DNA from: Podarcis muralis
Lineage: Eukaryota
NCBI RefSeq assembly: GCF_964188315.1
Contig: NC_135657.1
Location: 108,872,001-108,936,000 of the forward strand
Direction of reading: 5' to 3'
Length of the DNA stretch: 64,000 nucleotides
Shown here: in pieces, positions 1-64,000 of the stretch
Position numbering within the stretch: the stretch's first letter is position 1
Layout: every line of letters begins with the position of its first letter
Position numbers and translations under genes: made by a program
The notes under the pieces: generated by a model
The model's input: the letters and a program-made list of their open reading frames with translations, nothing else
Databases searched by the model: none
Told to the model about the DNA's origin: nothing

Positions 1-490
1 CCCCCAAGTCCTTTCTGTTGGGGATAATTCAGACTGAAATTCCCAGGTGTCAAAAAAGGTTATTTATGTATGTCACTACTGTGGCCCATGTTTTCTTAAG
101 CCAAAAGTGGAAAGCGAGCGAGGTCCCAACCAAAGAAGAATGGTAACTTAAGTTGACAGACTATGCGCAGCTTGCAGACTTAACATATAGAATGAGAGAA
201 CAAGAAGAATATACGTTTAGAGAAGATTGGAAAATGTTTATTGAATATATGGGAAATCATTGTGTACAGCTGAAAACGCCGGCAGCATTAAGGTAAATTC
301 AACAGTGTAATTAAGTTATGATGGATGTAATAATGGACTACTGAATGGTATAGTTTCTGTAAAATATGCAGGGATTTATGATATGTAAAATGAACCGTGG
401 AAAGAGAAGATGGGAAGTCATTGATATTTTAAGGATGTGAAAAGGAATACTTTAAATTGCAAAACAGAAAATTTAATAAAAATTATAAAC
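1..490 (+). mobile_element. L1 LINE 3' end (ORF2 C-terminus with internal stop, 3' UTR, AATAAA)
   Basis: Translates SFLLGIIQTEIPRCQKRLFMYVTTVAHVFLSQKWKASEVPTKEEW*...EDWKMFIEYMG, similar to the other L1 ORF2 ends in the window. Confidence 0.85.
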
Positions 491-1619
491 AAAGGGAGGA
501 AGAGGAGGAGGAGGAGAGCTGGCAGACACTCCAGGTACTAAAATGGTCTACTGATAGCAAATACCCCAGTGTAATTTAAAGGCACAGAGACATTTTACAG
601 TCTTTTTTTTCTTTTTTAAAAAATTAATAATTAAGGCATATGTACTTCTTTTCTTAAAAGCAAATGATTGTATACAGTTTTGAGGATGTGGAAGAAATGG
701 CTGACTTCTGTCACTTAAAGTTTGTCTGGCTTGCAAGTACAGTGGCTAGTTGCAGACGATTACAGGTTCCCAACCCCATTAATGCATGTGTAGAAGAAAG
801 AATTTCAGCAAGTATCACTTGCAGCAGGTATAGCTTGTCACGCGAATGATGCCTTGCTGAAATGCACTACTAAAAGTGCAGGAGCCCGGACCTGTCTGCC
901 ATCTGGCCATCATCCTTACAGGTGCTCATATTGCTTGGCATTCTGACAGTCAGGCTACACACGACTTTACCTGCATAGTTTTCTCTTGAGCTCAGAGGTT
1001 TTTAAATTTCACACCTGGCCAGATCAGGACCCTAACATGGGGTTGCTGGTAAAGGGGCCTTAAGCTACACACCCCTCTGCAGTGGTCCCAATCCAGATTC
1101 CTGTCTTGCTTGCAATTTGCATTGCAAAAAAGGGTCCCTTTCAATGGGATACAGGATGGGGCCATATCAGGGGTGGAGGGTTAAAAACCTAGCAAATATA
1201 ATGGGTGCCTGATCCAAACTGGGGGCCCTTACCCTTGTAAGTTGTGGGGGGAGGGGAGGGAAGAAACAGGCAGAACTATGCAGCTAAGGTTACATGTGGT
1301 TTGGCAATAAATATTTCTGGATTGCAAGTGCTCAGCTAGTTCCCCTAAGCAAGCACACATATACCAAGGTAGAGTCAGTACACATGATGTCCCCATGGAG
1401 GAGACACAATGCCCCTTCTCAAAAAGCTTATTAACGGGGGGAATTGTTTTTTCCCCTTGTGTGAAAGCTACATAAAGCCTTGCACTGTCAAGAGAATAAT
1501 CAGTAAGTCTCCAGAGTCAGAAAAACATTTGAAATCGTCCCGAGAGATGTATCAGAACAGGATGAGGGCAGCAGAGTTAATACGGTAGGAAAAAAGCAAT
1601 GTATCTTTTGCAGGCAATA

Positions 1620-2350
1620 TGTTGTGTGGTGAGGCCCCGTGACCACTCTGTACTCTATGGGGCAAATAACTAGACAATACACGGTATATTAGTTTGGGAT
1701 CAAATAAGGCCACAACTTTATTGGTTACAGATGTGAAAGTTTGGCCATAGGCATTGAGGTAAGCAACTGTATATGTCACTCTCACCTGTCCACTGGGAGT
1801 CTTTCTAAAGGTGCAACCAGTGTGGGGAACACCCTATGACCTACATCAAGTTGGGCGTCCCCGAGGCGGTCCCCCCTGGAGGAGTGGTATGGCCCTAGCC
1901 CCCATCTGGGCATCGGACAGGAGCTACTCCTCCCGGATCCTTTTAACAGGATACCCTTACCCATGGTGGGGCAGGCAGAGGCTGCAACCGACCAAGACTA
2001 GGCTTATCCAATGCCCATGCACCTTACAAAGTTGTGATTGCTATGAGGTATGCGAAAACCCAAATGGTAGTGCTAATTTGCCAGATGGGAAAAATTCCTG
2101 CCCGACCCCTCAATCCGGCGACCAACAATGTCCATAGCAAGGTTGTAGCATCTGCAAATAACCCTAATCTGAGGGAAGGTGGGTGGGACAACCGGCGTAG
2201 CATACAAGAGGCCAAAAGGCTCAGAAGGCCAGTTATTTAACCTTGCCCTGGGCATGGGATCATGCGCAGCTATTGGAAAAAGTATGTCCAAACTAGGAAA
2301 CCTGAAGACCACCGCACAGATGTGCAGGTGTATTTGTTTACCTGTACATG
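1620..2350 (-). mobile_element. Solo-LTR-like element; boundary near 2350 approximate
   Basis: The minus strand shows CCAAT, TTAAATA, AATAAAGTTGTGGCC and a terminal CACACAACA, the same architecture as 48726-49250. Confidence 0.5.
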
Positions 2351-4726
2351 GGCGCCTTAAAAACAACCCAAAAACATGTTGTTTTTTTAAAAAATACAAG
2401 TTTTTTTTTTTTTTACATTCTGGATTTGCACATAAGAGTGGTCAAAATGATAATAAAGTGTGGACCACTCTATGCCAGGAAAGTATTTGGAGTAACTTGC
2501 ATAAAGCTGCTGCTTCCTATCCATGCATTTTCCTTTCCTGCCTGTTGTATCTGCAATCTAAATTTCTATTTTTAATGCAGTAGTTTTGTGCAAGAGCAGT
2601 TCTGTGAAAAAGAACTGTTTTAAAAAAATAGAAAGTATTGCATATGTGCCTTTAGCAGCAACTGGTGGAAAAAAGATGGGCTGCTTTCTTTCCTCTGTTT
2701 TTTTCGAAACAAGATGTCACTACATGTCAAAATCAAAACACACAAACCCAGCCTGCCAGCACAATGTGCTTCAGTATGTCCATAGTCAGATAGCATGTGA
2801 TTTTATACTGAATTTTCTTCCCGTATCTGATTATCTGTAGATAGGGGAGAATATTAATTATGTGTGGGTAAAGTGAGGGCTGCCACTAGATATTGTGTGG
2901 ACACCACCACAAAAATGAGAGAGTGACAATGGTAGCTTCAAATCCAAATTCAACTCCAGTGTGAATGAGCCCTTAGATAAGAATTTTCCAATACTGCATA
3001 TAACAGGAGTCATTTGGGAGCTAACAGCAATGGGGAAGAAACAGAGCATTCCCTTCTTCTGAGTACCAGACATTTACTCTCTTTCAAAATCTAAGAGAGC
3101 ACCCGTCAAATGCTGTAAGTTGACACACAGTTGGACATGCCAACTCTTAATGCCAAATGAAAGGTTTTTAATTGCCTTGTTTAGAAACAATGAAAAGCTT
3201 TCCAAGTCACATTCACTGCTCCTGGTTTCCTACTGGTTAAACCTCCCACTGGAACTGGAAACAGAAAGCTTCACTACAAAGCCCACAATGCAATGAGACT
3301 TTCTGCAAAAGATACGTTCACAACTTAAAGGATTTCATCCACTGGTGTCCTTTGTGCAGAATTCTGTCTGCAGCCCTAGTATGATAGATAATAAGCCCGC
3401 CAGCCCTACAAAGATTTGGCCAAGGTACCTTATGAAAACCTCTCCACTGTTCATCAAAATCTTTGGAGGAAGCCCTGCTACAACTCCAATCTTTTCCTGA
3501 AGTTAGCTTGACAGGAATAAGGGGCAGGGGTTTCTTCATAAGCTTCCTGATGCTATTCCCTAATCAGAGTTGTTCACCAATCTATTTTCCTCCTCCTCCT
3601 CCTCCAAAATGTGTTTTTTTAAAAATAGTTAGGTATTTGGAAACCCAAGCCAATGTTCTAATTGCTGCCATTCCATTCACTGCTATGTTGCTCTGACATT
3701 AGTTTTTAGAACTATGATTACATATCACAGCATTTCTTTGTGTATGGTTATGCTGTTGTTTTGCATTGCTGCTCTGAAGTACTGTTGCAATGTGGCTGTG
3801 CATTTCAGAATAAATGAGTGAAAGGAGAGATACAACACGCTAGCCTACCTTCCTGGCCATGTACAGCTTTCTTACCTTGGCCTATATTCATTTTTTTTTT
3901 TAACTGCCAAATGCATCATACCCAACTCTCATCTTGTGATCCCCTCTGCTTTGGATTCCTTTAAATTGGCCTCCTGGGAACTGGACGGCCCTGCCTTCGA
4001 TGTGGAATGAGTCCAAACAGCATTTGCTCCCTCCCAAATCCATGGCTTGTGTTTACGTTTGTGCATAACCCTCTCTTTGTGTGTGCAATATAAATAGAAA
4101 GCACCCACACCCACATCCTTGCAGAGAGCCTATATAAATTTATTTCCTTTCATAATCCCCTTTCAATCAGACTTAGACTAGCTAAACAGAGAGGGGTTAC
4201 CCAGGATACAGGTAACCATATGACTCACTGGCAAGGCTTCAGCTATTAATCTTTAGGAGATACAAAATGAAAGCAATTGCTGTTTTACTGTAATGGATTA
4301 GAGCCTACGCCACAAATCGCAAAGAGATAGTTTGTGGAAAGCAGTCAGTCATATACCAACTGCTTAGTGGACTTGCTCTCTTACGAGCTGCGTTATCAGT
4401 CACTAAGGAATTCACAACGATTTTCAGTTTTTGCCCAAGATGCATTAGCCAGGCAGCTCATCACTTTTTCGGCAGCAGAGCCTCCAAGTGACAGGATATG
4501 CATTGGCAACGTTCTGTGCTGTAACGTAAGATGCTCCATTATTCTTTTACATAGGACTTTCCATTATGGGAAAGAAATAGATCATCATGAAATATGGTAG
4601 GCAAATTAGTAAGCAGCACAACGAAGGAGAACATTCCCCTCACAGATGCAATTCTCAGAGCGGCTTAGCAGTCAATCCCTTTTTCCAGGTAACTCTGGGA
4701 ATTGTTGCTTTGTGAGGGGGGAAAGC

Positions 4727-4728
<2 letters not shown>

Positions 4729-4768
<40 letters not shown>
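4729..4768. repeat. (ATT)n microsatellite
   Basis: About 13 TAT/ATT units. Confidence 0.95.
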
Positions 4769-4770
<2 letters not shown>

Positions 4771-4815
4771 TACCCTTTCCACCAGGGTGAGTTGCCCCAG
4801 CACAGCTCTCAGCTG

Positions 4816-5286
4816 TGCCAACAAAGGTCCGTATAGTTAAAGCCATGGTTTTCCCAGTAGTGATGTATGGAAGTGAGAGCTGGACCATAGAGAAGGCTGA
4901 TCGCCGAAGAATTGATGCTTTTGAATTATGGTGCTGGAGGAGCTTCTTGAGAGTCCCATGGTCTGCAAGAAGATCAAACGTATCCATTCTTAAGGAAATC
5001 AGCCCTGGGTGCTCACTGGAAGGACAGATCCTGAAGCTGAGGCTCCAATACTTTGGCCACCTCATGAGAAGAGAAGACTCCCTGGAAAAGACCCTGATGT
5101 TGGGAAAGATGGAGGGCACAAGGAGAAGGGGACGACAGAGGACGAGATGGTTGGACAGTGTTCTCGAAGCTACAAACATGAGTCTGACCAAAGTGCGGGA
5201 GGCAGTGGAAGACAGGAGTGCCTGGCGTGCTCTGGTCCATGGGGTCACGAAGAGTCGGACACGACTAAACGACTAAACAACAACAA
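4816..5286 (+). mobile_element. Bov-B (RTE) LINE, 5'-truncated 3' end
   Basis: PTKVRIVKAMVFPVVMYGSESWTIEKADRRRIDAFELWCWR...HGVTKSRTRLND* followed by a CTAAACAACAACAA tail. Confidence 0.93.
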
Positions 5287-5323
5287 GCTCTCAGCACCTT
5301 TAACAAACTAGTTCCCAGGATAC

Positions 5324-5780
5324 TGTTACAAAAGTCAGGTGCCTGCCCCTCTCTCTGCTGAGCAGTAGCAAGAGCCCATGGGGTCCCAGGCACCCACACA
5401 GGGTCTGTGTCCCTTTGGATAAAGGAAGAAACAGCAGAGACGTGTTTTAAGAAATATGGTTTATTCACCTATTTACACCTTCAGCCTTAATGGAGGGAAT
5501 TCAGATCTTACAGCATCATCATTTCAAGAGGTAGAAGCAGAAGCAGCCTGCAGCCAGCCCCCTCCCAAGATGGTTCTCAGCTCTTCTTCTCCCTTCTCCT
5601 TCCCTTGAAAACTCCCTTTTCCTGTCCCCTTAAACACAAACCCTATTACCTTGGTAACATCTCACTCTCCAGGCGAAATAATTCCTCTCCCTAATGGCCC
5701 ATCAACACCTTTTGTCATGTTAACAGGTTTGTTCATTAAGCCAGCCAAACAATAGATTTATGTCTGTTTTAAAGTAGTAT
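5324..5780 (-). mobile_element. LTR-like sequence; 5' boundary uncertain
   Basis: The minus strand has AATAAA (plus-strand tttatt near 5460) and ends ...TGTAACA at 5324. No TSD found. Confidence 0.35.
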
Positions 5781-5781
5781 T

Positions 5782-6135
5782 AGGTAAAGGTAAAGGGACC
5801 CCTGACCATTAAGTCCAGTCATGACCAAATCTGGGATTGCGGGACTCATCTCGCTTTATTGGCCGAGGGAGCCGGCGTACAGCTTACGGGTCATGTGGCC
5901 AGCATGACTAAGCCACTTCTGGTGAACCAGAACAGCGCACAGAAATGGTGTTTACCTTCCCACCGGAGCGGTACCTATTTATCTACTTGCACTTTGACGT
6001 GCTTTCGAACTGCTAGGTTGGCAGGAGAGGGACCGAGCAATGGGAGCTCACCCCGTCGCGGGGATTCGAACCGCAGACCTTCTGATCGGCAAGTCCTAGG
6101 CTCTGTGGTTTAACCCACAGCGCCACCCGCGTCCC
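5782..6135 (-). mobile_element. Sauria SINE, full length
   Basis: GGGACGCGGGTGGCGCTGTGG head with tRNA-like A/B boxes (GGTTCGAATCC) and an (ACCTTT)n tail. Confidence 0.92.
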
Positions 6136-6551
6136 TTATAATACTACTTAAAAGGTAGTATTATACTGCTTTAATTGTACACTGCAAGTTGGGCCTGAGA
6201 TAAAATCCCTTCACCTTAAAAGCCAGCATATCAAGCAGAGTTGGGTCCAGGTATAGTAGAGACCTTCAGCAAGACACCCTCCACAGACCACCCAACATCA
6301 CCTCCTTACTGTCCTTCTCATGACTTGCTCTTCTCTTCATTTCCATCATTTGCTATCACCATTTTGGCTACCAGGAAAAAAATCCACAAGCATAAAGGCA
6401 GTGACGTTGACTGTTCTGCCTTCACACTACCATTGTTTCCTGGGTGAGTGCACAAGGTGGGTCAACAAGTTGAAGAGGAAGTACAGGTCATAAGAAGAGG
6501 TACAGAGGACTCTTGTCCTCCTTAATAGATGCCCAAACATGAATGCCAACC

Positions 6552-7591
6552 TATTAAACAATTTTGGAATGAAATATATGAAGAAATCAAAAAGATGTTT
6601 AAAGTATCTTTCAGTAAAAAACCGGAGGCATTCCTTTTAGGTATAATCACAAACGATATTCCTGACAATCAAAGGAAAGTATTCCTTTACGCAACGGCAG
6701 CTGCCAGGATGCTTATAGCAAAAAATTGGAAAGGGAGAAAAATTCCATCAATGAAAGAATGGCAAATTAAATTTTGTGAATATATAAATCTGGCAAGACT
6801 CACAGCTTTCATAAGGGGACAATCGGACCAGAAATTATTAAAAGAATGGGGATGTGCTAATGAGTATATGAAAAAAACATTGTTCTGGAGTAAGCATATC
6901 GGTATGTAATGAATGCAGGGACGCGGGTGGCGCTGTGGGTAAAACCTCAGCGCCTAGGACTTGCCGATCGCATGGACGGTGGTTCGAATCCCCGCGGCGG
7001 GGTGCGCTCCCGTCGTTTGGTCCCAGCGCCTGCCAACCTAGCAGTTCGAAAGCACCCCCGGGTGCAAGTAGATAAATAGGGACCGCTTACCAGCGGGAAG
7101 GTAAACGGCGTTCCGTGTGCTGCGCTGGCTCGCCAGATGCAGCTTGTCACACTGGCCACGTGACCCGGAAGTGTCTGCGGACAGCGCTGGCTCCCGGCCT
7201 CTAGAGTGAGATGAGCGCACAACCCTAGAGTCTGTCAAGACTGGCCCATATGGGCAGGGGTACCTTTACCTTTATGTAATGAATGATGCTTTGCAGAGTT
7301 AAAGAAAAAGAAAAATGGTGTAAAAAGTATAAAGATAGAAGTAATCTACATTAGACACAACAATTTAGAAAGAGTAAAATTTTTGAGGTCTTAGAACAAA
7401 GGAAGGAAGTCAATATGTTTATATGTATGTAATGACTAGATTAGAATGAAGATATGGTTTTATTTGTAGATGTGTGCTTTTTTGTTATTGTGTGTTCTGT
7501 TTTTCTTTCTTGTTTGTATAGTTTTATTTTGGATTCAATGTTTGTAATTTCTGTTGTAATTTTGCATTGAAAATAAAATTTATTAAAAAAA
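6552..7591 (+). mobile_element. L1 LINE 3' fragment with about 25-bp TSD, interrupted by a SINE
   Basis: IKQFWNEIYEEIKKMFKVSFSKKPEAFLLGII...KEWGCANEYMKK, then 3' UTR and A-rich tail. TSD taatagatgcccaaacatg(aatg)ccaacc at 6523-6551 and from 7592. Confidence 0.88.
6918..7272 (+). mobile_element. Sauria SINE, full length, nested in L1
   Basis: Head GGGACGCGGGTGGCG, tail TACCTTTACCTT; 13-bp TSD tatgtaatgaatg at 6903-6915 and 7273-7285. Confidence 0.94.
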
Positions 7592-8383
7592 TAATAGATG
7601 CCCAAACATGCCAACCCTTGATGCTCCCCAACCGCAACATCAAGGAGAATGGTAAAAAAATATGCAGCTCTCCTTAACGCAGTCAAGCAAATAACTAGGT
7701 CGTGTTACTAGGTGGAGCAAGGAGAGCACACAAGTAGCAAGAATAAACATTTAGACAGTCATTTTCACTAGTTGCCCAAGACATGTTTAGCAGAAAGAAG
7801 CAAGTAACATTGACTATGTAAGCAAACAAGGCCACACCAAAAGCCAGGCATCCAACACACAACATGCTGCACTTTCAAGAGGCACCAAGCTGGCATCTTC
7901 AAACATGAAAAGAACCTGGCAAAATGATTAGTGCCACGTGGCCCTAGACCATCAGCAGCACACAATGAAGGATTATTTAAACCATAATTAGCAATTTCCT
8001 GTAACAGCTTGAGATCCCTAGCCCACTGTGCAGAAAGTTTCCAAGCCCTCCTGCTGCAACTCAAACTGTTTGTACGTGCTCATCTTCTGCCTGCAGTTGC
8101 CAAACACTGAAGTGAGTCACACACATGCACACACAACTTATATAAACCCCACTGTGCCCTTTTCTTAATTAATCACTACAAGCCCTAAGCAGTTTACCTC
8201 CAGGCCACAACAGGCCACCAAGTATTGATTTTCAGAGCAAGATTGCCCATAAAATCCAAAGCTCAAGAAGCAAATGTTTATTGTGATTGATAAGTGTAAA
8301 CTGTTTAATTATTACTTTCTGATATTTAATTTTACTGCTTACTATTTTATTCTAACGGATTATTGAATATTGTTTTATTTGAT

Positions 8384-8820
8384 GTTGTTGTTGTTGTTTA
8401 GTCGTTTAGTCGTGTCCGACTCTTCATGACCCCATGGACCAGAGCACGCCAGGCACTTCTGTCTTCCACTGCCTCCCGCAGTTTGGTCAAACTCATGCTG
8501 GTAGCTTCGAGAACACTGTCCAACCATCTCGTCCTCTGTCGTCCCCTTCTCCTTGTGCCCTAAATCTTTCCCAGCATCAGGGTCTTTTCCAGGGAGTCTT
8601 CTCTTCTCATGAGGTGGCCAAAGTATTGGAGCCTCAGCTTCACGATCTGTCCTTCCAGTGAGCACTCAGGGCTAATTTCCTTAAGAATGGGTGCGTTTGA
8701 TCTTCTTGCAGTCCATGGGACTCTCAAGAGTCTCCTCCAGCACCATATTTCAAAAGCATCAATTCTTCAGCGATCAGCCTTCTTTATGGTCCAGCTCTCA
8801 CTTCCATACATCACTACTGG
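8384..8820 (-). mobile_element. Bov-B LINE 3' fragment
   Basis: (GTT)n tail and gtcgtttagtcgtgtccgactc; reverse complement of 4816-5286. Confidence 0.92.
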
Positions 8821-9186
8821 GTTTTATTTGATATAAGATGTTTATTTTAAAGTTATTGTGACTTTTTTGTATTGGATCAGATTGTTCTTACATGTATGAG
8901 CTCTGCTGTCTGTTTTTTGTTTTTGTTTTTTGCTTCTTCAGCTTGTAAAGCACCTTATAAACCATAGTAATATAAAAAGGCAGTATACAAATTAAAAGTG
9001 AAAAGACAAGAAAATGAAGTATCTAAGTTTAAATGGCAATGTCACCCCATGGCAGAAACAAAGCTTCTTAACATTAGTGTCCCAAGCAACTTTTTAAAAA
9101 ACTATAGTTGGGAATAATCAGTATGTTTAGAATCCTGTATAGAAGACTATCCGTCACAGAGTAGGACCACCCTAGAAACACATTAT

Positions 9187-9426
9187 GTCAGCTGCATAAA
9201 AATTCTAAACCCACTTTAAGCAAACTTGAAACCAAGCTGACATATTTTTAAAGAATAATTGCAGTCATTGGGTGTGGGGGAGTGTCTTAAGGTGCATACT
9301 GCATATCTATAAAAATGCACCTTAAGACACTCCCCCTCCCATAGATGAGTGCATGTTTTGTTTAGACATGTCTCTGCTCTGTTTTAAGTTTGCTTAGACT
9401 GGGTGTAGAATTTTTATGTAGCTGAC
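9187..9426. repeat. About 240-bp palindromic (fold-back) element, MITE-like
   Basis: Perfect 22-bp inner arms at 9276-9297 and 9315-9336, plus outer arms of about 40 bp with about 4 mismatches. Confidence 0.7.
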
Positions 9427-10378
9427 AAAATCAGCAGCTTCCAAGCATCCATTCTAAAGTAAACACCATGTAATGGCTAGGCCATCAAATGGAAATGCAG
9501 AAATCCCCCAGGTACTCATGCATGCATAGGTACCAAGAGAGGAGAGGAATTTAATTGGCATTCTGAGTATCACTTCGGATTGTGACATGCATCTTTTGCG
9601 ACCTGTTTGTCATTGAGATAAGAATGTGTTGCGGTCCTGGAACAAAGATAAAGTGAAAAGAATGTGGCAAGGAAATAAATCTAAGCCAAGCAACAACCAC
9701 AGTCACAACTTGTAACTTATGAAAAGCCTGTTTTCATTTACAAGATGGGAAAGATGCAATTCCATGTTTGTACTTGTGCCTATCTGGAATAAGGCCATCT
9801 AAATTAAAGTTTTTCTTCAATTGCTACAAACACACAAACACACAGCCAAAGAATCCTTCAGTTTCCTTTCTCTCACTCTATACTGAAATATATTGCCTCA
9901 TCCTCATTACATTGTTCAGTTTCTGAGAATATTTGAACATACGTGGATATGCACAAACATATCCACGTATGTTCAAATATTTCTATATGAATATGAATAT
10001 AGAAATAAAACAATAGCACTAGATTTGAGCTAGAACTGAAGGAGATTCTTGTCCTGAAATGAATAAATATGTTCAGATGCACTGATACTTAATCCAGTTA
10101 ACTTAAGAAGAGAATGTGCTAAAATACACTAAACACAGTTATATTTTTAAGGTTTTTAGGGGGGGGGGGTTATTAAAAAAAAAAGAGATGAGGTTAAGAA
10201 ATGGAAGTGTGAAAACATCAGCTTAATTTTCAGGCCTCAAAAACACATTAGACTTTCCACACTGGGATACCTTTCCTACAAGAAAAGGCCAATGCAATTG
10301 GTTTTGTGCCCTTTTGGTTTAGAGAAATGACAACAGTGTGGGTGGATGGGAGAATGCCAGAGATTTATAAAGGTCACT

Positions 10379-10742
10379 AAGGTAAAGGTAAAGGTACCCC
10401 TGCCCGTACGGGCCAGTCTTGCCAGACTCTAGGGTTGTGCGCCCATCTCACTCAAGAGGCCGGGGGCCAGCGCTGTCTGAAGACACTTCCGGGTCACGTG
10501 GCCAGCGTGACAAAGCTGCATCTGGTGAGCCAGAGCCGCACACGGAAACGCCGTTTACCTTCCCGCTAGTAAGCGGTCCCTATTTATCTACTTGCACCCG
10601 AGGGTGCTTTCGAACTGCTAGGTGGGCAGGCGCTGGGACCGAGCAACGGGAGCGCACCCCGCCGCGGGGATTCGAACCGCCGACCTTTCGATCGGCAAGT
10701 CCTAGGCGCTGAGGCTTTTACCCACAGCGCCACCCGCGTCCC
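10379..10742 (-). mobile_element. Sauria SINE, full length
   Basis: 14-bp TSD ttataaaggtcact at 10365-10378 and 10743-10756. Confidence 0.95.
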
Positions 10743-10937
10743 TTATAAAGGTCACTATTGGTGTGGAAAAACATGAGACAGGCATTTTTTCACCTTCTCT
10801 TACTAATAACATGAGACTTCAGTGTCCCTTGATTAAACCGGCTGAAGGTACATTCCTGACTAGGGCCAGCCATGAGGCAGATTGAAGCAGCCATCTCAGG
10901 TAGTGGAATCCAAGTGGAGCCTCCAAGAGCATGTCCC

Positions 10938-11254
10938 TGTTAGCATTTCACTCCTCCGTTGCTGGATGTGTGATTGTTATATCACATGTCAGTGTTTACT
11001 TTCTAGACTTCGAAAGTGTGAGAACGGAAGTCAGTCTTATCTCTCTTCCGCTGTACTGTACTTTTGTACTTCTTTACTCTCTCTCTCTTGGAGAAGAGGT
11101 GAGAGGACACCATGATTGCTTTGTCCTGTATATATTGCTTAATAAATGCTTAGAATGCAACACTCATGCTCCACGATCGTTTCTGCTATACTCTGCTGAG
11201 TGAGCGTACACATGTCTTTTTATATGTGTCGCTGGTGCGCACCGGGACTGATTT
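10938..11254 (+). mobile_element. LTR-like repeat, 3'-truncated copy of the 60254-60667 family
   Basis: Starts TGTTAGCATTTCACTCC, contains AATAAA, and aligns to 60254-60575 at roughly 85-90% by eye. Confidence 0.65.
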
Positions 11255-12480
11255 AGAATAGAATAGAATAGAAAGTCACACTTTGTTGGTCAGGTGCCAT
11301 TGTAAAGGCTGGAAAATATAAATGTGACATGGACCCCACTGTACTGTTTGAAGTTTTGGTTGTTTTTTTAAAAATGTATTTCTAGAGTTCAGGAACAGAG
11401 GAAAAGAAAACTTGTGCTGGCTCCTAACCCACAGCCAGTAGGTAGTGTCAATTCAGAACCGCTAGATCTACAACACTGGAATTATCCTGCCTTTCGGATG
11501 ACTGACTCAAGCATGATACAAATATGAACTGCCAAGAGTGGTGTAAGGAGATTGTCACTGCCAAACTCCTCGAGCATAAAGTCTCTTAACAAATGATCAA
11601 CGTGGCCACTTAGTGTTTTGGCGTCCACATGTTAACGGGGCAACATTTTTGTAATCTGAAAACCACTGTAAGCCATTTAATACAGTGATCAGATTTCTAG
11701 CTTCCAAGGCAGTGGAACAGAATTTGTGCAAGCCTTAGTGATGCTCCGTGAAGGTGAGAAAGCAAGATGGATGTCAGAACCTGTCTATGCATTAAATCCT
11801 TCTTATCTGCTACTAATACAATCCAAATAATAAAAAATCTTGTTTTCATTCTGGGGGCTCTGTGTGCATGTTCCAACAGTCCCTTCCCCCCACCACTGGA
11901 AAAGCAAGAAGCGGCTGCAGTGGCTTCTGGGTTCTGGCAAGATCTTGTGAGAGTCCTGTGAGATGGTGAGGGGCTCTTGCAAGATCTTGCCAGAACTTGG
12001 AAGCCGCAGCCGCATGACCCAGTAAGCGGGGTTTTGGCATGGGCTTCGAAGGGGGAGGCAGTGTGTAGCAGGCAGTGAACATGCAGGCTGGCACCTTCCC
12101 ATTTTGCCTCAGGTGATGAAATGGGATGGACCACCCCTGTTCATGATGGGCCAAAAGAAGTACTGCTTCACAAATGAGTAATTAACTTATGAAACCACCT
12201 GTAGGGTCAGCCACTGCCTTTGATGGCTTAAAAATGGTTAGATGTACAAAGGATGAGTCTATCAATGGTTGCTTCACTTCCATGCTCAGAGGCGGTGCAT
12301 CTCTGAATACTGTTGTTGTGGTTCTTTTCCAGTAAGGATTTCATTGGGAAGAAGGTAAAAAAAATGGTTGTGGGGATTTAGAGGGCGAAATGAGCAGTTA
12401 TGGTTTTAGCACCAATTTTCCCCTGCAGATCTCACCGACCCTTTTGTGTTACAAGGCAATCCTCTGCTTGCTTCACAATA

Positions 12481-12732
12481 CAGTGGAACCTCGGTTTTCG
12501 AGAGTCTCGGAAAGCAAACAATTTGGAATCCGAACACCGAAAATCCAGAAGTAATTGTTTCCATTTTCAAATGCACCTTGGAAGTCCAACGGCTTCCAAG
12601 GCGCACTTTACATTTTCCCCCATTGACTTTCCATTGACTTTGCAACCAGCCCATTGATCCTCAGTTTTTGAACATTTCGGAAGTCGAACAGTCTTTCGGA
12701 ATGGATTATGCTTGAAAACCGAGGTTCCACTG
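12481..12732. mobile_element. Tc1/mariner (Tigger-like) MITE
   Basis: TIRs CAGTGGAACCTCGGTTTTC / GAAAACCGAGGTTCCACTG; TA at left, TT at right. Confidence 0.85.
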
Positions 12733-15700
12733 TTTGTTGTTCCACCTGCAGCAACTTTCAAAAATGCCTTGTTTAAAAGGGAGCGCCATCCGTGTTTTTA
12801 AAGTGGGCGCCAGAGTACACACATTCACACAAAAATTTCTGAACAGAATGATCCAAAGTATTTTTGTTCCTGTTCATACAAATAAATCCATCCATCCAAG
12901 CACTCTAAAGTTCTTGCACAAGTGCTCCCTACAATATCCCTGTAAAGTATGCACTATTTTTTCCTATTTTGAATATGGGGAATAAAACGTAACAGTGCCA
13001 GAGGCCAAGATCAGAACAGCTACTTTAGGACTTCCTGAAAATTTGGACAGGCCTAGTGGCATTTTTTCATTTGTTTCTTTGTGGACAGGAAAACTTCACT
13101 GCCATGTTATAATTAATTTTTTTGAAGTCTATTCAATTTAAGAAGCACCTTGCCATGTGACATTGGGAGCTGGTGTTTAAGAAATGCAAATCCAAAGCCT
13201 AATTGAGCCCATGTCCCAGAAGCTGTCATCAATTGCTTTGGATGCTGGAATAAATGTCAATGGCTGAGTTTAGAAGCAAACTGAAATCTCCTAAATCTCA
13301 GCCCTAATACTACCTTCCAGATTTTATTGATTTCCTAACAGCCACATGCATCCATGCTTAGCCACCATTAAACAAGCATTAAAATCCATTTCCAAAGACT
13401 TATGTACACCACACAGTAGGCACTTTCTGAGCTTTAGACTGATAATCCTGTTAGCTACAAGCCCAATCATTTCTTTTTTAAAAGGATGAGATTATGCAAA
13501 GGAGAAAAAGGGGAAAGTATTTTGATCTAGCACAGGGAAGGAGAATTATGCCAACAAGCCTGAGGTCTAAAAAAAGATCAATATATTTTAAAGATTTCCC
13601 CTGACTTCTGGATTATTCGCTGTACATTATACTTGGCAATTATGAGATTTAATGAAAGGTTCATGTCAGAAATCATTCCTTTTCCCTGAAGCCAGTGTTT
13701 TTTTCTTTTTCTTTTGCAGGGGGCAGGACTCATTAATTTGCTCTGAACCTGGGGTGTGTGTGTATGTGTCGTCTGAAATTTTCATGACCTTTTCAGATAC
13801 AGAACAAGCATGAATTATTGACAGCTACTGCAATTTATGTGTAAATTTGAAATATCATGTATAAACCACATTAAACTGCAAGGTATGACATTCCAAAACC
13901 ACATAGACACACCTCTGTATCTTTTGCTTTTGAATGATATGGTTCACACCTATTTCCTTTTGTGCTAATCATTTTTTTCAGTGTTGTTTTGGTTCTGTTG
14001 CCAATTGTGGTATGTTACAAAGCAGCAGCTTCTCACGCCTCTTCTGGCTTTATGAGAAAACCCAAAGCTATTTTGTAGCATGATTTGTATCCTATTCTAT
14101 CCTATTCTATTCTGAAAATCAAGAGGAATAAGTAATAGTTCTCTAATAGAATTGCAAGACCCAAAGTGGGATAGTTTTTTGGCCTGTTCAGTTATGCACT
14201 TAGGAAAATTCTTGTACCAGTTGTGGGCCTCCAGGGCTTTGTTTAGAAACACCACCCACTGACAGATATCATGAGCAACTTATTCTGCACTATTCGGATG
14301 AAACTCAGAAGTCCCTATAGACACAGGAGAACTAAAGTGAGACGGAGTCAAAACAGAGTCAAAACTGCAACAACATTTGAAGGGAACTTTTCCCATGACA
14401 CATGGAATAAAAAGGGTCCATTTAGCATACTAGAAAGTGCTGGCTGGAGGGGTCTTAAGATGCAATCTTAACCCTACCCACCTGGGAGTAAGCCTCATTG
14501 AATTCTTTAAGATCTACATCAGAGTAGATGTGGTTAGGGTTGCTCTGTAAATGGGAATCAAAAAGTACAACTCCCTCTAGGTTTGCTGGAGAATTCCATT
14601 AGAAATGGAAATGGGGGAGGAAATTGCTGCCATTTGCATTTTGTGTGCTGCAATTTGCATACTGCATTTTGCATGCAATTTTCATGTTCGTCTGGAGTTC
14701 AGGAACGGAAATCACGCAAGTGAATATGAGCAGTATTCACTACCGTTGACTTTCGCCCCAGATATTATGCAAATAATTATGTTATTTCTGCATTGTTTTT
14801 GACACTGCCCTTCCATTGAAATGCACTGAAATCAGTTCTGTTATTAATTCCGTGATAAATTACATTAGTTTCAACCATAGAGGACAGCAAGATGAGCAGC
14901 ATACGTTTTAGCACAGGCTGAACTGCAGCAGAATAGAAACATGACTGATTGTGACATACACGGAATGAGGTGGGAACCACTGCCTCCTTACATCCACACT
15001 CCCCTCTCAGAAGCAGGAATCCTACCTAATGCTATTATTGCCCCCTTATCCCACCTAAGGATGCCAATGGAAATACAGTTGAAAGTAGCACCTAGACATG
15101 CTGCTTATGTCTAATGATGGTGGCTAGCCATGATGGAAGCCATGCTCTGCTTCCATGGTTGGGGACAGTATGCTTTCTAAAGTTGTTTTAATTTGTTTTA
15201 AATGTTGTGTTTCAATAGTGTAACCCACCTTAGGACCTTAGGGTGAAGGGCAGGTAATTAGTATTAAATACCAATTGCTGAAAACATGAGGGGAGAGTGC
15301 TCTTGTGCTCAGGTCTTGCTTGGACATTTCCCACTGGCAAAGGTTCGGCCACTGTGAAAACAGGATGAGGGACTACCCGGCCATTGGCCTGATCCAGCCA
15401 GCTCTTTTAATTTTGCTCCATATGAAGCCTAGTAGTGGAATCCCATCATGGCTTCATATGATCAGCCCCCACTCTTACAATTAAACCATTGTTTGTAGCA
15501 TTCAGGCTAAATCTTTGGGGTTATGGTTTGAACCCACTGTACTTTCTTGTCCATACTGGGGTGTCAGAAACAATTGATTACTGTCCTATTTAAAGCAACC
15601 ATATATATGTATGTGTTTTTAATGTATTTTTCCATTTGCATTCCACTTCTCAACTGCACAGTAGCCAAAGTTAAAGCAAAAAATGAAAATTCATGTTCTG

Positions 15701-17018
15701 CAACCACAGGCGATTCCAGCGGAATTATAGGTAAACAGGCTTGGAATGCCAGTCTCAGTACAGGAAGAAATTAAGGCCTCGCTCTTGGAAACAGCAGGTG
15801 AGGTGAGAAATGTGTTCTTTGGCAGCACACCACAGACTGCAGCTGTGTATGTGAAGCCCCCCATCCTCTCTTCCCCATATTAAACAAGCTCCACTCCTTC
15901 AGTCTTCTTAGAAAGGATATTCTCCAGACCTCTAAGCAATCCTGTTGCTTTGCTCTGGATTATTTCCAGCTTCCATGTGTCTTTTTTGAAGTCTGGAAAT
16001 GACATAGTACTCACACAAAGCTTCCCTAATGCCGGGGAGAGGGGTGGGGGAGAATTATTGCCTCTGTTTTACTCATAATGCTCCTTTCCATGGAGCCCAG
16101 TATGGCATCAGCACAGCAGTACAAAGCTAATCAATCATCTTATCTGCTAGGACCCCCCCCCCCTCCCTTGCCCTGAAGCCATTTCCGCACTGCTATTTGC
16201 TAGGAAGACATATCCCAGCTAGTAATTATGCATTTGTTTTTACCCATCTCCAGAACGCTGTATTTATGCTCGTTAAATGTAACCCTTTTTATTTCTGCCA
16301 ATCCCCCCCCCCCCAGTTTATCAAGATAAATATTTATTTGTGGCCCTGTCATTGCAAAGCACTTTCAGCCTCTCTCGGTTTGGCGTTACTTGCAAATCTG
16401 AGTTCTGTACTTTCTATCCCCCTGTTAACGAGTGTATTAAATAGCACTAGACCAAGATTTATATTTCCACAAGTGTCTGCTCTATCACAGAGATGCAGAA
16501 GAATGTGTCCTCATACTCCTTCAGGCATCTATATAAGGAAACTGTCTCCTGGATTATTGAATTTCTAATATCTGCACAAGCAGGGAGGCAATTACAGTTA
16601 GAGGACACCTCTAGGCTGCTCGACAGGTACACTAAAAATAGGATAGTTGAAACAGCTGTTTGGACATCAAGAGGTGACAGGTGAAAGACGTTTCAGATAG
16701 ATAGCTCTAGGTTCCTGAACTGTATTTAGGTAATGCGTTTTCTGAGTAGACCAGATCATAGCAGGTACAAGAGCCTCGGAGATACCTTGAGTTATTGCCA
16801 ATCAAGCTCTAGGGGAATACATCTGAGTCAAACTACACATGTCAGAGTGTACCATGCGATTTCACCTGAAAAGTACTGTAACAAGTGGAGGCTGTAATGA
16901 GTGGAGGAAAGGTGGATTAAGAGTTAAGAATTTCCCCTCTCTCAGAATTGTCCTTTTAGGTGCTTTTACCCCACTGGGGAGAAATGGGGTCCTGCATGTT
17001 GAAGCACAGGGGAAATAG

Positions 17019-17126
17019 TTAAGTCCTTTCTCTAATGCCATAACTCCAATTCAAAGCAGGGTACCCTTTCAAGAGAAAGTTGGGGCACAGGATCCCAGAT
17101 CTCCTGATGTGTTGTCCAGTTGTGCC
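17019..17126 (-). CDS. PLCB1: Candidate PLCB1b-specific alternative exon (coding part)
   Basis: TTAG|GGC..., phase 0, reads GTTGQHIRRSGILCPNFLLKGYPALNWSYGIRERT*. The PNF-x6-AL-x-W spacing matches the recalled human 1b tail SPNFTPPNPQALKW, and it lies downstream of exon 31 as expected. Otherwise the similarity is weak. Confidence 0.3.
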   Translation of the reverse strand, partial: GTTGQHIRRSGILCPNFLLKGYPALNWSYGIRERT

Positions 17127-19662
17127 CTAATCCAAACCAAAGGGCTAAAGCAAAACACCAGTAGACTGCTAGAAAGATGCATATGAATATATAGTTGAGA
17201 ACAGCAGCTGGAAAGAGGATGCAAATTCCCAGATGAAGGATGATTTTAATGGCATATAAGTATGGAGTGTACAAACTTTACAATGGATTGTCTTGGCAGG
17301 ATGCTGCACCTTAAAAGTCTTACAGAGCTATCCACAAACCCCAGGAGGCGGCCGTAGGGCCTAAAAGAGTGTCCCTACCTCAATCACAGCTGTGCTGCTT
17401 GCACTGGCCAGGATGGAAGGGATGGAGAGGAGTTAAAATTGCAGTACAGCAGCTCCCAGGCTGGCATAGCAAAGAAGCCTGGGTAGGGTCTGTTGCCACC
17501 ATAGGGTGGCAGCAGGGATGGCCCAAGATCCAGTAGTTTCTTTGCCAGCCTTGCAAAACTCCATAAGGGGGGGCGGGGTTCTGCAGGTGTGTTGAGGTCT
17601 TCTGCACTGGTGGACCTCCCTTGCAACCTGGCCAGTCAGGAGTTTGGATTGCAACCTTATAAATGCATGAAATTTAAGTGCTCACATCTCATATTGCATT
17701 ACTGAATTGCACGCCATTTGGAACTGAAACAAACAAGAGCCAAATAAATAATGTAGGTTACCGTCTACCCATTCCATTGTTTCCATTGTTTTATTCTTAT
17801 CACATCTCATACACAGACCTGCACAGAGCTTTGCAGAGAATGATTAGACATGAAGATTGCCTACGTAAATAACCCTGTGAAGGAAGGTTTCCTAAAGTTG
17901 TACTGCACCCTGCACATGTCTTTCTTAAGGAACCCGTGTAACATGTACTGAATGGGTGCTGGATAATGTACATTTCGTCACGTGACGCCGAGATGCTTAG
18001 CTGCAAAAATTGATGTTTGCTGTGACTTTGCTCAGGCACAAACAGTAAGTAGAGGATTTAATGTCTAAATATATCCATTAAATTCACAACAACAGTAATT
18101 GGGAACCTATGATTCTATTATATAAATGCATCTCTCAAGACAAAACAGCTTGTGAAACATAACATCAAGCACTTTGGTTAAACATCTAGCCAAGAGATGG
18201 GCGAAACCTGTTGTTTTATTTCTGCTGCCCACTGTCTGCACCACAGTCTTGGGAATCCACAAAAGCGCTACATAGTTTTCTGGGTACCTTGCTTTTAAAA
18301 CATACTCAGTTCAGAATGTTTGTCCAACCCAGTTGTTGTCCACTGCTTTTCATAGGCTAGGTGGTCCCAATTTTAAACCACCAGCAGACTTGCACAAGAG
18401 TTTGCACATACAGCTCCTGCTGGTATCTCCCCCCGCCCCCCGATAGAAAATAAACCTAAGCTGAGTTCAAGATAATTGCCTGCATTTGCAAAATGGTTGT
18501 GGACTAGTTGGGTATGCCAAAGCATGACTTAGGGTGAACACACAGGAGTGTGTTCCACTGGGGATTGTGGATTGTGACCACTGTGGTCTTGCTGCTGCAG
18601 TACCTTACTTACTGCCAGTGCTTTTTTGCTTTAAAAAATGTTGAGGGGTACTCTCATTTTGACTCAAGAAAATCACTATTTTATAGTTCAAATAGGGAAA
18701 AATAAATACAGTGAATGGACAAAAGTACAAAGATTCACAAAATGTTTAGGGGTATGCGTCCCCCTGCATCCCCCTCAGGAAAAAAAAAAGGACTGGTTAT
18801 TGCCCATGGTTTTTCTGGAGCAAGAATGGAAAGATTTGTCAATTTCAGTTCTCTCAGTTTCTCATTTCTGCCATTTTAAATTTAGTTCTCCACATTACTC
18901 CACAGAAATTTGTGTGTGTGTGTTTTAAAAAAATCTTCACGAAAAGTTCTTCAGCAATTTAGTGTGAATTTCTCCTAATGAACTCATTTTTGCCAGCGGT
19001 TTTGACTAATGTGTACATCTTTGCAAGCAACTGCTCATAATGGAATGCAATTTTGCAAGCTATCTTCAGAAACGCATTCATCTTTATGCACCCCCCCAAC
19101 ATATGCATTTTTTTGTAAACAGAGATCGGTTGGAGGGCTCATAGCAAAATTCAGGTGAGTGCGAATTTCAAAGGCTCGCTGTACTTTGGCTCTCACATTG
19201 TTTCAAATGGCAAAAACATTGAAAGATTTGGCTTCAGATGAGAACTGGATCAAGCTTCTTCTCTATCCCTCATCAAAAGCAAGACAAAACACAAATCCTG
19301 GTCTAGACAACTTGCTAATTCAGATCATGGCTTTGTTCACAGTAGCGCCACAGGAGGACCAGGAGAAAACCATTGTTGCCACCATCCCTTCTCCAGGAAC
19401 TCACACATTTGTGGTAAGCTGTTTGTTTGTTTGTTTGTTTGTTTATTAATACCCCCGACAGGGATTCCAGGCAGCCTACAGATAGAAGAGTTTGACTTAG
19501 CAGGATGTGTGAACCAGAACAATATCCTCCATGGAATTGGATCAACTGGATTACTGCGCCATTAGAAATAACAAGCAAAAACTGTTTTTGATCTATCACT
19601 TAAAATTATGTTCTTCTGCTCATCGGAAGCTCCATGAAATAACTGGTGCCTATATTTTCCCA

Positions 19663-20020
19663 CAGCGGGTGGCGCTGTGGTCTAAACCACAGAGCCTAGG
19701 GCTTTCCGATCAGAAGGTTGGTGGTTCAAATCCCCACGATGGGGTGAGCTCCTGTTGCTCGGTCCCTGCTCCTGCCCACCTAGCAGTATGAAAGCATGTC
19801 AAGTGCAAGTTGATAAATAGGTACTGCTCCGGTGGGAAGGTAAACGGCATTTCTGTGCGCTGCTCTGGTTTTGCCAGAAACGGCTTAGTCATGCTGGCCA
19901 CATGACCCGGAAGCTGTCTGCGGACAAACACCGGCTACCTTGGACTATAAAGTGAGATGAGCGCCGCAACCCCAGAGTCATCTGCGACTGGACGTAATGG
20001 TCAGGGGTACCTTTACCTTT
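19663..20020 (+). mobile_element. Sauria SINE
   Basis: GCGGGTGGCGCTGTGG head and GGGGTACCTTTACCTTT tail; more diverged than the other copies. Confidence 0.9.
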
Positions 20021-20600
20021 ATAATTTCCCTGTGTCAAACAAACCAGTCAAAAGTTGGCACCTATTTTAACATGTGAAGAGACTATATAGTCTAAACCTT
20101 TTTGAAAGCTGTTTATTGATTTACTCTTCAAAAATCATAACATAAAATGCCATGAATTAATTTCCTGCATGTTAACAGCTGCCAGAAAAGCTACATGAAA
20201 TAATGAAAACAATGCTGTCCTGCCTATGGGAGAAGGGGAAAACAAAACAACACAAATGCACAGTTACGTCACAGTGTCTGAGATGGAGAATAGATGCAAT
20301 GCACAAAACATGTCATTGCCGGAATCGAGGGGGTAGCCATGCTATAGTCTGTTGCAGCCACAAGGCTCTCTGATGCTATATTCCAGATCTGTCAGAGATT
20401 TTTGCAGGATGCCAAACTCCTTACTTTGCTAGGATAACAAAATAATAGGATTTCTGCATGCTTCAAAAACCAACTCCTTATTCCTGAATAGAAAAAGTTG
20501 AGATTTTGCATTGCTTAAAAAAATTCCAGGTGCATTGCACCCTCTGCTGGTCAAGGATATTCTTTACACTGAATGACATGCACCAAGATTAAATAACATA

Positions 20601-20765
20601 CTGTATTTACTCAAATCCAACGCTCACTTTTTTTTGGGTCAAAGTACGTTGCGAAAATTAAGGTGCGCATTAGATTCAATTAAGGTGCGCATTTTTTGGT
20701 TTCAAGGTTCTGAAAATTGAGGTGTGCATTAGATTTGATGATGCATTAGACTTGAGTAAATACAG
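20601..20765. mobile_element. Tc1/pogo-type MITE
   Basis: Perfect 14-bp TIR CTGTATTTACTCAA / TTGAGTAAATACAG flanked by TA on both sides. Confidence 0.85.
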
Positions 20766-20989
20766 TATTTTTGTAGGATACCATCCCCCCCCAAATGCAC
20801 ACTCATTTGTGCGTTAACATTGCCTATATTTTTTCTTTCCATGTGATAAAGCATTGCACATCTTTCTCTGATATTTCTTTTGTTAGCATTCATAATTAGA
20901 GGCCTGGTTGAGTATCAGCCTGACACGAGGCTCATTGTCCGTAAGCAAAAAAAATAAAAAAATAAAAAATGGTGCTCAAATCTCCTTAC

Positions 20990-21076
20990 CTTGGGCTTTT
21001 CATCCAGTATTTGCTGACGAATCTCCTTGTGCTTCTCCACAAGTCTTTCCTGCCTTTTACTTTGAGCGTCTTCTAG
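20990..21076 (-). CDS. PLCB1: PLCB1 exon 31-equivalent (87 bp), last exon common to isoforms 1a and 1b
   Basis: TAG|CTA GAA GAC ... CCC AAG|GTAAG; [29 protein letters not shown]. Confidence 0.96.
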
Positions 21077-23081
21077 CTAGAATAAAGCAGGGAAACAATT
21101 CATTGTATTCAAACATGTGCATTTCATTCTTCAGTTCTATACTGAAGTAGTTCTGTCCAGGATAGAACAGTATGACATAAGCATTCTTAGTAGAGTATTT
21201 GATTTGTTTTTCAACAAAACAATGCTTATTGATATATTATGTATACTTGGAGATTTAATTTAAAACCTTACATTCCCCCCCCAAGAAATGTGCAGTTTAA
21301 AACACACTTAAGAATACTAGAAGAAACAGCTGAAGTTTATAGGTAGTTGATAGTAGCATTTAATCACGCCATCATCCAGCACCAAAAATTAGACAGCTTT
21401 GCACAGTTAAGGATGAAGCCAGGACTAATTTTATTTCTTAGCAAAGAATAACAAGTAGGAAGAGTGAGAAATAAAAAAGAATGCCAACAAATCAACACAT
21501 TTTCTTTGGGGGGGGGGTTATAACTAAAAACACATGTTCTATTGAACATTGTTGTGTACTTCTAACTTTCACATATGCTGCAATGCAATTTTTTGACATC
21601 AGCTTCTGAATCAATTGGCATGTATGCTATACTCACTTAAACAGGAATTTCTGTTCATTGGCCCTAGCATTGTTGCCCTCTCCCTGTTACCTATTGATCA
21701 TCCTCCACTCAATAGTCAATTTCAAACCTTCATGCATTTCACAAGAATGGGAGGGAGACTACTGGCTAAAGCTTTGTTCACTAAGCCTTTAAAAACTGCA
21801 GCACAAACCTAGAAAGGCTACTTTTTCTGAAGAAAAGCAACTTCGGGAGGGCTTTATGAGTGATGCAAGAAAGCATCAGATAAGGAGCATTCAACTCTAG
21901 CTCTGACAGTCATTTCTGATCTTCCTGTAATGTCACTGCCCCTCCTCCTGCCCCAGAGAGTTGAAACACCAGTGGAATCTCACAGGAGGAAAAGTCTCTG
22001 GGAAGGACCTGGAGCAGTGGAGAAAGGAATAAACACCTGCTTGCTACCCACTACTGCTCTGCTCAAAGCGGATCCCTCTCAATGGCACTTTTGCTCACAA
22101 AAAGCAGCCATCAGCTCTGTGTTACATGCATGTGTGTATAATGCGTAATGGCTAACTTGTGAAGCCTCAGCTATAGCTCCTCCACATACCTATGTTGAGC
22201 CAAAGCCAAGCATCCATCCTGCTGGGTCTGGGACTGCCTGTTTCACCATTCCTGGTGAGGAAATGATGGCTTTTGCATCAGTTTTTAGCTGGGAAACTGA
22301 CCCCGAGTTCTGGGAAATACCTTCTCTCCAGCTGAAATTGATGCAAACAGTGTCATGCTGTTCTTTCCAGCAGAAATGGATGCTCTTTGGCTACCTCTGC
22401 TGTCTCCCTTGCCATCAGGAAAGTCACTAGGTAATTGGGGAGCCGAGGAAGGGAGGGAGGTAGTACCAGGTGTGTGATTTCAAGGTGCAACAGGCCATGC
22501 TCCCAGCCTGCTCATGACAGACTATGAGAAGCGCCAAACTTGACTTGTGCCTGCCTCCCTGGAATCAAACCAGGTCATTTGCCATTATGAGCCCCTACAT
22601 TCAATTTCCTGTGACAACATTTTGCAATGTATTGTAAATGCTGGAAGGGGACTCTGCTCAGATTTCTTAGAACAGCTTTGAGACATTACCTTACCTGCAG
22701 GAAGAGGATTTTTTAAAATTCTCCACACTTTCTGTTCCTCCGCAACATCAGATCTGAAACACAGGTGATAAAGTTTCCAACATTCCTTCACATTTCAGAT
22801 GTGATATTGTCATGGGGAAACACTTGGCTCCTGCACAGCAAGATAATATTCAAAGTGGCTCTTGGTAATTCTACAGAAGATGGCAAACCAAGTTTACTAA
22901 AAATGTAGCATTGCAAGGAACCATAAATGCAAGATATCTCTTTTCAAATGACAAACACTGTTTTCATTGCTCTAACATTATTACTCCGTGTAAACCAAGA
23001 TAAGTACTGGAATTTGCCTGTTATCTTCATGCCATATGCAAATACAGAAAGTTTTGATGAACTTGTATGCAGTGGACTCAC

Positions 23082-23139
23082 CCTTTTAATGTATTGCACC
23101 ACCTCCTGAATATATGATCGAATCATTTCTGTCTTCTCC
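23082..23139 (-). CDS. PLCB1: PLCB1 exon 30-equivalent (58 bp)
   Basis: CCCAG|G GAG AAG ... AAA AGG|GTGAG; (E)EKTEMIRSYIQEVVQYIKR. Confidence 0.96.
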
Positions 23140-23431
23140 CTGGGAGCAAGATTAAAAACTACTGATTCCATTCCATTAATTTTTAACTGGCATTATTAAT
23201 GCATAATTTGCTAGCTTCTGCCACAAAGATCCTTCTCACAAATTCTTTGTACATTGCTTTAACTAAATAAGGGGAAATAAAAACCAGACAGCCCAGAAGC
23301 TACACATTATGTTCTGCATTAGAAGTGGTTTGACCAGAGACCACAAGTGGACCACACAAACCTTGTGAATATTGTGTCATATTGGTTCTTAATGTGTGAG
23401 GAAAGAAACCGCAGGCTTGCCTCAGAAACGT

Positions 23432-23452
23432 TTCAGCACCATGGACAGGGAA
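23432..23452 (+). promoter_or_regulatory. RE1/NRSE (REST-binding) motif
   Basis: TTCAGCACCATGGACAGGGAA versus consensus TTCAGCACCACGGACAGCGCC. Both half-sites are present with canonical 2-bp spacing. Confidence 0.6.
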
Positions 23453-23715
23453 ACCCATAGCCCTCTTGAACAATAGCTCCCATCATCCCTGACCTTTGAC
23501 CTTGCTGGCTGAGACTGGAGTCCAATAACTGCACCTAGAGACATCTAGGTTCCCCACCACTGTTTTACACCAAGCAACTCTTCTTGAACCCATTATATCT
23601 CTCCCACCTTATCTTCTGCAGGGATGGAACAGAGTTCTGTCCCAATTAGGATTGAGGCTGCACTCCACCATAGAACCTGCCCCATTCTGATGGATTCAGC
23701 ACAAGTCAAACGTAG

Positions 23716-24337
23716 TGTGATGGCCTGGGACTTGGGCTCAGACTCGGAGCCAGAGGAGTCTCAGTCCACACCGGATCCTTTGCCCCAGGCGGCATCTGAA
23801 CCTAGTGTGGGGCCTGATTCTGGAGAGCCCCAGTCTGCATAGGTTCCCCTGCAACAAGCACCAGCTGGGCCGAGTCAGGGGCCTGAGTCTGCTCTGGCTT
23901 CAGATGCGGGGATTACCTCGTTGCCTTCAGCTGGGCAATCACTTACAGCTGCTCCACTACCAACTGGGTCAGGAGAGGCTGAGGCAGCCTCTGGGTCTAG
24001 TAACCCACCGACATCTCCCGAGCTGCAGAGACTGAGGTCTGAGAGAAGGAGAGACCTGAGTACTTGCAGGAGGAGTGCTTACCTTCAGGCGAAACAGGGA
24101 GGTGAGTCACCAGGGGATCAGGACTGGCCGTTACCCCGACAGAGATAAAAGGCTGCTGGACCCTGCCACAGGTTGCGGGCGCAACATTGCTGTTTGCCAG
24201 AACCTGCCTGTGATCCTGTGCCTGACCTTGCCTGGTTTCCTGCCTCGTGTCCTGCCTTGGTCCTGTCGGACTGACTCTTCGCAGAACCCTTGGATTCGGG
24301 ACCAGACCTGAACTGCGTTACCCCCAGACCCAGCACA
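23716..24337 (+). mobile_element. Solo LTR, probably Ty3/Gypsy, 622 bp
   Basis: TGTG...CACA termini; 5-bp TSD cgtag/tgtag (one CpG-type change); TATA-like GATAAAAGG near 24144. Confidence 0.85.
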
Positions 24338-24960
24338 TGTAGCAAGGTGTCATCACTGCTCCCTCACTACACCACAAGGAAGGGCTTAAAGTGGCAAAAG
24401 GTTGTTGCCAGGCTGCACTAGGCTTCACCTCACATGCCTAAAAGCTTTCAGAGAAGGCAAGGAGATGACTCTTTACTGTGTAACAGCCTCAAATCACGAA
24501 CAAGGAAGCCAACACCAGGGATGAAGAACCTATTGGTCTCCAAACCCCCATCAGCCCCAGCCAGTGTGGTCAAAGATGCTCCAAGGTTTAGTCCAGCAAC
24601 CTCTAAATGGCTGCAGGTTCCCAACCTTTGGCCTATGCCATGCACAAAGTGAGTAGCAGAATCATTCTAGATTCTAGAGTTTGGGCAAAGAGGGATGTAT
24701 TCATTCCAGTATGTTCCAAATTTTTCTGGAGTGGAACAGGTGATTTCACTCATTCACCCCACCTTTCAGTAGTCCTTTGAGTACAGAAAATTCATGTTTT
24801 GTGCATTGTGAGCTATAGCCACATTCTCTTTCGGTCCTCCCTATAGAAAATGCTGGGGATCGTATGGGTCCCATAGGGATTGCTACTGACCAAAGTTCAG
24901 GTTGGAAATTTCATTGGAAATTGTCTAGCACTTGAGTATAAGTGTTTTGCACATCTCATA

Positions 24961-25323
24961 AAGGTAAAGGTAAAGGTACCCCTGCCCGTACGGGCCAGTC
25001 TTGACAGACTCTGGGGTTGTGCTCCCATCTCACTCAAGAGGCCGGGGGCCAGCGCTGTCCGGAGACACTTCTGGGTCACGTGGCCAGCGTGACATTGCTG
25101 CTCTGGCGAGCCAGAGCCGCACACGGAAACGCCGTTTACCTTCCCGCTAGAAAGCGGTCCCTATTTATCTACTTGCACCCAGGGGTGCTTTCGAACTGCT
25201 AGGTTGGCAGGCGCTGGGACCGAGCAACGGGAGCGCACCCCGCCACGGGGATTCGAACCGCCGACCTTTCGATCGGCAAGCCCTAGGCGCTGAGGCTTTT
25301 ACCCACAGCGCCACCCGCGTCCC
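24961..25323 (-). mobile_element. Sauria SINE, full length
   Basis: 13-bp TSD tgcacatctcata at 24948-24960 and 25324-25336. Confidence 0.95.
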
Positions 25324-26691
25324 TGCACATCTCATACTTGGCAGTTATTTGAATGGGAAAGTCTTCTGAACAATATCCAGCGACTCTGCACTAGTCAGCT
25401 TATTGTTCTGTGCAATCTTAATCAACAGTATTTCTTTTCCTTGAAATTTAACCATGCCGGCCCAATTCCACTAAGCAAATAGCTAACTACCTTATATAAC
25501 ACAAGCATACAGAGGAGAAGAGGTAATGTGAAGTCATAGAACTTTCAACTATTGTATGTCTTAACAGAATCCATCTTTACCAGGTCAATAGTAACCCCCT
25601 ACAATTGTGCATACTTTACTTGGAAAAGTGGTTTTAAATTTATCCATTAAAGCTGTAATTTCTTTCTTTCTTTCTTTCTTTCTTTGATTTATATACTGTC
25701 TTTCATCATTAGATCTCAGGGTAGTTCACAGAATAAAATACAGGATAAAAACAAGTAAGAGAGTAAAACAAAACAGCAAAACAATAACCCTCCCTTTCCA
25801 ACATTGCTAGAAATAGTCAAGTGTTGCTAGAGCTTCCCAGTTCAAGATGGCAGCCAGCAGACATCTTGAAACAATGAATTTTATGCATAAACGTGTAAAT
25901 GTTTAATTATTCCATCTATATTCTGCCATATTTCCATGACCAGACCCTGCTTAGCTTCAGCAGTGACACTGTAGCTTGCATCTATAGACCATGTCATGAA
26001 CCAATTGATGTTGCTAGGCTTCCTTTATAAGCCTTCAAATCTTTTTGAACAATTACATGCTCACAGCAATCCTATAAAATATCACATCTAATCTTGAACA
26101 GAAAGTCAATTTTTTATCGCCTAGTCACAATAATTCCCAACATGCTATTCTTTGCACTGTTCACTTGAGATTGAATGCCTCATGTCTGTCTTCATCAACA
26201 GCTCTTTGATGTTTGTAGCCTTCAGTTCCTCGCTTGCCAAAATGTTGATGCCATTACTCTCCTATGTCACTGCAGGTTATTATTTTCTTCAAGGTTACAG
26301 CTTAAAATATTTACGTGTGCAATCCATCTCCCATTTAAATCAGCGGGACTCTGGATGCCAGGTTTAATTAGATATACATTGCTGTTTTTTGTGTTATACC
26401 TTCTTGCTTCTTTCTTTTGTTTAAAGTGATTTTCCATTTCATTTTTAGTCCTTTTATATCCACATAGAGACTGATAGATGAAACTGACACTTGCAGACGG
26501 TTTTGGATTTTTATGCAGCCACTGAGCATTAATATGTTGGTAGCTCAGCTGTGGGATGAAGCAATTTGTGGGTCTCTTCCAGAATGGGAACCAGAACCTT
26601 TTCAGCAGTGGCTCAAATGATCTGGAGATCTTTCCTCAAGAATGTTCAGCTGGCACCCTTCCACCATTCTCTTTTAGGAAACAGGTTAAAA

Positions 26692-26827
26692 CAGGCATAG
26701 GCAAACTCGGCCCGCCAGATGTTTTGGGACTACAACTCCCATCATCCCTAGCTAACAGGACCAGTGGTCAGGGATGATGGGAATTGTAGTCCCAAAACGT
26801 CTGGAGGGCCGAGTTTGCATATACCTG
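26692..26827. mobile_element. hAT-type palindromic MITE
   Basis: TIR CAGGCATAGGCAAACTCGGCCC / GGGCCGAGTTTGCATATACCTG; perfect 8-bp TSD ggttaaaa. Confidence 0.9.
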
Positions 26828-27749
26828 GGTTAAAACAATCCTGATTCAAATAAACTTTTGAGTCAGGATTGTATACTATTATTGAATACTGTTATCTTGG
26901 TTTTGTTCTGACGGTTGTGCTTTTGCTTTTCTGTTGTTTTGTTGGTTTTATGTTGAATTGTATTCATCTGTGTTTTGCTTTTAAATAACTTCTTGTTTTT
27001 GTAGGAAGGTCACAATAGGTGGGTCTGGGCATTTGCTCATCATCTTTATTGGATTCTCTCTGTAGGGATCCATCTTATCCCAGTTAAACATGCCAGTGAG
27101 ATAATTAAGTAGGAGAGATATTATAAAACCAATGCAGCATCATTTTGTAAGAGAAGAGATGGGCTTAACTTGTTAACTCACCCCTTCCCCAAACTCTTTT
27201 AACATTTTCCGTTGCTTCAAGAGCCACTATGGAACTTATTTTCAATGCCTGTCAAAATGCAGATATTTCTTGAAAGCACTCTTTAGTTTGGATCTAGTTA
27301 AATTCAGTTGAGTCTAGTTGCAACTGAAAAGCAATGGTACTTCACTTCATTGCAATAAGGTGGTTCCATTGCTTTTAGTGCAATTTAGTCACTGCCAACT
27401 TCAGCTGGATTTGGGACTTGGTTAAGGGTGGCCTATTATGATCATGGTTAAAGAGGAAGGACTTCAAATGTCGGCATGCATGTCACTCTCTCTGTGTGCG
27501 TGCGCATGCGCATGTGTGCATGTGTTTTACAGAGTTGCATTTCTAAAATGTTACCAACCTTGAGCCAAAGGGGTGTGGGATGCCAAAAGCTGAAATAAAT
27601 CCATTACTAAATTCCCATTACTGACAACAGTCCATCTGTGTTCGCAGCATGATTTGTGTGAACAGACTCATAGCTTATGTACAGTATATTGTAAAATGCC
27701 CCTGAAAAGGGGACTCCCTTAAAGATTAATAGTTGAAGGCCACACTTAC

Positions 27750-27827
27750 TCATCCACTTGACTTTTATCCTTTGTGATTTTTTCTTGCCTCTTTTTGTCC
27801 ATCTTTTTCTTCAACTCCTTCTTTTCC
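27750..27827 (-). CDS. PLCB1: PLCB1 exon 29-equivalent (78 bp; 12 nt shorter than human as recalled)
   Basis: CAG|G GAA AAG AAG ... GTG GAT GA|GTAAG; (R)EKKELKKKMDKKRQEKITKDKSQVD(E). Confidence 0.95.
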
Positions 27828-27998
27828 CTGCAACAAAAATAAAACCTTTTTTTTTTCTTTTTAAGGCAAAGTTAAGTCTGACAGAGCAAGAGCATACATA
27901 TTTACTTGGGCCCCTCTGTCTTCACCGGGGCTTGCTCTGTAGCGCTCTGGGATTGCAACTTTAAATACAAAGGTTTTGTTTACTTACAGCATGCCTTA

Positions 27999-28369
<371 letters not shown>

Positions 28370-29152
28370 TATTTGGACAGCTTCAGGTGTTAAATTATCC
28401 CAGCCTCCAACCCTCAGAATGTAAGAAAATATTGGGGCCTAAATTGCATAGTAAGGGAGCTTGGTATCTGGTGGGCGGGGCTTGTGAGTTTTGCCCCGGG
28501 ATCAGCCCCTCCCTTCAATGTGTTCTGTTATGTTCAATTAAGAATGCCAGTCCAACTGCTTCTTCTTGCTTCTTGCCTCAAGACTTGTCTCATGTTGTTG
28601 TATTTACTTTCTGTCATTATGCTATTCTGTTACAGTATTATTAAAGCTTAGTTTGCAGTTATGTGTGCCACTTATTTTTCCTCAAAGAAAATGAAACTGC
28701 TGAAGAATGGTGGAATAGCCTAAACTTGGGGGAGTGAGGGGATATTCCCAGTTTGCCAGGAGTATTGATTTTGTTAATCACCACAACACAGGAAAGGATA
28801 GCTTTTGCTATTGCTATTACTTGATGGTAGAAGACATGCATGTTCACCCCCTGTCATCTCTGGGTGGCGTTGAGAAAGACTCCTGTCTGAATCCTACTGC
28901 AACAAACAGCTGTGCAAGCCTTTGGGAGGCAGAGATGCAAGAGGGCATCAGAGGAGGGATGGAAGGAAAAAGAGACATAGGCCAGTGTTGCCGCAGCATC
29001 CCTGACCATCATTCATGGCACCCCAGAGTGCCATGGCACACTGGTTGAAAACCACTGCTCCAGGAAAATGCAAAACATGCAGAAGGAGAGCCACATGGGA
29101 ACATTCTTTGCTACTTCACAACCCTGCCATGTTTAAGGAGCAGAAATAATTT

Positions 29153-29435
29153 GTGATATACAGTGATATACAATATACAGTGATATACAATATCTTTATT
29201 GTCATTGTCCCATACAGGACAATGAAATTCAAAATCTACATGAAACATTCAAAAACCCCTAAAAACTCTGAAACCCCATTTTAAAATACAATTTACTATA
29301 GAGACTCCTTATGCTGTGCTTAGAACCAGAACTGCATTTGTGTAGAAACTGTTTCTCAAGCAGCTAGTCCGGGTCTTTATAACCCTATACCTTCTTCCAG
29401 AAGGCAGAAGCTGAAAGAGATCATTTCCGGGGTAC
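29153..29435 (-). mobile_element. Rex1/Babar LINE 3' end
   Basis: The minus strand reads PGNDLFQLLPSGRRYRVIKTRTSCLRNSFYTNAVLVLSTA*, the Rex1 LLPSGRRYR motif. AATAAA and a short tandem tail follow. Confidence 0.8.
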
Positions 29436-29745
29436 CATACAAGGAGAAGTTCTATGTGAACTTATGAAGCTGATTTATACTGGGACAGTGTCATGGGTCT
29501 ACGCAGACCAGGACTGTGCCCTCTGACTGCCAGGGTCCTCTAGGGCCTAAGACTTTCCAGTGTCACTACCTGAAATTCTGCTAATTGGAGATCTTGGGTC
29601 TTGAAGCTGGGATCTTCCATATGCAAAGCATAAACACACGACCTCTGAAGGACATGGAAGACCCTCACTAAAAGAATCCAGTTTGGCAGGTGCCTTGTGT
29701 GCTATTTTGATGGTCTCCTATGTGATAGTGATTGCCAACCACTAC

Positions 29746-29750
29746 AAAAG

Positions 29751-29790
<40 letters not shown>
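29746..29790. repeat. (AC)n microsatellite
   Basis: About 19 CA units after aaagtt. Confidence 0.9.
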
Positions 29791-29792
<2 letters not shown>

Positions 29793-31238
29793 TAACTAAC
29801 AAGCTTGGGTACCAAAATAGAGTTGTGCTGAATGAATTTGAATGCATTGCGAATATAGCATCAATTGTAATTCTCAGAATCATTAAAACACTCCCCTGTC
29901 CCCCGATGATCCAACAAATCACACTGAAAGAGCAACAAATTCCCATGTGTTCTATATAAAAGACCATCTGCTGATGAGATGCAAGACAAATCAAATCGCT
30001 GTCAACAAAACGTTAGATGTGGGAATAGACACGGGCATCACATTGCCCTCAAAATTTGCCAATTTGTACGGAATGTACGGAATGAAGCTGCCATTGATGG
30101 CTATGCAAGTGCATGACAGTGCACAAAGAGTAAACAAATAAGTCAGCATTAAGTTTTAGGGATATTGTAAATGTGTGGTTGTTCTTCATTGGATTGGGTT
30201 TGTTTTCTATTTCCTTACAAAATGAATGCTGAAGCATCTTGTTATTTTCATTCTGCCAATTCCCAAGCTGAAATCATTTGTTTTCTCATGTGGAAAATAC
30301 ACATCACGTTTTAGCTTTAACCCATTGAAGTCTCCTCAAAAGTAATGGATAAATTTGCTACACTGATGGCCAACTTTACTTCTGATGTGCCAGGCTAGGA
30401 ATGCAGCCTCCAAGGCTTTCTCTGGCAATGGCTTTTGCTAGCATGGGTAATGTCCTCCATTGCCCACCGGCCTCTGCCAAGTAGCACAAAGTGGTGGGAC
30501 AGAATGAAAGGCCTTATCTTTGCCAGGAAGGTAGGCTAGGCATAGAGAAGCCCTTCCGGCCTCATTTTGGACCCCAGCATTCATGCCAGGGAGGCCAGTG
30601 GGCCAAAGGATGACCTCAAAGGATGACACAGCTGGTCATCAAAAGAACTAGACTTCTATCCAAACAAAATGATCCACCCAAATCTGGTAGGCAGGTCAAC
30701 ATTATCTCTAGGCTCACTCCTTGCAGTTGTTGTTGTTTAGTCGTTTAGTTGTGTCCGACTCTTCGTGACCCCATGGACCAGAGCACGCCAGGCATTCCTG
30801 TCTTCCACTGCCTCCCGCAGTTTGGTCAAACTCATACTGGTAGCTTCGAGAACACTGTCCAACCATCTCATCCTCTGTCATCCCCTTCTCCTTGTGCCCT
30901 CCATCTTTCCCAACATCAGGGTCTTTTCCAGGGAGTCTTCTCTTCTCATGAGTTGGCCAAAGTACTGGAGCCTCAGCTTCAGGATCTGTCCTTCCAGTGA
31001 GCACTTCCTTAAGAATGGATGCTGTCAGGGGCTCAGGAGCAGAGGCACAGGGGAGAGAGGAAATGGAGAGCGAGGGGGAGGAATCTGAGGGCAGCGGAGG
31101 GCAGAATGACAGTGACCCGAGAGATTCCATGAGCCTCTCCAGTGAATCAGAAGATTCCCAGAAGGGGGCGCCGATGGCCAGGGCACAAGGGGGGTCCCAG
31201 GGGGGACACACCAGAAGCAGGGGGCCAGCGGAGACTCC

Positions 31239-33449
31239 CAGAGACACATACGCTGGGCAGAGTTCTTTGTGGATTTCGACTTCCGGATAGAATACATCCC
31301 GGGAGACAGCAACGTCATGGCGGATGCACTATCCAGGAAGCCGCAGTATCTCGAGGAAGCGGCACCGGTGGCGGCCAAGCACATTTTCGCACCGAAAGCA
31401 TGGGCGTGTGCTTCAGCCACAGTGGACCTGGACGCGGTGCGTCGCGCGCTGCAGACGGACTCGTTCGCACGATCCAAGATGGAGGAGGTGCAAAGAGGCA
31501 CAGCGAAGGACGAAGAGTTCCAGATACGCGACGGACCACTCCTCCGCAGAGGGGTGCTCTACGTGCCGGGGGACGACCTCCGTGCGAAAGTCCTGCAGCA
31601 GTTACACGACGCGCCCAGCGCTGGGCACTTCGGCAAGGACAAGACAGCGGAATTAGTAGCCAGAGACTTTTGGTGGCCCAAGATGAGGGGTGAAGTTGAG
31701 GATTACGTCGCTCGGTGTGACACATGCCAAAGGGCCAAACCAGTACACAGGGTGCCGGCGGGACTGCTGGAACCGCTTCAGACGCTGTTTGATTCGTGGG
31801 AGAGAGTGGCCCTGGACTTTGTCACAGATCTGCCCAGCTCGAGAGGCAAAACAGCGGTGCTCGTGGTCGTAGACCTGTTCACCAAGATGGCGCACTTCAT
31901 TCCTTGCGCGAAGGTGGCCACGGCGGAACAAACCGCCAAGCTGTTCATAGACCACGTGTTCAGAGTTCACGGCTTGCCGAGGTCCATCCTATCCGACCGG
32001 GGGCGCCAGTTCGTCTCGAGTTTCTGGCAGAAGCTGCTGGGCATCCTGAACGTCAAGATCAACTTAGCGTCGGCACGACACCCGCAGACCAACGGACAAG
32101 CGGAGAGGGTCAACGCCATCATGCAGCAGTACCTGCGATGCTACGCGAACCAACAACCCTCGACCTGGGTGGACTACCTACTGCTGGCCGAGTTTGCCTA
32201 CAACAACACGAAGCACGCGTCTACAGGGGTGACGCCGTTCTTCGCCAACAATGGGCGGCATCCCAGAACCTTCCCGGGGTTAGAGACGAAGGGGGAGGGG
32301 GAGCCACAGGGGGCAGAGCACTTGGCAGCGGAGTTGCAGGAGGTCCACGAGCAACTCCGAAGGAACTTAGAACTAGCAAAACACGCCTACAAAGTGCAGG
32401 CAGACAGGCACAGGAGAGTCGGGGAAGACATCCAGGTGGGGGACTGGGTATGGTTAGCAGCCCAGGCAGTGCCAGCCAGAACGTTAGCTAAGAAGAAGCT
32501 TAGACACAAGCAGCTAGGGCCTTACCAAGTCGAGGCGCAGATCAATCCAGTGGCCTTCCGGTTGACGCTCCCGGAGGGTTCCAGAATGCACCCGGTCTTT
32601 CACAGGTCGGTGCTCACACCCTACAAGGAACCCCACAGGTTTCAGACCCCAAGGGCCGCACCAGACCCACTCAGCAAATCACCAACAGGGGAGGGGTCAC
32701 CGAGGGCGGCACCACTCAACAAGGTCACGGAGATTTTGGACTCGAGATGGGGGGAAGAGGGAGTTGAATATCTCCTCGCAGAGGAAGGTACCCCGGCCAG
32801 CGCCAACAGGTGGGTACCGGACTATGCCTTGGAGGAGCGATACCTCAAAGACGAGTTCCATGCACTCTTCCCTCACAGACCTATGCCGGCAGATTTTTTC
32901 GACGACTGGCTTTTCACACCCACGCTCTCCGCCAGCACGTTCCAGGGGTTCTCATCAGCGGAGGAACCGGCGCCAGACACAAGCTCCCCAGAGGGATCGC
33001 TCTCGGGGTTTGGCACGGACCGCTCTTATTGGTGGGACAATCAACCGGAAGTTGGGTGGAGCAGGGGACTCTTACACGCAACCTCGCCCGAGGTGCCAGG
33101 GGGAGAGACGGACATGGACGGGTTGGGGGAGGATCCTGCATTCGAGCACAGCTGCAGAGAGATGGAAGCAGAGGAGATCGACGTCGACGAGCCTATTACG
33201 AGCTGGCCGGATCCAGATGACCGGCTGTGCACCAGGGGGAGAGAACGGTATCCCGCATTCACCCTCGCAGCACTGGAGCACCCGGAACCCGCACCCGAAG
33301 AGAGGGAGGGGGAAGGGGGGGCTTCGAGGGGGGGATGGATGTCAGGGGCTCAGGAGCAGAGGCATAGGGGAGAGAGGAAATGGAGAGCGAGGGGGAGGAA
33401 TCTGAGGGCAGCGGAGGGCAGAATGACAGTGACCCGAGAGATTCCATGA
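31239..33449 (+). CDS. Gypsy pol remnant: RNase H end, integrase, chromodomain and acidic tail; uninterrupted frame with no native start
   Basis: RWAEFF..FDFRIEYIPG (RNase H end); HHCC LHDAPSAGH...CDTC; DDE in ALDFV / LSDRG / QAERVN; GPY; chromo-like VTEILDSRW...EYLL...RWVP. Confidence 0.92.
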   Translation, partial: QRHIRWAEFFVDFDFRIEYIPGDSNVMADALSRKPQYLEEAAPVAAKHIFAPKAWACASATVDLDAVRRALQTDSFARSKMEEVQRGTAKDEEFQIRDGPLLRRGVLYVPGDDLRAKVLQQLHDAPSAGHFGKDKTAELVARDFWWPKMRGEVEDYVARCDTCQRAKPVHRVPAGLLEPLQTLFDSWERVALDFVTDLPSSRGKTAVLVVVDLFTKMAHFIPCAKVATAEQTAKLFIDHVFRVHGLPRSILSDRGRQFVSSFWQKLLGILNVKINLASARHPQTNGQAERVNAIMQQYLRCYANQQPSTWVDYLLLAEFAYNNTKHASTGVTPFFANNGRHPRTFPGLETKGEGEPQGAEHLAAELQEVHEQLRRNLELAKHAYKVQADRHRRVGEDIQVGDWVWLAAQAVPARTLAKKKLRHKQLGPYQVEAQINPVAFRLTLPEGSRMHPVFHRSVLTPYKEPHRFQTPRAAPDPLSKSPTGEGSPRAAPLNKVTEILDSRWGEEGVEYLLAEEGTPASANRWVPDYALEERYLKDEFHALFPHRPMPADFFDDWLFTPTLSASTFQGFSSAEEPAPDTSSPEGSLSGFGTDRSYWWDNQPEVGWSRGLLHATSPEVPGGETDMDGLGEDPAFEHSCREMEAEEIDVDEPITSWPDPDDRLCTRGRERYPAFTLAALEHPEPAPEEREGEGGASRGGWMSGAQEQRHRGERKWRARGRNLRAAEGRMTVTREIP

Positions 33450-33991
33450 GCCTCTCCAGTGAATCAGAAGATTCCCAGAAGGGGGCGCCGATGGCCAGGG
33501 CAAGGGGGGTCCCAGGGGGGACACACCAGAAGCAGGGGGCCAGCGGAGACTCCCAGAGCAGTAGCTGGAAATCAGGGCCAGCTTCCCCACCAGAGCGTAG
33601 TGGGGGGGAAGAGTCCCATAGGTCAGAGTCAGCGTCTCCTCCGGCAAGCAGGGAGGAGGAGTCAGGCCCAACTAGCGTCCCCGAAGAGGGGAGCAGCGAC
33701 AGGAGCAGTATAACGGTCAGAAGGAAGGTGGCAGGCTGGGCGCGCGCGCCAAGTTCAAATGTACAGGCGCGCGGGACAGCAGGAAGCCCGGATTGGGAAC
33801 CAGGTCCTAAAGCCCGCCGGAGGGAGGGGGAAGACTCGGGGGACTCAGCGTCAGAAGAGTCTAGAAAGGGGAAAACCCCGGCGGACAGGCGGACCCAGAG
33901 GAGGAAAGAACAACGGAAGAGGTGGAGCAAGGCTAGGGTCTTAAACTGGTGTCTGGGGGGAGGAGACTCAGACGGAGCTTCGGCGGTCTAG
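33335..33991 (+). CDS. U3-encoded ORF of the Gypsy 3' LTR (203 aa from ATG 33380); hypothetical accessory protein
   Basis: Open for 612 nt from 33380. An upstream ATG at 33335 is blocked only by TAG at 33365, which is CAG in the 5' LTR copy. Confidence 0.5.
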
Positions 33992-34698
33992 GGTTTAAGA
34001 CGTAGAGTTGCGCGCTGTGGCTGTAAATGAGAAACTGAACTTGAATAAAGACTATTTTATATAACAACGGACTGGCGTTGGTCCTCTGTGAGCTGGGACC
34101 TGAGGCAGCTCTGACAGATGCGTTTGATCTTCTTGCAGTCCATGGGACTCTCAAGAGTCTCCTCCAGCACCATAATTCAAAAGCATCAATTCTTCGGCGA
34201 TCAGCCTTCTTTATGGTCCAGCTCTCACTTCCATACATCACTACTGGGAAAACCATAGCTTTAACTATATGGACCTTTGTTTTTGTTTTTTTGTTTTTTT
34301 TAAAATAAAATTTTTATTGGTTTTTCACCTTTTATAAAGACAAAATACACACAAAAAAGACAAAAGACAAAAACATGTATAATTTCAGAAAATCCTACTT
34401 TCCTAACCTTGTTCCCTGACTTCCCCCCACCCCCCTTCATGCATCCCAATTCCCAAAATTATGTCAGCAAATTGGTATTTCTCCTCTTAACCATCTTAAT
34501 ATTACCTCTTTTATAATAAAAGATAAATTTTTCCTAAGTTGGACTCAAATTCCCTTCCATCGATTTCCCATTTTGTTTTAAAATAAAGGTCATATTATCT
34601 GAACCCAAAGGTCTTGAATGTTTTTTAAAATTCTATTCTTCCCTCCCTCCCATCCCCGGTTTTCGTCCCTTCCCAATACATGTCCAAAATAGCAGTTC

Positions 34699-35286
34699 TC
34701 AGCCAGGGTTTCTCACGTCCGAGGCCTTCCAGTCTCTTTCTGTCCCTCTCCGCCGGTCTTGTTGGTAATCCTTTATGTCAGTCATCGAATCACGGAAGAG
34801 TTCTATCCAGCCATATTCTCTTCCCACCAGGGCATTTGGAATCAACTGCTGAAAAATTTCCACAAAGCCTGCATCTTCAAAGTCAGGGTCGAAGTGGAGG
34901 CCCCAATCATATTTCTTTATTTTAAGTTCCTGTATTTTATAAACTCCCGGGGCCTCCTCCTTCATCTTTTGCATCTTTCGCAGATTTGTAGTAGGTGTAA
35001 TCCAAAAGTCTCCTTGCTTATATTCCACAGGTGCCAGCTCCTGGTTGGTACTTTCCAGCTTTACTTTCTCTTTTTCTTGTTTAGTCTCTTCCACTTCTTT
35101 AGATAACATTTCCGATTCAGCTGTGGATTCTTTCTCATTCAGGTCCACAATACATTCAGCAGAGCTGCTTGTTCCAGAAGTCAAGGTCATGAGTTGTTTA
35201 TTCATAGCAAGACTCTGCTCTTGTAAGATTCCCACCAAATGAAACATTCTTTCAATTTCCACTAGTAACTTTCCTTCCACAGCCAT
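34699..35286 (-). CDS. 195-aa hypothetical protein of the non-autonomous element
   Basis: True ATG in strong Kozak context (ACAATGG); intact to TGA; the only long sense ORF of the element. Confidence 0.7.
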   Translation of the reverse strand: MAVEGKLLVEIERMFHLVGILQEQSLAMNKQLMTLTSGTSSSAECIVDLNEKESTAESEMLSKEVEETKQEKEKVKLESTNQELAPVEYKQGDFWITPTTNLRKMQKMKEEAPGVYKIQELKIKKYDWGLHFDPDFEDAGFVEIFQQLIPNALVGREYGWIELFRDSMTDIKDYQQDRRRGTERDWKASDVRNPG

Positions 35287-46823: not shown

Positions 46824-47065
46824 CAGTGGTACCTCGAGTTACAGATGCTTCAGGTTACAGACGCTTCAGGTTACAGACTCCGCTAACCCAGAAATAGTAC
46901 CTCGGGTTAAGAACTTTGCTTCAGCATGAGAACAGAAATTGTGCGGTGGCAGCGCGGCAGCAGCGGGAGGCCCCATTAGCTAAAGTGGTACCTCAGGTTA
47001 AGAACAGTTTCAGGTTAAGAACAGACCTCCAGAACTAATTAAGTTCTTAACCCGAGGTGCCACTG
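46824..47065. mobile_element. Tc1/mariner MITE (CAGTGGTACCT family)
   Basis: TIRs and TA TSD. Confidence 0.9.
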
Positions 47066-48725
47066 TATTCTAAACAACTCTAAGCAGTGTACAGAAAACT
47101 AAAACAACAATAAACAACTTAAACAAAGTATTACGAAAAGACACAGTTACAGAAATAAAAGTTACATGAATATAAAGTTACTAATATATACAAATCATTA
47201 TCAATTCATTTTCCTTTTGACACATACTTCTGAGATTAGGGTACAAGGCCAATAGCTTGGACATGAATTCTACTTCCAATGATGCACAACTCTCTACCCC
47301 TAGTCAGTTGTATTCACATGCTAAGATTTATTCATATTGCAAGCTTGCTGGGGGAGTTTGTACCGTACCTGGCACAAAGTGACCCTAATCTACCTTTCAG
47401 AAAGAACTTACAAAATACCTCTAGTGCTCTTAAGAAATAGCTGCCATTACTATTTTCAGCTCCTTTGATTACTTACCAGAAAAAAATAGTCTTTTGCAAA
47501 AACAAAAGCCTAGAATTAATAATGGAAATCTCACACTGCACTAAACAGTACACTGCAGTACTATTACAACTTTTAGGAATAAACCAGTATTTAAATATTT
47601 CTATATACACCTGCATAGACCCCACTTAAATGTATGCAAATGATAAGTCATGTTTAGCCCTAACGGTGGGGTGCTGCAATAAAAACACTTATTGGGGTAT
47701 CTTGGATCTTGGTCTTTCTTGAATGACGTATGCTCCTATTTTATATTTCCATTCCCAGAAAACAAGGTCTATACCCTCCAGCAAGCACTGGAAATATTAT
47801 TTCTGCATGTAGGTCTCAGTATACCACTGATTAATAACATTGTACTATGTAGATATAAATATAATCTAACAGAACACACCAGTCACCACCAGTGAACCGA
47901 ACATGAAAAAAAATTACTGCTCTGTTCAACCCAGATTAATGTCCCAGAAGTCTGATTACTAATTCACCCCCAAGACACATGAATTGTCCCCAGGAGAGCT
48001 CACCCATAGTTATGTTCAACAGATAAGCCTATGTAAGCAGTACCTCTATCCTTGCTGCATGCTCAGATGAATGTGCTTGCATCGCACAACCTGCTTAGGC
48101 ATTCCCCACAACCTTGCCTTCCTCGCCAGCACTCAATGCCCATGTTTAGAGCTTATTCTTTTTTTACTACACACAAATCATCTCAACAGTAGCTACACTA
48201 GTGGCCGCAGTCATCAAAATGCATCACCGAACCCCATTGCACAAATGGAGCAGCTATGAAGGCGCACAGTCTGAGAGTGCCGTTAGGCAGCAATGCACAA
48301 ATGTATGTAGGGAGCACCTGTTGCCATGGTACCTCACTGGATTAGTTTCTCAGGCAGCTTCGGTAATAAATTGATTTGGAGGGCGCGTGAGTTCTCTCCC
48401 TAAAACACTTCAACATTTCAAAAATGTGTTACAGGTTCAGCAGTGGGGGGAAGAGTTTAAAAGATTATAGCACAAATACATTACGCTGAAAACTTGCTCA
48501 ATATTCCCACCCATGAACACTGCATACTACAAATGAATTTTTCACTGCACCAGTTTAACTCTTCAGAAGCTACAGAACCAGGCTCTGAACATTACTGTAT
48601 ATCCCTTACCCATCTCTGGCACGCAGTGAGAGGCAAGAAGGCTTTATGTTTGCTCCCTCTACTTGCTTACGTTTGCAAGCTGCTTACTTTCCTGGACATA
48701 TTTATAATCTAATTGTTTCCAATGG

Positions 48726-49250
48726 TGTTGCCTCTCAAAAACAAACGGCAGAATAAGATTGCTGCTACTGGGTTAGCAATCTTGGAGGTCCACTCCACTT
48801 TACCATGAGGAGGAGTTGTGGTAGACCACGTGGCCACCCACTCTCCTCCGGGGGCAGAGGACGAAGTCCCGCGTTGCCCAGGGGATCCTGGCCATGTCAT
48901 CGCCTAGTCGACCAATCCGGTGGCTGGGGGGGCATGGCCGGGGCAATTTAAGCTTTGGCGCGAGCTGGAGGAACCCCTCTTTGGCTCGACCCTGATGGGA
49001 ACATCTGGGGGAGCTTGAGTCGATCTGCATCGATGAGGCTCCCCTTTCTGGAGGTTTACCCTTACCAGACTTCCTGCACATCGGGCAGGAGTCAGATATA
49101 GTTGGGTTCATTCAATGCCTAAGTCAATAACGCTCACAGTCTGTAATCAATAAAGTTGTGGCCAAAATTTGCCCAATAACATTAACATAATATCTGTGTC
49201 CTGGTGTCTTCTTTACGAGGGGGGGGGGTTGCGGGGTCTAGACACACAAC
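48726..49250 (+). mobile_element. Solo-LTR-like element
   Basis: TGTTG...CACACAAC termini, CCAAT, TTTAAG and AATAAAGTTGTGGCC; CpG-rich. TSD not recognised. Confidence 0.55.
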
Positions 49251-49397
49251 TTATTCCACTCTTTTGAAATGAAAGCTGTCTGGCAAATAAGGCTCCTTCA
49301 CCTGATCTTGACCAGTTTCTAAGGCTAGGGAGCAGCTACTATTAACAGTCTTCCTGGTGCATACTGCTCACGTCATACCTAAACATTGGCCATGCTG

Positions 49398-49955
49398 TGC
49401 TACAGCAGCAGCAAGAATACTTATTGCAAAACATTGGAAGACGCAAGATCTACCCACTCTGGAAGAATGGCAGATGCAAGTAATAGACTATATGGAACTG
49501 GCTGAAATGACCGGCAGAATCCGAGATCAAGGAGAGGAGCAGGTGGAAGAGGACTGGAAGAAGTTTAAAGTCTATCTACAAAAACATTGTAAAATTTATG
49601 AATGCTGAGGGCATTGAAAATGAAATGAAGGGGTTTAAAGTGGTTAAGATAAATAGATTATAAAGAGAAGGACAAAGGCTTAAGATGAATAGTTAATGAT
49701 CTTGCTGAACTAATTTTTAAATTGGAATACAAGAAGGGAAGGCGGGTGGAAGTAAATGAGAATAAGGTATTGAAAGCTATCAAAATGAAAGAGTGTTCTT
49801 TTTATACTAAACTTTTTTGTTGTATTTTTCTTTTTCTTGGGTGTTTTTCTATTGGGATTTTTTGATGTTTGTTCGCTGTTGTTTTTCTTGTGGTTCTCTT
49901 TGTTGGGTTGTTAATTTTTTCTGGAAATTCTTAATAAATATTATTTTAAAAAAAA
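49398..49955 (+). mobile_element. L1 3' fragment with 18-bp TSD
   Basis: ATAAARILIAKHWKTQDLPTLEEW...KHCKIYEC*; TSD taaacattggccatgctg. Confidence 0.92.
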
Positions 49956-51104
49956 TAAACATTGGCCATGCTGGCTAGGTTGGTGGTCGTTGGGAGTCCT
50001 ACAACATATGGAGGGCACCAAGGCTGGGGGGAGGCTGCCATATACACTCCTAAAAAGAAATTGATATTGATCAGCCTCTAGCTGCTGCTCAGTCCAGCCC
50101 ATTCCTTTCTGCCCTTGCACTATGAGAAAACCTGTGACCTGAAGGAGAGAGGATTAATAAACATGAAGCTGGGGAATGGAACACTGAACTGTCTTTGGGC
50201 AGCAGCTCACCCAAAACTAGTCTGGGGATTTTGACTCCTCCCTTTCTGCCCATTGACACTGAAGAGACTTATAGGAAGGGATAAACACAGCACACAGCTC
50301 ACCGATGGATCAGCCAACGGCTAACCTTCAGGAAAGTGAGATGGATGAAAGGAGAACAGCTACAATGACTTAATAGGACCTGTGAGGTGGTAGGGATGTA
50401 TCAGAGAGGATAGAGGCTTGTATCTGTATTTCATTATTTTATAGCAGCCACCTTGGGGTAGAAATACAACAATTACTTAGCTGATGAAGAGATGCATCCA
50501 TCTCTGTGGTTATTTATTACAAATATCATTCTGCCTGGGTCCAAAATGCAGCTCCTTTGTGCGTGCGCATGTGGAGAAGATGCTTATACAAGTCTTTCTC
50601 ATCTGCTGCTGACATGCAGCTGTTTCAAAGACAGAGGAATTGTTTGCAGAGGGATCCCTCACCTGGCACTGAAATACAACTGCATCTTAGGCCACACAGC
50701 AGATTTATCAGGCATTTTAGTGCACTTAAGGCACTAAGCTAGGGACTTGCATACAATCAGAAGGACGGTTTACTTGAATGTGAAATCTTAGCATAGATCA
50801 GGCTTTCAGACAACCACAAATCTATCACCATATCGCAAACATGCTTGAGGAAAACTGCAAAGTGGCCAAGCTGAACCAAACCTTCTGCTACCTGGAATGT
50901 CTTTCTCCTCTTTAGTCCATGGTCTTTTTGCTACGTTTATTTTTGTTGTGATACTGTGACATTTGCAAAAAGCAGATGTGAAATGAAAAGGGGACAAAAA
51001 TTGGGCAACAAAACCAGAATATATTGTTCAGATAAACATCCATTATTCAGTCAATAAATAATTTTGAATGAGCCTAGGTTGTTTTCCTTATCAAGAATAC
51101 AGTA

Positions 51105-51346
51105 CAGTGGTACCTCAGGTTACATACGCTTCAGGTTACATGCGCTTCAGGTTACAGACTCCGCTAAGCCAGAAATAGTACCTCAGGTTAAGAACTTTGC
51201 TTCAGGATGAGAACAGAAATCGTGCTCCAGTGCTGCAGCGGCAGCAGGAGGCCCCATTAGCTAAAGTGGTGCTTCAGGTTAAGAACAGTTTCAGGTTAAT
51301 AATGGACCTCCGGAACGAATTAAATACTTAACACGAGGTACCACTG
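51105..51346. mobile_element. Tc1/mariner MITE (CAGTGGTACCT family)
   Basis: TIRs and TA TSD. Confidence 0.9.
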
Positions 51347-51572
51347 TATTGCGAATCAGATGGGCTGGGCCGTGTAAATCTAGATAGTCCCAGATTTGTG
51401 TGAACGGATTTGGCATTAATGGCAGGGCGAGTGGAGGGTGGGTGTGGAGACTGAATCATGGCAGACCTACCACAGCCAAACTCCCTTTTCCATTTCCTGA
51501 GGGGATTGTGCTATCTGCAATGCATCATCAAAGCAATCCCTCTGCTATATTCCTTCAAGCCCAAATTCTCAC

Positions 51573-51682
51573 CTCTTTCCTGACTTCTTCTTCATCCTCC
51601 AGAGTCAGCGCTGCCAACTGATTTGCTCTCTGCTCCATTAAATTCACATATCTGATAGGGTTGGATAATGCCTCAATAACAT
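51573..51682 (-). CDS. PLCB1: PLCB1 exon 23-equivalent (110 bp), proximal C-terminal domain
   Basis: CCAG|AT GTT ATT GAG ... AAA GAG|GTGAG; [37 protein letters not shown]. Confidence 0.96.
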
Positions 51683-52317
51683 CTGGAAATGAAACAGTAA
51701 TTTAGAATCAAACTTTGATTTGGTTTCAAAGGGCTATATTTATCTATCTGTTTTACAGAGATGAAATAATCATTTAACAATCTTAAGGCTGTTCTTTGAT
51801 TTTTCTAATAAGAAATCAACATAGACTAGAGTCATTCAAGTTTTCCTTGAAGAAAAACAACAACAGTTGGCTGTATTTTATTATCTTCCCCCACACTGAC
51901 AGGACAAATCTATACAATGAGACTGACTCTCAAGTAAGTGTGCATACCCTTGCAGCCTAAATTCACAAGTGACACATGGTAGACTAAAATATATCCATAG
52001 AACTGATTATGAGAGATGGAGTGCTATTAATATTATATAGCCTCTTTAAAGATAAAGAATTAAGGCACAGAGAACACAACTTGCGAAGAACTCTTCCAGA
52101 TTCTCCATTTGCTCTGGCATTTGTACTCAGATCTGCCCAGTCTGATCGTCATCAACTTTCTGTTTTAAAATAGACTACATCAGTAAAAAGGAAAGGCACC
52201 ACTATGGAACTAGAGAACACTGTGTGGAATCATTGACAATTACAGCGGTAACTGTACATCATGTTGGATGATGGACAGCAACTTATTAGAACACACATTA
52301 CAACTTCTTGATAGCTA

Positions 52318-52663
52318 AAAGGTAAAGGACCCCTGACAGTTAAGTCCAGTCACAAACGACTCTGGGGTTGCAGCACTCATCTTGCTTTACTGGCCCTGGG
52401 AGCTGACGTTTGTCCGCAGACAGTTTTTCTGGGTCATGTGGCCAGCATGGCGAAAACCATAGAGGTGCATGGAAACACCGTTTACCTTCCTGCCAGAGTG
52501 GTACCTATTTATCTACTTGCACTTTGACGTGCTTTCGAACTGCTAGGTTGGCAGGAGCTGGGACCGAGCAACGGGAGCTCACCCCCTCGCAGGGATTCAA
52601 ACCGCTGACCTTCCGATCAGCAAGCCTTAGGCTCAGTGGTTTAGACCACAGCGCCACCTGCGG
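52318..52663 (-). mobile_element. Sauria SINE
   Basis: 11-bp TSD cttgatagcta. Confidence 0.92.
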
Positions 52664-52684
52664 CTTGATAGCTACTGGATGTTA

Positions 52685-53011
<327 letters not shown>

Positions 53012-53865
53012 TCATTATCACAGATGCTCTAACTGTGGAAGGCAGGGAGTGCATGTAATATTTGATGCAGAACTTCTCCTCTTAGGCAATGTATGTAGAA
53101 ACAGGTATGGCCTCCACTGAAAACAAGAGTTGTGAAGAAACCCTCGAAAAAATTATGGCAAATGTTTACTGTTGGAATGACTGAAACACTTCAGCACACA
53201 CCTGGGACTCTCAGAAAATAGTCTGCTTCCTTAGGGACCAGTTTTGGAGCTTCCCTTGGGATCTACGTTTATGCAATAGAATACTAAAGACAGTGTTAGT
53301 GCCTTGGCTATACCTGCTTGCAGATTTTCAGTATGCTAAAAATAAAGAAACACTCTTTTTGTGTCACGGAAGAAGAGTATATGGGATTCTTGGAGGCAAG
53401 TCATCAGTTTCTCTGCTAAAATCCTGACTATATTTTAACAGCATTATTGGTCTATTACAAGTCATTTGGTAAGAACCAGGCATGACCGAGAGCCCCTAAT
53501 CTCTCCCTGTTTTAAATTGGGGGCATGAGCAAGACTAGCAGCAGGAATGGACGAGGTGTTTGAAACAGAGTGTTCCCTCCCTTTCCCTTCTTCTAACCAA
53601 AGTCATGTTGGTTTACAGATTGTTGAGAAGCAAAACGATGGGACTTTATCAGCCCTGGAGATAAGTCACCCCCAATTAGCCCCTGGGATTTGCTTTATTA
53701 GTGTGCTACCTAGGAGAAGGAGGAAAAGAGGGAGAGGCTCCCCTTTTCTAAACTCTTTGTGTGCCTTTTCTGCCGGTCTCACCACAACTTGGAAAGGAAG
53801 GGCAGGGAAACGGAGGCAGAATATGTTCTTGGGAGGGCTGGGAGGGACAGCAGAGGGCGCTGGGA

Positions 53866-53925
53866 ATCATATAATCATAGAAGTTCAGGGTTGGAAGGTG
53901 CCCCAAGAGTCATCTAGTCCAACAT
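53866..53925 (-). mobile_element. CR1-type 3' end fragment
   Basis: aatcatataatcatagaagtt...ggttggaagg...catctagtccaac, the reverse complement of the CR1 ATTCTATG-type tail. Confidence 0.55.
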
Positions 53926-55097
53926 TTTGCAGCTTGTTAATACCTCCTCTCTTCTAAGGTAGCCTGCAGTGAGCTTCCATGGTCTATGCCCAGAGCTGGT
54001 GATGTTTGCTGGCATCTTCAGTAAGAACAGTATATAGAGGAAGAGGGTAAAGGAACAGGCAGGGAGATGAGGAAGGATGGAAAGTGAGCATTGAAGGGGG
54101 CTGGACTCAATGAGCAAATCTCCAGTTCTATGGTCTATGGTTGATACTGTCGAAGCTGGGCTCTCAAGCTGCAATAAGCTTGAAAAAACCTGGCACACTA
54201 GAGTCCTCATAGTTCAGCTTTCAGGGTACACAGAGCATCTGCCCTCTTAGTTCATTTGGCTCATTTCCTCATTCAAAGGTGCAATTGGGTAGGTAGTTTG
54301 TTCTGGATGGGTTTACACTCTACCTGAAGGAGCAGGTGTGTTGCTTGGGGGGTCAGCACTCCTTGATCCAGTGCTGTCACTGGAGGCTCAAGAAGCACCA
54401 CCAGCAGCAGCAGCACAAAAGTGTCTATCTCCTAACTATGTCTGTTCCTGAACTGATGCAGTGTAGCCACAGTGGTGGTCCACGATCTGGTAACCTCCCA
54501 ATTAGACTACTGTACCACTCTCTATATGTGGCCACCATTAGAGATGATTCAAGCGCTTCAATCAATGCAGAATGCAGCTGCCAGAATGCTGAGCAGCATA
54601 GCCAATGGGAATCATTCAACACAAATTCTACAGGATTTGCACTGAGCTCAATTCATGGCATTAATGCTAAATTATAAAACTCCAAATGCATTGTGGCAGA
54701 AATATCTGAAGGGGCACCTCTCCCTGTATCATATTGCCGCTGTATTAAGTTCTTGATGTCCTCCCACTGAGTAGAACCCCTAGCACAGTGAGACACAAGA
54801 TAGGGCCTTCACTGTAGTGGCACCCTATTCATAGAACCCCCTTCCCTGGGAGGTACAGCTGGTGCCACTCTTTTCTGGCTTTCAGCGCTAGTTGAAACCA
54901 TACCGATTCACTCAGGCAATTGGATGAACTGATTTGATAGTCAGCTTTAAACAGATTTATATTCTTCTGTGGTACTATTAATTTAGTTTTTGGTCTTGGT
55001 TTTGACTGTTAGCTTGATATTTTTGTTTGTTTGTTTGAATGTGTGGATATCTATGTTGTAAACTGTCCTGGAATCATAACTGGAGAAGAGTGGTTCA

Positions 55098-55244
<147 letters not shown>

Positions 55245-56242
55245 CTAAAAATATATATTTTGGGGGAAAGTATTTAATGTTTTCTGGCACACCTTGTGCA
55301 CAAAGCAGGAATACTGAAACACACTGTTCAGCAAGTTAACATTGGTAGTAATCTTACATTGTTTGCAGTGCTGCAACAGTTCATTCCTGGGTGAATACGC
55401 AGCTGATTACACATGATAGTTGAAATAGCATGATCTGCAGATCTCAACTCACTTCTTAAATACCAGAAAGAGCTGGTGACCAGGACATTGCTACCTGTCA
55501 CACACTCTTGCCATCACCATATATTTATCTTTCTCTGAGTCTCTTAGCAACAGATGTGATGTCATAGTAGTCCTCCTAACTAGGCAAGCACATATATCAC
55601 AGTCCATCTGGCTACGCTTTGATCAAGCTGCTCCCTTTCCAGAATTTCAGCCTCAATTGATGACATACAGGATCTTGGAAACCTTACAGCTGACTGCTTC
55701 TAGATATTGTAGAACTGGAGATAGGTAGAGGGTAGAATCCATTGATTCCAAATTCTGGGTTCCATAGGCACCCTCCCCCTGTCACACACCAATACACCAC
55801 AGAAGTATGTGCCCTAGAGTTTCATATGACACATTTGGTTGGGGGCGGGGAGCCTGACCAATTTTGAGAGCAGGTGGGCAATGTTTACAAGATGGGATAG
55901 TTCTCACAATTGGACTGTTCGTTTTATTTTACACAGCTGCAAGAGGATCTTGCTTTTCAGGTCAAATCTCAACACTTGTTTGCTTTGACAAATAATCCAC
56001 CATAAACTTATACAATTAGATTAAGCATGTTGTTTGCTAAGGGTTTTCATTCTTCCTCCATAATCCCTTTTATTATTAGAAAAAAAGAGATGTGGCAAGT
56101 TTTTCTTTCCCTATGTAGCACCTAAAAATTATATATTGTCTCTCCAGAATTACTTTTAGGATTTCTGGGGGATGGGGCAGGACATATTTGCCTTCTCAGA
56201 GGGCACTTTCCCCATCTCTATTACCCAATGCGGTAGCTAAGG

Positions 56243-56448
56243 CAGAGCTTTCCAAACTTTTCATGTTGGTGACACACTTTTTAGACCTGCATCATTTCAC
56301 GACATAGTAATTTAGTTTTACCAGCAACCCGGAGGTTAAACTAACCCCTTTCCAGCCCTGGGAGGAGTGCAGGGAGCATTAACGGAACAAACTTACACAC
56401 TGCAGCTGACACACTAATGTGTCGCGACACACAGTTTGGAAAGCTCTG
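56243..56448. mobile_element. hAT MITE
   Basis: Perfect 16-bp TIR CAGAGCTTTCCAAACT; degenerate 8-bp TSD agctaagg/ggctatgg. Confidence 0.8.
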
Positions 56449-56963
56449 GGCTATGGCAATGAGCTGTGATCCAAGCCATTGCTACTTCATCTCAGCCAGC
56501 TTATTCGCTGAGCTGCAGGCAACCTCAACCTCTGCACCCCCCTCCGATCTGCAATATGAGGATGGTTATACATGCCTGCTTAGCAGGGATGCTGTAAGGA
56601 TGACATATATATATATATTTCTCCAAACACTTGAAAATGATATGGTTTGGCTTAGTGTTACCCGCATGCTGAGCCACTAAATGCTTATGAGATCTTTTAT
56701 TCTTCCCCAAGTATTCTTTAGCTGAAGCACTCCCAGCCTGTGTGGCTTTGACTTTCATGTAGGATGTTGCTTGCCCATGGTTATCACAAGGGCATTGTCC
56801 TTGCAAGATGTAGAGTGAAGGGGGTATGGCAATCAACACTGGAAACACTTGGTGGTGACAGTGGTTTCTCACTATTTACACACAGGCAAACTAAGGCTCT
56901 TCCCCTGTGGACGACGGTGGAGTCTCCCTCTTGAGGAAGAGGAGGTGATGGCAGAGTTGGCAC

Positions 56964-57525
56964 TAGGGTTGGGCGTTACCTGGTTTTCAACATTGTGATA
57001 TATCATCAGCTGAAGATCATGATGTACTGATATATCGCAATGTCCAAAATTGCCCAGCCCTACTCCAGACCACTGCTGCATGTGCGAGCCAGAGCAAGCC
57101 CCCATATCACTCTGGTTCCCGCAAGCTGGAGCTCTATGGGGGCTTGATCAACTGACAGGCGGGCACCCTGGCTCAACCCTCAGCGGAGCAGTTTAAGCAA
57201 GGTGTTCCCCCTGCCTTAGGCTTGGGCAAGCCAGAGATGGGGGCGGCGCTCCATTATAGTGTTCTGTTGAGGCGTGGGCAGTTGTGCATGAGCCAGAGGT
57301 TGGGGTGAATCGATCAGCTGACAAGCGGGCTTCCTTAAAATGCCTGCCTCTCAGCTGATCAAGGCAATTTGAGCTGGCGATACATCATGGCTTCCCAGCC
57401 ACTGGCAGTGCAAGCAGGCAGACAGTAGTGAGGTACGTTGTGAAACCAATATACGCTGAAACCGATATTGCGGTTTGAACGTCATATTGGTTTCAGATTG
57501 TGAATCATAATATTGCCCAGGTCTA
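56964..57525. mobile_element. hAT-like non-autonomous element
   Basis: TAGGGTTGGGCG ... TGCCCAGGTCTA termini; 8-bp flanks gttggcac/gcaggcac. Confidence 0.5.
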
Positions 57526-57682
57526 GCAGGCACCGACTCTCAGGCACTGACTCAAATGGAACAGGACTGGGGCAAACAGGATTTCACCTGCCCCCCCCCA
57601 ATTAATTTTCTGAATTGAAGACCAGCAACCAATAATACTATAAAGCTTTTTTCAGTAGAGGAAACAAGAACGACAAACCTAC

Positions 57683-57847
57683 TTTCTTAAACACGATGGC
57701 CTCTTCTTCCCATACAGGATTCACTGCGTTGCCTTGAGACGGCTTGGTCTTGAGAGCTTTTCGCCTTGTGTCCACCGGCAGACCAAACATGTCCACTTCT
57801 ACGTAGGTCCCAACTTTTTTGTCCGACAGCAACTGCCCAGAAATGAT
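57683..57847 (-). CDS. PLCB1: PLCB1 exon 20-equivalent (165 bp), C2 domain
   Basis: TAG|ATC ATT TCT ... AAG AAA|GTAGG; [55 protein letters not shown]. Confidence 0.97.
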
Positions 57848-58606
57848 CTAGAAATGCAAGGTTTAGGCATTCAGTGGCAGTGTGGCAGAAGACCCAGTAG
57901 ACTGGAATGTCTCTAAAAACTAAAGCCTCGATTGTGAATCTAATATAGCCAGACAGCGGGTGCTGGGGGACGGCTGATCCACACTTTGGTTTGCATGAAG
58001 ATGCTGTTTATATTGAAGTGGCACCTAAGGCCACTGTGTTTCATGGGACTGTGTTAATGCCTTTTGGACTGCTGCAACAGCATCAGTCACGCCAGCCATA
58101 AACTCACCACACCAGCGCTACCCTGCAACATGGAGGTAGCGGTTTATACAATGGGCACCTTTACGCAATCCCAGCTGGGCTGTGAACATGCCTGGTGGCC
58201 CAGGTGCTCCTGAAGTTAAGCACTTGGGGGCTGCTGGCATTATGAACTAACAACAGAAAGCAATGCATTATAAGTCTGTATAAACCTCTGAAACGAGCTG
58301 CCGCTCAAGAACAAATCTGTTCAAACTGGACTGTGCATGCACAAATGTCACAATATTATCCTTTTTCTAAAAAGAGAGAGACTTGTAATGGTACTTAGGG
58401 AGTGAGGCTGCAGCAGAACAGCAGACGGTTAATGTGAGGGGAAGAGAATTGAAAACCTAAGATTTCCCTCACATTTTTCATCGTAAAAAGGAAAAACATC
58501 CCCACAACCAATCAACTCTAGTTGAGAATAAGAAATAAACACTTAACTTTTTTTTTTTAAGTCTCCATGCTTTTATTTTTTTCTAAGTTGGTTTGGACTC
58601 CAAGGC

Positions 58607-58608
58607 CT

Positions 58609-58643
<35 letters not shown>
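58607..58643. repeat. (ATT)n microsatellite
   Basis: About 11 units. Confidence 0.9.
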
Positions 58644-58646
<3 letters not shown>

Positions 58647-58821
58647 TTGAGTAAACTGAATACTTGTGCTGGTTTTTTAGTTTACAGTTTCGTACCTTTT
58701 CTCTGCGATATAAATTATTTTCTACAAGATTATCTGACAACAGGAGAAATTAGAAGTTTTGTTACACTATTTTGCTTGTCAACCCAATATTGTATGTGTG
58801 TACTTCATAATAAAATGAAAG

Positions 58822-58942
58822 TTTTAGAGTTGAAAGGGACCACAAAGGTCATCTAGTTAAAGCCACTGCAATGCAGGAATCTTTTGTGGGTCTCGAACCC
58901 ATGACCTCAAGATTAAGAGTCTTGTGCTCTACAGGCTGAGCT
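58822..58942 (-). mobile_element. tRNA-Lys(CTT)-derived SINE with CR1-type tail
   Basis: Minus strand GCTCAGCCTGTAGAGCACAAGACTCTTAATCTTGAGGTCATGGGTTCGAGACCCAC followed by CTAGATGACC...CCCTTTCAACTCTA. Confidence 0.7.
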
Positions 58943-59572
58943 CTTTAAACCAGCATAGAGTTTGGGGCTTGGCACAAAACCTGCTTAAAAGCAGAACACA
59001 AGCTGGATTTCGTGCCAAAATCCAAAATGGGGCTCCAACTTATTTGAAATTCTGCTAGCATATTCTGTGGAGCTGGCTGATAAATGGTATAAAACCGTGG
59101 GCGTATTTCTTTCTGGACAAGGGCCAGAATTTGTGCTATATACGTATCTCTGAAAAATTACTGCTTTCTTATTCTTCTGTGCTTGCAGTCCCAACACACA
59201 TAACTAAATTGAAGCGTGGCCAATTTGCTTCATTTATGCTAACCATTTTCTCAGTTTCATGGCCTCCACTCATACCATTTACTATAATCACAATACTTTG
59301 CTTCGTTGGATAGGGAGACACAGTAGAGGATAAATGTTTCGAAAATGCTCCCATCACTTCAAATTACCAATTCGTAAAAGGCCACCATGATGGTTTCTCT
59401 GCAGATCGCAGCCCCTACAACTTAGTTTATGGCTTATTTGCGGCCATTCTGATAAGGGAGTGGGGTTGGAGATGGGGAAATGGGGCTACAGGTCACCATA
59501 TTTTGCTATGTGCACCCAGGACAGACCTTAGGGCAGGCTTAAACTGGAAGGAGACTGGAGTGAATACTTTCC

Positions 59573-59923
59573 CTTTTCTTAATTATTATTTTAGTTATGA
59601 TTTTCAGTTTAAAACATTTCAATAATTTCACAATCATTTTAATGTTTCAAAACTCGACTTCCTTCCCCCTCTTTCTGCGGTTCCTTAAATTTATTTTTAA
59701 TATTGTCTGCACATCCAAATTGGTAACTTAATTTACTCATTTATTCATCTACTTTAAATATATACTGTTATAAAACAGCAGTTTATTACAATAATCCTGC
59801 CAATGTTATTATCTGTTTACAGTTTATTTGCAAATATACGATAAACCATTTCCATTCTTTTATAAAAAGTCTGTTATCTTGATTTCTTATTTTTCCAGTA
59901 AGTTTTGCCATTTCTGCACGGAC
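59573..59923 (-). mobile_element. L1 3' fragment, sense to PLCB1
   Basis: AEMAKLTGKIRNQDNRLFIKEWKWFIVYLQ...*; 12-bp TSD tgaatactttcc. Confidence 0.85.
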
Positions 59924-60253
59924 TGAATACTTTCCTACTCTGTCCCGCCTCCAGTGTGGCTTCATATCTGATAGTGCCCTTCTCTCCTCCACCAGTTTGG
60001 GGTTTTGGGTGCGCTTGTTCACCCTAAACTCTCAATAGGCATATGATGGCCATTGGTTCTAGGGCTGGAAAATATGCTTTTTCCTGAATGTCATACCAGA
60101 CTGGCTGAGATGGTCTTTCGCTATTCCCATAAAGATTCCTTCTTTTGTCACATTTGCTTTAATTTCCAGTCACAGCGGCACCCTTGCTTGGGGAAAGAAT
60201 TCAGCCTTATTGGTGTGTGTGTGGGTGTGTGGGTGTTTGTGTCTGTGTGTCTG

Positions 60254-60667
60254 TGTTAGCATTTCACTCCTCCGTTGCTGGACGTGTGATTGTTACATCA
60301 CATGTCAGTGTTTACTTTCTAGATTTGGAAAGTGTGAGAACAGAAATCAGTCTTTTCTCTCTTCCACTGTACTGTACTTTTGTACTTTTCTTTCTCTCTC
60401 CCACTCTCAGAGAAGATGTGAGAGGACGCCATGATTGCTTTGTCCTGTATATATTACTTAATAAATCACTTAGAATGCAACACTCATGCTCCATGATCGT
60501 TTCTGCTATACTCTGCTGAGTGAGTGTGCACATGTCTTTGTATATGTGTCGTTGGTGCGCACCGGGACTGATTTGTGAACGTCCCGGGCTGTGCTTCATC
60601 AGGAAGACTCCCGGAGAGGTCTGTCTCATTCCGGGGGCTGCATGTGCCCCCCAGGCATGTTCCAACA
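60254..60667 (+). mobile_element. Solo-LTR-like element, 414 bp
   Basis: TGTT...AACA termini and AATAAA; second copy at 10938-11254. Confidence 0.65.
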
Positions 60668-60682
60668 GGGGGCAGGCTGGGT

Positions 60683-60976
60683 GGTTGTTGTTTAGTTGTT
60701 TAGTCATGTCTGACTCTTCGTGAGCCCATGGACCAGAGCACGCCAGGCACTCCTGTCTTCCACTGCCTCCCACAGTTTGGTCAAACTAATGCTGGTAGCT
60801 TCGCGAACACTATCCAACCATCTCGTCCTCTGTCGTCCCCTTCTCCTTGTGCCCTCCATCTTTCCCAACATCAGGGTCTTTTCCAGGGAGTCTTGTCTTC
60901 TCATGAGGTGGCCAAAGTATTGGAGCCTCAGCTTCAGGATCTGTCCTTCCAGTGAGCACTCAGGGCCGATTTCCTT
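60683..60976 (-). mobile_element. Bov-B 3' fragment
   Basis: 12-bp TSD ggcaggctgggt. Confidence 0.92.
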
Positions 60977-61348
60977 GGCAGGCTGGGTACCCCACCATTA
61001 TTCTTTAGGGTAAATTTCCTTAGGAAGTCCCAAGAGTTTGGGCACCCTTTGCCAGAAGACCAGCTCAAGTGGACCATTATTATTAATATTATTATTGCAA
61101 CCGCTAATGACAGCAGGACCTAAGTGGGGATAGATGCTACTTCATTTGTCATATCTCTCCCGGCAGGTGACATGTGTCTTAACACCATTATCCTCACATG
61201 TCAAACTATCAGATGAGTATTGTAGTGAAGCTGTCACTTGACTTCGCTTTCAAGTGGTGCATCAGCTCACTTTTCCTCCTGCTGGTTTCCTGTTTAACAT
61301 GCATGGGAATGGGGAAACCCAGCCAGATGGGCGAGGTATAAATACATT

Positions 61349-61398
<50 letters not shown>
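61349..61398. repeat. (ATC)n microsatellite
   Basis: About 16 units. Confidence 0.95.
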
Positions 61399-61399
<1 letters not shown>

Positions 61400-61592
61400 T
61401 TTCCCTGGTCACTGACTCCAATGAATATTAAAAGAAAATATATTGCCTTCACAACTGATGCAGCACATATGCATTTCTTAACTTGGGAATTTGAACCCAA
61501 GTATGAATCATGGCACAAGAAGTCATTCTGGTGCTGAACATTCAACAGCCACACCATTGTGACAATTATTCCATTAGCGACTGCATACATAC

Positions 61593-61747
61593 CTTCACGG
61601 ACAAGGTGTTTGCTACTATTCCGTCTACGATACCTTCGCTAAACGGATCAAAGTGCTTGTCTGGTCTTCTCATAAATTCTGGTTTTAGTCTGTACCCACT
61701 TTTGCCATTATATTCATACATTCCCATATTTATTTGCATAGACAAAT
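61593..61747 (-). CDS. PLCB1: PLCB1 exon 19-equivalent (155 bp)
   Basis: TAG|AT TTG TCT ATG ... GTG AAG|GTATG; [52 protein letters not shown]. Confidence 0.97.
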
Positions 61748-63076
61748 CTAAGTGACAAAAAAAAATAGAACGTTTCATGGGACAGGTCAGACGCAGAAGT
61801 TTCTCTAGCACATTTACAAAAGAAGAATCCTGAAATTCCACTAGAGGTCTCCCTTCCTCTTTATATGCACATGATTACTATAGTACTGAATTCTTTTATA
61901 TATATATATATATAAACTCATTCCACATATGCTGTTTTGTGCTTCTTTCGTGGCCTGTTCACAGTACTTTTAAAACCACACCGTGGTCATCTATAAATAT
62001 TGGATATATAATGTGTAGACTGTTCTAACAATAGCAGCACCAAAGGGCAACTACCACTGTAGACATTACTGTGACTACAATACTAATCTCCTGGTTTTAC
62101 ACCTTATATTGCCCATTGTGGTATGTGCCTGGCAATAGCCAAAGCTGCCATGGTTTGCGTTGGTTGAAATGAGCTCTTTGTTCTTGTCCATTTTTGTCTA
62201 CATTAGCAACTGAAAACTAGGAAAACGTTAAAGTCCCCGTTACCTTCAGCTCTGCATGAAGCAAAACACAAACTACCTATTCAAGAAGCTGAAAAAGAAA
62301 TTTCAAGGCACAAAAATGATCATTCTTTTTATGGGAATTAATTTCTCAGCTTCTTCATAAATATCCATTGTTTCTATTTAAATCACAGTTGTATGTTTGG
62401 AAGGTATGCTTCTTTTCAGGGGAGTACTGGTTGTCCTTGCTTCTGGTCCAATTGACATTTAGTGGTGGGGATACAGTTAATATCTGTTTTACTAGATAGC
62501 TGGCTGCTATGGTGAAGGAAAGGTTAATGTGAGTTGCTTGGGATGCAGTTGCAGCATCCACTGATTTATAATTACTGAACGGGCTGCCAAATGTCATCAA
62601 AATCAGCAGTCATTTTCACAGAGGAGTAAGGGTTTTCATTTGATGGTTGACCTCAAATACTACAGACTTTTTAAAAAATCTGGTTTCGCAACCATGCTCC
62701 ATAATGACCGCAATGGAATCCTTCACAAAAGCAACAGATATATTGCTGAATTGCATAAATGGATGAACCTGTACATTATGCTGCTTGTGATTTTAGCATT
62801 GCAATTCAAGAAAGAGAACCACATGAACGATCACCCCCCAAAATCCATTTCTGAGTGTGCATATCCACAACGCTAATTCTATTTGCTTACTCAAATATTC
62901 CACCATAATTAATATCCTTTCCCAGGACATAGAGGGAATTATAATTAGTGGGTTGTATACAGCTAAATTCTATTCAAAGGAGACCCGTTGAAATTAAAGA
63001 ACTTAGGTTAGTCTGATTAACGTTGGATACAAACTAGTGTCTCTTTAAAAAGTAGTCCAATTAGACAAGTTCTTCA

Positions 63077-63328
<252 letters not shown>

Positions 63329-64000
63329 TTAACTACAATAACTGATAATTTGATTCATCTGGCACATGACACACTCCCAACAGACAAGGCAATCAGCTTG
63401 TAGGTTGTAGGGCTATGCAAAGCCCTCTCCAATTCGGGCCCAAATTTGGCAATTTGGGTCAGACCCCAGTTTGGGCTGGATCAATTTGTGCCTGGTCTGA
63501 TATGATCTATATCGCAGATCTGGATCACAATCTGTGAATACAGATCTTCCCACTCACTTGCATTGGAAAACCAAAAAAAAGACCATAAACTTCCCCCCAC
63601 AGGTCCATGGTAGCCCTTCAAGAAAGGATTAACCCTGCAAAATTACAGATAGCTCCTGGAATTTTTGGGCTAGCCAGATTTAAATTTTGGTGAGCTCTTT
63701 TTCTTTATCAAAAAAGAAAATAATTTTCAAAAATACTCTGTAGTCAATTGAGTACTCAATCGTGTTAGTTTCCACCTTGTCTCCACCAACACTGTGATTT
63801 GAGAGTGCTGAGTGAGATTCTAGCCCTGGAGCTCTCAATAAGCAAAGTCCAGCTCCCCTCCTCCCATCCTGCCATTTTCTTTATATGGTATTGTAATTAA
63901 TAAATTGCAACATTTTAGTGACATGCTGTCTGGTTTTCTGAGGGACTGTTTGGAGCTATAGGTTTAAACAGACCACTCCGTGTCAATGGAATTCAATCTG

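Follow-up and report, generated by a model that had tools for sequence, protein, structure and literature searches.

A long terminal repeat (LTR) in the genome of Podarcis muralis raises the question of what its U3 region encodes. The LTR lies at positions 23716..24337 (+) of the 64,000-nucleotide stretch that was analysed (hereafter, the window; contig NC_135657.1), and its U3 holds a 143-codon frame with an arginine-rich, HMGN-like end. MMTV Sag and HIV Nef are likewise coded in U3 and read from the 3' LTR, as separate proteins from spliced RNAs. The first-pass annotation of the window proposed a small chromatin-tethering accessory protein of this type; the lizard frame is also U3-coded but is fused to Pol, as described below.

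The window LTR is a decaying solo copy

The LTR belongs to an old family (1A) of Tf1/Sushi-type chromoviruses. It has TG...CA ends with the terminal repeat TGTGATGG/CCAGCACA and a 5-bp target-site duplication with one mismatch (CGTAG at 23711..23715 and TGTAG at 24338..24342, both +), and internal sequence is absent on both sides; it is a solo LTR, as first annotated. When the sequence was re-read, the frame (23720..24148, +) was also as described: ATG at 23720, an in-frame TAG at 23840-23842 that breaks it, TAA at 24146-24148 within GATAAAAGG, and the peptide MAWDLGSDSEPEES...SPELQRLRSERRRDLSTCRRSAYLQAKQ. It begins with an acidic Ser/Pro/Glu-rich linker (23720..24022, +), the length of which varies between families (tails of 100-142 codons). 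The Arg-rich segment LQRLRSERRRDL (24023..24058, +) follows and is kept in both families 1A and 1B with codons swapped synonymously. The position of the HMGN-like motif (24068..24085, +) reads RRSAYL in the window copy, in which the anchor arginine is lost. The stop codon of the frame lies inside a TATA-like GATAAAA (24144..24150, +).

The window LTR is a high-copy sequence, with 1747 first-look candidates genome-wide (1.52 Gb); the 40 that were scored are 88-92% identical to it, self match aside, and it is ~9-10% diverged from its sister copies. The closest protein records to the window come from lacertid lizards. All 30 of the best copies end the frame with a stop at codon 143, in 11 of them it is open all the way from the ATG, and the window copy alone has a stop at codon 41. 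The frame is open in the family, as the annotation had supposed. Its length was dropped as evidence, because 142 or more codons without a stop arose in 280 of 1000 runs when a copy was simulated with a first-order model. The case for coding therefore comes from Pol read-through and codon-level constraint, frame length alone being compatible with chance. Decay among the old copies is neutral, with a dN/dS of 1.15 for the linker and 4 in-frame indels out of 18, and the window copy is a passive duplicate in decay. Several dispersed SINE/LINE-like repeat families also fill the window (4820-5286, 5925-7275, 8387-8821, 10359-10743 and others).

The U3 frame is the C-terminus of Pol

Where internal sequence is present, the Pol frame (integrase-SH3-chromodomain) continues uninterrupted across the polypurine tract into U3 and terminates beside the TATA box. 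A pattern of polypurine tract plus LTR start yielded 235 junctions, mostly from the younger sister family 1B, the internal region of which is 77% identical to that of the old-family copy L020. We read 30 of these junctions together with L020 (n = 31). In 26 of the 31, no stop interrupted the U3 frame over 387 or more codons upstream, and two more (L020 and L052) had the chromodomain in the U3 frame with an earlier stop; the rest were two frameshifted junctions and one chance flank. After the chromodomain the junction reads GRGDGV/MAWD in frame (the slash marks the LTR start), so the polypurine tract itself is translated.

Two LTRs with 0-4 mismatches were present in 19 of 20 fetched regions, and the long frame ended inside the 3' LTR in 19 of 19. 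Family 1B tails are 100-116 codons long and end in SP(D/E)LQRLRAERRRELV(A/S)PRRSARLKA. One natural sister-family copy encodes a 1575-codon Gag-Pol with gag, protease, RT, RNase H, integrase, SH3, a chromodomain (1395-1442) and a 110-residue U3 tail, and this whole element has the chromovirus domain order (Gag-PR-RT-RH-IN, chromodomain after integrase). For the family of the window LTR, only the part from the RNase H end to the chromodomain is covered (L020/L080). L020, a truncated and decayed copy, was the one among the 30 best old copies with integrase sequence upstream, and two more genome searches for old-family internal copies returned L020 only; read-through in this family therefore rests on L020 and the sister family. 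We concluded that the 143-codon U3 frame, which takes up about the first two-thirds of the LTR, is the in-frame C-terminal tail of Pol/integrase and not a separate accessory gene.

In a UniRef record, Pol already ends with the tail, and automated protein records carry it without comment. No Pfam family matched the U3 peptides, which contain no whole-protein HMGN domain, and a sequence search of solved structures with the last 47 residues gave no match. Among the young-family copies L061-L079, gag and pol form a single frame in 10 of 19 and overlapping frames in 6 of 19. The models P0050, P0054, P0181, P0182 and P0183 begin at the LTR ATG and are joined to gag or, once, to a receptor gene; they are probably annotation artefacts, and exon capture is possible.

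Promoter and priming

In all 11 whole elements tested, the bases after the 5' LTR complement (9-10 of 11) a site ~30 nt past the TATA-like box. Tf1/Sushi elements are known to prime themselves at a site that complements the 5' end of R (PMC6317226), and the lizard elements likely prime in this way rather than from a tRNA site. R would accordingly begin near window position 24175, at a site (24175..24185, +) that lies ~30 nt past the TATA-like box and complements the self-priming site of the sister family at 9 of 11 positions. The ATG at LTR nucleotide 5, which belongs to the terminal inverted repeat, would then lie ~450 nt upstream of the transcription start, so that the promoter of a solo LTR could not drive expression of the tail. 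A check of 11 LTRs found neither AATAAA nor ATTAAA. Four raw RNA runs gave 66-197 reads per run over a young element, mostly sense, and no splice joint was listed at this shallow coverage. An index of sequencing runs showed no RNA dataset with a match.

The frame is under purifying selection

The U3 frame is under protein-level purifying selection. We calculated dN/dS pairwise from unedited copies across 66 codons in two gap-free blocks, placed in register from the DNA alone, using 10 of the 30 old copies (those with an open 142-codon frame only) and 13 and 14 young copies from two subfamilies; the two copies of a third subfamily were omitted. The pairs are not independent, and the intervals given are 95% bootstrap intervals. 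Between the old family and the two young subfamilies, dN/dS was 0.22 (0.09-0.41) and 0.21 (0.09-0.38), and between the young subfamilies it was 0.35 (0.16-0.70). Thus the values of 0.21-0.35 over these 66 codons lie below 1, as the first-pass annotation had predicted for a coding frame. The other plus-strand frames gave 1.26-2.03, and the antisense frame that shares third positions mirrored the signal (0.27-0.38), as expected.

The coding part of 73 distinct young 3' LTRs contained six indel events, four of them multiples of three, and the only one shared (by 30 copies) was a multiple of three. In the non-coding part, 18 of 50 events were multiples of three, a count in which binning may have split events.

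An HMGN-like motif at the end of the tail

RRSARL occurred literally in 69 of the 73 young copies and in 13 of the 30 old ones (13-14 of 30 with R-R-S-x-R-[LI]). It is absent from the window copy, which has RRSAYL at this position; many other copies have RRSARL there, as had been suspected. The third arginine was the motif position most often lost in old copies (retained in 16 of 30), and the motif-internal serine and alanine were retained in 29 of 30. Pattern searches of the genome for a third RRSARL family or for other serine codons found neither; one search gave 17 matches, which proved to be an unrelated repeat and chance matches, another gave four matches against four in its control, and one gave none.

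A profile search for relatives in other species produced 941 matches, of which the best 120 were listed; many are automated gene models with unreliable ends. Five Anolis records end in RRSARIAAK (twice), RRSLRIAAK, RQSLRIAAK and RRNLRIAAK at the same place as the lacertid motif, and three of these five tails fit R-R-S-x-R-[LI]. The Anolis and lacertid linkers are barely alignable (weak similarity, E 0.009-0.5), and shuffled tails yielded RRSxR[LI] in 53-199 of 200,000. The motif was found in none of five long tails from snakes (Vipera, Crotalus) and not in the one tail from Rhineura, which ends in KRGRPVSLRPKR; both groups keep the acidic-then-basic layout. In all 13 squamate tails measured, the first part was acidic (net -9 to -24) and the last 35 residues were basic (+4 to +11). 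The idea that the LTR represents a general system thus holds for U3 coding, which is general in the lineage, and the motif recurs in a distant lizard, but it does not extend to a motif shared by snakes and Rhineura.

Frog and fish records had no consistent acidic-then-basic tail, and one Leptobrachium model carried RRSSR/RRSQRL close to its end. Among the best 150 representatives, near-identical own-family records aside, most were without the layout, which occurred in two, and not one of the 137 in which a chromodomain pattern was recognised had RRSARL. In a FastTree phylogeny (34 sequences, 219 columns), the tail-bearing squamate elements stood apart from those of frogs and fishes with moderate support (0.87).

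A candidate chromatin tether

The RRSAR[LI]-type motif of HMGN2, Dsup and Dot5 binds the H2A-H2B acidic patch (PMC12487698, PMC13347269). The lizard motif shares with these proteins the RRSAR[LI] core, its three arginines and a disordered setting, and seven of eight positions agree between Anolis RRSARIAA and Dot5 RRSARIAT. It differs in that it ends a retrotransposon polyprotein and has R, K or A at position 7 rather than the serine of RRSARLSA. Short arginine-anchor segments also tether viral genomes or integration complexes to nucleosomes in the acidic-patch tethers KSHV LANA, foamy virus Gag and MLV p12, the latter two of which hold integration complexes (PMC9040877, PMC12336834). Those are Gag products or a latency protein, whereas the lizard candidate sits on integrase and is U3-coded.

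From these sequence likenesses, we consider that the LTR-encoded integrase tail probably binds the H2A-H2B acidic patch with an arginine anchor like that of HMGN and tethers the integration machinery to nucleosomes. The tail would have to stay on mature integrase, from which the element's protease might release it, and RRSARL would grip the acidic patch as in HMGN2, Dsup and Dot5. Together with the cage-bearing chromodomain, to which the long acidic linker joins it, the anchor would form a two-point chromatin tether, and such a tether might give dispersed insertion. For the tail itself, the read-through, the order integrase-SH3-chromodomain-acidic linker-basic end, purifying selection and the recurrence of the motif in Anolis are established. 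Against its reading as an anchor stand the facts that the motif is not universal, that the sister clade uses other motifs, and that five residues make a short motif, basic integrase tails being also nuclear-import signals.

The last of these points leads to the possibility of an integrase tail whose basic end serves as a nuclear localisation signal or binds DNA or RNA non-specifically, the likeness to HMGN being incidental. Published work mentions nuclear-import signals of retrotransposon integrases (PMC3605345), arginine is abundant along the whole of the last 35 residues of the tails, and those of snakes and Rhineura retain the basic end only. An incidental likeness is hard to reconcile with the exact R-R-S-x-R-[LI]-x-A-K spacing that recurs in Anolis past a barely alignable linker, with the retention of the serine and alanine in nearly all old copies, and with a motif that is based on arginine and has few lysines; we regard this explanation as rather unlikely, if worth some weight. 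What is conserved might instead be DNA, a promoter element ~60-75 nt upstream of the TATA box, with the protein tail merely a tolerated stop-free linker. The frame stop does lie in or beside the TATA-like box, and the six motif codons (18 nt) show no synonymous change between the old and young family copies printed, while the neighbouring arginine codons differ synonymously, and a promoter element may thus account for the local conservation or contribute to it. That synonymous swapping next door nevertheless argues against a purely DNA-level constraint, as do the third-position excess with dN/dS of 0.2-0.35 over two ungapped blocks and the replacement of Leu by Ile in Anolis, an exchange at the protein level; this alternative seems improbable to us.

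The ATG at LTR nucleotide 5 could also give a separate small protein, either in addition to the Pol fusion or in its place, from an RNA that is spliced or started internally. This ATG is in good Kozak context (GTG ATG G), is present in the Anolis and Rhineura tails as well, and is the start of some automated gene models. It lies, however, within the terminal inverted repeat and upstream of the predicted R start, and pol supplies the frame without it. Further, it is missing in the snake relatives and in most sister-clade families. The accessory protein with its own ATG that was first proposed is not supported in view of these points and of the in-frame fusion to Pol, and we judge a separate product of any such kind very improbable. 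A probable arginine anchor on integrase is the reading that we retain.

Comparison with known chromoviruses

With the vertebrate Tf1/Sushi chromoviruses (Ty3/Gypsy), the squamate elements share the order Gag-PR-RT-RH-IN-SH3-chromodomain, the 5-bp target duplication and the self-priming site, but they add 84-142 U3-coded residues, whereas the retrieved frog and fish relatives have no consistent acidic-then-basic tail. In plant CRM elements, Pol runs into the 3' LTR, where a targeting motif is located (PMC3059260, PMC3605345). Pol of the lizard element likewise reads into the 3' LTR, as in CRM group A. In that group, however, a CR motif replaces the chromodomain, priming is by tRNA-Met and the elements are centromeric (PMC3059260, PMC3605345), whereas the lizard element keeps an upstream cage-bearing chromodomain, is likely self-primed, has an HMGN-like LTR end and, in family 1, is dispersed. 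The lizard element is therefore not a CRM member.

Thus the Pol-into-LTR layout is known from plants and the HMGN-like motif from host proteins, and their combination on a vertebrate retrotransposon integrase appears to be new. This combination was not found in the open literature that was searched, PMC3601003 and a 2026 centromere preprint among it; the search did not extend to repeat databases, supplements or subscription journals. How vertebrate Gypsy elements reach chromatin and choose it is little known, and an HMGN-type motif at the end of integrase is a short, directly testable candidate tether. If it acts in this way, use of the acidic patch would extend from retroviral Gag products to the integrase of a non-retroviral element. 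The acidic linker plus motif is also present, as a ready-made coding cassette, in thousands of solo LTRs.

A sister clade with different tails

A second LTR, at 33340, had been annotated as unrelated but of the same layout. It is the 3' LTR (33340..34116, +) of an internally deleted chromovirus of family 2 (31023..34116, +; target duplication GATGC), and in the same FastTree phylogeny of 34 sequences this element falls in the sister clade. The likeness of layout stands for the long U3 frame, which runs to 33991, but not for the end, RKRWSKARVLNWC (33914-33952), which is a different motif without RRSARL. The element consists of a partial 5' LTR joined to the RNase H end, followed by integrase, SH3, an atypical chromodomain and the 3' LTR, with an FxGF motif (FQGF; 32940..32951, +) after the chromodomain. 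The family 2 U3 frame is the Pol tail in other copies, whereas pol is out of frame with it in the window copy. Of 21 distinct family 2 junctions, 10 had a U3 frame without a stop in any of the 504 codons upstream, and 13 reached the common end ...RKRWSK(A/V/I)(R/K)xL(S/N)WC...ASxV. This type of deletion is shared by two copies from unrelated families, the window element (31023-31250) and L080 (7234-7300), in which the 5' LTR is broken inside U3 and joined to the RNase H end.

From the sister clade we read 50 SH3 matches (the 30 best and 20 picked from 150), which represent ~10 families and are not independent. The frame ran open beyond the junction peptide in 31, and all 31 had FxGF in an acidic context after a chromodomain without the first cage residue; the integrases (L113-L160) have one or two such motifs, for example EEEFEGF and EGSFEGF. 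A Cys-Trp pair followed a basic run near the end in 25 of the 31 open tails. An acidic linker with FxGF is the pattern of LEDGF- and HRP2-binding motifs (PMC9987994), which the sister-clade segments resemble in sequence. The U3-coded tails of L113, L118-L124, L128, L130 and L141-L159 have a basic run and then hydrophobic-Cys-Trp (RRRLGVKELLCWKK, RSLRRFTCWVKK, RLFCWKR), and those of family 2 have the order Trp-Cys instead.

Of 52 family 2 junctions, 27 lay at most 1 Mb from a contig end, compared with 0 of 26 for family 1 (C1-C3; one chance junction dropped; Fisher p 7.6e-7). The 3' flanks of family 2 were distinct, bar one duplicated pair among 21. The strong bias towards chromosome ends may reflect targeting or retention.

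We tentatively suggest, as a possibility that is still doubtful, that U3 in squamate chromoviruses is an exchangeable cassette of chromatin-tethering integrase motifs. The family 1 clade would mimic HMGN, with an acidic-patch anchor, a cage-bearing chromodomain and dispersed insertion, and the sister clade would pair a cage-less chromodomain with a LEDGF/HRP2-TIM-like FxGF and a basic Cys-Trp end, its family 2 inserting near chromosome ends. If so, mimicry of host motifs would steer integration in a vertebrate retrotransposon lineage. Sister families with differing tails and chromosomal distributions in one genome form a natural comparison for integration targeting.

In L144, the Pol tail of one family continues into family 2 LTR-like sequence, suggesting a nested insertion or a recombinant LTR. 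Young-family copies were regularly spaced or in tandem at C5:20412204-20448935 and C2:68124097-68129023. Contig C20 (30.4 Mb), which looks like a repeat-rich sex chromosome, accounted for a large part of the 150 scored SH3 matches.
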